Program-made: the position numbers and the translations under genes
The notes under the pieces: generated by a model
What the model was told of the DNA's origin: nothing
The model's input: only the letters and a program-made list of their open reading frames with translations
The model's database searches: none
Part shown: positions 1 through 64,000 of the stretch, piece after piece
How the letters are laid out: each line of letters begins with the position of its first letter
Position numbering within the stretch: position 1 is the first letter of the stretch
Source: a virus
Length of the DNA stretch: 64,000 nucleotides
IMG/VR virus record: IMGVR_UViG_3300045974_000760
Location: 1 to 64,000 of that record
Reading direction: 5' to 3' (one strand)

Positions 1-12
1 CGCACCGAGCAG

Positions 13-492
13 GTGGCCGCCAATAGGGACCCGCTCATTGCCGCACAGGCATCTGCGTACAAGCGGGCCAGCTACTCCGATCCCATTCGGCATGCGGCCA
101 ATCTTCCTTTTAGCTCCCTGTCCGCGCTCGCGGCCCAGATGCGTCTCGGGGTCACGCCCCGGAACATCAATCTCGCCAGCATCCTGGACATGATTCAGCA
201 GACGGCTGCCATCAAGAGCTTCGAGACGTTGCACTACGGGAGCGGACCGACTGCCCCGCTCGACGCCAAGACGTACTTGGACATCGCCCGCATAGCGCTC
301 GAGACCAAGGACTTGCTCAACGACCCCGACCAGCGGATGTACGAGCGCCTCTCGGCGGTTGCTCTTCGTACAGAAGACAAGCCCTCCATCACACTGCGTG
401 AGTTGACGGGCGGGCAGCACACTGTAGATCTAGGCCCCCGCTCTGACCCAACCGTAGGAGGAGAGACAGATGACGCAAGCAGCAGTGAGTGA
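13..492 (+). CDS. Hypothetical phage protein, possibly 5'-truncated; position is compatible with a terminase small subunit
   Basis: ORF with genome-typical codon usage, two genes upstream of the large terminase; no diagnostic motif. Confidence 0.45.
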   Translation: MAANRDPLIAAQASAYKRASYSDPIRHAANLPFSSLSALAAQMRLGVTPRNINLASILDMIQQTAAIKSFETLHYGSGPTAPLDAKTYLDIARIALETKDLLNDPDQRMYERLSAVALRTEDKPSITLRELTGGQHTVDLGPRSDPTVGGETDDASSSE

Positions 493-979
493 AGAAGCAC
501 GAGTCGGTGGTGGCGCAGCACAACAGCTCATCACCCGCATCCCAGATGCCGGCGTGGAGGCTGTGAAGTACTGCCCCCTCATACAGTTCCCCTTCTTCAG
601 CGCCGAGTTCGCGCTGGTAGATCAACCGCGCAAGCTCTCCTTCCACTTCTTCCTCACCGCCAAACAATGGGAGGTTGTGGAGAAGTACAACGACGACACG
701 CTGCGCCCGGTTGAACGCCACTCGTACGCGGCCCAATACAGCGCGGTGAGCCGCTTCTGGAAGGAGACCTTCCCTACGTGCATGGACAAGGTCGCCCAGG
801 AGTACTTCCGTGACACCGCGCCGAACCTGAAGGCCGCCTACACCGAGGAGCTCAACTCCTGGTGGCTCAGCGTCAGCGACGTCGATAACCGCTCTCTCTT
901 CCCGTCACTCTTGGCTGATGACTTCCTCAAGCGTCTCTCCGGCTCACTCGAGACCTTGAACGCCAACGAGAAGCGCTGA
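470..979 (+). CDS. Hypothetical protein
   Basis: 169-aa ORF with AGGAGGAG RBS upstream; overlaps the end of the previous gene. Confidence 0.6.
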   Translation: MTQAAVSEEARVGGGAAQQLITRIPDAGVEAVKYCPLIQFPFFSAEFALVDQPRKLSFHFFLTAKQWEVVEKYNDDTLRPVERHSYAAQYSAVSRFWKETFPTCMDKVAQEYFRDTAPNLKAAYTEELNSWWLSVSDVDNRSLFPSLLADDFLKRLSGSLETLNANEKR

Positions 980-1212
980 ATGCGCCACTCGTACGGGTAC
1001 CACCCCTCCGTCGCCAAGAAGGCCGCGATGTACGCCTTCATCGGCGCGACACCCGTACGAGGAATAGACGAGCCCAGCGGGCAGACAATCGAGTACCCGC
1101 TCTTGTCCTCGAGCGGATCGACGCGGGCACCCAAGCACGTCTGCTCAGGCCCCGCGCGGAACAACGACTCGCCCAGCCGCTTCACGACCGCATCGAACTC
1201 TTCCTGACTCAT
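838..1212 (-). CDS. Hypothetical protein, divergent from terminase
   Basis: 124-aa ORF with AGGA upstream on the minus strand; its start shares CATG 1210-1213 with the terminase start. Confidence 0.5.
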   Translation of the reverse strand: MSQEEFDAVVKRLGESLFRAGPEQTCLGARVDPLEDKSGYSIVCPLGSSIPRTGVAPMKAYIAAFLATEGWYPYEWRIQRFSLAFKVSSEPERRLRKSSAKSDGKRERLSTSLTLSHQELSSSV

Positions 1213-4200
1213 GTTCCATTCCTACAACAAGGACTCCGTCGCAGCCATCGATCCCTCCCTCGAGGACGAGCTCGATGCCCCCCTGACGGACGAGGAGCTC
1301 CTCCTCGCAGAAGATGGGATCCCCTGGTCGCCGCCTGAAGAAGAGTTTCTGAGCTTCATCGATACGGCCTCCGCAAAGCAAGCGCAGCAAAAGCGTATCT
1401 TCCTGACGCCCTCGGAGTTCACGACGTTTGCGTTCCGCATGCCTAAGAGCGACGGGACGGGCTACGAGAACTTCTCCTTCGAAGGTCGCCGCCATGTCAT
1501 TGCGCCCTACAACACTCCGGCGCGCCGGCTACTTCTTGTTGCGGCGCGACAAATTGAGAAGTGCTACCGCGTCACTGGGCTCATACACAGGGCCAACGGC
1601 GAGCTGGTGCCGGCCGGTACGGTGCACGTCGGCGATGCGCTAGCCTGCCTGGACATGGTGAGCGGTTCTGGAACACGCTTCACCGACAGCCCCGTCACTT
1701 GGGTATCAAAGGTTATACGCAAGCCTTGCGTACGCATTACGACCGCGCATGGGCACGAGCTCGAGGTTGCGACGACGCACCCCCTTCGTCTTTGGGACTC
1801 GTGGGTACCTGCGGGTGAGGTAAAAGCGCAGGACCGTGTCGCCTCTGTGCGCAGGGCAGGCTGCTTCGAGTCGGTGGCGGTTGATCCTGGCCGTATCGAG
1901 CTCACCGCCTTTATGCTTGGAGATGGAGGTACGACACAGCCGACCTACACTTTTACGCAGCAGGAAGGCCCCGCAGTACGTCGCTTTGAGCAGGTGCTAG
2001 AGGCAGTAGGGCACACCACGCGCCGCACAATCCGATCTGCGCAGACTGTGCAGCTATTCATCCACAAGAACGGCCCGCTCTACCGCTGGATGAAGGAGGA
2101 CAACCTTCACAGGAAGTACTCCTACGAAAAGACCATCCCCAGCTGGGTATTCAGGCTCAATCGAGAAGGCACCTCCCTCTTTCTCAATCGCCTCTGGTCC
2201 ACGGACGGGCACTGCAAGCAAAACAGTTCCTGCCAGTACTCCCTCGAGTACTGCTCCACTTCCCGTTTGCTTGTTCTGCAGGTGCAGAGCCTCCTGCACA
2301 AGTTCGGTATCCCCTCAACGATTCGAAAGAATCAACCCTCCTACGTCAGCAAGACCGGCGCACCAGTAAGGGTTGCTTACATACTTCGCGTCATAACGCA
2401 GCGGGGCGTTCGCAACTTCCTCGCCGATGTCGGCGCACTGGGAAAGTCGGAGGGCATCGAGCTCCCTACTACCGATGAAAACAACAACCGAGACACAGTA
2501 CCCGAGGGGGTGACCGAACTCATCCGTCGCGTCGATACCTCAAACCCGACACCCATTGGTAGCTTGTATGCTGCCGGATTGCGCCTGACTCCGGAGTACC
2601 CGCCGACGCTGCCGAAGCTCAAGCGTTACGTTGATTTCTTCCGTACCGATCAGGGGTACGACCAGGTGCTTGTCGACGAACTTGAGGCACACACTCAAAG
2701 CGAAATCCTTTGGGATACGGTCAAGTCCGTCGAGAGCATCGGCGAGCAAGAATGCGTCGACTTCGAAGTAGCTAATCATCACAACTTCGTGGCAGACGGC
2801 GTTGTTACGCATAACTCGACCCTGCTCGGCAACTCCGCGCTCTCGCACTGCTGCATGATTCCCGCGTACAAGGTTCTGTACATCAGTCCTTCCGCCACGC
2901 AGACCAAGACATTCAGCGTCGATCGCATCAAGGAACCCATCGAGACCAGTGATGTATTGCGCGCGTACACCACACGTTCGCTCTCACAGAACGTCTTCGA
3001 GAAGCAGTTCGTCAACCGGTCGAAGATTACGCTTCGGTCCGCGTTCCTGAACGCCGACCGCGCCCGCGGCATTCCAGCACATCGACTACTAGTTGATGAG
3101 CTTCAGGACATTCTGACCGACAACATCCCGGTGCTTGAGCAGTGCACCAGCCACGCACCTGAGCACCTCAAGAGATTTATCTACTCGGGCACACCCAAAA
3201 GCCTCGACAATACCATCGAGGTGTACCGCTCCCAGCGTTCGACACAGGGCGAGTGGGCAGTCCCCTGCGACTGCAAGGGCGGGGAAGGCGGACGGCACTG
3301 GAACATCCTCACCGAGAACAGCATCGGGCTCAAGAGCCTCATCTGTGATCGCTGTGGCAAAGCCATTCATCCCATGCACCCAGACGCACAATGGGCGCAT
3401 CAGGTTGCGTGGGACGAGAAGAAGGCCCCGTGGGAAAGCTACCGCATCCCGCAGTTGATGGTTCCGTGGAAGTCGTGGAGCGAGATTCTCTACGATCGCG
3501 ATAACTACCCGCGCGACCGCTTCTACAACGAGGTACTCGGACTCAGCTACGACTCCGGCATGCGGCCCCTCACACGGGCCCAGCTGATTGATTGCTGCAA
3601 CCCCGACGTCCGCCTCAACGAGGATGCCCTCCGCGTCTACCTCGCCAACTCCCGCGAGAACATCATCTACGCTGGTGTGGACTGGGGCGCCGACACAGAC
3701 GCCTCGTTCACGATACTCGTTCTCGGTACCTTCGTGGGCACCACGTTCCGCATCTTCTACGCGCACCGCTTCGTCGGCGAAGACGTCTCCCCCGAGAAGC
3801 AGCTCGACAAGATCTGCGCTGTCCTCCACCACTTCAATGTGCGCCGCGTTGGTACCGACTACGGCGGGGGGCAGTACGGCAACGACCGGCTCGTCCGCAC
3901 CTTCGGTAGGAACCGCATGATGCGGTACCAGTACGTCGGCCGGGCCAAGCGCAAGCTCGAATACAAGCCCCTGCTCAATCGGTTCATGGCCTCACGCACC
4001 GAGGTGATGAGCGACATCTTCAATGCCATCAAGCGGCACCGTATCGAGTTCCCTTGCTGGGAGGACTTCGCGGACCCCTACGGCAATGACATGCTCAACA
4101 TCTTCAGCGAGTACAACGAGCTCCGTCGCGAGGTCGTCTACAAGCACAGCCCAGGCAAACCCGACGACACCTTCCACGCCACAACGTATTGCCTGCTCGC

Positions 4201-4306
4201 AGCAATGATCGACCGCCCCATGCCCGACGTCATCGCACCCAACCGCGAGCTGCCGGGTACGCACTACCAAGGCGGCACGTACACCGGCCCAACCCGTCAG
4301 ACCTAG
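1211..4306 (+). CDS. terL: Terminase large subunit (gpA-like), interrupted by an intein; about 613 aa after splicing
   Basis: Walker A ARQIEK|ST split by the intein; Walker B LLVDELQD; motif III YSGTP; Cys pairs; RNase H-like nuclease motifs YAGVDWG and PDDTFHA. Confidence 0.9.
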   Translation: MFHSYNKDSVAAIDPSLEDELDAPLTDEELLLAEDGIPWSPPEEEFLSFIDTASAKQAQQKRIFLTPSEFTTFAFRMPKSDGTGYENFSFEGRRHVIAPYNTPARRLLLVAARQIEKCYRVTGLIHRANGELVPAGTVHVGDALACLDMVSGSGTRFTDSPVTWVSKVIRKPCVRITTAHGHELEVATTHPLRLWDSWVPAGEVKAQDRVASVRRAGCFESVAVDPGRIELTAFMLGDGGTTQPTYTFTQQEGPAVRRFEQVLEAVGHTTRRTIRSAQTVQLFIHKNGPLYRWMKEDNLHRKYSYEKTIPSWVFRLNREGTSLFLNRLWSTDGHCKQNSSCQYSLEYCSTSRLLVLQVQSLLHKFGIPSTIRKNQPSYVSKTGAPVRVAYILRVITQRGVRNFLADVGALGKSEGIELPTTDENNNRDTVPEGVTELIRRVDTSNPTPIGSLYAAGLRLTPEYPPTLPKLKRYVDFFRTDQGYDQVLVDELEAHTQSEILWDTVKSVESIGEQECVDFEVANHHNFVADGVVTHNSTLLGNSALSHCCMIPAYKVLYISPSATQTKTFSVDRIKEPIETSDVLRAYTTRSLSQNVFEKQFVNRSKITLRSAFLNADRARGIPAHRLLVDELQDILTDNIPVLEQCTSHAPEHLKRFIYSGTPKSLDNTIEVYRSQRSTQGEWAVPCDCKGGEGGRHWNILTENSIGLKSLICDRCGKAIHPMHPDAQWAHQVAWDEKKAPWESYRIPQLMVPWKSWSEILYDRDNYPRDRFYNEVLGLSYDSGMRPLTRAQLIDCCNPDVRLNEDALRVYLANSRENIIYAGVDWGADTDASFTILVLGTFVGTTFRIFYAHRFVGEDVSPEKQLDKICAVLHHFNVRRVGTDYGGGQYGNDRLVRTFGRNRMMRYQYVGRAKRKLEYKPLLNRFMASRTEVMSDIFNAIKRHRIEFPCWEDFADPYGNDMLNIFSEYNELRREVVYKHSPGKPDDTFHATTYCLLAAMIDRPMPDVIAPNRELPGTHYQGGTYTGPTRQT
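1562..2815 (+). mobile_element. Intein with LAGLIDADG homing endonuclease, in the terminase P-loop (418 aa)
   Basis: Starts at Cys (CYRVTG); block B THPL; LAGLIDADG-like AFMLGDGG and LNRLWSTDG; ends VDFEVANHHNFVADGVVTHN followed by Ser. Confidence 0.93.
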
Positions 4307-5025
4307 ACCGAGAGCTCTCGCACCAAGGCGAGCAGCTCTTCCTCTTCCGTCCTCGTCTTGTTCCCCCTCCCCAGCACCGCTTGCGTACGCACGTTCCGCA
4401 TCCCCGCCTCGAGGTACCCCACCGCCGCAGCCAACATCGGCTCCTTCGGCAGGTGACGCGCGCACAAGAGCAGGTACTCCCCGGTCTTCAAGAAGAGCTC
4501 CCAGGGCTCCAGCGAGTGGATGACGTGCAAGCGAACCGCGTGGAAGAACGCTTCATCCATCCCCAACAACCGCGCGCCCCACGTGTAGATCTCCGTGTAC
4601 GAGCTCTCCCCAGTTCGGCGCAGCAGCATCTCCGCGGCCTCCTTGTACAAGGTCACGACGTTCTCCGCACTGATGTCCTGGAGCGTGGATTGGATACCGA
4701 GCACAGTCTGCAGCCGCTTCACCTCCTGGAGCGCTCGCTTGGCACTCAAGCGCGCCTCCCTACACGCGCGGTGAAGAACGGGCAGCGTCAACTTCTGTCC
4801 GCGCAACCAGCGGAGCTCCTGTACGTCTTCCGAGAGGTATGCAGTAGGATTGGTTGCCTCACCCTCCCCGTACAGGCATCCAATACTGCCTGCACGGGCC
4901 AAACGAGCGAGCTCCTCCAAGCTCACTCCCGTCCGTCGACGAGCCTCTTTCGGGGCCATGTAGCCGGGCGGATTCCTTCCCTTGGCTTTCGCCTGCGTGG
5001 TACTTTTTTCTCGAGGAGTCTTCAT
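4303..5025 (-). CDS. Helix-turn-helix (MerR/excisionase-like) DNA-binding protein; start at 5025 or 4959
   Basis: YMAPKEARRRTGVSLEELARLARAGSI...YLSEDVQEL fits a winged-HTH; a coiled coil follows. Confidence 0.55.
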   Translation of the reverse strand: MKTPREKSTTQAKAKGRNPPGYMAPKEARRRTGVSLEELARLARAGSIGCLYGEGEATNPTAYLSEDVQELRWLRGQKLTLPVLHRACREARLSAKRALQEVKRLQTVLGIQSTLQDISAENVVTLYKEAAEMLLRRTGESSYTEIYTWGARLLGMDEAFFHAVRLHVIHSLEPWELFLKTGEYLLLCARHLPKEPMLAAAVGYLEAGMRNVRTQAVLGRGNKTRTEEEELLALVRELSV

Positions 5026-6316
5026 GTCCACTGCTACTGATGCCATCTCCCAGCTGCTCCTGCAGCAACATGCCGCGAAGTCTCGCTCCGGCGAAGACCT
5101 CGAAGTGTTCGGCAAGCACGCGGCCATGAAGTGGCTGCGCGGCGAAGCCCCCACCCTCAGCTCCGCGGTCGTCGAGACCGTCAAGGCCGCCTCCCTCTCC
5201 CCCGCACAAGTACTTCGCGTCGTCGAGTTCGCAAACACCGACGCCTACCTCCAGGAGTTCAAGAAGGAAGGCCGCGCTCACCGCGTCATCGACTTCCCCG
5301 GCGGTCCCGCTGACCCAGCTACCGTCCTGCGCGACCTGAACGACGGCGGTGGAGGAGCTGGTCGAGTCAAGACCGCAGGCCTCGAGGATTACCAGTCCCC
5401 ACCCAAGCAGGCATCGGGCGGGATTGAGTGGCATCGCGAGGCACCCCAGCAAAGCTACATGCCGCTCGCCGACCCGCTCCGTCCAGCCATGGACCTACGC
5501 GTCAAGCTCGCAGGCTCTGCCGAGCACCTGCGCGGCCAGCTCAACTTCGTGGAGCGGGCTTATCGTACCGCGCTGGAGGAGATGGTCAGCGAGGTCAAGC
5601 AAGCCGCCCTGGAAGGTACCTCGCTCTCCGAAGTCGTCGACGCCTTCTCCCAGATCAACTCGCACCCCGAGCTCATCAAGCAAGCCTTCGTCAGCATGAC
5701 GCCCGGCCTGCTGGAGTCCGGCGCGTTCCGAACCCCCACCGATATGGCGAACTCCTTCGAGAAGTTCGCCGCTCACAGCCCCGTCAATCCCGAGCACCCG
5801 CTCATCGGGGCTTACTCCACGTTCTGCGAGACCCTCGTGAAGGCGGCCGAGCTGCGCGCCGAGCTCGATGACTACCAAGAGAACATCGGGCAGCTCGATC
5901 AGTTCTTGAAGGAAGCTGCCGGCGCTGGAGGTGCGTCTGGTCCTTCCCCTTTTCTCGGAGCGTGGGAAGCACTCGGCCCTGCGGCTGAGCGCGCGAGCCA
6001 CGCCTTCCGCAATACAAGTGGCATTATCCCAGCCGCCTCCGAAGCGCTGCACGAAGTGTCCGCCCCTGTCGGGGATTTGGTGCGTGGGGGCCTTGGCCAC
6101 GTGTTCGGCCCAGACTCAAAGGTGACCCGGGGTGTCGGCGGTGCCGTGCAGATGGGCGTGCACCACGCGGTTCCAATCGGCGGCGCCCTCGGGACGTGGC
6201 AAGCGATGCGTCGTCCCGAGGTGCAGCGCGCCATGTACGAAGTCAACAGCCGCTTCAACCCCGCCTCGCAGGCGTACAACGAGCGTCAGTACATGCTCGA
6301 GAACGGAATGGTCTGA
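5024..6316 (+). CDS. Putative head-associated protein with about 9 K-x-A motifs and a Gly-rich C-terminus
   Basis: GAGGAG RBS; VKTAG, PKQAS, VKLAG, VKQAA, IKQAF, EKFAA, LKEAA; lies between terminase and protease. Confidence 0.7.
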   Translation: MSTATDAISQLLLQQHAAKSRSGEDLEVFGKHAAMKWLRGEAPTLSSAVVETVKAASLSPAQVLRVVEFANTDAYLQEFKKEGRAHRVIDFPGGPADPATVLRDLNDGGGGAGRVKTAGLEDYQSPPKQASGGIEWHREAPQQSYMPLADPLRPAMDLRVKLAGSAEHLRGQLNFVERAYRTALEEMVSEVKQAALEGTSLSEVVDAFSQINSHPELIKQAFVSMTPGLLESGAFRTPTDMANSFEKFAAHSPVNPEHPLIGAYSTFCETLVKAAELRAELDDYQENIGQLDQFLKEAAGAGGASGPSPFLGAWEALGPAAERASHAFRNTSGIIPAASEALHEVSAPVGDLVRGGLGHVFGPDSKVTRGVGGAVQMGVHHAVPIGGALGTWQAMRRPEVQRAMYEVNSRFNPASQAYNERQYMLENGMV

Positions 6317-7137
6317 TGTCCACACAAGAGTTCCTCAATCGGATGCGCGAAGTCGAGAAGACCGCCTCCTTCGGCACCGCTGCGAAGGGATTCGGCGGCA
6401 AGGTGCTTGGCGTGGCAGAGAACGGGGCCGCCGCAGGTCTCGGCGCCACGCTGGTAACGGGCATCGGCCTTGCCGCAGCGAAGACCTGGGACGCCATCAC
6501 CAAGCACCAAGACTTCAACTCCATGATTGGGTCCGACCTCAATCAGGACGTCAAGGCGCACTACCAAGCGGACCCCACGCGCGTGAATCAGATGTTCACC
6601 ACGCTCCGCACGATGAACCCGCAGTTCTCGAAGGACCCCCTCGTCGCGGGCAGCTACCTCCGTCGCATGTTGGACGCCCCCCACGCAGCCGGCGGTGTCG
6701 CTACCGAAGCCCTCACACACCGCGATGCCTTCCCCTCTCACGGCATGGACGCGTTCACCCACGGCGTGCAAGAAGGCGGCAAAGCTCACATCACCGAGAG
6801 CATCCGCAACCAATACGCACAACCGAACTTCGAGCGCGAGTTCGCACAGCGCGGGGAACAGAACAATGTGCAGAACTGGCAGTCGGCGATGGGCCACGTC
6901 CAACGCGACCAGCAGTTCGGCAAGCAGCACCAGCAGCGCGAAGACCAGTTCTCGCAGGACTACCACCAGCGCAAGGACCAGTTCAGTGCGCGCATGGGTC
7001 TCGACCAGGACCGCGCTGTGATGGAGGCGCGCGCCCCTTTCTATCCCCCGACAGACAAGGACGGAAACGATCGGCTGGAGGTGTCCGGCGTACAGGTTCC
7101 GGGGCGGCGTAAGTTCATCAACAAGTACAAGAAATAA
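6316..7137 (+). CDS. Putative internal virion protein: N-terminal EKTA motif, Gly-zipper segment, Gln-rich repeats
   Basis: TGATG coupling to the previous gene; VEKTAS; GAAAGLGATLVTGIGLAAA; three QR.(D/Q)QF repeats about 11 aa apart. Confidence 0.65.
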   Translation: MSTQEFLNRMREVEKTASFGTAAKGFGGKVLGVAENGAAAGLGATLVTGIGLAAAKTWDAITKHQDFNSMIGSDLNQDVKAHYQADPTRVNQMFTTLRTMNPQFSKDPLVAGSYLRRMLDAPHAAGGVATEALTHRDAFPSHGMDAFTHGVQEGGKAHITESIRNQYAQPNFEREFAQRGEQNNVQNWQSAMGHVQRDQQFGKQHQQREDQFSQDYHQRKDQFSARMGLDQDRAVMEARAPFYPPTDKDGNDRLEVSGVQVPGRRKFINKYKK

Positions 7138-7140
7138 CCC

Positions 7141-9930
7141 ATGTACAAGATCTCCCACTTCTCAGCCGAACAACACGGAGAGCCCACGGCTATCCCGTTG
7201 TTCACACGCGCAGACACCGCCTTCGAGAAGGTGGCCTCTGCGACGTTGCTACCAGAGGTGGTGAGGTACATCGATACACTTCACCCGCGCCAGGATGCTC
7301 AGTACGTTCTCGACAACGCCCTCGGCGCAGGTGAGTGGTGGTCCTCCAACTCCAATGGAGACCACTTCGAAGAGGCGGGCCTCATACATCGTCCTGATGA
7401 CTGGACGGGCAACCCCCTACTCGACAAGATCAAGGCGAAGGAGTGGGCTTACGGCTTCCCCACTTTCTACAACGCCAAGCCCTTCGGTCACCACAGAAAT
7501 ACTGACCCTACTAGAGCTTATGGCGAGGTAGAGCTCGCGGCTTGGAACGACAAGATGAAGCGCGTCGAGCTCGTCATACGGGTCGACAAGGACAAGTGCT
7601 TCGCGTATGGCGGCGGCGTAGTATGGGACAAGCTCACGGCTGGGCAGTACCCAGATACATCCATGGGCGCCAAGGTGGCGTATGACCTCTGCTTCCCGGC
7701 GGGAACATTGGTGCGCACTACCGAGGGGCACGTACCGATCGAGCAGGTAAGCGTGGGCACGCAGGTACTCACGCACACGGGCAGCATCCGGACGGTGCGC
7801 CGGACGTTTGCGCGTAGCGCTCGGGTAGTTACCGTACGTACGCTGGGCATGCCGGATGTCCAGGCGACGGACAATCACCCGTTTCTCGCTTTGCGCGAAG
7901 CACAGGTGCGCACCTGCAAAGGAACGGCAGGCGGGCGCCGATTGCGGCATTCATTTCATCCCGGTCAGTCCATCTGTAGACACTGCGGCGCCACGCCAAA
8001 CTACGAGATTGTCTGGGCCGCGGCAGGGACCCTTCGGTACGGGGACTACCTCGCTCTGCCTACCGCACCACCTCCGCAAAGGCCGGACACGCAAGATCTC
8101 TCAGCGTTGCGCGCACGCATCCTCGGTTACTACCTAGGTGACGGCTCGATCCAGGTGATGCGTACGCGAAGTACACGGGAGCGGTACGACCAAGGTCTGC
8201 GCTTCTCTGTCGGGGCACACGAACGCGATCACCTACACCGGCTGCTGACTACGCTCACGACAGCGGGCCTTCGTTGCGCCCCGCACATCTACCCAGAATC
8301 AGGGGGACGAAAGGCCCTTATTGTCACGGTGACGGATCCAGTGTTCGCGGCGCAGGTGCGTCGCCTGGGGGGCGCGGGCTCCCGAGGGAAGCGATTGGCG
8401 GAAGATTGCTTCACGTGGACACCGGAAGCAAAGATGGAGCTCGTAGCCGGCTATATCGATACCGATGGGCACTTCAATAAGGCCGGACAAGTTTCGATAG
8501 GTTCGGTGAATCGCGGCCTACTGCTAGATGTGCAGCGCCTACTACTCACGCTCGGAGTGACGGCGTCAGTCGGCTTCTCCGGCACGGCGTCAACGGGCTA
8601 TGCCGTAGGTACGCGTAGTTGGTCACTCCAGTTGTCGGCAGCGGAAGCTCAAAAGTTTCTGGGCCGCTCTACGAAGGTTCGTCCGCGCGAGGTTGCTTGG
8701 GCTAAGCCGTCCTCATTCTTCTGGGGCGGGTACTGGTTCGCGCCAGTGCAAAGCGTGACCGCGAACGAACTAGAGGTACCCGTATACAACATCTCCGTGG
8801 AAGGAGACGAAAGCTACATCGCCGAGGGGCGCGCAGTACACAACTGCTCCATCTGCCTCGACGACAAGTTGTACGCCGAAGCAATCGCCACGTACGACCC
8901 GAAGAAGCACAAGGACCCAGGCGCAGCCGCGCTCGAGTTCCACAAGAAGCTACTAGCTCGCGGCGGTTCTGGAATACGTGGACTAGCCCCCACGCGTAAG
9001 ACGTACTGTCAGCACGCGCGCACCATGATGAACAAGATTCTTCCTGACGGCAGGAAGGTCTGGGTGCGCAATCCATATCCTCGCTTCTTCGATCAGAGCT
9101 TCGTCTTCATCGGCGCAGACAAGACGTCCAAGATGATGATGAAGATTGCCGGGGACGCGAAGAAGTATTGGTTCCTCGGTTCTTCTGCCAAGGTCGCAGA
9201 AGACCTCGGCTTCGTCGACGAGGAAGAAGACAAGGTCGCAGCCTATCGCCCTGTCGCCAAGAGCGCGGAGATTGTGAAGAACATCTCCTCGAACTTCGTT
9301 GGTAGTGCGGTGCCTGTAATGAACAGCAAGGAGAAGGATATCCCGACTCCAATCCTCAATCGCATGGGCGGGGACCTGCCCTCTGCATTGAGCACGTCTG
9401 CGGGCATGGGTATTGTTCTACGCCCCCGTGAGTTCCAGCGTGTTGTACTTGTGAGCATGGGCGACCGCCCACTTGCAGATGAGTTGGACCGCAAGAACGT
9501 TTGCTTTTCTCGTTGCGATGACTCCAGCCCAGCAGGTATGAGCCCAGACCTGTTCAGCATGATTCTCTCGCAGCTTCTTCTCCCCCTCATGCTCGGTCGC
9601 TCGCTGCTCAGGCCAATGGCGGAGCCTCGAGCAGTACTTGCTTGTTGTAGTTCGACGACCAGTAAGCCTGCGTCGTCTACTTCCCTTCCTTCCAAACAGC
9701 TCGATAAGATTGCCAGTGCCTACAACGGGTACCGTGCAGAGCTCATCGACATGATGGCGTACATTCCAGAACTTTTGAAGACGGCGCACAAAGAGGGGGA
9801 ACTCTCCAAGGTGGCGTCGGCGGGTCCGGAAGCGCTATTCTCTCACCTGTCCGTAGGGTACGCGAAGCTCGCCTTCTTGGACGAGTTCGGTGCACCTTCA
9901 GACATTACCGGGCTTCACCCGGGCGTGTAG
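7141..9930 (+). CDS. Putative prohead (maturation) serine protease with intein; about 544 aa after splicing
   Basis: NSNGDHF, FGHHRN (candidate His), TSMG (candidate catalytic Ser), spliced CSIC...YCQH Zn-type motif; position upstream of scaffold and MCP. Confidence 0.7.
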   Translation: MYKISHFSAEQHGEPTAIPLFTRADTAFEKVASATLLPEVVRYIDTLHPRQDAQYVLDNALGAGEWWSSNSNGDHFEEAGLIHRPDDWTGNPLLDKIKAKEWAYGFPTFYNAKPFGHHRNTDPTRAYGEVELAAWNDKMKRVELVIRVDKDKCFAYGGGVVWDKLTAGQYPDTSMGAKVAYDLCFPAGTLVRTTEGHVPIEQVSVGTQVLTHTGSIRTVRRTFARSARVVTVRTLGMPDVQATDNHPFLALREAQVRTCKGTAGGRRLRHSFHPGQSICRHCGATPNYEIVWAAAGTLRYGDYLALPTAPPPQRPDTQDLSALRARILGYYLGDGSIQVMRTRSTRERYDQGLRFSVGAHERDHLHRLLTTLTTAGLRCAPHIYPESGGRKALIVTVTDPVFAAQVRRLGGAGSRGKRLAEDCFTWTPEAKMELVAGYIDTDGHFNKAGQVSIGSVNRGLLLDVQRLLLTLGVTASVGFSGTASTGYAVGTRSWSLQLSAAEAQKFLGRSTKVRPREVAWAKPSSFFWGGYWFAPVQSVTANELEVPVYNISVEGDESYIAEGRAVHNCSICLDDKLYAEAIATYDPKKHKDPGAAALEFHKKLLARGGSGIRGLAPTRKTYCQHARTMMNKILPDGRKVWVRNPYPRFFDQSFVFIGADKTSKMMMKIAGDAKKYWFLGSSAKVAEDLGFVDEEEDKVAAYRPVAKSAEIVKNISSNFVGSAVPVMNSKEKDIPTPILNRMGGDLPSALSTSAGMGIVLRPREFQRVVLVSMGDRPLADELDRKNVCFSRCDDSSPAGMSPDLFSMILSQLLLPLMLGRSLLRPMAEPRAVLACCSSTTSKPASSTSLPSKQLDKIASAYNGYRAELIDMMAYIPELLKTAHKEGELSKVASAGPEALFSHLSVGYAKLAFLDEFGAPSDITGLHPGV
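7690..8844 (+). mobile_element. Intein with LAGLIDADG homing endonuclease, in the protease (385 aa)
   Basis: CFPAGTLV start; ATDNHPF; LGYYLGDGS and LVAGYIDTDG; VYNISVEGDESYIAEGRAVHN followed by Cys. Confidence 0.95.
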
Positions 9931-10001
9931 AGGGTACTACCCTCCGTGACACGAGACGTTCAGTAGCAGCAACCGCACAACCTCTCCGGAGAATCGATCA
10001 C

Positions 10002-10934
10002 ATGTCTCTCAATGACCTCCTTCAGCAGCGCATGGGCAGCGACGACGCAATCAACCTCGAGAAGACCGCGCAGTACGAGCACTTCATCAAGGTCGCCCAA
10101 GGCGCGAACGTCCCGCTCGAGCAGATGACCACCGACCAAATCGAGGCCCTCTACAACTCCTACATGGGCAAGACTGCCGAAGAGGAGTCGAAGGAAGAGA
10201 GCGACGACGAGAAGAAGAAGCGCCTCGTCGAGAAGGCCAAAGAAGAGCACGAGTCCAAGACCGCGGGCGTCAAGCTCGCCATGGAGTACCAGGAGCTCGG
10301 GCGTCACCTCGCACACGGCTTCCACCAGGAGCTGCTCGAGAAGAGCGCAGGTGTTGGGGACAAGTTGCGCTCCGCAGCGGACGCAGTGGCTGGAGGCGCG
10401 GTCAACATCGGCAACAAGATGAAGGGAACCCGCGGAGGGCAGCTCCTGACCGGCTCGAAGCGGGATGCACATTTCGCAGAGGGCGAACGTCTGCGCATCT
10501 ATGCGGGCGGATTCAGGCCTGATGGCGAGGGGGCGGCGAACAAGTCTCGGTACTTGGCAAGCCTGGAGGACAAGGCCGGTAAGGAGGAGGCGCGTAAGGT
10601 CATTGGCGCGCGGGCGACCGCTGGCGCAGCTGGTGCTGCGGCAGTCGGTGGTGGAGCAGCAGGCATCCACCACGCCATGAAGAAGGACGACGGCGAGAAG
10701 GAGGCTTCGGCCTACGACCTCACCGCAGCTCACGTCGCACTCGAGCTCATCAAGAGCGCGGGCTGGAACGGCGACCAAGCGGCTGACCGCCTCAACGCGG
10801 TCCTCACCCTCGGTACGGAAGAGACCGAGTTTGCCAAGACCGCAGCGCTCGATTCGTTCGAGGCCGGTATCGAGGCACGCGCGCTCGAGTTCGCAGCGGC
10901 TGCTGGCTACCCCATTCAGCCGGGAGAGGGCTGA
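10002..10934 (+). CDS. Scaffold-like or internal head protein with about 9 K-x-A motifs and a Gly/Ala zipper
   Basis: GGAG RBS; EKTAQ, IKVAQ, GKTAE, SKTAG, VKLAM, EKSAG, EKEAS, IKSAG, AKTAA; charged EEESKEESDDEKKK tract. Confidence 0.65.
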   Translation: MSLNDLLQQRMGSDDAINLEKTAQYEHFIKVAQGANVPLEQMTTDQIEALYNSYMGKTAEEESKEESDDEKKKRLVEKAKEEHESKTAGVKLAMEYQELGRHLAHGFHQELLEKSAGVGDKLRSAADAVAGGAVNIGNKMKGTRGGQLLTGSKRDAHFAEGERLRIYAGGFRPDGEGAANKSRYLASLEDKAGKEEARKVIGARATAGAAGAAAVGGGAAGIHHAMKKDDGEKEASAYDLTAAHVALELIKSAGWNGDQAADRLNAVLTLGTEETEFAKTAALDSFEAGIEARALEFAAAAGYPIQPGEG

Positions 10935-10940
10935 GAGGTC

Positions 10941-12098
10941 ATGAGGAAGCTGGCCGCAGAGAGCGTTGTGTCAGGCCATGAGCCTGACCAAACCAATGCG
11001 GCCGTTCCTCAGACCAACATCCTCACCTCCCCTGCATCAGGCAAGCGAGGCCCAATAGGAACCGCACCACGTACGAACTACTCCCGCGTCAACACAGGAA
11101 CCCCTGGTTCCGGTGAGCCTGACGGGGGTGCGCAGAAGACGATGGCACCGATGGGACTGGCAAACCTACCCAAGCTAGCGAGCAAGGAAACGAACATGAG
11201 CCACACAGGACGACCGATGTTGCAAGCTCTCGTCAAGACCGCGATGGAAGGCGCCACGCTCGGCGGGCTGCGAGATGCAGCTGCACGAGCATCGGGCACC
11301 TACAAGCTCGCGGGGGAGGAGAGTGAGGAAGAGAAGCGCAAGAAGGAAGAGGCGAAGAAGAAGTCGGAGAAGGATGCCGGCTGCAAGACCGCTTCAGCAG
11401 ATATCAGCAAGCTCGCCGCAGCGTTGTATGAGCTCGCGGATATGAAGCTGGCGGAAGGCCCAGGACAAGGACCCGGTGCTCTGCCCGTGCACGAGACTGC
11501 GGCTCACCCCGCCATCTCGCACGAGACGGGCAAAGCGGTTACTCAGCTCCCGGCTCCTTCGTTCGGTAAGGGCGCACCTGCGCACGACCCGCACAACCAG
11601 ATGGCGAATGACGTCAACGACCGCCCCGGTGGTTCGGCGCCGCAGAAGACTTCGCTCCCTGGCGACAAGACTGCGTCTGACGGCCTGATGATTCAGCGCC
11701 TGTTGATTGAGAAGCGCGCCGAGGATGCGATCAATCCGGCGCACATCAGCGCGGGGTCTGCGAAGACCACCGAGCTGCCGAAGATGGAGACGCTGGAGCG
11801 ACCGGCTTCTGTCCCTGGCCACGCGTCCTTGGTGGGCAGCAACGAGCGAGCAGAGTCCTTCACTCGCGGTGATGCGAAGGCACAAGAGCGAGCGGACCTC
11901 AAGGCTGTGCTCGATGAGCCTGCACTGTCACGAGCGCACGACAAGGACTTGGCGAATGCGCTGACCCACAACACCGGGTCGAAGATTGCGTCGCTCGAGG
12001 CAACTGCGGCACGCGCCTACCTGCAGAAGCTGGCCTCGTCGCTTCCAGCGACGCCCGCACCCACCACGTCAACCTCTCGCAAACACCCGGAGTACTGA
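10941..12098 (+). CDS. Scaffold-like low-complexity head protein with about 11 K-x-A motifs; possible internal start at 11196
   Basis: RKLAA, PKLAS, VKTAM, YKLAG, CKTAS, SKLAA, MKLAE, DKTAS, EKRAE, SKIAS, QKLAS; AAGGA before the in-frame ATG at 11196. Confidence 0.6.
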   Translation: MRKLAAESVVSGHEPDQTNAAVPQTNILTSPASGKRGPIGTAPRTNYSRVNTGTPGSGEPDGGAQKTMAPMGLANLPKLASKETNMSHTGRPMLQALVKTAMEGATLGGLRDAAARASGTYKLAGEESEEEKRKKEEAKKKSEKDAGCKTASADISKLAAALYELADMKLAEGPGQGPGALPVHETAAHPAISHETGKAVTQLPAPSFGKGAPAHDPHNQMANDVNDRPGGSAPQKTSLPGDKTASDGLMIQRLLIEKRAEDAINPAHISAGSAKTTELPKMETLERPASVPGHASLVGSNERAESFTRGDAKAQERADLKAVLDEPALSRAHDKDLANALTHNTGSKIASLEATAARAYLQKLASSLPATPAPTTSTSRKHPEY

Positions 12099-12101
12099 GT
12101 C

Positions 12102-12449
12102 ATGCCGATTCCCCGTGAGATGGAGGTCGAGCTGCTCAAGGAGGCAGCCGATGTCCTGCAAGCAACCGCGCAGGAGCGTGACGAAGCGCTCGCGAAGGTC
12201 GCCGAGCTCGAGCTCGAGAAGCGCGTTTCCAAGTTGGCCTCGGACCTTTCATCGCGCGGCTTGTACAGCGGGATGAAGTCTGACGAGCTGACGAACTACC
12301 TCTACGAGGCGGCGGGCCAAGGCAAACTGGCCTCCATCGAAGAGGCGGCAGAGATGGTTGGGGCGGGCTCAGACCTGGCCCGACTCGACACGAACGGTGC
12401 ACCTACGGGTGGCGGGATGAACGCCATCGAGCGCTTCCTGCGCAGCTGA
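12102..12449 (+). CDS. Small coiled-coil scaffold-like protein
   Basis: Coiled coil; LKEAA, SKLAS, GKLAS; C-terminal IERFL; two genes before the MCP. Confidence 0.6.
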   Translation: MPIPREMEVELLKEAADVLQATAQERDEALAKVAELELEKRVSKLASDLSSRGLYSGMKSDELTNYLYEAAGQGKLASIEEAAEMVGAGSDLARLDTNGAPTGGGMNAIERFLRS

Positions 12450-12490
12450 AACCCCCCACTGAAACACAAGTACCAGGAGACTGAAATACC

Positions 12491-13033
12491 ATGGCGATCA
12501 CTCCGCAGAAGATCAACTTCGAACCTGTCAGCGACCTGCTCGCGGGCGTTGTTGTCCGCGACTTCCCGCTGTCCGACATCACCATCGCTGACCCGAGCAA
12601 CGCTGGTTGCTTCGTGGACGGCGAGTGGTTCACGCTCGACGCGACTGGCAAGAAGGCCGCACGTGGTGCGACCCTTGCGGCGACGGGCGTCGACAACGCG
12701 ACGGGCCGAGCGACGGCACCCTGCTTCCCCATGTGGGCGCAGCGCGGCACGACCGACGTCCAGGCGACGCCGGACAAGCGTGCGCCGCTCATCTGGATGG
12801 GGCTGTGGGAGTTCGACACCCGCATCTTCGACGCTTCTGCTGTGGTCGCCAGCGGCGCCGCCATCACTGCCATGTGGCAGGGGCTGAAGGTCGCCACGAT
12901 CGCCGGCAACGGCCGCAACTACGTGGGCTTGGTTGGCCACGGTGGTTCGGGCGATTCGGCGCGAGTTCAGGCGTATGTCTCCCGCCTCCCGGCGGACAAC
13001 GGCGGCAAGCTCCGCATCCGCAACTATCTCTGA
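12491..13033 (+). CDS. Putative capsid decoration/cement protein
   Basis: 180-aa beta-rich, Gly/Ala/Thr-rich protein immediately upstream of the MCP; AGGAG RBS. Confidence 0.55.
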   Translation: MAITPQKINFEPVSDLLAGVVVRDFPLSDITIADPSNAGCFVDGEWFTLDATGKKAARGATLAATGVDNATGRATAPCFPMWAQRGTTDVQATPDKRAPLIWMGLWEFDTRIFDASAVVASGAAITAMWQGLKVATIAGNGRNYVGLVGHGGSGDSARVQAYVSRLPADNGGKLRIRNYL

Positions 13034-13066
13034 GCTAAGAGCTCGAAGGAAAGGAACAGCACCACC

Positions 13067-14191
13067 ATGGAAACAAGTGCCCAGCACCTGAACGAGCTCT
13101 TCTCGCAGAAGATTGCGTCGTCGGAATCGCGTGAGAAGTTCGCCGAAGCGGCGGGTGATTTCATCCGCGACCGTCTTCGTGAAGTTTCGTTCGCTCGCCA
13201 GATCTTGCCGCCACAGCAAGTGACCCGAGCGGACTGCCAGGTCTCCGTGAATCACGACACGCTCGTGAAGATCATCGAGGTCGAGCCTCGGTCGCGCGGT
13301 ATGTCGATGTCGTTCCGCGGTCAGCCGACCACGCGCTACCTGCGCGCCGGCCGTGCCGAGACGGCGTTCCACACCGTGAGCACCGAGCGGTACCAGAAGT
13401 ACGAGCAAGAGCTGCTCGCCTACACGATGCCGATCACCAAGGTGGTCGAGGACAACAGCGTGAAGGACCTGCAGGAGGTTGAGGACCGTCTCTTCCTCAT
13501 CAACATCGAGCTCGCGGTTCAGAGCCTCCAGACGGAAGCCAACGGCGGCGTCGCGACGGAGCTGGCGTACTCGACGCTCAACGGGGGCACTTGTGTGGAG
13601 TTCTCGGTGTGCAAGGGCGAGTTGGCCCGCACCGCCGGCAGCGACAGCAAGACCGTGTGGCCGCTTCAGCGCCCGGACATCGTCCGCCTGAAGAAGAGCA
13701 TCGACGGCAACCGCCTCCGTGGCGAGCGCCTGCTCATGACCGAAGTCGACTGGGACGACATCCTGCAATGGACGGTCTCGGACTTCGGCGACAAGCTCCA
13801 GTCGGAGACCACGGTCGACGGGTACAAGTACAACACCCTCCTCGGCATCCCGTACATCCGTACGATCAAGACCGACGTCTTGAAGCCGGGCAACCTGTAC
13901 ATCTTCACGGACCCGAAGTTCTTCGGCCGGTTCTACGTCCTGAACCAGGTCAAGTTCTACATCGACAAGGTTGCGAACCTCCTCACGTTCCAAGCGTGGG
14001 AAGACATCGCGATGGCGATTGTGAACGTGGCCGCAGTCCGCAAGCTCGAGCTCTACTCGGGCAACGCCAACCCCGGTGCCGGTTCGCAGACGCTCATCGC
14101 GAACTTCCTGCCGAACGATGAGGACGCCCTCGGCGCTCTCAACAACCGCGTCGACAGCGGCATCAACTTCCCTGCCATTGCTTCGTTCTGA
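13067..14191 (+). CDS. Major capsid protein (HK97 fold inferred)
   Basis: 374 aa; FIRDRLREVSFARQILPP; strongly biased codons; AAGGA RBS; strong terminator downstream; position in the head module. Confidence 0.8.
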   Translation: METSAQHLNELFSQKIASSESREKFAEAAGDFIRDRLREVSFARQILPPQQVTRADCQVSVNHDTLVKIIEVEPRSRGMSMSFRGQPTTRYLRAGRAETAFHTVSTERYQKYEQELLAYTMPITKVVEDNSVKDLQEVEDRLFLINIELAVQSLQTEANGGVATELAYSTLNGGTCVEFSVCKGELARTAGSDSKTVWPLQRPDIVRLKKSIDGNRLRGERLLMTEVDWDDILQWTVSDFGDKLQSETTVDGYKYNTLLGIPYIRTIKTDVLKPGNLYIFTDPKFFGRFYVLNQVKFYIDKVANLLTFQAWEDIAMAIVNVAAVRKLELYSGNANPGAGSQTLIANFLPNDEDALGALNNRVDSGINFPAIASF

Positions 14192-14240
14192 CCTGTCCCG
14201 CCTTGTGCGGGGTCACAACGAACTCGGGTTGAAGTAGAGT

Positions 14241-14286
14241 GAAGGGCGTAGTGGACTCGAGAGAGCTACTACGCCCTTCGTCTTTC
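14241..14286 (+). terminator. Intrinsic terminator after the MCP
   Basis: 12-bp stem GAAGGGCGTAGT/ACTACGCCCTTC followed by GTCTTTC. Confidence 0.75.
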
Positions 14287-14299
14287 TGGAGAACTGACC

Positions 14300-14890
14300 A
14301 TGCCTGATTATCTGCTCAAGAGTGTCATCCGTTCACAAGCCAGCCGCGCCAAAGCAATGGCTTCCCCCGTCCGTCATCGTCACGAGTTGTTCGTCGGCTC
14401 GGACAAGCGCCGTCTCATCGAAGCGCGCCCCCTGGTGGTGGCTGAAGTGTGGTTGCTTGCGAACCTGCCCGAGCTCAAGTCGCTCAAGGAACAGGGGCGC
14501 CTTTCAGTCCAGACGATGGACCGCCGAGAGGTGGACCTCAATACGCTCGAGGCTGCGCCCGCTCCAGCCGAAGCGCCTGCCCCCAGCTTCCCTGTCGACT
14601 CCATCATGCGGGACCCGCCACGCGGTGTCCCCATGCCCATCTTCCCTGGTGTGAACGTGCCTGCGGATGTCCCGATGCCGCTGCACATTCCACAACCGGT
14701 GCGTGAAGCAGCCAAGCTGCCCCTGCCCCCGGGCATCCCGACGTTCGACGCGCCCCCTCCAACGGAGCCCGAACCGGAGGTTGTGGAGGATGTTCCCGAG
14801 GCTACGCCGACCCCCGCGTTCGCTGCGGCTGAGGCGGCCACCGCGCCTGAGTCCCCGAAGGCTCGTTGGCCCAAGGGCGCACGCAAGTGA
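14300..14890 (+). CDS. Hypothetical protein with Pro-rich tail
   Basis: GGAG RBS; 196-aa ORF in the head-neck region. Confidence 0.6.
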   Translation: MPDYLLKSVIRSQASRAKAMASPVRHRHELFVGSDKRRLIEARPLVVAEVWLLANLPELKSLKEQGRLSVQTMDRREVDLNTLEAAPAPAEAPAPSFPVDSIMRDPPRGVPMPIFPGVNVPADVPMPLHIPQPVREAAKLPLPPGIPTFDAPPPTEPEPEVVEDVPEATPTPAFAAAEAATAPESPKARWPKGARK

Positions 14891-15195
14891 AACTGTACTG
14901 CCTTACGGACGTACCTACTCCGAATCTCGAGGAGCTGGGCGCGGTGGGGCAGCCAGTACATCTGACCAACCATGTTGTACTTCCAGGCGAGTGCCTCGAG
15001 CTGCCTGAGAGTTACGAGGCGATTTGCCGGGAGGCTATCCGTCAGTACGTGCGAGACGGTATCCTGTCGGTGGGCGTACGCCCCCCGTCCTACGCGGTTG
15101 CTCGAGCGCGCCAGGAGCGACTCGCACAAGCGAACAAGAAGGAGAAGTCCGGTGTCCCTACAAGCACTGCCAGGTATCAGCCCTACCGTCCGTGA
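14887..15195 (+). CDS. Hypothetical protein
   Basis: GTGA overlap with the previous stop codon. Confidence 0.5.
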   Translation: MKLYCLTDVPTPNLEELGAVGQPVHLTNHVVLPGECLELPESYEAICREAIRQYVRDGILSVGVRPPSYAVARARQERLAQANKKEKSGVPTSTARYQPYRP

Positions 15196-15652
15196 GTTCG
15201 TCGCCTCTGTGCGTGCGTACCTGCGCGACTACGAGGAGCTCAATCGCCTGGTAGCGGGCGTGGAGTCCTCAGACCGCCAGATTGCGTGGGCGGCCATGGA
15301 TGCGCTCGCGGAGTTCAACGGCACTCCACACTTCACACGGTTCAGTATCGACGAGCTGCTGGACGGGTACCAGCAACACTCTCTTCTTCGCCGCATGACA
15401 GTCTGCACGTTGATTGAAAGCGTCGCGCTCTTGCAGACGCGCAACCACGTCAACTACTCCAACGGCGGGCTGAACCTGGGCGTCAACGACAAGACCCCGA
15501 TGCTGATGAACTGGCTGCAGTACTACAAGGCATCGACCTCCCAGAAGATGCAGCAGGTGAAGGTCGCAATCAACATCTCCTCCATCCTCGGAACTGTTGG
15601 TTTGCACAGCGAACTTTGGTCGGTGAACTCGAGCTACGCGGCCTATTTATAG
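15152..15652 (+). CDS. Putative head-tail adaptor (neck) protein
   Basis: AAGGAG then GTG; helical VRAYLRDYEELNRL...YSNGGLNL; position after the MCP. Confidence 0.55.
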   Translation: MSLQALPGISPTVREFVASVRAYLRDYEELNRLVAGVESSDRQIAWAAMDALAEFNGTPHFTRFSIDELLDGYQQHSLLRRMTVCTLIESVALLQTRNHVNYSNGGLNLGVNDKTPMLMNWLQYYKASTSQKMQQVKVAINISSILGTVGLHSELWSVNSSYAAYL

Positions 15653-15683
15653 GCAAACTCTGCTCTTTTGAAGGAACCCCTAC

Positions 15684-16142
15684 ATGTTCAACGTCGTCGC
15701 GCGGAAGTTCAATACTCTCGAAGAAGTGAACCTCTTTCTCACAGGCGGTGTCATCTTCTCCCCGCCCGACCTCAAGAGCATCAACGACCGTGTCTACGGC
15801 CTGGTCGGAAAGAAGATTACCTTCCTGCATCCCGCGGTTGCTGTGACGTTTGCCGCGGGGGCACAAGCAGATGACCCCAGCGCGTTGACGATCGCCGACA
15901 TCCGCGCGCAGCTCGCGGCAGCCCTCACAGGCACGAAGGTGATTCAGCTATCTGGACACCTCCGCTGGGCCATCGTCGAGACCACGCCATCAGCCGGCAT
16001 CCAGGTGGACAGCAATCTCGCCAACACCGACGCCGACGCTGTCGCGAAGATTGGGCTGAGCCTCACGGCGACGGGCATCGTACGGAACTTCCTGCAGGCG
16101 TACCCCTTCGAAGCCTCTCACGTCGTCTACACTGTGGAGTGA
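15684..16142 (+). CDS. Structural protein with a domain resembling the tail-sheath insertion repeats
   Basis: GKKITF...VTFA...IRAQL...HLRW...AKIGL pattern resembles the repeats in the sheath. Confidence 0.5.
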   Translation: MFNVVARKFNTLEEVNLFLTGGVIFSPPDLKSINDRVYGLVGKKITFLHPAVAVTFAAGAQADDPSALTIADIRAQLAAALTGTKVIQLSGHLRWAIVETTPSAGIQVDSNLANTDADAVAKIGLSLTATGIVRNFLQAYPFEASHVVYTVE

Positions 16143-17932
16143 ACATGTCGCTCGAATCTTTCCTCACGAAGTCAGCCGGCATCCCTCTCGGAGTTGCTTC
16201 GACGTGGTTGCTACAACTCAAGCAGGCGTCGATTGTCGAGCCACCGGATATGACCGGCACGCTCGAGGGCGCATACGCAGCACCGCTGCCTGAGCTGCTG
16301 AACCAGCTCAGCCAAGTCATCGCTGGCAAGATGCGCTCGGTCTACGCCTACACGCTCTACTCGACGTGTATGCGCGGGGTGATGCAAGGCGCAGTGCACG
16401 AGGCGTTCGAAGAGCGCTCCATCGAAGAGCGTGAGGCGGTCGAGTACCACACCCGCCGTCTCGGCATCATGGGCGGGGCTCCGCATGTCCCCGACATTGA
16501 AGCACCCCCGCCATCCACCGAGCCCGAAGACATCGTCAAGATTCTCATCCGTCTCGAGCAGGAGAACATCGCACGGCTTCGCCAGCTCCGAGACATGCTC
16601 GGCGAGAACGTGATGAAGTACAAGGTCGAGGGCGACCTGGCAGAAGACCAGCGACACCTCGACGCCCTATGGGAGCTCCTGCCCGAAGTGATGGGTCCTG
16701 CCCAGCTTCTCGGCGCAGCGGCCCCTGGTGCAACTCCCGCCGCTCCTCCAGGTGCTCCCCCGCCTGCGGAAGAGGTAGCTGAGCCCGAGGCAGAGGCGGC
16801 TCCTGAAGCCCCGCCCGCAGAGGCAGAGGGGCCGAAGATGGCAGCCATCCATCGGATGAAGCTGGCGTTCGACCAAGTCATGGGCGACTCGGGCCAAGGA
16901 CAAGCGGGCACCGACATCGCAACCCCTTCGAATGATGCGGAGGGTGATGGTGAGGTGCAGCGTTGGATGCAGGGCGAGATGGCGGGCCGAGCGATGGAGG
17001 AAGGGAACATCGTCGAGTTCTACAAGAAGCGCATGCAGGCGACGCAGGCACAGCTGCAGGCCGCACAAGGCCAACAGCAGATGACGCAGCAACAGCTCGA
17101 CTCGCTCAACCAGCAAGCACAGCAGGCGCAGGCGTCGATTGCTCAGGCGCAGCAAGCCGCTTCGCAGGTGGAGCAGGCTGCGATGGCGAACCTCGAGAAG
17201 GCGCACAACACCGCAGTGCAGGCGATGCAGCAGACCCAGGCCGTACAGCAGCAGCTCCTTGCCCAACAGCAAGTGGGTATGGCCGCGCGTACCGAGACGG
17301 CGAACATGAAGTCGCAGCTGATGCAGATTGCACAGCAGGGTGACATCCCGCCTCAGCCGCCAGCAAACGTGAGCATCACTCCAGGTGGCGCAGCTCCGAT
17401 GGGTCCTGGTGCGCCGGGGCAGCCAGGAGCTCCACCCAGCGCCGAGCCTGTGCCTGGTGAGGCGGGGGCAGATGCAGGGGCAGGGGCAGCACAAGGCGAG
17501 GCTCCACCTGCAGCAGGCCCGAGCCCTGACGCTCAACCCGCAGCGCAGGCCAGTACGCCGGGCGAGAAGACGGGCGCTGAGACCCCGCCCATCTCCATGC
17601 TCAAGCGCCTCGGTATTGCAGGAGCTGGAGCTCTTGTCGGCGGCGCTACTGGCGGATTGACGGGTGCCGGCGTAGGCGCGACGGCCAATCGATTGCGCGG
17701 GGCCATGGCTTCGGCCGAGGCCAGCAACGACGGCTCCTTCCTCAAGGCGGTGCAGCTCGCGGGAGCGAAGAGTGCCCTCATCCCGGCTGAGCTCGCGGAA
17801 TCACATCCGTGGATACCTGCTGTAGGTGGTGCGCTCGCGGGGATGAGCTCTGGGGCAATGGCCGCACCGCACCTGAGTCACGCGGCCGAGAACTTCCAAA
17901 CGATTCGCAATCTGCGCAACGCTGCTCGCTGA
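16139..17932 (+). CDS. Modular putative virion protein: ferritin-like domain, Gln-rich coiled coil and glycine zippers, separated by K-x-A motifs
   Basis: EEREAVEYHTRRLGIMGGAP, LEQENIA and LAEDQRHLDAL fit a ferritin four-helix bundle; TKSAG, LKQAS, PKMAA, MKLAF; GAGALVGGATGGLTGAGVG. Confidence 0.65.
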   Translation: MNMSLESFLTKSAGIPLGVASTWLLQLKQASIVEPPDMTGTLEGAYAAPLPELLNQLSQVIAGKMRSVYAYTLYSTCMRGVMQGAVHEAFEERSIEEREAVEYHTRRLGIMGGAPHVPDIEAPPPSTEPEDIVKILIRLEQENIARLRQLRDMLGENVMKYKVEGDLAEDQRHLDALWELLPEVMGPAQLLGAAAPGATPAAPPGAPPPAEEVAEPEAEAAPEAPPAEAEGPKMAAIHRMKLAFDQVMGDSGQGQAGTDIATPSNDAEGDGEVQRWMQGEMAGRAMEEGNIVEFYKKRMQATQAQLQAAQGQQQMTQQQLDSLNQQAQQAQASIAQAQQAASQVEQAAMANLEKAHNTAVQAMQQTQAVQQQLLAQQQVGMAARTETANMKSQLMQIAQQGDIPPQPPANVSITPGGAAPMGPGAPGQPGAPPSAEPVPGEAGADAGAGAAQGEAPPAAGPSPDAQPAAQASTPGEKTGAETPPISMLKRLGIAGAGALVGGATGGLTGAGVGATANRLRGAMASAEASNDGSFLKAVQLAGAKSALIPAELAESHPWIPAVGGALAGMSSGAMAAPHLSHAAENFQTIRNLRNAAR

Positions 17933-17944
17933 GGAGAACAGAAC

Positions 17945-19210
17945 ATGCTCGAAGCATTCATGAAGGTTGCCTACGAACGTGGGCGTGCGCGCGAGGAGCA
18001 GGACAAGCTCGCCGCGGAGATGGCAAAGCGTCTATCCCTCGACGAGCTCAAGAAGCTCGCGACGGGAGAGACCAAGCTCGCGTGGCATTGCGACGAGGGC
18101 AAGGAGACGATGGACTTCCTCACGCAGTTCGAGGGGACCCCGCTCATGGCCCAAGCGCTCCAGCTCGAGGAGGCGGGTATCCAACTCGAGGAGCAGGAGA
18201 ACCAACAGCGCCAGATGCGTCACCAGCAATCCAAGCTCGATGACATGGACAGCGTCTGGGACAAGAAGAGTGCGCTCGGGACACAGAAGAAGCTCCTGCT
18301 CATCCAGCTCGCGAAGACGAAGCTCGAGTCCGGTGCGGCTGGACCGCCTGCCCCTGACGGGATGATGGGGATGCCCCCGTCTGCGACCCCGCCAGAGCCG
18401 AGCGCCAACCCTGGTGCAACGGCTGGAATGGCGGCGCAGGAATCCCCGATGGCAGGCGATGCTGTGAAGGCGGCGGCTGCTGGCTGGGTGCGTGAAATGG
18501 CGCAGCGAGAAGTCGACGTGCAACGCATGAGGAAGATTGCGGCGATGCCCGCCATGCTCGGCAACATCGGCCAGGCTGCACTCGGCGTTGCTCGGGCAAA
18601 CAAGGGCGCCCTCATCGGCGCTGGTGTTGGCGCAGCAAGCGGAGCAGCTGCTGGCGGTCTCGGCGAGCACGGTAGTATGGGCCGTGCTCTCGGCGGCGCT
18701 GTTGGCGGTGCTGCTGGCGGTGCCCTGCTCGGCGGGGGCGCGCAGATTGGTATGCGTGCCAATCACTTGATGAACACCAAGGGCATGGGCGCCATGGAGG
18801 CCATCCAAGGCGCAGCAGGAAGGCAGCTGGCGAACACTACGGGAGCGGTACGCAAAGCAATGCCGGCAGTAGCCGCTCCAGCCGCAGCAGCCGCACAAGC
18901 GGCAGGAGGTGCAGCCTCCGTGGCGGCCCCTTTGGGCAGTAGCGTTCAGGCTGCAACCCCGGCGGCAGGATTGACCGCTGCCCCAGAGGCTCCTCCGCTC
19001 CCAGATCTCAGGGCGCGGGGAGAGGCGGAACGGCAGTTCATCGCGGACCACGCCGCTTGGCGCAACACCGGGGAAATCGGGGAGCCGCCGATGCCTCCTC
19101 GGCATATGCCGGGGCGTCACGTGCAGCGCGCGCACCAGCAAGCCGATCAAGCTGCTGATGAGATCTTGCAGAACTACGGCAACCAGATCCGCACGAACTA
19201 CGGCTCATGA
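17945..19210 (+). CDS. Glycine-zipper putative internal virion protein with K-x-A motifs
   Basis: GAGGAG RBS; MKVAY, KKLAT, TKLAW, VKAAA, RKIAA; GALIGAGVGAASGAAAGG...GGAVGGAAGGALLGGG. Confidence 0.65.
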   Translation: MLEAFMKVAYERGRAREEQDKLAAEMAKRLSLDELKKLATGETKLAWHCDEGKETMDFLTQFEGTPLMAQALQLEEAGIQLEEQENQQRQMRHQQSKLDDMDSVWDKKSALGTQKKLLLIQLAKTKLESGAAGPPAPDGMMGMPPSATPPEPSANPGATAGMAAQESPMAGDAVKAAAAGWVREMAQREVDVQRMRKIAAMPAMLGNIGQAALGVARANKGALIGAGVGAASGAAAGGLGEHGSMGRALGGAVGGAAGGALLGGGAQIGMRANHLMNTKGMGAMEAIQGAAGRQLANTTGAVRKAMPAVAAPAAAAAQAAGGAASVAAPLGSSVQAATPAAGLTAAPEAPPLPDLRARGEAERQFIADHAAWRNTGEIGEPPMPPRHMPGRHVQRAHQQADQAADEILQNYGNQIRTNYGS

Positions 19211-20103
19211 GCTCCCTCACCGTCCACAACATGAAGATCCGGTCTCTGGACCTGGACTACTACGAGTTGTCGTGGGCGGTGAGTAACACGCTCGAAGACA
19301 TCCTCGACTACGAGTTCGAGGTCCAGCGTAGTGAGGCGCCCGCCGGGCCCTTCACTTCCATCTCTACCCCGTTCCAGGACCGCTACCTCTTCGTCGACAA
19401 CCGCCGTCCTGTTGGCCACCGATACCGCAACTACTTCTACCGCATCCTCGTCCGTAACCGCGGGACGAAAGAGGAGACCTTCTCGGAGGCCGTCAATCGT
19501 GAGCCCGAGGCAGACCTCATTGCGCTCGAGGTGCGCTCCCACATGCAGCTGCTCTTCCGCGAGTTCATCGGAAGGCGCTGTTGGGTCATCCCCGTCCGCA
19601 CATTCGGTCAGCGCTGCCCCTCCTGCTGGAACCCCACGCTCCAGAAGCGGAACAAGTCGGGCTGCATCACCTGCTACGACACGGGCTTTGCCAAGGGATA
19701 CCTCTCGCCCATCGAGACGTGGGTATCCATCGACCCTTCTGCCAACACCGAACAGAACTCGTCGACGGGTCCCACACAGCAGAACAACACAACCGCCCGC
19801 TTCGCGTACACCCCTCAGGTCAAACCACGCGACCTACTGGTGGAGCCCGAGAACCGGCGCTGGCGCATCACGAAGGTCTCGACGACCGAACAAGTACGCG
19901 CCCCGCTGCACCAGGAGGTGGAGATTCACGAGATACCCGACAAGGATGTCGAGTTCTCCATCCCACTCCTGCTCGACAACGCGTTGCGGGACTTGTGGTT
20001 GTCCCCCTCGCGCAACTTCAGCAACCCGCACAACCTCGAGAGTGCCATGAACGAAGATCTCGATGCGGCGTTCTCGCTGTATAGTAGGAGACCAGGCCAA
20101 TGA
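19207..20103 (+). CDS. Putative neck/head-closure protein (FN3-like N-terminus, Zn finger)
   Basis: ELSW...FEVQRSEAPAGPF...YFYRI (FN3-like); CPSC...CITCYDTGF; PQVKPRDLLVE..NRRWRI. Confidence 0.55.
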   Translation: MSSLTVHNMKIRSLDLDYYELSWAVSNTLEDILDYEFEVQRSEAPAGPFTSISTPFQDRYLFVDNRRPVGHRYRNYFYRILVRNRGTKEETFSEAVNREPEADLIALEVRSHMQLLFREFIGRRCWVIPVRTFGQRCPSCWNPTLQKRNKSGCITCYDTGFAKGYLSPIETWVSIDPSANTEQNSSTGPTQQNNTTARFAYTPQVKPRDLLVEPENRRWRITKVSTTEQVRAPLHQEVEIHEIPDKDVEFSIPLLLDNALRDLWLSPSRNFSNPHNLESAMNEDLDAAFSLYSRRPGQ

Positions 20104-20483
20104 CTCTCCCCCTCTCTGTCTTCATGCCGAAGGATGTAGCTACTGCGCTTCTCAAGGAAGCGGAGATGGCTGCGCAGCCTATGTCAGGGGCCGAGCCCAT
20201 CGAGAGTCCGTGGAAGCACGGCCTTGGTGTTGTAGGCGCTGGAGCCGCGGGCTTTGTGGGCGGGGGGCTTGCGGGTGCATTGACTGGTAAGCTCCTCGAC
20301 AAGGGCTTCGGCGCTGCGACAGGCAACAAGGTCCCCCTGCAGTATGTCCAGCGCGGTCTACCCCTGGCGGGAGCCGCTCTCGGTATTGCGGGCAAGCTCT
20401 ACTACGACCATCAACAACAGGAGCTAAGCCGTGCCCTTCAAGCCCACAAGGACCAGCGACAACGGGGCCTTCCCAGCAAGTAG
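20100..20483 (+). CDS. Small membrane-type glycine-zipper protein with LLKEA motif
   Basis: Two hydrophobic Gly-rich segments; ATGA coupling. Confidence 0.6.
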   Translation: MTLPLSVFMPKDVATALLKEAEMAAQPMSGAEPIESPWKHGLGVVGAGAAGFVGGGLAGALTGKLLDKGFGAATGNKVPLQYVQRGLPLAGAALGIAGKLYYDHQQQELSRALQAHKDQRQRGLPSK

Positions 20484-21342
20484 CTTCAAGTACGGCCCAC
20501 TCGAGCACCTTCGCAATCTGTTCGTCGCGTTCGTGCAAGGGCTGTTCGAAGCTGCTCCTCGAGGCGCGTATCACTGGGACCCCTCCGAGGACCTGTCGGA
20601 AATCATCATCCGTGATGAGAACCCGATTCACGTCACAACCTACGGCGAGCGTCCTTGCGTGAACTTCACCCGAGGCCCGATGCAGTTCTTCGGGCTCGGC
20701 ATGGGTGACGTGTTCGACTGGCGGCAGGACACAGGCAAGGTGACCAAGGCGGTACTGCTGCCGGGTACGATGAGCATCAACTGCAGCTCGAGGAACGACA
20801 TCGAGTCTGAGCGGATTGCCTTCATCATCTCGGAGCACATCTGGCTGCTGCGAGAGCAGCTGATGGCGCAAGGGATGTTCGACATTGGCCGGCCGACAAT
20901 CGGAGCTCCGTCGCGAGGCGGGGAAGTGATTGCTTCGGATAGTGCGGACGAGTGGTATGTGACGTCGGCGAACTTCCCGTTCCAGTTGTATCGAACGTCG
21001 CAGTTTACGCCGCTGGGGCGGACAGTTGTGGAGAACATCAGCCTGCGTATGCGGGCGGTTACGCCACCTCGTCCGGACCAAGGGCCAGTGGGCGGTGGGG
21101 GACACGAGCTGCCGTACGGGGTGGTGGAGCATGCCCCGGTTCTAGTACCGAGCACGTTGGATGAAGTACGCGTACCGCTGCAAAACAATCCGGCAAAGAC
21201 GACTGTAGTTACTGCTTCGTTCCCATTCCGCCCTGGTATTCGCGGCCTGCAGGTTGCGGGTCGCGCCCTTCCCTTCCCCGGAAGTAGCGTGGAAGAATCG
21301 GCAGTACCAAGGACCACAGAAGTTAGGCCGATCAAGGTCTGA
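20431..21342 (+). CDS. Putative tail terminator/completion protein
   Basis: AGGAG then GTG; directly upstream of the sheath; alpha/beta pattern MSINCSSRNDIESERIA. Confidence 0.5.
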   Translation: MPFKPTRTSDNGAFPASSFKYGPLEHLRNLFVAFVQGLFEAAPRGAYHWDPSEDLSEIIIRDENPIHVTTYGERPCVNFTRGPMQFFGLGMGDVFDWRQDTGKVTKAVLLPGTMSINCSSRNDIESERIAFIISEHIWLLREQLMAQGMFDIGRPTIGAPSRGGEVIASDSADEWYVTSANFPFQLYRTSQFTPLGRTVVENISLRMRAVTPPRPDQGPVGGGGHELPYGVVEHAPVLVPSTLDEVRVPLQNNPAKTTVVTASFPFRPGIRGLQVAGRALPFPGSSVEESAVPRTTEVRPIKV

Positions 21343-21358
21343 GAAAAAGGAGATAACC

Positions 21359-24300
21359 GTGGGTGCATCCATCCCTCGTCCGAGTGTGCAGGTCCTGCAG
21401 GTCTTCCGTACGACCTCGCCGACGATTCTGTCACCGACGCTTCCGCCGTGTATCGTTGGCGTCTGCAATCAGATTGTCGACGCAGTTACGAAGTCCTCAA
21501 CAGGGGCATCGCTCATCAACAGCGAGGCGCTGGTTGCGCTGCCTGGCTACTTCCTCGCACTTGCTGCACCGGGTTCTCCGGCGGCGTACACCTCGTTGGA
21601 CGGCAAGCAGTTGGTGCTCTCCATCAAGGGCGGGCCCGAAGTCACGGTTGCCTTCGCGGGCACCTCGCTCTCGCCGAAGAAGGTTGTCTCGGAGATCCTC
21701 GATGCGTTCGCTACGGCGGGGGTGACGGAGGCGCTTGCTGAAGTTGTGGGCGACACCTTCGCGCTCCGCACGATTGGTACGGGCGAGTTCGAGACCATCG
21801 AAGTGGTGGTCGATTACCCCTCGACGAAGACCGACCCCGAGGTGCTTGCTGCCTTCGGTGTTGGGGCGAACCGAGTGTACCGCGGTGAGAGTGCGTACGA
21901 GCAGTTCCTGACGGACGTCTCGCTGACGGCCTTCCCGGACACGCGCGGCAACCTCAACGAAGTCACGATCGACCCTGCCTCGCTGAAGGTCTACCTCTCG
22001 CTGGGCGGGAGCAGCCTGAACTTCAAGGAGCTGAGCCGCACGAGCTCCTTCCTTCGAAGGGGCGCGGTCAATACGGTCGCCTCTCTCACGGGCTCGGTGA
22101 TTCTCAGCGGCCTCACCTACGGGGTGAGCGGCGCGTTGAACGGCCTCGACATCAACGTGCTCTACGATGGCAACACCTACGCGGTGAGCTTCGACAGCGC
22201 GGTTGCAGATGCTTCGGGTGTGGTTGCTCGAATCAACGGCATCCTGGGTGTCGCCGCGACCTCGCTCGATACCTCGGGCCACCTGAAGTGGACGAGCCAG
22301 CTTCGAGGCGCAGCCTCGCAGGTGAAGCTGGTCAGCGGTACTGCCCTCACCACGCTCGGCTTCACAGCGGGCGACATCAGCACGGGCACCTCGGCGGTCT
22401 CGGCTGTGGACGATGGCAACGGCGACGGCGTCACGCCAATCCTCGAGCTCGCGGAAGCGATGCTCACGACTGCGGCAACTGCGGCGAACGTGATTGGTTG
22501 GGCGACGCCGACCACGGTGACGGACGGGCACACGCTCATTCTGGGAGATGGCTTCCGTGAGCAGACACACACGTTCGATTCAGCCGCATCGCTGGTCGAC
22601 ATCATCGCGCATCTCGAGGATGAGTTCGGTGAAGCTGCGGGCGGGCGACTGGCCTTCTCGAACTCCTCGAGCTCGCTGAAGATCGAGAATACGTTCCTCG
22701 GCGATGAGTCGGTGGTTCGAGTGGTGGGAGGAACCGCGCTCTACGAGCTCGGCCTCACTCCCCAGCTGCTCGGCACCGCTGACCTCGACGCAGTCGTCGA
22801 CGCGGCTGCAACGTTCAACACCAAGACGTTGATCCTCGACATCAACGGCACCGAGTACACCACGACGTTCGCAGGCCTTGTGGCCTTGAGTGACGGCGCA
22901 GCTATCGCGGCCAAGGTGCACGCCGAGGTTTCCGCGGTTGCTGCCGCCGGCGTCAATGCGGCGAAGCACCTGTACGTGCGCAGCCTGACGGGTGGTACCA
23001 ACACCTCGATCACGGTGGTTGGCGGTACTGCAGTGACCGACCTCGGCCTCACTGTCGGCGCAGTGTTCAGCACCCCTGGGGTGACTGCGACCAACCAGTA
23101 TGTTCGCGGACTCCCGTACCCACCGAAGTCGGGCGATGAGCTCTACGTCGACGGTTCGTACTACGCGCGCATTGTCCAGGTTGCTCCTGGTGCGAACGCG
23201 GCGCGGGTGAAGATCGACAAGCAGGTGGCCATCAACGCCGGTGTTGGGTTGAGCTGGTACATCATCGCGAAGAACCTGCCTGCCACGGCGGGTCCAGACC
23301 CTGACCTCATCGTCAACGGTGATGGCTCGTTCCGCATCAAGCACGAGGTTCTTCGGGACACGCAGGGTGCGCCTTCGAGCACGGGACGCGGCAGCATCTA
23401 CGTGTCGTACTCGGGTCTGCGCAAGGATGTCACGGCGCTGGCCACGAACCCGTCGCTCATCCGCCTCAACGACACCACGCAGCTGACGAGCTTGCTCTCG
23501 CCAGTCGACGCGCGTAACCCGCTCGCACTCGGGTTGTACTTCGCCCTCATCAATGCCCCCACCACGCAAGTGACGGGCATCGGTGTGGACGCGTACAGCG
23601 CGGACAGCCCCTACGGCACGGTGGAAGCGTTCACGCGCGCTGCCGAGTTCCTCGAGGGAGTGGAGGTCTACGCGATTGCGCCTCTGACCCAGGACACGAC
23701 GGTTGCTCAGGTCTACCGCGAACACGTGCTGGCGATGAGCGAGCCGGAGCAGCGGGGCGAGCGCATCGTGATCGTCAATACGCCGACTCCGACGCACAAG
23801 CCGGACACACTGGTTGCTGCGGGTGCTGGTAACAGCACGAGCGCGACCCAGCTCGAGACGGGGATTGCAAACCTCTCGGAGCTCCTGCTCAACGCGGGCA
23901 TCGACCCCTCGGGCACCATCCCTGCTGCGGACGGCGTCTTCCTCGACATCGCTTCGGATGCCAAGCACTACAGCATCTCGAGCATCTCGGGTTCACTCGT
24001 CAACATCCGCACGGCATTCACGGCCGGGCAGAACGACGACTCGTTCTACTCGACGACGGACCTGAACGACAGCCCGCTGCCTGCGCAGCTCATCAACGAG
24101 AACTTCGTCATCAAGCTGCGCGGCGAATCGCTCACGCTGACGGACGGACGCCTCGACAAGAACGCGGCTGCTGACGCCATCGCAACCATCTCGGCGAGCT
24201 ACGCTACCCGACGGTTGTGGAACACCTTCCCTGGTACCTGCACGGCGACCATCGGCGGCATCGATACGGTGCTCCCGGGCTTCTACATGTCGGCGGCGAT

Positions 24301-24796
24301 TGCCGGTATGGTGGGTCGTCAGGCGCCGAGCCAGTCCTTCACGAACGTGCCCATGACTGGGTTCACGGGAGTGGTTGGGTCGAACAACTTCTTCTCGGAG
24401 AAGCAGCTCGACCGCATCGCTGGTGGAGGTACTTGGGTCATCATCCAGGAGGGCGCGGGTACGGCGCTCTTCGCTCGGATGGCGCTCACCTCGGACGTGT
24501 CGACCATCGAGTTCCGCACCGACTCGATTACCAAGGTCGTGGACTACACCGCGAAGTTCCTTCGCCGAGGTCTGCGCACGTACATCGGACGGTTCAACAT
24601 CACGTCGGGCTTCCTCGACAGCCTCTCGCACATCACGCAAGGCCTCCTGGCCTTCTTGGTGGATACGGGCACGCTGCTCTCTGGAGACCTGTCGAACATC
24701 ACCCAGGACGAGAGCCAGATCGATACGGTCCTTATCGACACGATCATCGCGCCGCCGGTGCCCTGCAACTTCATCAAGCTCTCGCTCGTTATTTGA
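21359..24796 (+). CDS. Contractile tail sheath protein, unusually large (1145 aa), with four inserted repeats
   Basis: AAGGAG then GTG; N-terminal PRPSVQV; AEFLEGVEVYAIAPLT; sheath-like C-terminus SITKVVDY..KFLR..LRTYIGRFN...PVPCNFIKLSL. Confidence 0.85.
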   Translation: MGASIPRPSVQVLQVFRTTSPTILSPTLPPCIVGVCNQIVDAVTKSSTGASLINSEALVALPGYFLALAAPGSPAAYTSLDGKQLVLSIKGGPEVTVAFAGTSLSPKKVVSEILDAFATAGVTEALAEVVGDTFALRTIGTGEFETIEVVVDYPSTKTDPEVLAAFGVGANRVYRGESAYEQFLTDVSLTAFPDTRGNLNEVTIDPASLKVYLSLGGSSLNFKELSRTSSFLRRGAVNTVASLTGSVILSGLTYGVSGALNGLDINVLYDGNTYAVSFDSAVADASGVVARINGILGVAATSLDTSGHLKWTSQLRGAASQVKLVSGTALTTLGFTAGDISTGTSAVSAVDDGNGDGVTPILELAEAMLTTAATAANVIGWATPTTVTDGHTLILGDGFREQTHTFDSAASLVDIIAHLEDEFGEAAGGRLAFSNSSSSLKIENTFLGDESVVRVVGGTALYELGLTPQLLGTADLDAVVDAAATFNTKTLILDINGTEYTTTFAGLVALSDGAAIAAKVHAEVSAVAAAGVNAAKHLYVRSLTGGTNTSITVVGGTAVTDLGLTVGAVFSTPGVTATNQYVRGLPYPPKSGDELYVDGSYYARIVQVAPGANAARVKIDKQVAINAGVGLSWYIIAKNLPATAGPDPDLIVNGDGSFRIKHEVLRDTQGAPSSTGRGSIYVSYSGLRKDVTALATNPSLIRLNDTTQLTSLLSPVDARNPLALGLYFALINAPTTQVTGIGVDAYSADSPYGTVEAFTRAAEFLEGVEVYAIAPLTQDTTVAQVYREHVLAMSEPEQRGERIVIVNTPTPTHKPDTLVAAGAGNSTSATQLETGIANLSELLLNAGIDPSGTIPAADGVFLDIASDAKHYSISSISGSLVNIRTAFTAGQNDDSFYSTTDLNDSPLPAQLINENFVIKLRGESLTLTDGRLDKNAAADAIATISASYATRRLWNTFPGTCTATIGGIDTVLPGFYMSAAIAGMVGRQAPSQSFTNVPMTGFTGVVGSNNFFSEKQLDRIAGGGTWVIIQEGAGTALFARMALTSDVSTIEFRTDSITKVVDYTAKFLRRGLRTYIGRFNITSGFLDSLSHITQGLLAFLVDTGTLLSGDLSNITQDESQIDTVLIDTIIAPPVPCNFIKLSLVI

Positions 24797-24840
24797 GCCG
24801 GCTGCCCTGATAACTTCGAGACTGAAGGAGAACACGACAA

Positions 24841-25659
24841 ATGGCTGGTGGAACATTCTCAGGCTGGGCGCCGTACGACTCGTACGTGCAGGCAGGCATG
24901 GCGGATGGCCGGTACGTCAATGCGGGTTGTACCCTGCTTGCCGCCGGCCCTCCTCGACTCGCGAACATCGGCGGCGCAGCTGCGATGTCAAAGGCCTTCT
25001 CGGGAACCGCAGGTGCGGTCTCTACGACCACGGCGGGCAATCAGATTGTCTACCCGATGGGCATCGTGCAGAACTTCAACCTCTCGCAGACGCGGCAGTT
25101 CTCGCGCATCTTCGAGATTGGTTCTGAGCGAAGCTACTTCATCGGCGGACGTACGGTCGGGCAGATTGGCCTGGGACGCGTGTACTACCACGGGGCTTCG
25201 CTGCTCCGTCTCATGTACGCCTACTACCAGGACATCATCCCGGCGAATGGCTTCGTCTCGATGTACGCCAACGACGGCGTCTCGACGATGGCGAACCCGC
25301 ACGATGTCATCATCCCGCCGGGCTACGAGAACATCTTCATCAACCTGGCCTCGGACCTGTTCACGCAGCCCGTCGGCATGCTGATGTACGTGCGCGACAT
25401 CAACCTCGCGACGATGATGGCAACGTACGTCGAGGCTTGCTACTTGCCGAACCACACCTGGGCGACGGATGCTCAGGGTGTGCTCGTGCAGGAGCAGGTC
25501 GCGATTCAGTACGAACGCCTCGTCCCTGTGGCAGTTGGCGCGGTCACCCTCATCAAGGGCGCGGATGCCAACGGCAAGGGCGAGAACAACGCAACGGGCG
25601 CCAACCAGACGTTCAACCAGACCGCCTTAGATGGCAGCGCCTCTACAACTCACGGCTGA
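24841..25659 (+). CDS. Tail tube protein
   Basis: Follows the sheath; GIVQNFNLSQTRQFSRIFEIGS and QEQVAIQYE fit myovirus tube proteins. Confidence 0.75.
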   Translation: MAGGTFSGWAPYDSYVQAGMADGRYVNAGCTLLAAGPPRLANIGGAAAMSKAFSGTAGAVSTTTAGNQIVYPMGIVQNFNLSQTRQFSRIFEIGSERSYFIGGRTVGQIGLGRVYYHGASLLRLMYAYYQDIIPANGFVSMYANDGVSTMANPHDVIIPPGYENIFINLASDLFTQPVGMLMYVRDINLATMMATYVEACYLPNHTWATDAQGVLVQEQVAIQYERLVPVAVGAVTLIKGADANGKGENNATGANQTFNQTALDGSASTTHG

Positions 25660-26023
25660 CCTGTTTGCGCCGGTACCTTCCTCGGTGCCGGCGCAACATG
25701 TCCCGCCGTTTCCGTTGCTGCTCTCGGCGTCGTTCGAGCATGAGCACAGGGACCGCCTTCTGTTCACCGGCTCTAGCGGACGTAGTATCAGCCTGGGGAC
25801 GATGGCCCCGGGCGGTGCCGACTTCAAGCTCCTGGTCATCTACCAGGAGTACACCGACATCGCGGAAGCAATCACGGTGACGCTCAACGAGGCATCCGCC
25901 GGTGCGTTCACTATCGCGCCCGGCGGTTTTATTATCGTCGCCAATCCAGTCGCGCAGACCACCCCCGACATTGGTGTCATCTGGACGGCCGATGCTGTGG
26001 TACGAGTCTACGCCTACGGTTGA
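25631..26023 (+). CDS. Small beta-rich structural protein (putative)
   Basis: 130-aa ORF after the tube gene. Confidence 0.5.
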   Translation: MAAPLQLTADLFAPVPSSVPAQHVPPFPLLLSASFEHEHRDRLLFTGSSGRSISLGTMAPGGADFKLLVIYQEYTDIAEAITVTLNEASAGAFTIAPGGFIIVANPVAQTTPDIGVIWTADAVVRVYAYG

Positions 26024-26041
26024 AAAGGAATCACGCCCACC

Positions 26042-26524
26042 ATGGATTTCAGCAACATCAGTTCTGTCATCAGCGAGCTCCTCGTTGCTGTTGTTTCTGG
26101 TGGGGGCAGCGGCCTTCTCGCTACGGTGGTGAAGAAGTCGCAGCAGCTCACGGACGTGGAGAAGCGCGCCCGTGAGCTTGCTGATTTGGCGACTACTGCG
26201 GCACAGACCCTCCACGATGTGAACGTGAGACTCGCGACTATCGAAACGCGGGTCAGTCTGCTGGAGGTAAGAACGGCCGCGCTCGAGATATTGGACGCCA
26301 AAGAGAGCGGGGCCGCTCCGCACAAGGAGAAGGAAGCTGCGGGCCTTAGCGCGCAGATTGCCGAACTCCGAACGCGCCTCGAGAAGTTCGTCACCCGCGA
26401 AGAGCTTGGCACAGAGCTCAAGCAGCAGGAGGAGGTGTCCGCCACGCTTGCGCGTATTGAACGGCACCTCGATGGCGGTACCCGCTGCAGTAATCCCGCT
26501 CTATGCCCCAAAGCAAAGGAGTAA
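26042..26524 (+). CDS. Membrane-anchored coiled-coil protein (holin/lysis-accessory-like, unverified)
   Basis: N-terminal hydrophobic helix followed by heptad repeats. Confidence 0.45.
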   Translation: MDFSNISSVISELLVAVVSGGGSGLLATVVKKSQQLTDVEKRARELADLATTAAQTLHDVNVRLATIETRVSLLEVRTAALEILDAKESGAAPHKEKEAAGLSAQIAELRTRLEKFVTREELGTELKQQEEVSATLARIERHLDGGTRCSNPALCPKAKE

Positions 26525-26527
26525 CTC

Positions 26528-26719
26528 ATGGCCCCCATTGTCGACCCCGTTACGCAGCTGCGCCGCGCCTCAGATGCCAACGCGCTGCGAGCAAAGGATG
26601 TTCTTCGGCGCCTCGAAGAACGCGACGGTGTACGCGGTGTGGTAGAAGAGGAACAAGATGAGCCACTTCAATCTGCGCGTACAACCGCCCACGCCATCCG
26701 CGAACCCGCAATCTACTAA
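26528..26719 (+). CDS. Small hypothetical protein
   Basis: AAGGAG RBS; 63 aa. Confidence 0.4.
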   Translation: MAPIVDPVTQLRRASDANALRAKDVLRRLEERDGVRGVVEEEQDEPLQSARTTAHAIREPAIY

Positions 26720-28130
26720 GACCGCGAGTCTGCTGGGCAGCGCCGAAGGGCGTGTTGTTCGTACCGCTCTCTCACTAGCTGCCTCGAGCAGCGTCAGCGC
26801 CCATCTCAATCGTGCCTTCCAGCAACGGCAGCAGGCCGAGGAGGTCAATGAGCAGATTCGTGAGATGGAGCTTCGCCGGTCCATGTGGCCGTCAGTCGCG
26901 GCATTCCACACCCGTGTGCCGATCTACATCCAAGGTGGGATGCACTCGCGGAGCATGAACGGTGCCGCGGAAGTGAGTATGGACTCACTACCTCCAGGTC
27001 TCGACGAAGGAATGACCCGCCTTGCTTCTGTGATGCAGGGGATTGGGCGGGACTTCGCAGACATGGACCTCGAGAAGGAGGCTGCTGCTCCCGTCACATC
27101 CATCGTCTCAGCTGCAGGTAAGGCAGCGAAGGACCTGCTTACCCCCGCGTCGAAAGCAGTATCAACAGCAGCACACGTAGTGGCCCCCGCCGCGCACAAC
27201 GTTGCCTCCCCGGTCAGCAATGTGATCTCCGCAACCGCAGGCCGAGCAGCGAAGAGCACAATGCCTGCGGTCACTGCCGCACCTACGGGAGGCGCGATTG
27301 GTAGCGCGCGTGTGGCCCTTCCTACGGCACCGGTACCAGCACCCGCGCTGCCGGCTCTTGGCTCCGGGTACATGGGGGCAACAGGCGCGCCCAAACCGTT
27401 CCCTCGCGTCGCGCCTGCTACGGGACCTAAGACACCAAGCGTGGCGTCGACTTCGGCTACGCCATCGCACATGGGGACGGGAGCGTTCGTGTCACCAACG
27501 GGCCCTGGTATGGCAGCGCCCGCGCGTCTCGCTGGCGCCCCCAATGCAGCGAATGTGAAGACGCTGCCAGCTCAAGCAGCTCCACCAGGCAGTACGTACA
27601 CCCCGCCTCAACCAAAGGCGCGCGTAGCCTCGCCAACGGCGAAACCCAATACGCCGCCTAGTGCCACACCTGCGGCTGCGAGTCCGCCAGCAGCCAAGAC
27701 TCCAGCGAAACCAGCAGTAGCTCCGCCGCCTCCGGCAAACGCAACCACTCCCGCTGCCGCGGCGAGTGGCCCCGCCACGGCTGCCGCTGGTCCTGCCGCC
27801 ACCGCAACCACCCCTGCGGCGGCTGCAGCAGGACCGGCTACTGCTACCGGCGCGGCAGCACCAGCATCAACTCCCGCCGTCGCCCCGCCACCCGCAGGCT
27901 CAGGCGGGATACTCGATGACGTGAAAGCGTTCGGGGCCAAGGTGAAGGGCGAAGCCACGCCGCTCAAGCTGATGGGGGCTGCTGGTATTGCCGCTGGTGG
28001 CTACGGCCTTCTGCAAGCAGGTAAGGCCGGGGTAAACTACGCAAGTCAAGAAGGCGGTCCTCCGCAATACGCACAGGGCGGATTGCAAGTGCCCATGAAC
28101 AACAACATGTACGGAGTCCCGCAAATCTGA
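26658..28130 (+). CDS. Pro/Ala-rich protein with K-x-A motifs and C-terminal Gly-rich hydrophobic segment
   Basis: TKTAS, EKEAA; long P/A/T low-complexity region; LMGAAGIAAGGYGLL. Confidence 0.6.
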   Translation: MSHFNLRVQPPTPSANPQSTKTASLLGSAEGRVVRTALSLAASSSVSAHLNRAFQQRQQAEEVNEQIREMELRRSMWPSVAAFHTRVPIYIQGGMHSRSMNGAAEVSMDSLPPGLDEGMTRLASVMQGIGRDFADMDLEKEAAAPVTSIVSAAGKAAKDLLTPASKAVSTAAHVVAPAAHNVASPVSNVISATAGRAAKSTMPAVTAAPTGGAIGSARVALPTAPVPAPALPALGSGYMGATGAPKPFPRVAPATGPKTPSVASTSATPSHMGTGAFVSPTGPGMAAPARLAGAPNAANVKTLPAQAAPPGSTYTPPQPKARVASPTAKPNTPPSATPAAASPPAAKTPAKPAVAPPPPANATTPAAAASGPATAAAGPAATATTPAAAAAGPATATGAAAPASTPAVAPPPAGSGGILDDVKAFGAKVKGEATPLKLMGAAGIAAGGYGLLQAGKAGVNYASQEGGPPQYAQGGLQVPMNNNMYGVPQI

Positions 28131-28147
28131 GCGGGTAGGAGAACACA

Positions 28148-28843
28148 ATGTCAGCTCTCGCAAAGTACGGTCGTAGCCTCTGGGCAGCTGCTCAGCCCGT
28201 CGTCGGTCACCTCCTCTCAGGCGGTGGTCTTCCGAAAGAAATCAAGGACCTTCGCGCGGACCTCACCACGGCATTCGCGGGGATGCCCAACCTCGTTGTC
28301 GAGGAGTGGACAGACCTCGAGCCCGGCACTGTCAACGCCATCAAGACTGCCGCTGCTACCGTTGCGACGGTAGCTAGTTTCAGCGGCGCTTCGCTGAATG
28401 GCGCGGTGGGCGCAGCTGCGCTCTCACGCCCACGTCGAGTGACTGTGACGACCGCCGGCGCAACGGCATCTGATGCACCGGCCACCGCGCTCATCACCGG
28501 GCTCGCGCCTGATGGTGTGACGGCGCAGACGGACACCATCACGGTCTCGCAGACGGCTGCGACGGCAACCAGCACGAAGTTCTTCTCGAAGGTCACGCAG
28601 ATTGACCTTCCGGCTGCTGATGGAACGGGCGCCACGCTCGCGTTCGGCTTCTCGTCGGAAGTGCTTCTCCGTCGAGTTCCGGTGTCTCGCGCCGGCCTCG
28701 CATTTGCGCTGCATGAAGTTGCTGCCGGTGTTCTGGTGACGACCGGCACCATCTCGGTCGCGAACCAGAGCTACACGCCGGCTTCGGCCCCAGACGGTTC
28801 GAAGGATTACTGCATCTACTACGAGGCTGAACCCTTGACGTGA
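28148..28843 (+). CDS. Putative virion structural protein (Thr/Ala-rich beta protein)
   Basis: AGGAG RBS; PRRVTVT...ITG...DTIT...KFFSKVTQI. Confidence 0.55.
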   Translation: MSALAKYGRSLWAAAQPVVGHLLSGGGLPKEIKDLRADLTTAFAGMPNLVVEEWTDLEPGTVNAIKTAAATVATVASFSGASLNGAVGAAALSRPRRVTVTTAGATASDAPATALITGLAPDGVTAQTDTITVSQTAATATSTKFFSKVTQIDLPAADGTGATLAFGFSSEVLLRRVPVSRAGLAFALHEVAAGVLVTTGTISVANQSYTPASAPDGSKDYCIYYEAEPLT

Positions 28844-28931
28844 TGTGAGTATCGGTTAGGGTAGGAACAGACCTCGTCGTTCCCCCTACCGATGTGGGTC
28901 CGGGCCCTGGAGAGAAATCTCCGGGGCCTGT

Positions 28932-29387
28932 CTATTTGGCCCACCAGAATGTTGGTACTTCGGTACCTGCGAACAGGTCTTCACCATCGAGCTCTTCGGG
29001 CTCTGCGATGTGGTGATGCTTCGCGACTGGCTTGGGCTTGGGTGTTTCGCGCGGCACCGGGCGGTACTTCTCGGAGGCGAACATGCCAGCCGCCTCATTG
29101 ATGCGGGTCATGTCCTCGGGCGAGAGCTTCTCGAGGGATGTCTGACGAGAGGCGAGCAAGTCGAGCAGACGAATCGTGGCCGAGTCGTAGCGCTCTGGAT
29201 GCTCAACCGCGTCGTAGTAGAGCGGGCCGAAGTCACCGCCCAGCAGCTCATGAAGAAACCCCTTCTTCATGGGCGGCGGTGTCTCGACGATGTGAAAGAT
29301 GTCAGGCGGTGCCGGAGGCGCTGGGGGTTGCGGCGGTGCGGGGGGAGGCACCAAGAACTGCGCTAGCTGTGGCGTCCGGGGAGACAT
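28932..29387 (-). CDS. Hypothetical protein
   Basis: 151-aa ORF, last gene of a minus-strand trio. Confidence 0.55.
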   Translation of the reverse strand: MSPRTPQLAQFLVPPPAPPQPPAPPAPPDIFHIVETPPPMKKGFLHELLGGDFGPLYYDAVEHPERYDSATIRLLDLLASRQTSLEKLSPEDMTRINEAAGMFASEKYRPVPRETPKPKPVAKHHHIAEPEELDGEDLFAGTEVPTFWWAK

Positions 29388-29601
29388 GTACGAAGGGTTG
29401 TAGCTTCTTCAGCTTCTTGTCGAGGCGCCGCCGCTTGTATTCTGCGATGAGCTCTTCTTTGCGCGGCAGTACAAGCCGTAGAAGTACAGCGGAGAGAAGG
29501 CGGCCTTGTGTGACTGCGGCCCCTTCCTTCTCTCGGAGAAGCGAGGCGTAGGTACAGAACAACCGCCACGCATCCTCGTCGACCTCAACGGTAATCTTCA
29601 C
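29302..29601 (-). CDS. Small putative DNA-binding protein (RHH-like N-terminus)
   Basis: VKITVEVDEDAWRLF beta-alpha pattern; GTGA coupling with the upstream gene. Confidence 0.4.
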   Translation of the reverse strand: MKITVEVDEDAWRLFCTYASLLREKEGAAVTQGRLLSAVLLRLVLPRKEELIAEYKRRRLDKKLKKLQPFVHVSPDATASAVLGASPRTAATPSASGTA

Positions 29602-30209
29602 GGCTTCGGAGTGAAGTCGACGGGGAAGGTACCGACGAGCTTGCGCAAGGAGAGCCACCCGACGAGCTTGCGCGGTCCCCGACTTGCGGAGAGCTTGCCG
29701 TCTGCGAACTCGCGCTCAACGTACGTCGAGCTCTGCCTGCCGCCCGTCACTTGGCCCGCCGCTGCGCAGGTCCAGATGACTTTGCCGCCATCGTGTACTT
29801 CCTGCATGAAGAACTCGACGTGCTCGCTGTTCGGGTCCCCGTTCGACACGTAGAGAACGTCGCACTTCTCTGGGCGGTTGGCGCCGTCGAAGCGGATGAA
29901 GGCACCTGTAGCGAGACCCCCGCCGTACATCTTGGTGATGCTCTTCTGGATGTCGTAACGAAGACCACGTGCGGGGATGTCGCGGTTCACGATACGACTA
30001 TCGTTCACACCGAGGTGCACGGTGAGGACAACGTTGACGAGGAAGGTGCAGGTCGAGAGGTTCTTGCCAGCCTTCTCCATTTGAAGGCTCTGGCCTTGGG
30101 TCATGAACTCGAAGACGGGGTCTGCGGTGACCTTCGGGACGTAGTGGGTGAGAAGCTCGGCGACATTGCCGACGAGCTCTTCGTGTTCGATTTCTTGTAC
30201 GAGGGGCAT
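29598..30209 (-). CDS. Putative papain-like (CHAP/NlpC-P60) peptidoglycan hydrolase
   Basis: STC (candidate Cys) then a helix; RPEKCDVLYV followed by EHVEFF (candidate His); AAAGQ. Confidence 0.45.
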   Translation of the reverse strand: MPLVQEIEHEELVGNVAELLTHYVPKVTADPVFEFMTQGQSLQMEKAGKNLSTCTFLVNVVLTVHLGVNDSRIVNRDIPARGLRYDIQKSITKMYGGGLATGAFIRFDGANRPEKCDVLYVSNGDPNSEHVEFFMQEVHDGGKVIWTCAAAGQVTGGRQSSTYVEREFADGKLSASRGPRKLVGWLSLRKLVGTFPVDFTPKP

Positions 30210-30343
30210 GCCAGTACAACTACCACGAACAGTTCTACTGGACACCTCGGTATTGCGGGCATATACAACTGGCTCCCACAAGCAGTGCATGTACTACGCG
30301 CCTGAGCGTGGTTGTGCTGCCCTACATCTTTTGCGAGACAGAC

Positions 30344-31159
30344 ATGGCGAAGAATACAGAGAAGTTGACGTTCGAGGGGTTCTTGGAGTTGTTGAAGTCG
30401 GGCCGTTACGCTGACGGTACTGCGGCACGCCGAGGGGTTGGCAAGTGCCAGTGGACGGCGGCGAAGAAGGATGAGGCGCGCGCTGCGATTGCGGCGAAGT
30501 TCGGCGAGGCTGGTACACCTGCCCCGGCGAGCAAGAAGCCAGTGGCGAAGAAGGCAGCTCCAGCGAAGTCTGCGAAGGCGGCAGTCGCGAAGAAGGCGCC
30601 TGTTGCCAAGGCAGCGCCGGCACCCAAGGCGAAGGCAGCGCCAGCCAAGAAGTCGGCACCCGCAAAGAACCCGCCAGTGCTGACGCATTCGATGTTTGCT
30701 GAGGCAGTGAGCGCGCCATTGCCTGCGGGCTTGCAGGCCCAGGTGCAGATCACCTTGGCGACGGGGATTGTTCGCCGCACGACGGAGTTCTACTCGAGCG
30801 TGCAGAAGCTCGAGGAAGTGTCGGGCGCGACGGTCTCGAAGGAGGCGGCGAAGGCAGTTGCCGGTGAGGCGCTCGAGCTTGTGCGCGCGGCGATCACGAC
30901 GATGCAGGGGAGCAAGGCCGAGGTCATCTACGACTCGTTCGCTGTTCAGCAGCTGCTCAGCCGTGAGGATGTGCGCGCGTTCTCGCAACGCGACGAGCTC
31001 AAGTCGTTCGCGCTCGAGGGTGTTGCGATGAAGACACCGAAGAGCTTGAACGGCAAGAGCACGGCGACGAACCTCGACTTAGGGCAGCAAGACGCCGATG
31101 CGGTCACGGCCTTGGTGTTCGACGGGTTCGCCGAGCACCTTCAGGTCACCGTGACGTGA
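30344..31159 (+). CDS. Histone H1-like (Lys/Ala/Pro-repeat) DNA-binding protein
   Basis: PASKKPVAKKAAPAKSAKAAVAKKAPVAKAAPAPKAKAAPAKK tract between two globular regions. Confidence 0.65.
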   Translation: MAKNTEKLTFEGFLELLKSGRYADGTAARRGVGKCQWTAAKKDEARAAIAAKFGEAGTPAPASKKPVAKKAAPAKSAKAAVAKKAPVAKAAPAPKAKAAPAKKSAPAKNPPVLTHSMFAEAVSAPLPAGLQAQVQITLATGIVRRTTEFYSSVQKLEEVSGATVSKEAAKAVAGEALELVRAAITTMQGSKAEVIYDSFAVQQLLSREDVRAFSQRDELKSFALEGVAMKTPKSLNGKSTATNLDLGQQDADAVTALVFDGFAEHLQVTVT

Positions 31160-31507
31160 GATGGGTATCTCCCAGGAGTAGGTGCCCATGGACGCTTCGA
31201 AGATGACGAGCATCTTGTCGCCGATGGTGCGGGAGAGCAGTAGGGCGTAGGCCTTCGTACGAAGGGCGGTGTTCTTGATGGCCTTCTTGCGTATGTCTTC
31301 CGACACATCCTTGGGGAAGTGCATGATGCACAGGCCATCGATGACCTTCATGTCGTCGGTGCGGATGGGCTCACGAGGCCAGGAGATCAAGAGGTCGGGC
31401 ACATGCTGATCGTTCAGGAACCACTTGTTCAGTTCTGGCAGTACGCGGCGTGCCTGGCGCACGCAGCTGTCGAATACCAGTTCTTCTTGTTCGTGCGACA
31501 GTTTCAT
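31079..31507 (-). CDS. Hypothetical protein
   Basis: 142-aa ORF; convergent 81-nt overlap with the H1-like gene. Confidence 0.55.
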   Translation of the reverse strand: MKLSHEQEELVFDSCVRQARRVLPELNKWFLNDQHVPDLLISWPREPIRTDDMKVIDGLCIMHFPKDVSEDIRKKAIKNTALRTKAYALLLSRTIGDKMLVIFEASMGTYSWEIPISRHGDLKVLGEPVEHQGRDRIGVLLP

Positions 31508-31509
31508 TC

Positions 31510-31827
31510 ATGGCCAACGTACTGAATCTGCGAGAGCTGCGCACGTACATCTCGACGGGGCTTGCGAGCCTCAATCGTTCTCTTGGTGGGAACGTGTGCC
31601 TTTTGCCGGGCCGTTTGCTTACCCCGCCCAACCACGCGGAGTTCATCCTCGAGGCGAAGTGGCATGTAGGGGCAGACCCGCACTTCTACCGGAAGGAGTT
31701 CACACGGGCGAGTGTGTACGGGGGTACTGCTACGCTTTTGCCAGATGCTTGGCGGGTGCAGTTGCGCCCTTGTCAATACCGTAAGGACTTCGTCTACGAG
31801 GTTCTTCACGCTCAAGGAATCGTCTGA
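31510..31827 (+). CDS. Hypothetical protein
   Basis: MANVLNL... ORF; TGATG coupling to the next gene. Confidence 0.45.
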   Translation: MANVLNLRELRTYISTGLASLNRSLGGNVCLLPGRLLTPPNHAEFILEAKWHVGADPHFYRKEFTRASVYGGTATLLPDAWRVQLRPCQYRKDFVYEVLHAQGIV

Positions 31828-32195
31828 TGATCCAACTCTCCGAAGAAGAATACGCAGCCCTGCGCGGGCTGGCTTTCGCAGGCGTTCCGACGGGGGATAA
31901 GACGCGCCAGCTCGCGGTCTTCTTCCGAGACATCGAGAAGCGCGAAGGCTACTCCGTCTACTCCATCCTCGTACGCTGGCAGGAGCTCAACGCACCCCTA
32001 CCTCCAGGCACCAACTTCCCGGAAGTGTGGCCCCCCGTGTGGGAGTCACGCGTGGATGTGATGGGGCGACCCGTTGCTCTGGCCGACGTCAATGCGATGC
32101 TGAAGGCCAAGGCAACCAACCCCGAGCTCGTGCTTGTGACCACCGACCTGGGAGGCACCGCGGGTTGGACGAAGACCGCGGACTTCTTTCGATGA
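31827..32195 (+). CDS. Hypothetical protein
   Basis: AAGGA RBS; coupled at both ends. Confidence 0.6.
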   Translation: MIQLSEEEYAALRGLAFAGVPTGDKTRQLAVFFRDIEKREGYSVYSILVRWQELNAPLPPGTNFPEVWPPVWESRVDVMGRPVALADVNAMLKAKATNPELVLVTTDLGGTAGWTKTADFFR

Positions 32196-33154
32196 TCGGC
32201 CTCCGCTGCCTGAACTGCCAACAGACGTACGCCCCTGGTACCGGAGCTACTGTACTTGGGGTCATGGTGTGTCCGAGCTGTGCAGTAGTTGCGGAACGTA
32301 TTCTCGAGCGGGCTGAGGGCGAGCTGAAGATGCTCCTCACGCTGATGAAGGAGAAGGTCCGCCTGAGCCTCATCGAAGGCAAGCTGCAGTTCGGCCCCGG
32401 GTCTGAGGAGCCGCCCAGCAAAGAGGACGTCCTCAAGGCCATCATCGAGCTACACGGGAGACAGAATGAGTCGCAAGGAAGCCAACGCCAACATCCTGCT
32501 CGAGTACGAGACGAAGTGCGACACCCCGGACTGCCCGGGCAAGGGGAAGGCGTTGTCGAATCGTCTACCCACGGGCGCCCTTCTCTGCCTCGATTACGAC
32601 AACCCCCTCTACGGAATCTGCGGCCTATGCAAGAGACACAGCATGCGGGTAGTGACCCCGGAAGTACCAGTTCCAACACCCACTCCTCCCCCGGGATTTT
32701 GGAAGGTGCCATCGCGCAGCTGAATGTGTTTCAGGCGCGCACAATGCGCCCGCTGTGCCGCCTTCTGGATGTGACGGTGAGCCGGCGCATCTCGAGTGAG
32801 CGCGGCTACACATTCACGTGGGTCCTGCTGCAAGCCAAGCGCATGTACCTCGAGCGCGTCCCCATGCTCCAGGTGCTGCAAGGTACGGGGCTCATGGCCC
32901 TACTCTGCCAGGGCGCGATTGTTTCCTCCCCGGGTGTTGAGAAGGGGGCGTACTACGGCTGCCCCTACTTGCTGGCGCAGACGCCCGCACAAGTACCGCT
33001 GCACACACCGAACTTCTCGAACGTGGCTATCGGCCTACTGCTCGAGGTAGTGCGCGGCGACAGCGTGCCGCCAATGGGCCCCATGGAAGTGTGGCGCGCA
33101 CTACTTCTCGACTCCGGTATTCCGCTCTTGACTCCTCCTACCACAACGCCATAA
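32192..33154 (+). CDS. Zn-ribbon protein read through into a second domain (possible separate start at 32744)
   Basis: CLNC...CPSC; the middle section looks like the shadow of nested ORF 32466-32723. Confidence 0.5.
   Translation: MIGLRCLNCQQTYAPGTGATVLGVMVCPSCAVVAERILERAEGELKMLLTLMKEKVRLSLIEGKLQFGPGSEEPPSKEDVLKAIIELHGRQNESQGSQRQHPARVRDEVRHPGLPGQGEGVVESSTHGRPSLPRLRQPPLRNLRPMQETQHAGSDPGSTSSNTHSSPGILEGAIAQLNVFQARTMRPLCRLLDVTVSRRISSERGYTFTWVLLQAKRMYLERVPMLQVLQGTGLMALLCQGAIVSSPGVEKGAYYGCPYLLAQTPAQVPLHTPNFSNVAIGLLLEVVRGDSVPPMGPMEVWRALLLDSGIPLLTPPTTTP
32466..32723 (+). CDS. Small Zn-binding protein nested in another frame
   Basis: GGGAG RBS; CDTPDC...CGLC; protein-like composition. Confidence 0.55.
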   Translation: MSRKEANANILLEYETKCDTPDCPGKGKALSNRLPTGALLCLDYDNPLYGICGLCKRHSMRVVTPEVPVPTPTPPPGFWKVPSRS

Positions 33155-33158
33155 GAGG

Positions 33159-33177
33159 TGGAGTACATTGTACTCCA
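33159..33177. promoter_or_regulatory. Perfect palindrome, operator-like
   Basis: TGGAGTACA-T-TGTACTCCA, 10 nt upstream of ATG 33188. Confidence 0.45.
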
Positions 33178-33187
33178 GTGCGACTGA

Positions 33188-34366
33188 ATGAACCCGAACG
33201 CCCCGCCCCCGAATCCGTCGTACCTACCGACATCTCCGATTGTTCCTGGGGGACCTCCGGTGAACATCACTACGAAGGCGGCAGCGGCCCCGCCTGCGAT
33301 GTCACCACAAGCGCGTGCGTACCAGGAGCGCCTTGCTGCACAGCGTACCAATGCACCGCGTGCTGGTGGCCCTGGCCCCTCAATCCCCCTTCTCACTGCG
33401 CAGCATGTGGAGGGGATGACGATGGAGCAACAGGCAGAGGCAGCTCGACGTCAAGCCTTTGGGCAGGGGAGCGTTGCAGCGGGCAGTATCATTGCCCCGC
33501 CGACGTCTGTTCCTGCGGCTCCTCCTCCGTTCCAGTTTCAGATGACGGACATGCTGCCCGAGGCAGCGCAGCGGGACCCTGAGTACATCCAGGGAAGCGG
33601 GAGCTTGTACGCGAGCGCGCAGCCTCGCATGGCGTACAAGTACGGCGTCATCCGCAATGGTCAGCTCATCCCACCACAACAGGTGCAGAGCGGTGGTGCT
33701 GCAGGGAAGCTGAGCCAGGCGACACTGAAGGACCTCGAGACGCTGAAGGGTCTTCAGAAGCCTGCTGAAGCAGCTGAGGAGAAGGCGGAAGCCAAGGCGG
33801 ACGAGCCTACGCCGGAGGAGAAGAAGGCGAAGCAGGAGCGCGCCAAGAAGACGCTCGATGAGATGGGCGACCTCGACCTTGCCCGCTTGATGGATGCAGC
33901 CCGCACGGACATCCTGAACAACGATGAGCAGAAGAAGATCGTCGAGGGGCGCATCACGGAGGTGTTGAGCATCGAGGACCTCATCATGAACGGTGAGGTG
34001 TTCCAGCGGGTGCCCATCATCCCGGGGAAGTTCGAGCCGCGGTTCCGGTCGTTGGGCGTGCAGGAGGACCTGGCGTTGAAGCGCCTCATCATGCAGGAGG
34101 CGCGGACACTACAAGTGGCGGACACGTACTTCTCGGACAAGTTCACCTTCATGGGTGTTGTGGCGGGCCTGTACGAGCTCAACGGCAACCCGGTGCCTCA
34201 CCATCTCGACGAGAAGCGCAACTTCGATGAAGATCGCTTCTGGAAGAAGTTCGAGCATCTGTCGCACTACTCGTTCTGGATGCTGCAGTCGTTGTGCGTG
34301 CACTACGGCTGGTTCGATACGCGGGTGAAGAACCTCTTCAAGGCGGAGGCGATAAAAAATGGCTAG
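33188..34366 (+). CDS. Putative tail assembly chaperone (gpG-like)
   Basis: Ends ATA AAA AAT GGC TAG at a slippery heptamer with a -1 frame ORF continuing. Confidence 0.6.
   Translation: MNPNAPPPNPSYLPTSPIVPGGPPVNITTKAAAAPPAMSPQARAYQERLAAQRTNAPRAGGPGPSIPLLTAQHVEGMTMEQQAEAARRQAFGQGSVAAGSIIAPPTSVPAAPPPFQFQMTDMLPEAAQRDPEYIQGSGSLYASAQPRMAYKYGVIRNGQLIPPQQVQSGGAAGKLSQATLKDLETLKGLQKPAEAAEEKAEAKADEPTPEEKKAKQERAKKTLDEMGDLDLARLMDAARTDILNNDEQKKIVEGRITEVLSIEDLIMNGEVFQRVPIIPGKFEPRFRSLGVQEDLALKRLIMQEARTLQVADTYFSDKFTFMGVVAGLYELNGNPVPHHLDEKRNFDEDRFWKKFEHLSHYSFWMLQSLCVHYGWFDTRVKNLFKAEAIKNG
34354..34360 (+). other. -1 programmed ribosomal frameshift site A AAA AAT
   Basis: X XXY YYZ heptamer in the correct phase; an A6 run is rare in this GC-rich coding DNA. 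Confidence 0.7.
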
Positions 34367-34806
34367 CCACCCCCGAGGGATGGGCGAGGGCGAATCTACT
34401 GCTCCGCACATTGCAAGCCCCGCCGGAGAAGGATTCTCCTCGGGAGGTGGCGCTCACCTACTTGATCATCCGGCTCGAGGATATCGAACACTCGAAGTTG
34501 CGTGCGGTTGCGCAGCTGATTCTGCAGCCCGACAAGGGCAAGGAAGCGTTCGACGACTACATGAAGACGGCGTTCCCGTACCTCACAGTGGCACATGCGA
34601 GGGACAAGGATGCGATACAGGCACAGCTTGCGGAGGAGGTTGCGCGCGGCCCCCTACACGTGAGCGCCCTTGCCAAGCCTGCCGACGAAAAGAAGGTCAA
34701 CGCGCGCCGTGTGACACGAGCGCAGTACGATGCGGAGCAGGCAGCTCCAGCGAGGGATGCGACTGATATGTCGCGCATCTACTCCCGCCTACGAAAGAAC
34801 TCATGA
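34357..34806 (+). CDS. Frameshift extension (gpT-like), giving a fusion of about 539 aa
   Basis: Open -1 frame KWLATPEGWARANLL... with no convincing start or RBS of its own. Confidence 0.6.
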   Translation, partial: KWLATPEGWARANLLLRTLQAPPEKDSPREVALTYLIIRLEDIEHSKLRAVAQLILQPDKGKEAFDDYMKTAFPYLTVAHARDKDAIQAQLAEEVARGPLHVSALAKPADEKKVNARRVTRAQYDAEQAAPARDATDMSRIYSRLRKNS

Positions 34807-35207
34807 GCAACGTCGCCTATCACTGCCCTGGTTGTATGTCCCCTGCGGTCGAAGTCAGCGCCCTTGTGAATGGCGCTGCCTCGTGCCGCACCTGCGGGTG
34901 GGAGGGGACACGTTCGGACGTCCTCTCCTACGAGTTCGAGCCCGGGCAGAACTCGCCGGAGGAGCAGGGGCTGAAGTTCATGCTCGGCATTCGCGACTTG
35001 TTCTCGACCATCGCCGGGCCCTTCGGTCAGCTCTACATCAAGTACGGCTTTCTCGATGTCGCCCAGCCACCCGCTGAGCTCAAGGTCAATGTCGTTCGCT
35101 ACCTTGGTAGTGCGGCGATTGCCATTGCGCGCAGTGCGGTTGAGACACGAGAGCAGCTCGAGCGCGAGCGGGTCAACAAGAGCCGAAAGAACATGGCACA
35201 AGCATGA
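34803..35207 (+). CDS. Zn-ribbon protein
   Basis: CPGC...CRTCGW; ATGA coupling. Confidence 0.6.
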   Translation: MSNVAYHCPGCMSPAVEVSALVNGAASCRTCGWEGTRSDVLSYEFEPGQNSPEEQGLKFMLGIRDLFSTIAGPFGQLYIKYGFLDVAQPPAELKVNVVRYLGSAAIAIARSAVETREQLERERVNKSRKNMAQA

Positions 35208-35503
35208 GCGAACTGGACCCCTCGGAGATTGCTGGTCCACCGGCACCTCCTGAGCGTAAGCAGACAGAAGAGCTCTACTGCCACATGGACCTGACCCGTA
35301 CTTGTGGCCCGGACTGCATGGCGTACCTGACGCATCCCCCGGTCGACAACGACTACAAGGGGCAGTCGTGGGCGAAGTGCCGCCTACTCGTCGACAGCTA
35401 CCGTGTAGGCAAGCACGTGACTCTTCTTGTTCAGGCGGCCAATGCGGCGGTCCGCCCTAGGACTGCACCTATTCCCCCGCCTAACCCGCTAGGGGGTAAG
35501 TGA
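35204..35503 (+). CDS. Cys-rich hypothetical protein
   Basis: YCHMD..RTCGPDCMAY...CRLL. Confidence 0.55.
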   Translation: MSELDPSEIAGPPAPPERKQTEELYCHMDLTRTCGPDCMAYLTHPPVDNDYKGQSWAKCRLLVDSYRVGKHVTLLVQAANAAVRPRTAPIPPPNPLGGK

Positions 35504-35991
35504 TGTCGGTCGGTGCAGAGATTGTCGCCATTGGCGAGGAGCTCGACCTCAACACCAACATGGTGGTGTCGCACTTGGCGTTGCGCCTACCAACGGGCGT
35601 GGTGATTCGAGTGGGGCTGCAGTCCTCTGATAAGGACCGCGTGCTCGAGGCTCTGGAGGGACGCGTTGCAGAACCAGCACCGCCTCCCCCGCCAGCTCGA
35701 GCGCCCGTACGTCCGGCTGCACGTCCAGCCCCACCTCCTGCGGCACCCGCGGTCATTGACTTCGGCGGCGAAGAAGCGCCGGTGATGATGGCGGGCAAGA
35801 AGGCGGTGCCCTTCCACCCATTGCTTGCGGAGATGCAGCAGGCAGGCGCGGCTGCGTCCGACCCCGAGGGTCCTGAGCCGCTTGCCCCGCTTGTACGTGG
35901 GCGAGAGGTGATGACGGATGAGTACGGCTACCCGGTCGTACAGAAGCAGCAGGGGCCTGTCGTCGATGACGATGGGTTTGCGTCGCTCTGA
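35500..35991 (+). CDS. Hypothetical protein
   Basis: Coupled ORF; acidic C-terminus DDDGFASL. Confidence 0.55.
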   Translation: MMSVGAEIVAIGEELDLNTNMVVSHLALRLPTGVVIRVGLQSSDKDRVLEALEGRVAEPAPPPPPARAPVRPAARPAPPPAAPAVIDFGGEEAPVMMAGKKAVPFHPLLAEMQQAGAAASDPEGPEPLAPLVRGREVMTDEYGYPVVQKQQGPVVDDDGFASL

Positions 35992-36437
35992 TGGACTTCT
36001 TCTGCTTCAAGTGCGGCGCGCACTTCTGCCCCCAAGGGCATCGGGAGCAGATACACCTGCTGCTTACTCGCCCCAAGGACGAGGAGTGGCCGTGTCCTCG
36101 GTGTGAGGCGCCCATCAAGGCATACGACAACGGGCTGCCTGAGGGCGTCTTCCCGGCCGTGTCCTTCTACCCCACGCCCGAGGAGCTCTGTGCGGGCTTC
36201 GCAGGGATGGGGATGCCGACGGAGGAGCCGTGCACCGCCGAGCTGCTGCGCGCTGCGCTACTGAAGCCTATCAAGGCCATCGACAGCGTGCCCATCCCGA
36301 ATACCACGCGGTTGATTGTTCGAAGCATCACCTTCACGGACAACTCGTCGCTCTTCTTCGGTGCGGGCCCGCTGGGCGCAGTCCTCTACCGCTACCGCGC
36401 ACCCTTCTCTTACGTGGAGCAGCTCGATGTCGGTTAG
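35991..36437 (+). CDS. Zn-ribbon protein
   Basis: CFKC...CPRC; TGATG coupling. Confidence 0.55.
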   Translation: MDFFCFKCGAHFCPQGHREQIHLLLTRPKDEEWPCPRCEAPIKAYDNGLPEGVFPAVSFYPTPEELCAGFAGMGMPTEEPCTAELLRAALLKPIKAIDSVPIPNTTRLIVRSITFTDNSSLFFGAGPLGAVLYRYRAPFSYVEQLDVG

Positions 36438-37062
36438 CGCTAGGTTCCAGCGTAACAAGGAAGGTCTGTGTACGGGCCTCATCGCAAACGACGGGGAGAG
36501 CGCCACGGTCGGGGACTTCATCGAAATCTCCTACAGCGCCATGGTGGCTCGCCTTGTTGCCTGGGCACAGGCATTGGGTACTCGCGAGCTCTCACTACAA
36601 GAGAGTCGCCCGGGCTTGATGCCGCACGTCGTCGAGCTCGAGAAGCCGCTCGTCGACTTGCTGATGACTGACGTGATGGAGGGGCTCAAACAGATGAACC
36701 CCGCCACACGCACCATCGACATGCGTGTGTCTCGTCCTCAGTACGAAGATGCGGGCCGCGTACTAGTCACGGGGCACGCAAAGCTGCGGAACGTACAAGG
36801 CAAGCACGTGTACTTCCGTCGACGCGAGGAGCAGTACGAGTCCCCGCTCACAAGCCTGTGGGAGCCAATCCCCGAGTGGGCTACTCGCATCGATTCACGC
36901 TGGTGTCGTACAAGTATTGAGCAACTACTGGCAATACCTTCTGAGCAGTACTACATCCCCAGGGCTTGGAACCAATCCAAGAACTGGTGGATCCCCCGCG
37001 CCGAACTGGCGCTCGTCCAGCAGCAACTCCAGGAAGAAGAAAAGAGCTATGGGTCTATCTGA
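36427..37062 (+). CDS. Hypothetical protein
   Basis: GGAG before ATG 36427; overlaps both neighbours. Confidence 0.55.
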   Translation: MSVSARFQRNKEGLCTGLIANDGESATVGDFIEISYSAMVARLVAWAQALGTRELSLQESRPGLMPHVVELEKPLVDLLMTDVMEGLKQMNPATRTIDMRVSRPQYEDAGRVLVTGHAKLRNVQGKHVYFRRREEQYESPLTSLWEPIPEWATRIDSRWCRTSIEQLLAIPSEQYYIPRAWNQSKNWWIPRAELALVQQQLQEEEKSYGSI

Positions 37063-37417
37063 TCACCAACTCCGCCCGAACGGTGTCTCCATCCCCGATG
37101 CGGAGGGCCCTCGCATGGCCACTCCCAACACCTTCCTCAGCGGCACACCGCTCGAGCAGTTCCTCGTGCAGTACTCCGACGGTGATGGGCGGGTGCATGA
37201 CGCGGTTGGGATTCGCATCGGCAACGAGTGGTTCCTCGCGCCGAACAGCGAAGAGTGGCTGAAGAGCCGCCGTCCGTTCCACAAGAACGTTCGCACCACG
37301 ATGGAAGAGCGCTACCAGGCGTACCTCGCGAGCAAGGCGCTCGCGGGCAAAGGCGCAACCTCACCGACGGTTCCCGCAGCCGCTCTCACGGGCGCTGCTC
37401 CAGGCAAGACCGTCTGA
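37049..37417 (+). CDS. Hypothetical protein
   Basis: Operonic ORF. Confidence 0.55.
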   Translation: MGLSDHQLRPNGVSIPDAEGPRMATPNTFLSGTPLEQFLVQYSDGDGRVHDAVGIRIGNEWFLAPNSEEWLKSRRPFHKNVRTTMEERYQAYLASKALAGKGATSPTVPAAALTGAAPGKTV

Positions 37418-37755
37418 TGAACTTCCGCCCCTTCAACGACTCGATTGTGGTGGCAGTAGACCCCATCCCGGAGAAGAGGGGGCTGCTGTTCCGCGTCGAA
37501 GACAAGAGCATCTTCACGGGTACTGTGCTGGCCGTCGGTCCGGGCAAGTACGCGAAGAAAGGTCACCGCCGTATTGAGACTGGTGTGGCGGTGGGCGACC
37601 GTGTTGCGTTCCACCGGTGGCACGCAGAGCTGAAGAACGGGCGAGCAATCGCCTCCATCCTCGAGGATTGCTACCAAGGGCATGAGCGCGTTGCGCTTGT
37701 ACGTCCCGAAGACATGCAAGGTGTTCTCGAAGGCGAAGCCGTTCTGGATACGTGA
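37417..37755 (+). CDS. groES: Co-chaperonin GroES (Cpn10)-like protein
   Basis: MNFRPFNDSIVV...GLL...GTVLAVGPGK...VAVGDRVAF...LVRPEDMQGVLE. Confidence 0.85.
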   Translation: MNFRPFNDSIVVAVDPIPEKRGLLFRVEDKSIFTGTVLAVGPGKYAKKGHRRIETGVAVGDRVAFHRWHAELKNGRAIASILEDCYQGHERVALVRPEDMQGVLEGEAVLDT

Positions 37756-37764
37756 GGTAGGCAC

Positions 37765-38022
37765 ATGAGACTGATCGCAGAGACAGAGCCGGGCGTTGTG
37801 GAAGCCAACTTCATGTGGCTCCCCTCCTGGCTGGGCATGAACACCGCACTGCTGCAAGAGCTGGCCGATACCATCGGCAAGCAGCTCGCTGGGCGGGTCG
37901 TCGACGAAGACCTCCTCGATGAGCTCGATGCCCGCGTCATCGCTTGGGCCAAAGAGCGCTTCCCCGAGCTACCCGGCTTCGACACCTACCTCGACTCCCT
38001 CAAGCACGTGCAGCAGAAATGA
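37765..38022 (+). CDS. Hypothetical protein
   Basis: GAGG RBS; 85 aa. Confidence 0.6.
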   Translation: MRLIAETEPGVVEANFMWLPSWLGMNTALLQELADTIGKQLAGRVVDEDLLDELDARVIAWAKERFPELPGFDTYLDSLKHVQQK

Positions 38023-38177
38023 GCACGGACCTCGCCCCACAACGGCTGCAGGTGCGTGTCCCCGGTGAGCTCTTCATGCGCGTCAAGCGGGAGGCAGCAA
38101 AGCAGAAGCGCTCCATCCCCGCGCTGGTGCGCCTCATCCTCACCGAGTACCTCGACCGCCCACGGGCCAAGCCATGA
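38019..38177 (+). CDS. Ribbon-helix-helix (Arc/CopG-like) DNA-binding protein
   Basis: RLQVRVPGELFMRVKREAAKQKRSIPALVRLILTEYL. Confidence 0.75.
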   Translation: MSTDLAPQRLQVRVPGELFMRVKREAAKQKRSIPALVRLILTEYLDRPRAKP

Positions 38178-38707
38178 GCAACGTCCAACGGAAGTTCCGT
38201 GTACAGGTGCCTCGAGGCATGGACTCCCTGCTCGCGGCGGTGGAGCAAATCTTCCGTCAACGTCGAGTGGTCTCGGCCACCATCACCGCAGGCTCCATCG
38301 AATACGTGCAGGCTCTGCCTGACGAAGCCGAAGACCCGGGCCCCATCACCCTGCAGCTCGATACGGTCTCCCCGCTCGAGCTCCTTCGAACAGCAGAGAA
38401 CGTTGAGCTCCCGCTACAGCCCGAGCTCACGGGCATCGCACACTTCGCCGATGTTCTGCAGGAATGCACACGGGGCAACCTGGCCCCGCTCGCTTGGGTA
38501 CTCGGCCCCGAGACTCTCTTGTGGGCGTGGCTACAGACAACCGGCTTTCGCTGGGTACCGCGCTCAGACTTCCTTGGGCTGCAGGTTCTCGTCGACAGCC
38601 ACGCCGAGCGCGAGAACGTCATTCTCGCTGCCGGCTACACCCCGCACGCGCGCCTCACGAATGTGCAGCGCGGGTACATCACGAAGCTCCCACTTACGGT
38701 CGCGTGA
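38174..38707 (+). CDS. Hypothetical protein
   Basis: Coupled ORF. Confidence 0.55.
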   Translation: MSNVQRKFRVQVPRGMDSLLAAVEQIFRQRRVVSATITAGSIEYVQALPDEAEDPGPITLQLDTVSPLELLRTAENVELPLQPELTGIAHFADVLQECTRGNLAPLAWVLGPETLLWAWLQTTGFRWVPRSDFLGLQVLVDSHAERENVILAAGYTPHARLTNVQRGYITKLPLTVA

Positions 38708-38708
38708 C

Positions 38709-39200
38709 ATGAGCATCTCCCAAACCATCGTTGAGCTAGGTCTCGTCCCTGAAGAAGTCCTCCAGGAGCACCAGAAGTGGGGGCAGCGCGTCCCAACTAC
38801 CCCCATCCCGGGTGACCCGCCACCTCCAGAAGAGGCAGCCTCTCGTATTGCCGATGCCTTCGCTTCCGAAGAGCTCGTCGAAGTACGTGAGACCATCCTC
38901 GACCTCGTTGCCTACTACAAGCGCCACGAGGAGAGCGGGGTACTGCACTACCACGTTCTGCCCGGCACCGAGAATGAGGCGACAGGCAAAACCCCCGTCC
39001 ACTTCTGCCGGTGGCAGGGTCAGATTGCCATCCCTTGGAGTGATGATGTGCTGGGCAATCTCTTGCTCGACTCGCGCACCTACCTCCAGGACGTGCACGG
39101 CGGGAAGATGTACTTCATGTCGTACGACAACGTCTTCCACGGTGCTGTGCAGACCTTCGTCGTAGCCCGCCCCATCATGCCGGAGCCTGCCAGTGTCTAA
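38709..39200 (+). CDS. Hypothetical protein
   Basis: ATG right after the previous stop codon. Confidence 0.55.
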   Translation: MSISQTIVELGLVPEEVLQEHQKWGQRVPTTPIPGDPPPPEEAASRIADAFASEELVEVRETILDLVAYYKRHEESGVLHYHVLPGTENEATGKTPVHFCRWQGQIAIPWSDDVLGNLLLDSRTYLQDVHGGKMYFMSYDNVFHGAVQTFVVARPIMPEPASV

Positions 39201-39600
39201 TGAGCAGACGCTCGCACAGGCGCTCCAGCGCCACATGGGACTTCAGTCACTCGACCTCACCCTCGAGGATGCCCAGCTCTGTGTACGTGGTCGCGTAGCC
39301 CCTGAGCACCAGAACATCTGGCGCTCGGCCGCTGTGTCTCTCGTCATGCGCGGGTACCAAGACCAGTGGTCTCTCGATGTGTCGAAGTCACTCTGTGTCG
39401 TGCCCGTCGGGGACCACCCCGAGGTACGCGCCGTGTGGCGCATCGTCCTCACACCTTCAGCGGGTGCTACCGAGATACCTCTCGATGCGTTCTACATGTT
39501 CATCACGAGCCTGCCTCCCGTCACGGCGGCTACGGACGATCGCATCCCCATGGGCTCGCTTGCGCGCCTCCTCCCTACTGGCCTCACGCCAACGATGTGA
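39193..39600 (+). CDS. Hypothetical protein
   Basis: GGAG then GTG. Confidence 0.5.
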   Translation: MSNEQTLAQALQRHMGLQSLDLTLEDAQLCVRGRVAPEHQNIWRSAAVSLVMRGYQDQWSLDVSKSLCVVPVGDHPEVRAVWRIVLTPSAGATEIPLDAFYMFITSLPPVTAATDDRIPMGSLARLLPTGLTPTM

Positions 39601-39603
39601 CCC

Positions 39604-40296
39604 ATGTCCACCCTACCTCGCGCCATCGGTAACACACCGCTCTACGAAGCCGAGCGCCGCGCGCTCACATCAGCAGAGCAAGAGACGGTCAATCGACGCA
39701 TCGAAGCGTTCCGCATCCTCATGCAACGGCCTCCCATGGCCGGCTACCGCCTCGAGGTGCAGTTCAACTCCAACTACCGCAGTCAGGCACAAGCCCTCTC
39801 CGGTGACCCGCTCATCCAAGGTGTCGTGTCCTTCTGGCGCAACGCTACAGACACGGGACGTGGTGAGGAGAAGGTCTACGAGTGCCCGGGCAAGTTCTTG
39901 AAGCGCAGCAGCTGCGACAAGCTCATCCCCATGCTCGGCCACGGCTTCGGTGTTGTGGTGTGCCCGCACTGCGGTACCAAGTGGAAGCCCGAGCAAGTCA
40001 CCGGTGAGGTGCTGCACAACCGCACACGCCGCGGTTGGGCTGATGTCCTCTACCACTACATGACGAAGATGGACGGCGACGCGGACATCGTGCTCAAGCA
40101 CCCGACGGAGTCAGACATCCGTACGGCCACTGCACGTGAGCGCGACCACGACCGCGGCGGTGAAGTACTACGAGCAGCTCGAGAGAAGCGAAATGCGCCT
40201 GACCGCATTGTGCGGTACCAGCTCAAGAACTTCATCAAGGATGTGGGCGCTGGCGCTGACCCGCTCGAGAGGCTCTACGCGTTCGTCAGCGCGTAG
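39604..40296 (+). CDS. Zn-ribbon-containing hypothetical protein
   Basis: YECP...CDK...VCPHCG. Confidence 0.6.
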   Translation: MSTLPRAIGNTPLYEAERRALTSAEQETVNRRIEAFRILMQRPPMAGYRLEVQFNSNYRSQAQALSGDPLIQGVVSFWRNATDTGRGEEKVYECPGKFLKRSSCDKLIPMLGHGFGVVVCPHCGTKWKPEQVTGEVLHNRTRRGWADVLYHYMTKMDGDADIVLKHPTESDIRTATARERDHDRGGEVLRAAREKRNAPDRIVRYQLKNFIKDVGAGADPLERLYAFVSA

Positions 40297-40313
40297 TGTG
40301 CTACTTCCTGCAC

Positions 40314-40577
40314 ATGCACCCTGACTACATCCGCGCGCTGCAGAAGAAGCGAACCTGGGAAGCTCTCGTGAGGCACCTGCGGGAGATCTACCTTCCGCAG
40401 CCGGGCTCGTCAGAGCCCCAAGAGCTCACCTCGGATGAGCTGCCCGGCAATCACAACCCCGTACCCCAAGACGTCCTGCTGGAAGTACTGAGCACACTGG
40501 AGACACATGCCTACGCCGAAGAACAAGAAGCGCACACCTTCCAAATGGTCCGGGCTCCCAAAGGACAAGGTTCCTGA
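40314..40577 (+). CDS. Hypothetical protein
   Basis: ATG 6 nt after TGCTACTTC. Confidence 0.45.
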   Translation: MHPDYIRALQKKRTWEALVRHLREIYLPQPGSSEPQELTSDELPGNHNPVPQDVLLEVLSTLETHAYAEEQEAHTFQMVRAPKGQGS

Positions 40578-41160
40578 AGACACACTTCAGACCGTTCTCG
40601 GGCTTCTGAAGCAACAGGCAGCGCGCATCGATGAGATTGGCACTGCGTTCAATCAGAACGCCGGCGCCTACTACGAGGGGTACCAGATGACGGAGATGTG
40701 GTCCGTCATCCAACGGCGCGTGCTCAGCGACATGTTGCGCGGCGAGGTCTACACCGTCGAGGTCGAGTACGCGCTGCCCCTGCGTCCGACAGACCTGCTG
40801 GACCAAGCGATGCACCCGTGTGTTGACTGGCAGAAGTACAAGGAGGACTACATCGCGATGATTGGGCTCATCGCAGCGCTCGATAACCTCAAGCACGTCT
40901 TCTACGGCTCGCAGGTGAAGTTGGCCACCGAAGCCGATTTGCGTGTGATTGAGTTCGGCGGGGATGTACCCTTAGTCATGGCCGCCCCCCTCACTCCCCC
41001 GGTTCGAGATGTACGTGGTCGCTTGCGCGAGCAGGCACAAGGCGGTCCTGCCCGCATCATCTGCCCCAACTGCAAAGGTGTGGCGGTTCCCATCGCCCCA
41101 GGTAGCACCGAGTACACCTGTACCACATGCGGCAACGGCTTTCGCTCAAAGCCGTTCTGA
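40507..41160 (+). CDS. Hypothetical protein with C-terminal Zn ribbon
   Basis: GGAG RBS; CPNC...CTTC. Confidence 0.55.
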   Translation: MPTPKNKKRTPSKWSGLPKDKVPEDTLQTVLGLLKQQAARIDEIGTAFNQNAGAYYEGYQMTEMWSVIQRRVLSDMLRGEVYTVEVEYALPLRPTDLLDQAMHPCVDWQKYKEDYIAMIGLIAALDNLKHVFYGSQVKLATEADLRVIEFGGDVPLVMAAPLTPPVRDVRGRLREQAQGGPARIICPNCKGVAVPIAPGSTEYTCTTCGNGFRSKPF

Positions 41161-41166
41161 AGACAC

Positions 41167-41201
41167 GGGGCTAAGAAAAAGGAGCCCGGGGGGAGCTCCT
41201 T
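41167..41201 (-). terminator. Cassette-end element: hairpin + TTTTTCTTAGCCCC
   Basis: AAGGAGC/GCTCCTT stem, then T-tract and the conserved TAGCCCC on the minus strand. Confidence 0.7.
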
Positions 41202-41205
41202 CTTC

Positions 41206-41880
41206 TCATGGTGCGAGGCAGGTGACGTTCGCGCCAGCACCTGATACCGGAATGCCATTGCCGTCGTAGTCGACGAACGTGCACATCCAGCCCTGCACCC
41301 CGCTGCTGCCGGCAGGGCCAAACGATGTAATGCGCCTCGTCGATCCGTTGGCGTAGGTGAATGCGCAGCCTCCCGTCAACGCGATATCACCGGGGTCGCA
41401 CAGCGCGGTTATTATCGTCATCGCGTTCCGCGGCAACACCTGATTCACGGCGCTGCGTAGGTACGTCTGCGACGTCGACAAAGTGCCCGCCGGACCGACA
41501 GGACCAACTGCGCCTGTTGGCCCCGCTACGCCCGCAGGGCCTGCAGGCCCTTGTGCGCCCTGCGGGCCTTGTGCACCTGGGGAGCCCGGCGTTCCTTGCG
41601 CGCCCGTCTGCCCTGTTGGCCCCTGCACGCCTTGAGGGCCTGCTGCGCCGGGCTCCCCCGCAATACCTTGAGGCCCCGCAGGCCCCAGAGCTCCAACCGG
41701 GCCCTGGTCACCCTTCACACCCGGCTCGCCCTGTGGCCCTGCCGCGCCAGCAGGTCCGGTTGACCCAGGTGTACCTGGAACGCCAGCATCGCCCACGAGA
41801 CCGTTGGCTCCGGGATCTCCTGCATCACCGCCGCCACAACCAACCGCAAACATCATTGCTACAACGAATAGATACCTCAT
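41206..41880 (-). CDS. Collagen-like lipoprotein
   Basis: Signal peptide with lipobox FAVG-C; about 39 uninterrupted Gly-X-Y triplets; Cys-containing C-terminal domain. Confidence 0.8.
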
Positions 41881-42155
41881 CGCGCTTCCTCTTTCTCGAT
41901 GGCGAGCGCCACCGTTTTGATCGCCTCAGCCGGGGGAATGCCGGCGGCGGTTAGCCGCGTGTACATTTGGCCCGCGTCGAAACCCTTCGCGGACTCCGCA
42001 GGCCATTCGACTTCTACAACTTCACTTGACGTGCGCTCTACGCGCACTCGAGCGTTACCCTGTTGCGGCGGGGCGGGATGGGAGCCGCTACTGCCCCCCT
42101 TGTTTCCCCCCACCGCGTACAACCCAAGCCCAACAAGAAGTGGGAGTAGGAACAT
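41877..42155 (-). CDS. Small membrane-anchored protein
   Basis: AAGGAG RBS; hydrophobic N-terminus; ATGA coupling to the collagen gene. Confidence 0.6.
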
Positions 42156-42169
42156 GGTTTTTTTCTCCT

Positions 42170-42188
42170 TCAAGTTCCTTATCCCCGG
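42170..42188 (-). promoter_or_regulatory. Conserved promoter-like motif CCGGGGATAAG-GAAC-TTGA
   Basis: One of 9 copies of CGG(G)NATAAG-N4-YTGA, all upstream of co-oriented genes. Confidence 0.7.
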
Positions 42189-42202
42189 TTCCCCCTACCG
42201 AT

Positions 42203-42637
42203 TCAGGGCCGGCAAAGCACGTAGCTCATCGGCGTCAACGCCTCGAGCCTGAAGCCCGCGCCCTTGTACAGCTTCACCGCAGTCTCGTTGCTCTTCTCTA
42301 CCTCGAGCTGAACACTCTGCGCGCCCAGCTTCTCGGCCTCGTCGATGAGCTCGCCAATCACCGCCTTGCCATAGCCTCTGCCCCGCAAGAACGGCATGAT
42401 GCCCAAGTACAGGATATCGAAGATCTCCTCCTTCCAGCTCACAACCGCGTAGCCCACAGGAGTACCCCCAGGCCCCGTCAATGCGAGGTACAACCTCCCC
42501 GAGCCGTTGCCGAGGTGATGCTCAAGCGTCGGGACGTTCAACATCGTGCCGGGAAGGACTGACTCATTCCACGCAACGATGTAATCGAGAAGCCCGGGGG
42601 TTGTCTGCTCTACCAACTGGATGTACACGTTGTGCAT
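42203..42637 (-). CDS. GNAT (RimI-like) N-acetyltransferase
   Basis: LGIMPFLRGRGYGKAVI; LEVEKSNETAVKLYKGAGF; GGAG RBS. Confidence 0.88.
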   Translation of the reverse strand: MHNVYIQLVEQTTPGLLDYIVAWNESVLPGTMLNVPTLEHHLGNGSGRLYLALTGPGGTPVGYAVVSWKEEIFDILYLGIMPFLRGRGYGKAVIGELIDEAEKLGAQSVQLEVEKSNETAVKLYKGAGFRLEALTPMSYVLCRP

Positions 42638-42818
42638 GGTCTCAGTCTCCGTTGACACGTCTGATGGCGCCCCCACTGTAGAACAACAAGTCGATGCCGA
42701 CATCCAAGCATTCGAGGAATGGACTCAGGAGAAGCTCCAGTTCGAAAAGCTGACGAAGGCAGAGTGGGCAATCATCAAGACCTTCTGCGCTTTCAAGCTC
42801 GGTGTCGCAAAGGTGTAG
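42636..42818 (+). CDS. Small helical protein divergent from the GNAT gene
   Basis: DIQAFEEWTQEKLQFEKLTKAEWAIIKTF; start shares CATG with the GNAT start. Confidence 0.5.
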   Translation: MVSVSVDTSDGAPTVEQQVDADIQAFEEWTQEKLQFEKLTKAEWAIIKTFCAFKLGVAKV

Positions 42819-42850
42819 CTAAGAAAAGCGAGTACTACCTGCTTCTCTTC
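42817..42850 (-). terminator. Cassette-end element (CTTTTCTTAGCT)
   Basis: Imperfect stem plus conserved motif after gene 42853-43185. Confidence 0.55.
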
Positions 42851-42852
42851 TT

Positions 42853-43185
42853 TCACACGTCCCAGATTGCGCCCCTCCGCGCTCGCTCCGCGAGGAGCGC
42901 GTCGTGCCGCTCCTGGATCTTCGCCGCGAACGGCACGTCGGAGTAGGGGGAGCACACGCCCGTCTCCTGCGCGAGCTTCTGGTGCGCCACCAAGAGGAGC
43001 CAGAGGTGCACATGCACCAGCTGGCTCTTCCCGCTCGCCCACGGGTGCAGCGTTACGCACACTTCGTGTTCTTCGGTCATCTCCGATACGACCAACCCCA
43101 TCCGGTGCGCGGTGCCGTCTGGACCACAGAAGATCGCTGCACACTGAACCAAAAACCCGAGGTCTACATTGTCCATGCTCGTCAT
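42853..43185 (-). CDS. Hypothetical cassette protein
   Basis: Flanked by the promoter and end motifs; GAAAGG RBS. Confidence 0.6.
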   Translation of the reverse strand: MTSMDNVDLGFLVQCAAIFCGPDGTAHRMGLVVSEMTEEHEVCVTLHPWASGKSQLVHVHLWLLLVAHQKLAQETGVCSPYSDVPFAAKIQERHDALLAERARRGAIWDV

Positions 43186-43215
43186 GTTTCGTGCCTTTCA
43201 GGAAGGAAGGGTCCT

Positions 43216-43233
43216 TCAGTATTCTTATGCCGG
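43216..43233 (-). promoter_or_regulatory. Conserved motif CCGGCATAAG-AATA-CTGA
   Basis: Repeat family member. Confidence 0.7.
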
Positions 43234-43260
43234 TTTACCCCCTCGGATTTAGGGTAAACA

Positions 43261-43299
43261 GGGGCTAAGAAAGGCGCGTACTGGCCCCCTCCTTTCTTA
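43261..43299 (-). terminator. Cassette-end element (CCTTTCTTAGCCCC)
   Basis: TAAGAAAGG/CCTTTCTTA stem overlapping the stop codon. Confidence 0.6.
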
Positions 43300-43728
43300 C
43301 ATACGTAGCCGTCTCGCCAGGCCGAAGAAGCCCCGGGGCACAGGGCGGTCGAACTCGCCCTTCGCGCTGAACCCGATGGCGGTCACCGTCTCATCGTCGG
43401 GCCACAGCAAGACGACCTGCGGACCCTTGCTGGGGTTGAGCCGTATCGCCCGCTTGATGGCGAGGATGTACAACTCCCCCCGCCACAGGGGGCGCAGCAT
43501 CAGACTTACGCCCGGGCACGCGGCGTAGTCCGCCTCGGCATTCTCGACCTCTTCCTCCTCTGTCCAGGCCGTATCATTACCCCCTGGACCAAAGACCCCC
43601 TTCGCTCCCACAACCAGGGTCGGGGTCGTCTCATCCAGGACACCGCCGCGAAGGGCGTCCCGGATACGTACCTTGCGCTGTCCCCAATCGGCACCAACGG
43701 CCCGTGCGGCTACCTCGTCTGCGCGCAT
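43297..43728 (-). CDS. Hypothetical cassette protein
   Basis: AAGGAGG RBS before MRADEVAA. Confidence 0.6.
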   Translation of the reverse strand: MRADEVAARAVGADWGQRKVRIRDALRGGVLDETTPTLVVGAKGVFGPGGNDTAWTEEEEVENAEADYAACPGVSLMLRPLWRGELYILAIKRAIRLNPSKGPQVVLLWPDDETVTAIGFSAKGEFDRPVPRGFFGLARRLRM

Positions 43729-43883
43729 GTTGCCCTCCTTGTTGCCTCGAGGACGCGTTGCTGGTGGTCGTAGCCCACCTCGCGCACTCGCCACCAAGTA
43801 CCCGCATCCCGCCCTACCTGCTCCGCGAACATCCGCTCAAGCAAGGCCCACTCGAATCTCTCGGACTCCCACATCTGTGGCAT
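43710..43883 (-). CDS. 57-aa small protein MPQMWESERF..., missing from the ORF track
   Basis: Translated by hand; GGGAG RBS; directly after the promoter motif. Confidence 0.5.
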   Translation of the reverse strand: MPQMWESERFEWALLERMFAEQVGRDAGTWWRVREVGYDHQQRVLEATRRATCAQTR

Positions 43884-43895
43884 GGCATTCTCCCT

Positions 43896-43913
43896 TCGGC
43901 TTTCTTATCCCCG
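43896..43913 (-). promoter_or_regulatory. Conserved motif CGGGGATAAG-AAAG-CCGA
   Basis: Repeat family member. Confidence 0.65.
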
Positions 43914-43952
43914 AGAAGCCTCACAGATTGTGGAAGGTACATCCCCAGACAT

Positions 43953-43999
43953 AGGGCTAGAAAAGAAGGGGAGCCTGCGCATCGCTACCCTTACTTTTC
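43953..43999 (-). terminator. Cassette-end element (CTTTTCTAGCCCT)
   Basis: Imperfect hairpin plus motif downstream of 44031. Confidence 0.55.
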
Positions 44000-44030
44000 C
44001 GTCTAAGCCGCCCGCCCGTCGGCGGACAGC

Positions 44031-44429
44031 TCAGACAAGACCGCGGCTGACCCCATCGATCAGCGCCACTTCGAGCCCGGCCGTTGCCGCGGCTGCCTCT
44101 ACCGCTGCCGCTGCGAGGGCGCTCCGGCGCCTGACCCAGTAGATCACGCCTCCGACCACGAGCACCGTGGCGACCGACCCGGCGGTGAGCGCAATCCAGT
44201 TGCGCTTACCAAACGCAAGGACCCCGTGGTCCTTGTTCCAGGCTGCAATCAGGCCTTTGATAGCCTCTTTGGCCTCCGGCGTGTTCTTGCCCACCTCCTT
44301 CTCGATGCGTTCGACGGCGTCCTTCATGGACACCTTCTCCGCGTCGACAGGTACTTCGCCCGGTGCAACTGCCGGGGCTGAGGTTGCGTTTGAAACGTTG
44401 ACTGCGGATGCTGCTGCGGGCGTGGTCAT
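44031..44429 (-). CDS. Single-pass membrane protein
   Basis: GGAG RBS; TM segment WIALTAGSVATVLVVGGVIYWV followed by RRR. Confidence 0.65.
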   Translation of the reverse strand: MTTPAAASAVNVSNATSAPAVAPGEVPVDAEKVSMKDAVERIEKEVGKNTPEAKEAIKGLIAAWNKDHGVLAFGKRNWIALTAGSVATVLVVGGVIYWVRRRSALAAAAVEAAAATAGLEVALIDGVSRGLV

Positions 44430-44460
44430 TGAAAACTCCAAAGCGGGGGGTTGTGGCCGC

Positions 44461-44520
44461 TCAGTAATCTTATACCCGGATTTGATGGTATTTTTAGCCC
44501 CTGCGCGCCTCCGGGTATAA
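44461..44520. promoter_or_regulatory. Back-to-back promoter motifs forming an 11-bp inverted repeat around a TTTTTAGCCCC element
   Basis: TTATACCCGGA (44470-44480) / TCCGGGTATAA (44510-44520); the minus copy reads CCGGGTATAAG-ATTA-CTGA. Confidence 0.65.
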
Positions 44521-44524
44521 CGGC

Positions 44525-44605
44525 GCGCTGGGACGTAGGGGTACTCTGCCAGTACGATGAGATTGCTCATTCGTACTGATGTACCCCCCAATACGGGGGA
44601 CTACA
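44525..44605 (+). ncRNA. Candidate structured small RNA (or long terminator)
   Basis: Nested stems GGGGTAC/GTACCCC, CAGTACGA/TCGTACTG and TGAG/CTCA downstream of an ORF-less promoter motif. Confidence 0.35.
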
Positions 44606-44606
44606 A

Positions 44607-44852
44607 CTACAACTTGTCGTTGTAGTCGTGCCCCTTGATCCTGGCACCCGGGACGGGCCCTTTAGCGGGCTCCTCGACCGGGTTCCGGGCTGCCAGGACC
44701 ACGTCCTGGTAATCCGCACGGTCACACTCGTAGGTGACCGTGTACTGCGCCTTCCCACGAAGGCGGAGGATTTCCGCCTCCGCCCACTCGTTGTACCTCT
44801 TAGCTCCGTAGCCAATGAGGTCCACGAGCAGACCGCCACCGAATCCCAGCAT
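44607..44852 (-). CDS. Small hypothetical cassette protein
   Basis: AAAGGT RBS; promoter motif upstream. Confidence 0.55.
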   Translation of the reverse strand: MLGFGGGLLVDLIGYGAKRYNEWAEAEILRLRGKAQYTVTYECDRADYQDVVLAARNPVEEPAKGPVPGARIKGHDYNDKL

Positions 44853-44887
44853 GGTGTGACCTTTCTGAGAGGGGTAAATGAGGGCTC

Positions 44888-44905
44888 TCAGTACTCTTAT
44901 TCCGG
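44888..44905 (-). promoter_or_regulatory. Conserved motif CCGGAATAAG-AGTA-CTGA
   Basis: Repeat family member. Confidence 0.7.
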
Positions 44906-44952
44906 TTTTGGTCCTCTAAATACCCCCTTTGGGGCAGGAATGTGGAAGGTAC

Positions 44953-44998
44953 AAATGGGGGCAAAAGGGGCCTAAAACGCCTAAAATGGGGGGTAAAA
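44953..44998. repeat. Five helically phased A-tracts (curved DNA)
   Basis: A3-A4 runs start at 44953, 44963, 44974, 44983 and 44995 (mean spacing 10.5 bp). Confidence 0.6.
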
Positions 44999-45017
44999 CC
45001 CGGTATAAGTATATTGA
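44999..45017 (+). promoter_or_regulatory. Conserved motif CCCGGTATAAG-TATA-TTGA; the last A is the A of the ATG
   Basis: Repeat family member. Confidence 0.72.
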
Positions 45018-45499
45018 TGACACCCTCTACCAACGACGTTGTGCGTAACAATGCAGTGAACCCTGTTATCAAGTCGGACGACTTGACGACGGAAGAAAGG
45101 GAAATGATTCGACAGAAGCGGTTGCAGGAATCGGAAAAGGCAAAGGCGGTTGAATTCTACCTGCAGATCAAGCGGCTGGAAGAACAGATGGGGCTCTCCA
45201 TCAAGACGACAAGCTGCGATGCGCGGTTGATCAAAGACCCGCAGCTGAAAGCCACAAGGCTGGAAGCCGAGCACCAGGCACAGGTCGACTCGCTAAAGGC
45301 CCAGCTAGCGCAAGTGCGCGCGCTCAGCGAACAGCGTGCAGCTGCGGCTTCGTTGTTGGCGCTGGCGGGTGGCCTGATGTACGGGGCCCTCATCGGTAAG
45401 GCAGCAGGGCAGGTGACCGGCGCACAGGAAGGCGTCGAAGCGGCGATCAAGGCAGCGGGCCCATTGGGCAAGCTGCTTCGGCGCCGGTTGGAAAAGTAG
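45017..45499 (+). CDS. Coiled-coil protein with C-terminal hydrophobic Gly-rich segment
   Basis: Likely leaderless start; AASLLALAGGLMYGALIG. Confidence 0.6.
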   Translation: MTPSTNDVVRNNAVNPVIKSDDLTTEEREMIRQKRLQESEKAKAVEFYLQIKRLEEQMGLSIKTTSCDARLIKDPQLKATRLEAEHQAQVDSLKAQLAQVRALSEQRAAAASLLALAGGLMYGALIGKAAGQVTGAQEGVEAAIKAAGPLGKLLRRRLEK

Positions 45500-45510
45500 T
45501 AAGAAGTAGG

Positions 45511-45536
45511 ACCGGATGACCCCGGTTTTTTTAGCC
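45511..45536 (+). terminator. Cassette-end element: ACCGG/CCGGT hairpin + TTTTTTAGCC
   Basis: Directly after the stop codon at 45499. Confidence 0.65.
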
Positions 45537-45564
45537 TCATGTCTTGTGAACTATTCGCCCATCC

Positions 45565-45582
45565 CCGGGATAAGAGAGCTGG
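45565..45582 (+). promoter_or_regulatory. Conserved motif CCGGGATAAG-AGAG-CTGG
   Basis: Repeat family member. Confidence 0.65.
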
Positions 45583-45617
45583 CCGGACTTCACTGGCCCA
45601 TTGCCGGGGACATTCAA

Positions 45618-46196
45618 ATGCAAGTATTCCAGTTGACCGAGACGGTACGACAAGGCGTGGACGTGGTGTTCGGGGTGTTCGGGGAGACCGACGCAGTACT
45701 GCCTGTCGGGGATGCGGCGGTACCTCTGACCGAAGAGGCGATCCAGACCTTGTTGTGGCGCAACACTTACACCCTGACCGAGGCAGAGCTCGAGACGGCG
45801 GGGGCGCTGACCGCGTACAAGCGGAACCGGACGCCTACCCCATCCGACAAGGAGGCCGTTGTGAAGGTCTCCTTCGCCCCTGGTGAGGGGGGCTTCAGCG
45901 AGGTGACTGAGACCGCGTTCGACCTCGTCGAGAAGGCGGGGCGAATCTACCGGATGTACCACCCCCTCAGTCCGGACTCACGTTGCGTGCGGGTGTTGGC
46001 GAAGGGGGTCCATCGCTCGGGCGGGATGGCGTGGAATGAATACCTTTTGAGGGTCCGCCCATCAGATTCACCGGTCCTGCGTTGTTATAGGACAGGTGAG
46101 ACTGAAGGCGCGCCGCGAGAGGTGGAGTGGGGATGGGACGGTGTCAGGTGGCGCCGCTTCACCATCTCAAAGCCGAGGGCTTGCGTGCGCGGGTAA
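45618..46196 (+). CDS. Hypothetical cassette protein
   Basis: GGGGA RBS before MQVFQLTE. Confidence 0.6.
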   Translation: MQVFQLTETVRQGVDVVFGVFGETDAVLPVGDAAVPLTEEAIQTLLWRNTYTLTEAELETAGALTAYKRNRTPTPSDKEAVVKVSFAPGEGGFSEVTETAFDLVEKAGRIYRMYHPLSPDSRCVRVLAKGVHRSGGMAWNEYLLRVRPSDSPVLRCYRTGETEGAPREVEWGWDGVRWRRFTISKPRACVRG

Positions 46197-46209
46197 ATAC
46201 GTCCCCGTT

Positions 46210-46228
46210 CCGGGGATAAGGCTATTGA
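46210..46228 (+). promoter_or_regulatory. Conserved motif CCGGGGATAAG-GCTA-TTGA; the last A is the A of the ATG
   Basis: Repeat family member. Confidence 0.72.
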
Positions 46229-46842
46229 TGACCACCACTCACTGCGATTCGCCTCGCCCCGAAACCACAACCGCAGCTGGAGAACAGATTGGCATCCCGG
46301 AGAGGGATGACATTACGCCGGCCATCTTTGCGCTCAATCCGCCGTTTTACGCGCTCTTGCATCAGCTACCCTCCGACTCGAAGCGCGCAGGACTCGCGCT
46401 CCTGCTTCTCGAGCCGGCGGTGTCGTACTTCGTCCTGCAGCGGTTCGTAGCGCTCGGCATACTGCGGCTCCTTCGGCCGGAGCTGTTGGGCGCCATCGAC
46501 GAGTACCTCGACTCTCTGTCGCTCGAAGCCGTTGAGGTGCTGACGATGATGACCATGAACACGGTCACCGACTTGTACGAGGCGCTGCCGCGCTGGGGGT
46601 TCGAGAGCCCCATATCTCAGCGGGCGTGGTGCGCACGGAGGCTGGAGCTCGAGTGGTTGGCGGCGATGTTCGATGTCGACACCTCGGAGCTGGATCAGCT
46701 TGCCGAGGGTAAGATGACCCCTGGCTACGGGGACGCGCTCGACGTGTACGAGGAGTCGACACGTCTTGTTGTGCTTGCGGAGTTCGAGTTGGCCGACATG
46801 TTCAAAAGGCCGACTCGCTACTTCTACAACGAGTGCGGCTGA
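46228..46842 (+). CDS. Hypothetical helical cassette protein
   Basis: In-frame ATG at the end of the motif; end element follows. Confidence 0.6.
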   Translation: MTTTHCDSPRPETTTAAGEQIGIPERDDITPAIFALNPPFYALLHQLPSDSKRAGLALLLLEPAVSYFVLQRFVALGILRLLRPELLGAIDEYLDSLSLEAVEVLTMMTMNTVTDLYEALPRWGFESPISQRAWCARRLELEWLAAMFDVDTSELDQLAEGKMTPGYGDALDVYEESTRLVVLAEFELADMFKRPTRYFYNECG

Positions 46843-46847
46843 GCTGA

Positions 46848-46883
46848 GAGAAGTGCGTGCTGCCCCGCACTTTTCTTAGCCCC
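46848..46883 (+). terminator. Cassette-end element: GAGAAGTGCG/CGCACTTTTC hairpin + TTAGCCCC
   Basis: Directly after the stop codon at 46842. Confidence 0.7.
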
Positions 46884-46905
46884 GTGTTACCCTCGGAGAG
46901 CTCCC

Positions 46906-49900
46906 ATGCCTCTTTCCTCTTCAGACATCGCGCAGATGAATGGCGGCTACCAGCAGATGGCCATGGGCCAGATGCAGTACGCCGGTATGATTGGCCGCTA
47001 CGGCATGCAGCAGGGGCAGAGCCAGTACGGCCAGCCCGCTGACATGATGATGGGGCGGGCCATGAACGCAGGCATGGCCGTCGGCGCGCCTGTTGCCACG
47101 ATGGGCATGGGCATGATGGGGCTCGACGCCATGTCGATGGGTATGGCCGGCGCCTCCATGGGCTGGAAGGCCGGCGGTCTGATGGGCGCTGTCGGCGGTG
47201 GTATGGCGGCAGCCGCTATCCCGATGGCAGCTACTGCGGCGGTGTCGTACGGCGCGAGTCAGATGATGGAGGGCGCGCATCAGCAGCAGCTCATCAATCA
47301 GACGATGCGCACGAACTTCAATCAAATCGGCCAATACGGCCGTGGCTTTCAGCGCCAGGAGATGACGCAGATTGGCCAGCAGATGCGTGGGATGACGCAC
47401 GAGTTTGGTGCGGGCGGTGAAATCACCACGATGAACGAGCTCACCAACCTGGCTGGCAAGATGGGCCAGATGGGCGGGGGTCGCGGCATTCAAGACGTGC
47501 AGGAGTTCGGGCGCCGCTTCAAGGAGCTTGTCAGCACGGTCAAGACGGTGGCGCAGGAGCTGGGTACATCGCTCGAGAGCGCACAGAACATGATGCAGGG
47601 CCTGAAGGGTTCGGGCGTGTTCTCGAAGGGCAATCAGATGTCTGCCTTCAAGATGGCGAAGGGAGCCGCGTTGGGCGGTAACCTGGCCATGGAGGAGGTG
47701 ATGGGGATGGGGAACATGGGCTCGCAGATTGCGCGCTCCATTGGTGGTCGAGGACGAGCGGGCTTCACCGCGGGTGTGAAGACGGCGGGCATGGTGGGCG
47801 GCGCGCTCGAGACGGGTGTGCTGAGTGAGGAGGACATCTACAACGCCACAGGGCAGGTAGGTGCCGAGGGGCGTGAAGCATTGGGCGCAAGCCTGATGAG
47901 TGTGAACGCCTCCTTCTTGCGCTCGAGCCGTGGTCGCCGGGTAATGGCGTCGATGGCGGGGGAGAACGGCTCGCTGAATGCGGATGACGCTGAGGCGTAC
48001 ATGAGTAGCGGCGGCTTTGGTGTGGGCGGTACGATGGGCCGCGCGCGTAAGAACGCGAATCGCAGCCGTGCTGGCTTCCTGCGTAACGAAGGCAAGATGC
48101 GCGGGGAGGTCATGGCCCTAGACCCGCTTGTCGGCGTTCGTCAGACGATGACGTGGCTCGAGGAGCGCGGGTTCGACATGAACAGCGACATCGGCCGCAT
48201 CGCGCTGCAGCGTCAGATGAAGGCGGGCGGTGCGAATGTTGGGGAAGAGCAGCTCGATGCGATGGTGAAGCTCGTGCAGAAGGGCGACATCATCGGCGAC
48301 AACCAGAAGAGCCGTCTTGCGCAAGACAAAACGATGCAGGACATCGGCAACATGCAGAAGACGACGGGCATGGCAGGCTTGAAGACCAAGCTCGAGCACG
48401 CGCGTGAGTCGGTGCAGGGCAAGCTGCAGCAGATTGGCGCGGAGTTCATGAACAGCGGCGCAGAGCAGATTGAGCGCGCCATCAATCAACTGTCGGACCA
48501 GTACGTGCAGACCTACTCGCGTATTGCCGACGATGCTTTTCGGCAAGGCGCCAAGGGCTCGTCGGCTGGTGCGTCACGCTTCAAGGATGCTATCGGCGCA
48601 ACCCGCCATGCCGGTGAGGCATCGGCTGGTCAGTTCCGCGAGGAGTTGTTCGGGGGGCAGCGAAGGAAGGATGACTTCTCAGCTTTCGCAGCCTCCGGCG
48701 ACAAGGAGCGCTACGAGAAAGCGGGCTACACCATGCGCTCGATGTCGGACGTGAGTCGCGCGGAAGCGATGTCTCAGGGTGCGCGAAACAGGGACCCCTC
48801 TTGGTTCCAGGCAGGAGCCGAGCTTCGCGAAGAAATCCAAAACGCATACCTGAACGGCGACTTTGCGGGGAAGGGAGACAAGCGTCTATACGCTACACAC
48901 GCCTTCCTTCGCGGGAAGGATAGTACGGGCAAGGAGCGCAGGCTGGGTACGGGGCAGGACATTGGCGCGGACCTGGGGATGATGGGCTCCAACATGGCGC
49001 AGTCCGATGCGGACCGCGCGAAGCAAGCGTCACAATCGTCCTCACTTCTTGAAGGTGCTGGCGTCCGCAGCAATGGCTTTGACCTACCCGAATCTCGGCG
49101 CGGCCTCACAGGTAATCTGGGGCACACGGCAGCAGAGCGGGCCGAGTTGTTCGGGCTTGCCACGATGAAGCCTGCGCCTACTGAGGTGAAGCCTCTTCGC
49201 TGGCGTAAGCGCGCAGGCGGCGGCATGGAGCCCATCGTCGAGGCGGGCGCTGGAGAGTCGTGGGTAGCGGACAAGGAGAAGGCGCGCGCCGTCGGGCAGT
49301 GGATGGAGTCGGATACCGGCAAGAAGGCGCTCTTCGGGATGATGAGTACCGACAAGACTACCTCTACGCGGGCTGCGACGGAGAACCGCGAGCGTCTGCT
49401 TGAGCTGGTGGGAGGGGAGGACGGAGACCCTTCCAAGCTCAAGGGTGCGGAGAAAGATGAGTTCGACGCGCGCACCATCGCGGGTGATGCGCAAGAAGTC
49501 GGTCGGATGATGGAGGACGACAAGAACATCACGCTCGAGGAGGCATCCGCCAAGGTTGCCGAGAAGAAGGGCGGCGGCCGAACCGCAGAGCGTGTTGCAG
49601 CGGCATACAAGGGCATAACCGGAGGTATGGCGGAGCAGGGCTTCGGCGAGAGTCGAAAGATGGCTCGCACCCTACGTGGTGAAGGTCAGGCAGCGCAAGA
49701 TGACATGCGTAAGCGTGGCCTGATTACGATGAACGATGACGGAAGTGTGGGTCTGTCGGCCGCCACGAAGGAGGACTTGAAGAACTTCGGTAAAGACTCG
49801 ACAGGCAAAGTGAATCTGGGGGACCACGCCGGGAAGATGCTTGAGGCGATGGTAACGGCGGAGAACATAAAAACTACGCTGTCTATGGCCCCGGGGAACG

Positions 49901-50547
49901 ACGCTTTCAACCAAGGCCAGATGATCAAGTCGATGGAGGCGTCGGCCTCTGTGTCCGGCATGATGGACCAACTGTCTACTGCTCAGAAGCGCGAGATGGA
50001 GACGAAGCTGCGTAACACCGGCGGCAAGGGTCAAGGCCTTGCTGACGCACTCGGACGTGCTGCGCGTGTTGAGGACCGGTATACGAAGGCGGCCAACAGG
50101 TACGGTGCTGCCGCCGGTGCGGGAGCCATCTTGGGTGTTGAAATGAGTGACGAGGAGCGGCGCAACCTGAGTAAGGCCGACCCTGCGAGCCAGGCGCAGA
50201 CGCTGCTTGCGGCGCGCGGCATTGACGTCACCAAGGGCGACGGTAGCCAGATGCTGACCGACCTCACAAACACTCTCCACGGGGAGAAGTGGGTGGACGG
50301 CAAGGTGGTCGGCAAGATGTCGAACGAGGAGAAGGCGAGCCGACTCAAGGACATCTCTGGTCGGGCGGATGCGCAGGCGAAGGAAAACCAGGGCAAGGAA
50401 AAAGAGAAAGACAGTAAGGCGCTTGCAGATGCGATTGGTAACGCGGTCGGCGTCAAGATGGGGGAGATCTTCGGTAAGCCCATTCGAGTAATCGACGAGT
50501 CAAAGGGCGGCGGAAACGGCAACCCCGTGAAGACACCCGGACAATGA
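46906..50547 (+). CDS. Tape measure protein
   Basis: 1213 aa; helical, Gly/Ala/Met-rich; hydrophobic N-terminal segment; precedes baseplate-like genes. Confidence 0.7.
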   Translation: MPLSSSDIAQMNGGYQQMAMGQMQYAGMIGRYGMQQGQSQYGQPADMMMGRAMNAGMAVGAPVATMGMGMMGLDAMSMGMAGASMGWKAGGLMGAVGGGMAAAAIPMAATAAVSYGASQMMEGAHQQQLINQTMRTNFNQIGQYGRGFQRQEMTQIGQQMRGMTHEFGAGGEITTMNELTNLAGKMGQMGGGRGIQDVQEFGRRFKELVSTVKTVAQELGTSLESAQNMMQGLKGSGVFSKGNQMSAFKMAKGAALGGNLAMEEVMGMGNMGSQIARSIGGRGRAGFTAGVKTAGMVGGALETGVLSEEDIYNATGQVGAEGREALGASLMSVNASFLRSSRGRRVMASMAGENGSLNADDAEAYMSSGGFGVGGTMGRARKNANRSRAGFLRNEGKMRGEVMALDPLVGVRQTMTWLEERGFDMNSDIGRIALQRQMKAGGANVGEEQLDAMVKLVQKGDIIGDNQKSRLAQDKTMQDIGNMQKTTGMAGLKTKLEHARESVQGKLQQIGAEFMNSGAEQIERAINQLSDQYVQTYSRIADDAFRQGAKGSSAGASRFKDAIGATRHAGEASAGQFREELFGGQRRKDDFSAFAASGDKERYEKAGYTMRSMSDVSRAEAMSQGARNRDPSWFQAGAELREEIQNAYLNGDFAGKGDKRLYATHAFLRGKDSTGKERRLGTGQDIGADLGMMGSNMAQSDADRAKQASQSSSLLEGAGVRSNGFDLPESRRGLTGNLGHTAAERAELFGLATMKPAPTEVKPLRWRKRAGGGMEPIVEAGAGESWVADKEKARAVGQWMESDTGKKALFGMMSTDKTTSTRAATENRERLLELVGGEDGDPSKLKGAEKDEFDARTIAGDAQEVGRMMEDDKNITLEEASAKVAEKKGGGRTAERVAAAYKGITGGMAEQGFGESRKMARTLRGEGQAAQDDMRKRGLITMNDDGSVGLSAATKEDLKNFGKDSTGKVNLGDHAGKMLEAMVTAENIKTTLSMAPGNDAFNQGQMIKSMEASASVSGMMDQLSTAQKREMETKLRNTGGKGQGLADALGRAARVEDRYTKAANRYGAAAGAGAILGVEMSDEERRNLSKADPASQAQTLLAARGIDVTKGDGSQMLTDLTNTLHGEKWVDGKVVGKMSNEEKASRLKDISGRADAQAKENQGKEKEKDSKALADAIGNAVGVKMGEIFGKPIRVIDESKGGGNGNPVKTPGQ

Positions 50548-50810
50548 AATCACTACTCTTCCAAAACCCTCTCCCTCCCTTCACACAACCGCCCGGCTGT
50601 GAGCCAGGATGTGGCGAGCAGTCCATCAGCATCAAGAAGAACGGCAAGCTCTACAAGCTCGTTGTTCGCACGAAGACGGGCATCGAGTTCCCGTACCTGA
50701 CGATGCTCCGCGCCTACGCCCACTCATTGCAGGCCAGCGAGCCGTATGCTGGTACAACGCCTGGGCGAGACCTTCGTGACGCCCTCATCAAAACGAACCT
50801 CGTCGTCTAA
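50544..50810 (+). CDS. Small hypothetical protein
   Basis: ATGA coupling to the TMP. Confidence 0.5.
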   Translation: MKSLLFQNPLPPFTQPPGCEPGCGEQSISIKKNGKLYKLVVRTKTGIEFPYLTMLRAYAHSLQASEPYAGTTPGRDLRDALIKTNLVV

Positions 50811-50825
50811 CCAGAAGGTGCGCCC

Positions 50826-52289
50826 TTGTCCGTCTACATCGAAATCACCACGCAGTCGTTGAATCTGCAGACGAACCTTCAAGGGCAAGGTGGCGGCAGC
50901 TCACGTGCAGGCCGGGCGTCTGCACGAAGGCCGCTGCGCGGGACCGAAATCAAGGAGAACACGTACGGGGTGATGAAGGCGGTACTGCCCGACGGCACCC
51001 CCATCCCGCTCATCTCCTCGAACAACGCTGAGGGCAAGGTCAAGGGCTGGACGAACTTCATGCTCCAGAGCGTGCAGGAGTCCCGCGTTGAAAAGCAGCA
51101 GATGATCGAGACGTTCGGGGACACGTACGTCTGGTTCTTCGGTGAGAGCCCGCGTTTTCTCGATGTGCAAGCCATCGTCCTCAACTCGAACGACTTCAAC
51201 TGGGAGGCCGAGTTCTGGGCGAACTACGAGCGGTACTTCCGAGGCACCAAGTTGACTGAGCTCGGGGCGCGTCTGTACCTCTGCTACGACGACACCATCG
51301 TCGAGGGCTACATGATGAACGCGCAGGCACAGAAGACCGCGCAGCAGCCCCTCGAGGTCCCCATTGCGTTTCGACTGTTCGTGACGGGCAGCACCAACGT
51401 CTCCAACGTCGGTAGCGGCGCCTTCCCCATCCGCGCAAGCGTGCAGGGCCTCTGGCCCATGGAGAAGCTACGTAAGCCCCTCAGCCCCGACGACATCAAG
51501 AAGCTCGTCAAGCTCAACGGCAGCCACATCCCCTCCGATGTCGACATCGGCGACTTCGTCAACAACGCCGAGGCACTCGTCGACCGCCCTCTGCGCAGCA
51601 ACATCGAAGACAATGCCGACGAGTGGACTGACCCAGATCCCTCTCCCTTCATCGAGAAGAGCGACTTCCAGGACGACATCGATGACCTCCTCGTCGCGCT
51701 CAACAAGGGTATGCAAGATCTAGGTGCCCTCACCAGCCAGCTGCAGAGCTTGATGGACCCGCAGAGCGCCTACGGCAGTGTCTTCAACAAGTCCCCGCTC
51801 AACACGCTGCCCTCGCTCTCCCCCAAGGAGCAGTGGAACAAGCTCAAGAAGACGTACAGCGACGCCAAGAACACCACGGAGAAGATCTCCAAGACCGGCA
51901 GCAAGGTCGTCAACGCCGTCACGCACAGCGGGCAGGAGTGGCACGACTTCTGGAACGACCCCGATGCCTACGTCGCTGACAAGGTGAAGAAGTCGGGCCT
52001 CTACGACAAGGTCGTCAAGGAGGCGAAGAAGCAAGCCGAGAACGTCTGGGAAGGCAAGCCCATGACCCTCAACTCCACCGTAGGCAGCCCCCCACGTACT
52101 GGACCCCCAGCCTCTCTCGCCCCTTATGGCATTGGCTCCCCAGGTACTACCGGTGGTGTCGCGAACAACAACTCCACCGGCGGCTACTCCTACGGGTACA
52201 GCTACTCGGGCGGTACTGGCTCAGGTGACTCACCTTCCTACTCGAAGTCCATCTTCTGGTCATCGACTGGTGCTAAGGCACCATTATGA
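50826..52289 (+). CDS. Putative baseplate / tail-tube-initiator protein
   Basis: GAAGG then TTG; NFMLQSVQESRVEKQQMIETFG...FFGESPR resembles a tube-like fold; follows the TMP. Confidence 0.55.
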   Translation: MSVYIEITTQSLNLQTNLQGQGGGSSRAGRASARRPLRGTEIKENTYGVMKAVLPDGTPIPLISSNNAEGKVKGWTNFMLQSVQESRVEKQQMIETFGDTYVWFFGESPRFLDVQAIVLNSNDFNWEAEFWANYERYFRGTKLTELGARLYLCYDDTIVEGYMMNAQAQKTAQQPLEVPIAFRLFVTGSTNVSNVGSGAFPIRASVQGLWPMEKLRKPLSPDDIKKLVKLNGSHIPSDVDIGDFVNNAEALVDRPLRSNIEDNADEWTDPDPSPFIEKSDFQDDIDDLLVALNKGMQDLGALTSQLQSLMDPQSAYGSVFNKSPLNTLPSLSPKEQWNKLKKTYSDAKNTTEKISKTGSKVVNAVTHSGQEWHDFWNDPDAYVADKVKKSGLYDKVVKEAKKQAENVWEGKPMTLNSTVGSPPRTGPPASLAPYGIGSPGTTGGVANNNSTGGYSYGYSYSGGTGSGDSPSYSKSIFWSSTGAKAPL

Positions 52290-55200
52290 GCGGAATCGGC
52301 AATCGACTACGGCTACGGTTGTTCATCGAAGGTGTTGAGGTCCCGCTCATCGCGGCCAACATCCAGTGCAACCCCAACAGCCCCATCATGTGCAGTCTTC
52401 AAGTCCCCCCACTTGAAGAAGGCACCAAGCTGAAGGAGTGCTCGCTCGTCCACGTCTTCTTCTTCGACTACGCCGAAGCCTCCAGCGGCCTCGTCTCCTT
52501 CCGGGGTGACCAGGCCGCAGCGCACGCGCAGAACGACCCCACCGCCTACGAGCAGACCAAGCAGCGGCGGGAAGCAAACAACAACGGGGATAACACTCCG
52601 TCGGCTGAGGACTACGCCACCGAGCTTCGCAACGAGCGCTTCAAGCTCTTGTTCGTCGGGGAGATTGTGGGCTTCCAGTGGACGAAGTCCCCCACGTCTC
52701 GCTCGCTCGTTCTGCAGTGCATGGACCTGTCGAACTACTGGGACCGCGCCTATCAGTTCTCGAACGGGGACTTGTTCGGGCCCGGGTACAAGGCGCTCTT
52801 CTCAGGCGGGGCAACGAACCTCTTCACCGACTTCTTCGAAGAGAAGGGCGGGGCAGTACTTCGCATCCTCAATACCTCGTCCACCAACTACCCTGGCATC
52901 AAGGGTCTGCCGGGCGGCCTCATCCACCTCATCGAGGCAATCGGCGGTTCGTACTACAAGAGTGAGAACCCCGGCTCGAAGGGTCAGCGGGATGTGTACG
53001 CGGGCCAGAATATCTTCTTCTCCCTCACCGAGCTTCGCTTGCACATCACCCAGATGGTGCACGCGTACCAGAAGGATGACACCGCCTACAAGCTGATGGG
53101 GCCTTCGTGGGATTCGCTATTCGGCCGTACTATCGGCGGTCTCGGCGAACAGGTCTCCATCCGTCAGGCCATCAATGCGGTTGCGGGCCTCATCTTCTAC
53201 GAGACCTACTCTATCCCGACGCCTCGGTATGTCCCCGGCCTCGAGGGGAGTATCAGTGGGTATGTGAGGAGGCGCGCCAAGGAGGACCCGAAGGGGAAGG
53301 TCATCGTATCCTCCTGCGAAGATGTGGCTACTGGATTGAAGCTGGCGGTGACGGAGCTGAACTACGTGCAGAGCTCTGCGGGCGTTGCGGATAACGCGGT
53401 GGCGCAGGACCAGTCCATCTTCACGGCGGTGAAGAATCGCGCGCAGGACGTCCGCACCTTCAAGAGCAATCTCGGCGGCCAGCTGCAGAAGACGACGGAG
53501 TTGCTGGGGAAGATCATCCGCTCGTGCCGCGAGCAACGAATGGACTCCCTGACGGGGCCGATTACCGTTGCCCGCACGGCACTGGCGAAAGCCATCACTG
53601 CGACCCGCAACAAGACGTGGACGGCCAGCAAGGATAGCGTCGCCACGCAGACGGTGATTGAGAACCTCGGGGCAGCCTCCGCGGCATTGGATTCACTGGG
53701 TAACATCGAGGTGGCATACACGGCGCCGAAGGATGCTCGACCTGCCAAGCTCATACAGCAGATCTTCCGTCCGGACGTGTGGTTCAGCGCACCGCCGATG
53801 TGCAACATCATCTTCCCGGACCAGTACTCGCAGATGACGTACTCGAGGAACTTCCTCGAGGAGCCGACGCGCCTACTGCTCAAGACGCACGACGAGTTCT
53901 TCGGTGAGGATGAGCTCTTTGACAACTTCTACTTCGCGCCGAAGAGTCCGACGACCGGCTCGAAGGAGCGTGCGCAGCTTCAAAAGCTATTGGCCGGTGA
54001 CATTCTTGCGCACGAGATCTACGTGGGCATCCTGCCGGTGTTCGAGAAGATGGGGGAGTTCAACATCTTCGCGGTGAGGGACGGCAAGAGCAAGGGTAAG
54101 CAGCCGAAGATTGGGCTTGCGCAGCGCAGCACGAACTTCCTCTACTTCCGCCATCGGTTCGCGAACAGGCAGATGCAAATCTCTTCCCTGTTCGACCCGT
54201 TCATTGTCCCCGGCTTCCCCTGTCTCGTGATTGACCGCCCTTCTGACTACGCGACGGTGAACAACTACTGGCAGTACGTGCAGAACGTGGGTAAGCCCAA
54301 CACCGAGCTCAACGCCACGCTGGGCACGCACTTCCTCGGCAATGTCGCGATGCTCTCGCACACGCTCTCGCAGCAGTCCGGGACGACGGACATCGTCTGC
54401 GGGTACGCGAGGCAGTGGGAGGAGAAGATCGAGTTCCTCGACTCCATTGACCCGGAGAAGGACCAGTTCGTTCAGAAGCGCTACGGCAAGGACGCTCTGC
54501 GCTCTACGGATGTGGCTGCGCTCTCCCCGCCCAAGGTGGGTACGCTGGGCCCGAACTTCGGGCAAATCACCAAGGTCGCGGATGTCACCGACCAGTACAT
54601 CCCCTACCGCCAGTTCGAGACCCTCCTCACCAATCTCAAGCTCGAGAAGGACACGCTCCTCCTGCCCTTCTACAAGGGCCCTCGTCGTTCGGGTATTGGT
54701 GACCTCTCAGCCCGTGTCCCCGTTGGCATCCCCGTCATCCCGAGCTCGCTCGGCGACGACTCACAGAAGGCGCTCGGCGCTACGAGCGATACCCCGCTCA
54801 CCTTCCGTGCGTACCGCGTGGAGGAGGAAGTACCTCGCTACCGCAAGGAGAAGGTGGACCTACCTGCCGAGGAGCAGATTCGTCCGGGCTGGTATGGAGA
54901 CTGCTGGCACACAAGCAAGATCGGCGAGGTGTACCAAGAGTTCTTTCGAACAGGCGCCCTCACCGACCCCCAGCAGGTCGTCGACCCCATGGGCGCCAAC
55001 CAGGGCATCACCTCTGCGGACGCGCCCGATGCACTCGCGATGGCAGCAAACGGGCGGGACCCCACAAGCCCCAACGCTCAAGCCCCCGCCATCTTCGCTC
55101 TCGACAACGACAGCTCCATCGAGCAGTCGGTCGCCTTCTTGCTCATGGTGTACAGCTACATCAAGCAGAACGGGGCTGACATCAAGACCTTCATCGACAG

Positions 55201-55489
55201 CTACAAGCACCGCCCCATTGCTTCCATCCCCGACATGTTCGGGTCTGCCGACCTCGAGTTCTCCCAACCCACAGGGCAGAAGGTTGTGAAGGGCGTTGAG
55301 GGCTTCCACAGCCGCGCGTTCGGTCAGTACAACAACATGTTCGGGCTCGTGACGTCGGACATCGCGAGCATCGTGGGCATCAAGCCCAACAGTACTGCGG
55401 CAACGCGCGGGGACGTACGCAAGGAGAAGCAAGACGCGGTGCTCGCGTACGTCAGCCGCCTGTTCGGCGGGCGTAGTGTGCTCGGCTAA
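52286..55489 (+). CDS. Putative baseplate hub protein (gp27/gpD-like)
   Basis: LRLFIEGVEVP...LLFVGEIVG...LQCMDLSNYW; FDPFIVPGFP; HFLGNVAMLSHTL. Confidence 0.6.
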   Translation: MSGIGNRLRLRLFIEGVEVPLIAANIQCNPNSPIMCSLQVPPLEEGTKLKECSLVHVFFFDYAEASSGLVSFRGDQAAAHAQNDPTAYEQTKQRREANNNGDNTPSAEDYATELRNERFKLLFVGEIVGFQWTKSPTSRSLVLQCMDLSNYWDRAYQFSNGDLFGPGYKALFSGGATNLFTDFFEEKGGAVLRILNTSSTNYPGIKGLPGGLIHLIEAIGGSYYKSENPGSKGQRDVYAGQNIFFSLTELRLHITQMVHAYQKDDTAYKLMGPSWDSLFGRTIGGLGEQVSIRQAINAVAGLIFYETYSIPTPRYVPGLEGSISGYVRRRAKEDPKGKVIVSSCEDVATGLKLAVTELNYVQSSAGVADNAVAQDQSIFTAVKNRAQDVRTFKSNLGGQLQKTTELLGKIIRSCREQRMDSLTGPITVARTALAKAITATRNKTWTASKDSVATQTVIENLGAASAALDSLGNIEVAYTAPKDARPAKLIQQIFRPDVWFSAPPMCNIIFPDQYSQMTYSRNFLEEPTRLLLKTHDEFFGEDELFDNFYFAPKSPTTGSKERAQLQKLLAGDILAHEIYVGILPVFEKMGEFNIFAVRDGKSKGKQPKIGLAQRSTNFLYFRHRFANRQMQISSLFDPFIVPGFPCLVIDRPSDYATVNNYWQYVQNVGKPNTELNATLGTHFLGNVAMLSHTLSQQSGTTDIVCGYARQWEEKIEFLDSIDPEKDQFVQKRYGKDALRSTDVAALSPPKVGTLGPNFGQITKVADVTDQYIPYRQFETLLTNLKLEKDTLLLPFYKGPRRSGIGDLSARVPVGIPVIPSSLGDDSQKALGATSDTPLTFRAYRVEEEVPRYRKEKVDLPAEEQIRPGWYGDCWHTSKIGEVYQEFFRTGALTDPQQVVDPMGANQGITSADAPDALAMAANGRDPTSPNAQAPAIFALDNDSSIEQSVAFLLMVYSYIKQNGADIKTFIDSYKHRPIASIPDMFGSADLEFSQPTGQKVVKGVEGFHSRAFGQYNNMFGLVTSDIASIVGIKPNSTAATRGDVRKEKQDAVLAYVSRLFGGRSVLG

Positions 55490-55495
55490 CACGTC

Positions 55496-55525
55496 TTTCT
55501 AGCCCCTTGTTGTCGGTGCTACAGT
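55496..55525 (+). promoter_or_regulatory. TTTCTAGCCCC element followed by extended -10-like TGCTACAGT
   Basis: Intergenic; ATG 7 nt after the -10 element. Confidence 0.45.
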
Positions 55526-55532
55526 GGCGCGT

Positions 55533-56048
55533 ATGACCGACTACACCCCCGACTTCGCGACCTGCTTGATGAGCGGGTTCACGGACGAGCTCAGCAAGAT
55601 GGCGGCTGACTTCGCCGCCCTCGGACTCGACGCTGATGACCTGGCGAAGATCGCCAATGTGGCGAACTTCTTGACGAGTGCCTCCAAGGGCTCAGTGGGT
55701 GCCGCCATTGCTCAACGAAATGCGGCGCGCGTATTTGGCGCAGGAATCAATACGGCAGGTGCCGTAGCTCCCGCGGCTGCCGCCGCTAAGATGGTTGGTA
55801 GCGCGGCCCCCGTCAAAGCGGTTGGCGCTAACGTCGGGCGGTCGCTTCCTTCGGTCGCCTCGCCGGCAGCTGCAGCTAAGCCTGGTGGACTGTTCGGCGG
55901 CGCAACCCCCGACTTCAGCGGTGGGATGGCGCGCAAGCCGCCTCCACTCCCGGCGGCAGCTATGCGCCAGCCAACCCCGCCCCCGCTTCCGCCACGCGCA
56001 CAACGCTTCCCACAAGTCGCAACTCCCCAGCAGGCAATGGCTGCCTGA
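55533..56048 (+). CDS. Ala/Pro-rich protein with N-terminal GFTDELSKMA / LAKIA motifs
   Basis: K-x-A family. Confidence 0.6.
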   Translation: MTDYTPDFATCLMSGFTDELSKMAADFAALGLDADDLAKIANVANFLTSASKGSVGAAIAQRNAARVFGAGINTAGAVAPAAAAAKMVGSAAPVKAVGANVGRSLPSVASPAAAAKPGGLFGGATPDFSGGMARKPPPLPAAAMRQPTPPPLPPRAQRFPQVATPQQAMAA

Positions 56049-57169
56049 TGTCCATCCGTCAACTCGTGAAGCAAGCAAGCGCCGTCCCCAGCAAGCTGCC
56101 CTGGCTTGCACGCGAAACGACGGAGCATATCGGCGACGTCGCAGGCTACGGCCTCATGACCGCGGGCGTTCTCGACGCCATTCGTCAGCGTCACCTCCAG
56201 AGTAAGGCGGTCGCCCCTCCCGCCTCACCGTCTGAAGGCTCCGTTCTCGGCGGGGAGAGGGGTCAGCTCGGCACCGACATCGGCGGTCTTGGCATGATGG
56301 CGGTGCCCACCATTGCCGCCCTTCGCCACGGCAGCCCCAAAGGCTCAGCAGGCGGGGGCAGCAAGACCACCAACCTCATCAACCTCGCCTCCCTCGCAGC
56401 TCTCGCAGCACCAGCAGCGGATAGCCTACAAGCGCGCTTGCGCTCCCAGCCAGGAGAAGACCCTGAACACAAGCATCTCATGTCACACGGGGTACACAAC
56501 GCCCTCGAGCTCGGCGGACTTGCTGGGTTTGGTGTGTCCGCATTGCGCGGTCACGAGGCAGGACACGGCCTTGGTACTGCGTCCACCCTCGCGGGCCTCG
56601 GTACTCTTGCTGCCCCGTACATCGATGATGTGCAGGCCCACGCGCGTACCGCTCATGGCGAAGACCCTCAAGCCAAGCGCCTCTTCACTCCCCAAGCTCG
56701 CAGCATGTCTGAACTCGCAGGCCTCGGCCTCTTGGCGGCGCCTGCGGTGTCGCACTTGATTCCTACGAGCAAGCACGCAGAGAGCACGGAGAAGGTCGCC
56801 ATGTCGCATGCACGCGATGCCCTCTCCCATGTGCTCGACCCCGACCTCGAGAAGGTTGCTGCCTCTCTTGCGGGCTGGTCCATCCCGCAGACACGTTCGG
56901 GCCGCCGTTCGATGTCTGTGATGACGATGCTGAAGAAGGACGCAGAAGGCACTCTTCGAAAGACCGCCAACTGGCTCGGCACCCCACAGAGCAACACCGG
57001 CATCGGTACCCCAGAGACTGGCGCTGAAGCGCGGTCCAAGCGCTACCCCTGGGAGGCGCCTTCTCGAGAAGACGGGTACTCTGACAAGGCCAAGGTCATG
57101 GACCGTCGCAGCGAGTCTGCGGTTGTCCCGCCCCACGGCGTTACACTCACCGACGTCAAGCTCGATTGA
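56048..57169 (+). CDS. Multi-hydrophobic-segment K-x-A protein with internal repeats
   Basis: VKQAS, SKHAE, EKVAM, EKVAA, RKTAN; two LAAP..D..QA..R...GEDP..K.L......EL.GL repeats. Confidence 0.62.
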   Translation: MSIRQLVKQASAVPSKLPWLARETTEHIGDVAGYGLMTAGVLDAIRQRHLQSKAVAPPASPSEGSVLGGERGQLGTDIGGLGMMAVPTIAALRHGSPKGSAGGGSKTTNLINLASLAALAAPAADSLQARLRSQPGEDPEHKHLMSHGVHNALELGGLAGFGVSALRGHEAGHGLGTASTLAGLGTLAAPYIDDVQAHARTAHGEDPQAKRLFTPQARSMSELAGLGLLAAPAVSHLIPTSKHAESTEKVAMSHARDALSHVLDPDLEKVAASLAGWSIPQTRSGRRSMSVMTMLKKDAEGTLRKTANWLGTPQSNTGIGTPETGAEARSKRYPWEAPSREDGYSDKAKVMDRRSESAVVPPHGVTLTDVKLD

Positions 57170-57183
57170 AAGGGACCCGCTAC

Positions 57184-57417
57184 ATGGACCTCGACCTACT
57201 CCACCTCGCCTTCGATTACGGTCTGCTCAAGGAGAGCGAAGCCGCCTACACCCCCTCCCCGGATGACGAGCTCGTCGGCGAGCTGCTCAAGAAGTACCCC
57301 AATCTCGCTCATGCTCCCAAGCCCCCCAAGGAGCACAAGCCCATCACCCCCGCAGAACACAAGCACGCTGCTCTTCTCGGCTACCACGACCGGCTGAACC
57401 AGCTTCGCCATGGCTGA
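57184..57417 (+). CDS. Small hypothetical protein
   Basis: Operonic ORF. Confidence 0.45.
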   Translation: MDLDLLHLAFDYGLLKESEAAYTPSPDDELVGELLKKYPNLAHAPKPPKEHKPITPAEHKHAALLGYHDRLNQLRHG

Positions 57418-58081
57418 GACCTTCTTCGATTGCCTGCGCAAGCTCGCTGCCGCTACCGTCCCCACGGCAGCTGAAGCGCGTGATGCATTGAAGCGCATCA
57501 ACGACCTCGAGGCGACCAAGCCCACTGCAGAGCAGATGCTGCGGTACGGCACGCTGGGCGGTGCTAGCGGCCTCGGTATCGGCGCTGTCACCGATATGAT
57601 GCGCGGCAAGATTCCCTACAAGCCCACCGACGCAGCAGGTGGCCTCCTCAAGGGGCGCGCCGCACTCGTGCACGTGGGCCGCAACGTGGCAGCTGACTTT
57701 GCCAAGGGCGCGCTCGGTGGCGGTGCGGTTCCTCTTCTTCGTCACCACGTGGACCGTGATGTCGAGATGCAGCGCCTCCGTGCCTACGTCGAGTCCCGCC
57801 CCAAGAAGGCGGTTGTCGCGCCCCCGCCTGAAGCACCTCCTCCACCCGTTCCTCAGATGCAACCCAACCTGATGGGCGGGTTGTCAACGGGAGCAGAGGC
57901 TTCTCCATCTCTCGGCGGGATGAAGGTGGCCGGTGTCCCTCTCACACCCGCTGGCCGACTTGCTCACTCATCCCGTATGGGCAAGACGCCGAGCTCTACG
58001 AACTCGGGACCCTCCATCGCAGACCAGGTCAAACCCATCGGGTTTGGGCGACCACTTCCGGGCGCAACAAAAGGTACCTGA
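57410..58081 (+). CDS. Glycine-zipper K-x-A protein
   Basis: FFDCLRKLAA, MKVAG; GTLGGASGLGIG, GALGGGAV. Confidence 0.6.
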   Translation: MAETFFDCLRKLAAATVPTAAEARDALKRINDLEATKPTAEQMLRYGTLGGASGLGIGAVTDMMRGKIPYKPTDAAGGLLKGRAALVHVGRNVAADFAKGALGGGAVPLLRHHVDRDVEMQRLRAYVESRPKKAVVAPPPEAPPPPVPQMQPNLMGGLSTGAEASPSLGGMKVAGVPLTPAGRLAHSSRMGKTPSSTNSGPSIADQVKPIGFGRPLPGATKGT

Positions 58082-58097
58082 AATAAGCCCGCGTTGT

Positions 58098-58114
58098 CGG
58101 GATAAGGATGCTGA
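58098..58114 (+). promoter_or_regulatory. Conserved motif CGGGATAAG-GATG-CTGA, outside the island
   Basis: Ninth copy, 2 nt before ATG 58117. Confidence 0.6.
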
Positions 58115-58116
58115 CC

Positions 58117-59121
58117 ATGCACGACCTCAAAGCGTATAGCGCGCGAATGCGCAAAGTGGCCCAAGCCATGGAAACCCCGACACCGGACTTCGCCCGAGTG
58201 CCACTCTACAAGGACCCCGCGGGTTACTCCCCGCCGGGTGATGGAGACCGCGGGCACAACGAGGGCGCCATCTGGCAAGCCTCGCTCGAAGGACGTGACC
58301 AACAGCTGCGCGCGCTCTTCTCGAATCTCGAGCGGGCAGCGCAAGCAGACCAAGCGCTCTTCGACTTGCTGTTCTCGACGAAGAACCGAAACTCTCGTGC
58401 GGCCACTCTTCGAAAGGTTGCGGCGCATTACGGCGTCAAGACAGCCGACCTGACGGACGCCGACTTGGTGTCTCACATGACGGCGGTCCAGGGCGAGAAA
58501 CCTTTCGTTCACCCCAACATGCTGCGCGCAGGCCTCGAGCGGGAGGCGGCCTCGCACAACATGCCGATCGAGCAGTACATTCAAGCACAGCACCGAGGGC
58601 AGCTTCCCGGGCAGCAGCGTGCCGCAAGCATGCACACGCTCATCACGGACCCAACGGCGCCCATCGCCTCAACGGCCGCGCTCGACGGGCATGCGCCAAT
58701 GCCTCGCCCCGCAACGCTCGGTAAGCCGGTACCGCCCCCGCTCCCAAGTCGACCAGCACCTCCTCCACCCCCCATGTCGCTCTCAAGCAATGCCGGTGGC
58801 GGTACGGCGAAGGTCAACGTAGTGCCCGGTGGCGGCGCACCACTTCCACAGGCATCGATGCCTGCTGGCGTACCTGCGTTCAACGCGCCTGGGCCTGTTC
58901 CAGTCCCGGGGTCCGCCACGGCACGTGGTATGGCCGCTCCGGCAGGTCTCGCGAAGAAGGTGGCGCCTCTCTCGCTCCCAGCCTCGATGGTGGAATCCCG
59001 CGCAGCACGTGCCGCGGCTTCTGCGCCCGGTGCCCTGGCCAGCAAGATTCAACGTATGGCGGGCAAGGTCATTCACGCCTCGCACTACAACACTCTCGCG
59101 GAGCAGTTGGCCGCTCTCTGA
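58117..59121 (+). CDS. Pro/Ala-rich K-x-A protein
   Basis: RKVAQ, RKVAA, VKTAD. Confidence 0.55.
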   Translation: MHDLKAYSARMRKVAQAMETPTPDFARVPLYKDPAGYSPPGDGDRGHNEGAIWQASLEGRDQQLRALFSNLERAAQADQALFDLLFSTKNRNSRAATLRKVAAHYGVKTADLTDADLVSHMTAVQGEKPFVHPNMLRAGLEREAASHNMPIEQYIQAQHRGQLPGQQRAASMHTLITDPTAPIASTAALDGHAPMPRPATLGKPVPPPLPSRPAPPPPPMSLSSNAGGGTAKVNVVPGGGAPLPQASMPAGVPAFNAPGPVPVPGSATARGMAAPAGLAKKVAPLSLPASMVESRAARAAASAPGALASKIQRMAGKVIHASHYNTLAEQLAAL

Positions 59122-59133
59122 AAGGAAGCAATC

Positions 59134-61020
59134 ATGACGAAGGAGGAGCTGAAGTTTGGAGCTCCGCCAGCCAAAGCCGGGGCTCAATCCCCGGCTTTGA
59201 CGTATATGGCGGACAAGGCCTCACGCGCTAGCCCGAGCGCACGTACCGAACGTGAGCTGCAGATGTGGCACACGTGGAATGACAGCGGGCGAAAGCCCGA
59301 ACACCTCGAGCCCCTGCTCAAAGCCTACGAGCCCATCTTCTCTCAGAAGGTGCGGCAGTGGTCGGCTGGTGCAGCGGGCGTGAATCCCATGTTCATGCGC
59401 GCGCAGGTCGAGAAGCACTTCATCGACGCCGTGGGGAAGTTCGACCCCAGCCGTGGCTATGCGCTTGCGACTCACGTCGACAAGCCGATGAACAAGGCAC
59501 AGAGGGCGCGCAACACGGTGCAAAACGCGGCCTACGTCTCCGAGGAGACAGCCCGCACTATCGCGCCCATCCAGAACGCCACCGCCGAGCTGCACGCAGA
59601 GCTCGGCCGAATGCCTACCCCGCAAGAGATTGCTACCAGGTCGGGGCTTGGTCTTCGCGTCATCAAGCGACATCAGCTCGAGATTCGCAAAGACGTCGCT
59701 GCCTCGGCGTACGAGAACGACCCCACCGAGAACCCGATGAATCGGGCTCACGATATCGCTCCCCTACTTCGGGAGCAGTTCCAGCAGCCCGGCTTCCAGC
59801 CTCACGTACTACACGTGTTTGACCACACGTTCGGGCTGAATGGAGCTCCGACAGACCTGAGCGGCGGGCAGCTCGCCAAGAAGCTCGGCGTCTCACCCTC
59901 GGCCATCTCTCAAGCGAAGAGCCTCATTCTCGCTGAGACAAAGAAGTACCTGTTATACCCACCCGCAGTACATCGAGGCCCGTCACTCATAGCGAGAGGC
60001 GGGCCTCTCTCATTTCCAAAGGCACAACAAGACATGGCTCACGAACTCGCAATCGACTCCCTCGGCGCGCAAATGTTGTACGCAGGTGAAACGCCTTGGC
60101 ATGGACTGGGCACGAAGATCGAGAAGCACGTCACCAGTCGCGAAGCGTTGGCAATCTGCCGCGCGGACTACGCAGTGAAGTGCGGGCAGCTCTTCACCTC
60201 GAAGTCGGTGCCCGTCAACGCACAGTACATCTACAGGGAGGACGCAGAGGGGGTGCAGACCATCCTGGGGCACCACGTTGGGATGGACTACACGCCGCTG
60301 CAGAACGTGGATGCATTCACGTGGTTTGACCCGTTCCTGGAGAGCGGGATGGCCGCTATCGAAGCGGCGGGCGTACTGCGTGATGGCGCACGTGTGTGGG
60401 TACTGGCTCGCATCGAAGGTGACCCGCTTGAGATCTTGCCGGGGGATGTGGTGGTGAAGCGCTTGCTGCTGAGCAACGACCACAGCGGCATGCAGGCGGC
60501 TCGAGTGGGGCTGACCCCGATTCGCACCATTTGTGCAAACACGCTTGCGATGGCGTACGCGGACAAGAGGTCCCAGCTCTTGCGTGTCAAGCACACGCGT
60601 AACATCAAGGACGCACTCGCGGTGGTGCGGGAGACCATTGACGTGGTGAACAACGAGTTCAAGGCCACGGCGGAGCAGTACCGCCGTCTCACCACGATGG
60701 GTGTGGTGGAGAAGGACATCGAGAAGTACGTGAAGCTGGTGTTCGCTCCCGGCACCGCGCCCGATGCACCGGATGAGCAGCTGGTGGGCAGCTCAGCGGG
60801 CAAGCGTGTGTGGGAGCAGATCAAGCCGCTGCTCGAGGTGGGGCGAGGTGCCTCCATCCCCGGAGTACGCGGTACGATGTGGTCTGCATTCAACGCAGTG
60901 GTTGAGTACGTTGACCACAGCCGTGGACGTAGCCGTGAGTCGCGCCTGGAGTCGCAGTGGTTCAAGGATGGCGCGGCCCTGACCTCCCGCGCGCTCAAGT
61001 TGGCGCTGCAGGCTGCCTGA
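59134..61020 (+). CDS. Sigma70-family (FliA/WhiG-like) phage sigma factor, in frame with a downstream DUF932 domain
   Basis: AAGGA RBS; region 2 FIDAVGKFDPSRGYALATHV; region 3 ELHAELGRMPTPQEIA; region 4 HTH LAKKLGVSPSAISQ; no stop before DUF932. Confidence 0.75.
   Translation: MTKEELKFGAPPAKAGAQSPALTYMADKASRASPSARTERELQMWHTWNDSGRKPEHLEPLLKAYEPIFSQKVRQWSAGAAGVNPMFMRAQVEKHFIDAVGKFDPSRGYALATHVDKPMNKAQRARNTVQNAAYVSEETARTIAPIQNATAELHAELGRMPTPQEIATRSGLGLRVIKRHQLEIRKDVAASAYENDPTENPMNRAHDIAPLLREQFQQPGFQPHVLHVFDHTFGLNGAPTDLSGGQLAKKLGVSPSAISQAKSLILAETKKYLLYPPAVHRGPSLIARGGPLSFPKAQQDMAHELAIDSLGAQMLYAGETPWHGLGTKIEKHVTSREALAICRADYAVKCGQLFTSKSVPVNAQYIYREDAEGVQTILGHHVGMDYTPLQNVDAFTWFDPFLESGMAAIEAAGVLRDGARVWVLARIEGDPLEILPGDVVVKRLLLSNDHSGMQAARVGLTPIRTICANTLAMAYADKRSQLLRVKHTRNIKDALAVVRETIDVVNNEFKATAEQYRRLTTMGVVEKDIEKYVKLVFAPGTAPDAPDEQLVGSSAGKRVWEQIKPLLEVGRGASIPGVRGTMWSAFNAVVEYVDHSRGRSRESRLESQWFKDGAALTSRALKLALQAA
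60034..61020 (+). CDS. DUF932 (phage/plasmid LGT) family protein, probably with its own start
   Basis: MAHE...YAGETPWHGLG; YTPLQNVDAF; GVLRDGARVWVLA; LLLSNDHSG; TPIRTICANTL; GTMWSAFNAVVEYVDH. Confidence 0.85.
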   Translation: MAHELAIDSLGAQMLYAGETPWHGLGTKIEKHVTSREALAICRADYAVKCGQLFTSKSVPVNAQYIYREDAEGVQTILGHHVGMDYTPLQNVDAFTWFDPFLESGMAAIEAAGVLRDGARVWVLARIEGDPLEILPGDVVVKRLLLSNDHSGMQAARVGLTPIRTICANTLAMAYADKRSQLLRVKHTRNIKDALAVVRETIDVVNNEFKATAEQYRRLTTMGVVEKDIEKYVKLVFAPGTAPDAPDEQLVGSSAGKRVWEQIKPLLEVGRGASIPGVRGTMWSAFNAVVEYVDHSRGRSRESRLESQWFKDGAALTSRALKLALQAA

Positions 61021-61618
61021 TGGCTAGCTGCGCGAGATAGCCCTCACACATCTCGCGCAGCACCTCCTCGCCGAAGCGATTCAGGGCGAGGTTCACCACG
61101 ACGCATACCAGTCGTGTGTTGTCTGGCGTGTACCCGCCTCCAGGGATGATTTGGTCGAGAGAGGGCGAGTACGGTTGGTGAAAGCGCTGGCCCGATTCAT
61201 TCACCTCGAAACGCAGTATGATGCCGGTCAGGGCGCAGCAACCAAGTTGCTCGTCGTACCTAGCGAGCAACCACTCCATATCAATAGTGAAGGGCAGCCC
61301 TTTGGCGGTGGCTCGGTCTCGCGCCGCAGTCAAGATAGCGCGTAGGCGCGAGTACGCCTCCTCGGACTGTGCGCGACGGCGGCGCAAATACTCCGTGCGG
61401 TACTTCTGGTACCTCGCGGCGTTCTCCGTTGGGTCGTACCTCTCTTTGCCCTTGTCTTTGTAGTAGTCCGGGTGCTTCTCGCGATAGCGCCCCGAGTAGC
61501 CCTTCATACATTCCTTACAGGTGCCTTGGATACCGTGCTTATTGCTGCTGTCCTTGTAGAACGCCGAGAAATCTTTGGTGATTTGGCACTTGGAGCATTT
61601 GCGCGTTGTAGTCGTCAC
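60995..61618 (-). CDS. HNH/His-Me-finger-like endonuclease with N-terminal Zn ribbon (free-standing homing endonuclease-like)
   Basis: CSKC...CKEC; EQLGCCALTG...SPSLDQIIPGGGYTPDNTRLVCVVVN; TGCTACCCT 6 nt before the GTG. Confidence 0.65.
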   Translation of the reverse strand: MTTTTRKCSKCQITKDFSAFYKDSSNKHGIQGTCKECMKGYSGRYREKHPDYYKDKGKERYDPTENAARYQKYRTEYLRRRRAQSEEAYSRLRAILTAARDRATAKGLPFTIDMEWLLARYDEQLGCCALTGIILRFEVNESGQRFHQPYSPSLDQIIPGGGYTPDNTRLVCVVVNLALNRFGEEVLREMCEGYLAQLAIRQPAAPT

Positions 61619-61704
61619 GTAGATAGGGTAGCAGGGCGTTGCGGTATGCACCAACACATGCGCAGTGCTCGCGTACGAGCGAGGAGGCAGGCACACTTCG
61701 AGGC

Positions 61705-61929
61705 ATGGCTGACGCTACTGCACGCAACCAACGCCTCGACTCCTTGAAAGAAAGTACTACCGCCTGGGCTGCACAAGAACGGGCAATCCGACAGAACACC
61801 GTTCTTCGCTGCAAGGCAATCCTCAAAGGTAGAACTGGAAGTGAGCGGCTGGCCTCCTCTCTGTCGGAGGCTACAGCCGCTGCTACCCAGGAAGAAATCG
61901 ACGCCTTCCTATCAATCGGTGGGGAGTAG
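61705..61929 (+). CDS. Small hypothetical protein
   Basis: GAGG then ATG; followed by TTTTCTTAGCCCC at 61934-61946. Confidence 0.5.
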   Translation: MADATARNQRLDSLKESTTAWAAQERAIRQNTVLRCKAILKGRTGSERLASSLSEATAAATQEEIDAFLSIGGE

Positions 61930-61965
61930 TTGCTTTTCTTAGCCCCTCGAAGGATATCTACGGCC

Positions 61966-62226
61966 ATGTTCCCGAACATCCAGTCCCCCCTGCAGAACAT
62001 CGAGCTTGATGAGCTCGACAAACTCCGCTCCGAGAACATTCATCTGCGGCTCACCTCCATCACTCTCCGCAAGCAGCAGCTGATGGCAGAGCTGGGGCGG
62101 CTCGGGCAGGAGGAGCTGACCGTGCACAAGGAGCTCTCCGACTTCATCGGGACCGTGCAACGCAAGTACAACGTGACGGATGAAGCGCTTGCCGACGCCC
62201 TTCAGAAGATGGGGCAGAACCAGTGA
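61966..62226 (+). CDS. Small coiled-coil protein
   Basis: AAGGA RBS; heptad pattern. Confidence 0.55.
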   Translation: MFPNIQSPLQNIELDELDKLRSENIHLRLTSITLRKQQLMAELGRLGQEELTVHKELSDFIGTVQRKYNVTDEALADALQKMGQNQ

Positions 62227-63422
62227 ATACCTCTGGCCTTCTGAGCACCTACTCACGTCAGTCCGCAGTCCTCACCATCGATGTACCGCTGAGTGATTGG
62301 CAGACCGCAGAAGGGGTGCTTCTGTTTCACGCGCTCGAGGTATGGCGCTCGCGGGTTGGGGAGTGGGGGCCGTACGAAGAGGTGACTGCGCCGGGGTACA
62401 CGGCGGCCTCCTTCCCAGCAGCTGATGGTCTTGCCCCGGACGTTACGACTGGGCCTTCCATCTTGCTGCACGGCAAGTACCTCGAGCTCGAGGTGGACGA
62501 GACCCTCATCATCCGGACCGACTTCTCAGGGGCTGACCCCTACAACTACGCGACGGCGGCAACGGCCATCAACGCGCAGAGCAGGGGACGGTACCTCGCG
62601 TACGTGGCTCGCGGCATCCTCCATATCAACGGTGTCTCGGCAGGCTCGGCCGCATCGTTGAGGGTGGTGGGTGGAGAGGCTGCTCCGCTGCTGGGCCTGT
62701 CTCTTCTTAGCCCCGAGAATGCGGCGTACGGGCGGGAGCCGTGGACTGCTCTCACGACGGGCATCTCGCGCTACACGTTCGTGGACCGCAACAGTGAGGC
62801 GGGCTTCTACTACAAGACGCGCCTTCGCAACATCTTGACGGGTGCTGTGTCGGCGTTCGCGCCTGCCTTCATGCCCAAGGCGCCCTCGGGCTTGTCCGCC
62901 GACAACCGTGTGGTGGGGTACGTGCGGCTCGCGAGCTCGACGGGTGGGCCTGACGTCTCGCGACGTCTCGCGGTCCGAGTGGAGTTCCACCCCACGCTCA
63001 TCGAGGGCCACAACATCGCAGGCGGGGACATCGAGCTCTGCACAGATGGGACGGGCTACGCCGAGACGCTGCTGGTTCCAGGCACGCAGATTCAAGTTGC
63101 ACTGGGAGGGACCGAGCTCGTGAGGAGCCTGGTTGTACCTTCCACATCTTTCAACCTTCTCGACCCTGCGTACGGAACCGATGATGTCTTCCGAGTCCAG
63201 TCTAATCCGGAACGATACGCCTCCCCCCGGAGCCGATTACCTGTGGATCTTGTGGACCACAACGGCGGGTATGCACACGTTCCACCACAAGTACAAAGTG
63301 GCGTACGTGCAGGGCAAACGCCTTCTGGACTACCTGCGCCCCTTGCGTGTGGAGAACTGGCAGCGCCGCAGGCCAGTGCGCGCCAATCGACAGCCGCTAC
63401 GCTTCGGGCAGCCAGTACCTGA
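62223..63422 (+). CDS. Putative virion structural protein with a sheath-type insertion domain
   Basis: GKYLELEVD...TAINAQ...LHINGVSAGSAASLRVVGGEAAPLLGL; YTFVD...FYYKTR. Confidence 0.55.
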   Translation: MNTSGLLSTYSRQSAVLTIDVPLSDWQTAEGVLLFHALEVWRSRVGEWGPYEEVTAPGYTAASFPAADGLAPDVTTGPSILLHGKYLELEVDETLIIRTDFSGADPYNYATAATAINAQSRGRYLAYVARGILHINGVSAGSAASLRVVGGEAAPLLGLSLLSPENAAYGREPWTALTTGISRYTFVDRNSEAGFYYKTRLRNILTGAVSAFAPAFMPKAPSGLSADNRVVGYVRLASSTGGPDVSRRLAVRVEFHPTLIEGHNIAGGDIELCTDGTGYAETLLVPGTQIQVALGGTELVRSLVVPSTSFNLLDPAYGTDDVFRVQSNPERYASPRSRLPVDLVDHNGGYAHVPPQVQSGVRAGQTPSGLPAPLACGELAAPQASARQSTAATLRAAST

Positions 63423-63450
63423 GAAGAACCTGACCATCTACCTCCTCTGA
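63181..63450 (+). CDS. Small protein overlapping the end of the previous gene (start uncertain)
   Basis: Protein-like reading YLWILW...GKRLLDYLRPL...LTIYLL. Confidence 0.4.
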   Translation: MMSSESSLIRNDTPPPGADYLWILWTTTAGMHTFHHKYKVAYVQGKRLLDYLRPLRVENWQRRRPVRANRQPLRFGQPVPEKNLTIYLL

Positions 63451-63457
63451 GTCGCCC

Positions 63458-64000
63458 ATGACCTTCCAAAGCGTCACGCTCTACATCCTCGACAAGCAGC
63501 TCGGTACTCCTATCCCCGGGGTGGTTGTGCGCGTATTCAATCCAGAAGGCACCACGTACATCCAGCAGCAGACGTCTGATGCCGACGGCAAGATTGCGTT
63601 GCTGCTCCCGGACGACACGAAGTACCAGTTGCGGATGTACAAGTTCCAGGTCTCGTTCGAGAACCCGGTCTACCTCACCACGCCAGCGTGCGACGAGACC
63701 AACCTCGACGCAGCCTTCGAGGTGTACGGCACTCCCTTTCGGGCACCGCAATCTACGGACCCGGACATGTGCCGAGTCAGCGGCTTCTTCCGTACGCCGA
63801 CGGGAGCTCGAGCGGCGAACGTCAACATCAGCTTCATCACGCAGTTCAAGCCGATGCTGTTGGGGAGTGCGGCGGTGCTGACAGAGAGGGTGGAGTGTCG
63901 GACCAACAAGGACGGGTACGTCGAGCTCGACCTGATGCGGTGTGCCTGCTTCGATGTGGGCGTCGAAGGTATCGAAGGCGTGTTCCGCACCATCCAGGTG
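63458..64000 (+). CDS. Partial gene with carboxypeptidase-regulatory-like beta-sandwich, likely structural; runs off the window
   Basis: MTFQSVTLYILDKQLGTPIPGVVVRVF...TSDADGKIALLLP, read by hand; open to the window end. Confidence 0.6.
   Translation, partial: MTFQSVTLYILDKQLGTPIPGVVVRVFNPEGTTYIQQQTSDADGKIALLLPDDTKYQLRMYKFQVSFENPVYLTTPACDETNLDAAFEVYGTPFRAPQSTDPDMCRVSGFFRTPTGARAANVNISFITQFKPMLLGSAAVLTERVECRTNKDGYVELDLMRCACFDVGVEGIEGVFRTIQV

Follow-up and report, generated by a model that had tools for sequence, protein, structure and literature searches.

Morons, which Juhala and Hendrix are said to have described in 2000, are reportedly autonomous promoter-gene-terminator insertions in lambdoid phages. 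SPO1 gp28 and gp34 and T4 gp55 are phage-encoded sigma factors that redirect the host core polymerase, and promoters of sigma-28 (FliA/WhiG) have the consensus TAAA-N15-GCCGATAA. The hyperplastic regions of T4-like phages contain PeSL (promoter-early stem-loop) cassettes (Arbiol et al., 2010, PMC2839356; Comeau et al., 2014, PMC4122927). The SPO1 switch is mentioned in PMC13401047, and among jumbo phages a survey found no sigma factor in the polymerase-encoding groups and no polymerase in the sigma-encoding ones (PMC7824862). Cluster K mycobacteriophages carry the SAS, GGGATAGGAGCCC, a GGGATA-containing asymmetric repeat whose function is still unproven (PMC3203893; PMC12699233). A deep-branching multisubunit RNA polymerase characterizes the Caudovirales clade mReC (Weinheimer and Aylward, 2020, PMC7481178); the words promoter, sigma factor and terminator each occur zero times in that paper.

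We analysed a 64,000-nucleotide stretch (the window) of a 143-kb phage contig, in which an island of short genes lies at a fixed position between conserved genes. The island is probably a row of autonomous small transcription units, with promoters that we designate class I and terminators that end in a conserved tail, set in a hypervariable accessory region; this reading is built from the sequence. The layout is already known in kind and is like the promoter/terminator cassettes of T4-like phages, but the promoter is clade-specific and the terminator tail is oddly conserved, and a limited literature search found no description of these promoter and terminator signals. As with PeSLs, small terminator/promoter modules stand between many small, mostly orphan genes, in variable regions between conserved core blocks whose content differs between relatives. 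Unlike PeSLs, which have strong host sigma70-type early promoters, the island has a non-canonical GGnATAAG element that is probably phage-sigma dependent; the phages belong to an unrelated lineage with a multisubunit polymerase of its own, their terminators end in a conserved tail, and only unit-level reordering is seen here whereas motif-mediated recombination has been shown for PeSLs. Morons are similar in being single genes that bring their own promoter and terminator and do not depend on adjacent genes for expression, but they are isolated insertions with host-type signals, whereas here an array with clade-specific signals occupies one locus.

The genes of the island are as follows.

41206..41880, minus: collagen-repeat protein with a lipoprotein-type signal, family f19
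41877..42155, minus: 92-aa orphan with a hydrophobic N-terminus
42203..42637, minus: GNAT acetyltransferase, family f12
42853-43185, 43297-43728, 43710-43883, 44031-44429 and 44607-44852, minus: five small genes without family matches
45017-45499, 45618-46196 and 46228-46842, plus: three units, of which 45618-46196 is a distant homolog of family f18

An earlier note on this DNA had called these genes unrelated orphans, many of them membrane-associated, and had credited the units with a strict grammar of start and end motifs. Most of the genes are indeed orphans, apart from the one GNAT and the one collagen-like protein, and hydrophobic anchors occur in only about 4 of 12 island genes. Most units do follow the grammar, but strict is an overstatement: the GNAT gene 42203-42637 has no class I promoter, and a tailed terminator is missing from units 44607-44852 and 45618-46196.

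The start motif forms the -10/start-site half of a bipartite sigma-type promoter, class I, in which a CTGAAAT-like -35 (consensus C-T-(G/A)-A-A-(A)-T) is followed after 13 bp by (C/G)GGnATAAG, an extended -10 of consensus (C/G)GG-N-ATAAG(A)A, giving a spacer of 17 bp between the hexamers. All eight island copies listed in the earlier note, and a ninth at 58098, are present at their sites. The genome-wide scan proposed there gave 22 matches to GGNATAAG in the 143-kb contig, compared with 2 for the reversed pattern; 16 of the copies lie outside called genes, in a contig that is 93% coding. Six relatives likewise show enrichment over the reversed control (for example, 18 versus 1 and 14 versus 1), and the core in relative G006 is the variant GGAGATAAG. 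Common to 143 GGNATAAG sites in 23 sequences (three genomes, namely this contig and two relatives, plus 20 relatives' island loci) are an AAA block fixed 15 nt upstream of the GG and TG(A/G)AGG 4 to 9 nt past ATAAG. The two elements keep a constant spacing and stand ahead of genes in the same orientation, a same-strand gene start being found within 80 nt of 13, 22 and 8 sites in this contig (G000) and in relatives G001 and G002, respectively. Transcription is predicted to start about 7 nt past the -10, at the G of YTG, the sole support for a start 6 to 8 nt past the -10 being the conserved TG at +6/+7 after ATAAG; such a start would coincide with the Shine-Dalgarno sequence or with the ATG itself.

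The class I promoters in and near the island are listed here with the genes that follow them.

42171..42206, minus: class I promoter, -35 CTGAATC, core GGGGATAAG (42178-42186), predicted start near 42171; genes 41877-42155 and 41206-41880
43217..43252, minus: class I promoter, -35 CTAAATC, core CGGCATAAG (43224-43232); gene 42853-43185
43897..43932, minus: class I promoter, weak -35 CACAATC, core GGGGATAAG (43904-43912); genes 43710-43883 and 43297-43728
44462..44497, minus: class I promoter, -35 CTAAAAA, core GGGTATAAG (44469-44477); gene 44031-44429
44889..44924, minus: class I promoter, core CGGAATAAG (44896-44904); gene 44607-44852
44981..45016, plus: class I promoter, -35 CTAAAAT, core CGGTATAAG (45001-45009); predicted leaderless, with the start at, or 1 nt before, ATG 45017
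45546..45581, plus: class I promoter, core CGGGATAAG (45566-45574); gene 45618-46196
46192..46227, plus: class I promoter, -35 GGTAAAT, core GGGGATAAG (46212-46220); predicted leaderless start at ATG 46228
58078..58113, plus, outside the island: class I promoter, -35 CTGAAAT, core CGGGATAAG (58098-58106), 4 nt before ATG 58117 at the head of the sigma-gene operon

The promoters at 44889..44924 and 44981 stand back to back on opposite strands, and the -35 of the promoter at 46192..46227 overlaps the stop codon of the preceding gene.

The class I -10 reads N-A-T-A-A-G, with a G at -7 everywhere that is built into the selection, the sites having been picked by the pattern GGNATAAG. No site holds an alternative of the TAnnnT type, the housekeeping -10 (A-11, T-7) in which T-7 is near-universal. 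Sigma-28 promoters resemble class I in the A-rich -35, in the long -10 that is flanked by G/C and ends in GATAA, and in a nearly equal geometry (A-block to GATAA, 17 here versus 18 nt), but the CGA core of GCCGATAA is not conserved here, where the sequence is G-N-A with a variable N. The SAS is alike in its 11 to 19 copies, co-oriented with genes and present only in non-structural regions; however, it is a 13-bp element a few nucleotides from the start codon that includes the Shine-Dalgarno sequence and has no fixed -35 partner, whereas ATAAG here stands 4 to 48 nt (mostly 15 to 43) before the start codon, with a fixed -35 and another consensus.

Promoters of a second, canonical kind (class II) occur in the same genomes, and the window also encodes a candidate reader of class I.

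46884..46893, plus: class II promoter, GTGTTACCCT, extended -10 TGnTAnnnT; upstream of a conserved 1213-aa gene
59134..59949, plus: phage sigma70-family factor, regions 2-4; candidate reader of class I promoters

The same class II element, a canonical (G)TGnTAnnnT, precedes the 1213-aa gene in nearly all relatives. TTGCnn-N18-TACGCT is found upstream of the polymerase gene in both G001 and G002, and canonical TAnnnT promoters also stand ahead of large conserved operons. The phage RNA polymerase that the earlier note had suggested looking for is a fused beta-beta' enzyme (2114 to 2200 aa), present once in each of the six near-complete relatives tested, each of which also has one sigma homolog. 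The polymerase gene is not on this contig, whose missing part covers the polymerase region according to synteny. The best single-sequence NCBIfam match of the sigma factor is FliA/WhiG, a weak one (E 2.8e-5), and the best sigma-family profile match is group 1 SigA/HrdB. In having a phage-specific consensus before many units and a sigma gene in the same genome, the system resembles the phage-sigma promoters of SPO1 and T4; those sigmas use the host core, whereas the clade here also encodes the fused polymerase. By description, the lineage is also like mReC, comprising uncultivated large tailed phages with beta and beta' homologs that carry the NADFDGD motif.

By exclusion and by co-occurrence within one clade, class I is probably read by the phage's own sigma, which would probably act with the fused beta-beta' RNA polymerase, while class II would be read by the host polymerase. 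That structural-looking genes are also preceded by class II promoters counts against this assignment. The sigma gene is itself under a class I promoter (58098), so a bootstrap would be needed, for example read-through from class II promoters at 46884 or 55516. It is somewhat doubtful, but deserves weight, that class I sites are instead early promoters for host RNA polymerase with a host sigma factor, leaving the phage sigma and polymerase to later promoters, perhaps class II. Class I promoters are built like those of sigma70, their -35 and -10 hexamers being 17 bp apart, the driven genes are accessory- or takeover-like, and a class I promoter on the sigma operon is simplest with a pre-existing host factor. 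The driven genes (pentapeptide-repeat proteins, GNAT, small orphans) also resemble typical early genes, for which most phages use the host polymerase. On the other hand, the pattern-selected sites have G in place of the near-universal T-7, the same genomes have canonical TAnnnT promoters too, among other places ahead of the phage polymerase gene, and in G006 the class I core is shifted (GGAGATAAG) while class II is still canonical; the host could, however, have an unusual sigma factor.

The end motif consists of an intrinsic terminator's U-tract and, after it, a conserved tail, TAGC-Y-N-C, which in this genome is often extended by RTGTCT. The earlier note had taken both motifs for possible transcription signals, which agrees with a two-part promoter and a hairpin/U-tract terminator. 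Its list of end-motif copies held up in part. Allowing up to 2 mismatches, TTTTCTTAGCCCC has 9 matches in the window against 0.61 expected, and none of 100 shuffles gave 9 or more. The copy at 44491, however, has no hairpin (z 0.08) and was rejected because it is the -35 CTAAAAA of the minus-strand promoter at 44477, and folding against shuffles found no hairpin at 55496; that at 61934 is weak (z -1.45). We also discarded one of the nine, the plus-strand match at 43900-43912, which is no terminator tail but the promoter core at 43904-43912 read on the other strand. The island terminators, their 3' ends being predictions, are these.

41167..41208, minus: intrinsic terminator, 16-bp extended stem, U-tract, tail TTAGCCCC; -23.1 kcal/mol, z -5.8; at a convergent gene junction
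42815..42849, minus: weak hairpin, U-tract, tail TTAGCTAC; z -1.2; downstream of 42853-43185
43261..43294, minus: weak hairpin, U-tract, tail TTAGCCCC; z -0.9; downstream of 43297-43728
43953..44000, minus: moderate terminator with a one-base-shorter tail TCTAGCCCT; -18 kcal/mol, z -2.0; downstream of 44031-44429
45508..45538, plus: short weak hairpin, T7, tail TAGCCTC; downstream of 45017-45499
46843..46883, plus: strong terminator, tail TTAGCCCC; -23.8 kcal/mol, z -6.3; downstream of 46228-46842

A G+C-rich hairpin with a U-tract downstream of a gene is clear at 41167, 43953 and 46871, and the three weak hairpins (42815, 43261 and 45526; z -0.9 to -1.2), half of the six, fold no better than shuffles. 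The strong terminator at 46843..46883 directly abuts the class II promoter at 46884..46893.

Among 184 hairpin-plus-T sites from about 20 distinct relatives, 47 (26%) have TAGC 3 to 13 nt past the stem, compared with 3.7% of all T-rich hexamers, and their logo shows a T-tract, then TAGC, Y, N and C. We know of no such sequence requirement past the U-tract in intrinsic terminators of cellular-type multisubunit polymerases. Our best guess is that the tail is a sequence-specific termination aid or a factor-binding site. That the phage has a self-contained transcription system, in which a fused polymerase works with a bacterial-type sigma and the tail is part of termination or a site for a termination/antitermination factor, seems to us unlikely.

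The earlier note had described the two motifs as near-inverted repeats that bracket the units, and had offered two readings of them: one phage factor recognising both, or a recombination-based cassette array. In this genome the reversed tail, GGGGCTAAGA, does lie one base from GGGGATAAGA, a 10-mer likeness, but this likeness is weak and largely peculiar to this genome, and the units lack true inverted-repeat brackets. Relatives have TAGCTAC or TAGCCTC as the tail, and the likeness to GGNATAAG is lost from the reverse complement of either, except for an A-rich TAA stretch contributed by the U-tract; the reversed tail is also about as good a match to the -35 (CTAAAAT) as to the -10. The gap between TAGC and the promoter core differs among genomes, from about 14 to 48 nt, and tails also occur at convergent gene ends with no promoter beyond them (41167, and 133563 of the genome). 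Spacing, promoterless tails and diverged tails leave a single shared reader unsupported, and we regard it as very improbable. Promoter and terminator are instead separate signals, adjacent merely through the tight packing of the units.

Turnover at the locus is plain. Its flanks are collinear in G001 and G002, with island content mostly non-homologous, and about 20 relatives have the same grammar at the same locus with mostly unrelated small genes. Families common to relatives' islands differ in order and orientation: the C-terminal part of f19 is common to relatives that carry it elsewhere within the island, and in all carriers but L063, f18 is on the opposite strand with respect to the flanks. 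In this genome the f18-like gene is inverted together with the two genes next to it, and in L063 the inversion spans the whole island. The island is a hotspot of gene turnover and rearrangement at a fixed locus, and to that extent the cassette idea holds loosely. Variable gene content at a fixed locus would also suit an integron-like array moved by a site-specific recombinase acting on the motifs, but neither tyrosine (PF00589) nor serine (PF00239) recombinases were found in this contig, the complete G001 or G002, with profile-search controls positive in 14 and 12 reference genomes. With no recombinase found, the integron-like model fails; most units also have their own promoter rather than one common promoter, and the end element is a terminator with variable stems, so we rejected it as scarcely credible. 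It is possible, as an addition to the autonomous-unit reading, that recombination between repeated terminator/promoter modules drives gene gain, loss, inversion and transfer, as has been shown for PeSLs (PMC2839356; PMC4122927). Composite terminator-promoter junctions recur between units, units are reordered and inverted among relatives, and a homolog of this genome's small gene 72533-72712 sits within the L063 island. The junctions, however, have only 8 to 13 conserved bases and unrelated spacers, which is short for homologous exchange, and the DNA identity of the available relatives is either 99.7% or more or about 67%, with none found between 70 and 99% and none suited to breakpoint mapping. 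Under the autonomous-unit reading, self-contained signals would let genes be gained, lost, moved and inverted with expression kept, which would explain the turnover among relatives. In several relatives, the GNAT gene (f12) is paired divergently with a small plus-strand gene (f10), which lies at 42621-42818 in this genome.

The genome under study is an IMG/VR phage contig of 143,216 bp (completeness estimate 77%, G+C about 61%), whose first 64 kb form the window. Very few of its proteins are annotated by Pfam and PHROGs, and the large proteins neighbouring the island of small gene units at 41167-46883 received almost no annotation from either. A single-protein scan of IMG/VR for close relatives found none; an alignment-based scan returned 29 loci, all at about 40-45% protein identity, and a metagenome scan returned one, at 56%. 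At the DNA level the available relatives are either nearly identical or about 67% identical. A host search with an alignment of the 1213-aa protein, whose gene heads the right flank of the island, against 185,579 species genomes yielded no relative, and the sole match in a DNA-similarity search of a phage collection was 129 nt at 72% identity in a mycobacteriophage. The clade comprises uncultivated phages of roughly 130-190 kb, for which the signals described here are the first candidate promoter and terminator consensus, making operon maps and class predictions for its genomes possible.

The start motif of the gene units has the sigma-type geometry of a promoter, which we call class I. All nine copies listed by the earlier note are present, and across the contig GGNATAAG occurs 22 times, compared with 2 for the reversed pattern. 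By crude gene calls, 16 copies lie outside genes, though coding sequence makes up 93% of the contig, and for 13 copies a gene on the same strand starts within 80 nt. Copies aligned on ATAAG share a second element (CCTGAAT, CCTAAAT, CCTGAAAT) exactly 13 bp before (C/G)GG, leaving 17 bp to the N-ATAAG hexamer. In 143 sites taken from three genomes and another 20 loci, a block of AAA is fixed at 15 nt before GG, AA directly follows GGNATAAG, and TG(A/G)AGG stands 4 to 9 nt past ATAAG. The -10 element keeps A-11 and carries G at the position of the housekeeping T-7. This geometry predicts a start about 7 nt after the -10, and what had been read as 'N4-YTGA' would therefore be the start site. In units 45001, 46212 and 58098 the predicted start falls on the ATG or 1 to 4 nt before it, so that their messages would be leaderless; in the remaining class I units the predicted message begins with the Shine-Dalgarno sequence. 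Relatives carry 8 to 18 class I patterns per genome versus 0 to 1 for the control, and in one of them, G006, the core is shifted to GGAGATAAG.

A candidate reader of this promoter lies in the same genome. The ORF at 59134-59949 encodes a sigma70-family protein: Pfam detected region 3 in 13 of 13 family members, the family profile matched SigA/HrdB structures over regions 2 to 4 (E 5e-17), and the best single-sequence NCBIfam match was FliA/WhiG (E 2.8e-5). At 59134-61020 of the window, a 628-aa frame fuses sigma with DUF932 over a single TTA; the sigma homologs in other genomes measure 248 to 300 aa, as would be expected if the frame holds two separate proteins. The relatives G001 and G002 also encode a polymerase:

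G001, locus L017:7048-13536, minus strand: fused beta-beta' RNA polymerase, 2162 aa, with Rpb2 and Rpb1 domains and the NADFDGD motif
G002, 123376-129720, minus strand: fused beta-beta' RNA polymerase, 2114 aa, with the same domains and motif

Polymerase and sigma homolog occur together in six of six near-complete relatives, the four besides G001 and G002 having one gene of each. A search of the contig under study for the polymerase gene gave no match; by synteny the contig ends flank exactly the ~33-kb region that carries the gene in G001, placing it in the missing part. Since the clade has its own sigma and polymerase, and class I is enriched in the relatives, we infer that class I promoters are read by the phage sigma. 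The sigma operon is itself headed by a class I promoter (58098), implying positive feedback, which read-through from two promoters of a second class, at 46884 and 55516, would prime. A jumbo-phage survey describes polymerase-encoding groups without sigma and did not find the combination (PMC7824862); unlike the phages of those groups, this clade has a sigma70-family factor alongside its fused multisubunit RNA polymerase. The paper on Caudovirales that encode a polymerase does not take up transcription signals (PMC7481178).

The second promoter class in these genomes, (G)TGnTAnnnT, is canonical, an extended -10 without a clear -35. Its copies include:

window 46884-46893: class II promoter GTGTTACCCT, before the start codon of the 1213-aa gene
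window 55516-55525: class II promoter, before a start codon
genome 101823-101832: class II promoter, before a start codon
genome 131598-131607: class II promoter, before a start codon
relatives L034-L062, just before position 10001: class II promoter

The copy before the 1213-aa gene is conserved in nearly all relatives. Six of the eight copies in the contig are intergenic, and several other genes are also preceded by one. The distance to the start codon is 6 to 13 nt, often exactly 6 nt, from which leaderless mRNAs are predicted. Upstream of the phage polymerase gene in both G001 (13537-13643) and G002 (~129721-129870) stands TTGCnn-N18-TACGCT, a promoter of the usual housekeeping type, which points to early expression of the polymerase by the host. 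As such canonical promoters coexist with class I in the same genomes, the host housekeeping sigma most likely reads the former, class I being something else.

The end motif is best read as a terminator to which a conserved tail is attached. In the window, TTTTCTTAGCCCC is matched 9 times with at most two mismatches, where 0.61 matches are expected, and one of the nine is a promoter core seen in reverse; a looser scan of intergenic regions gave about 18 terminator-like copies contig-wide. The hairpins that had been described before the motif held up in part. On folding, the hairpins at 41167 and 46871 proved strong and extended (z about -6), the one at 43953 moderate and those at 42815, 43261, 45526 and 61934 weak, with none at 55496 and 44491; the site at 44491, listed as an end-motif copy, actually belongs to the minus-strand promoter at 44477 as its -35 (CTAAAAA). 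We also searched three genomes and 20 loci without bias for hairpins with a T-rich stretch behind them. TAGC begins 3 to 13 nt past the stem in 47 of the 184 sites, compared with a background of 3.7% of T-rich hexamers. Across the clade the logo runs from a T-tract into TAGC-Y-N-C and shows no conservation further on; the tail is TAGCCCC in this genome and TAGCTAC or TAGCCTC in G001 and G002. Terminators that carry it have stems and loops unrelated to one another, which argues for selection on the tail and against a relic of duplication. In about 6 of the 18 copies in this genome, RTGTCT extends the tail in the same register (TAGCYNY-RTGTCT):

window 41167, minus strand: extended tail
window 43953, minus strand: extended tail
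window 45526, plus strand: extended tail
genome 66703, plus strand: extended tail
genome 87430, plus strand: extended tail
genome 94390, plus strand: extended tail

At a similar place, L038 and G002 have TGGATC or ATGATC.

For termination, a sequence conserved past the U-tract is odd in a concrete and testable way, and several roles for it were weighed. The tail's position is fixed relative to the U-tract only, its distance to the next promoter varying; the 26 to 48 nt from TAGC to the promoter core here, and 14 to 38 nt in relatives, rule out an UP or -35 element, as do tails at convergent gene ends (41167; genome 133563). Nor does the tail pair consistently with a mirrored arm before the hairpin: of 47 minimum-energy folds, 9 have all four bases paired and 19 have none paired. 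As a class II -10, the form TAGCCT fits TAnnnT and serves so once, in relative L045; TAGCCC and TAGCTA, which are the common forms, depart from that pattern. Tails do not close class I units only, since some follow class II units (strict filter, few sites). In the G001 island (L024:7780-9010), some tails are TAGCCTCC, which complements the ribosome-binding region GGAGGC(TA) that lies downstream, and as an anti-Shine-Dalgarno such a tail could mask the downstream GGAGGCTA in read-through RNA of some G001 units; TAGCTAC and TAGCCCC do not pair, which excludes this as the general function.

The earlier note had also proposed that start and end motifs, as near-inverted repeats, are paired sites of one factor. 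The likeness is true of this genome (GGGGCTAAGA versus GGGGATAAGA), but reversed tails of relatives (GTAGCTAAAA, GGAGGCTAAAA) have no more in common with the promoter than an A-rich TAA stretch. This stretch derives from the U-tract, and we regard the likeness as incidental. The alternative of an integron-like cassette array fared no better, a search of this contig, G001 and G002 for an encoded tyrosine or serine recombinase having found none. The observation itself is confirmed. What stands of the interpretation is that the motifs are transcription signals and the region a plastic gene array; the motifs are not paired sites of one factor, nor is the array of integron type.

Comparison with relatives bears out this plasticity. 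Both flanks of the island are collinear with G001 and G002, the left one from 31.8 to 40.3 kb and the right one starting with the 1213-aa gene; most of the island genes lack a homolog in either relative. G001, G002 and some 20 further relatives also have arrays at this locus, made of units of one or two genes that share the promoter and, in many cases, the tailed terminator; in most relatives every unit is directed away from the 1213-aa gene. Certain families recur in varying order: a GNAT gene with a small divergent partner, a collagen-like gene, f18 and f24. In this genome the collagen-like gene is at the far end of the island, and the f18-like gene and its two neighbours are on the opposite strand. 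In L063, the closest relative found (56% protein identity), the entire island has the orientation of the 1213-aa gene and contains a homolog of the gene at 72.5 kb of this genome. These comparisons mark the island as a hotspot of turnover and rearrangement, with the unit as its apparent quantum. The signals thereby flag a conserved site where accessory genes, probably for host interaction, turn over.

The overall layout is already well known from T4-like phages and morons: promoter-early stem-loop (PeSL) cassettes and morons are likewise autonomous promoter-gene-terminator units in a plastic region, and for PeSLs of T4-like phages exchange at the motifs has been shown (PMC2839356, PMC4122927). 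Here, in contrast, the promoter is non-canonical and probably phage-sigma-dependent, the terminator is tailed and the lineage is different. The SAS repeats of cluster K (PMC3203893) are a looser analogy to class I.

Some individual genes and sites deserve mention. The 65-aa gene (42621-42818, plus strand) and the GNAT gene (42203-42637, minus strand) overlap head-to-head by 17 nt; they are adjacent in several relatives and so may be a functional pair. The collagen-repeat protein (41206-41880, minus strand) has an N-terminal lipoprotein-type signal (a hydrophobic stretch, then GC), and in G001 its C-terminal domain, which is not collagen-like, is conserved. Unit 44607-44852 has no tailed terminator at its end; 44431-44606 of the window instead holds a C5/G6 hairpin, a hairpin with a 13-bp stem and a GC hairpin containing an ORF-less CCGGGTATAAC on the plus strand, and could be a rearrangement relic or a small RNA. 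Outside the island, two pentapeptide-repeat proteins (genome 78952-79746 and 80167-80949), each preceded by a class I promoter, may be DNA-mimic or anti-host factors.
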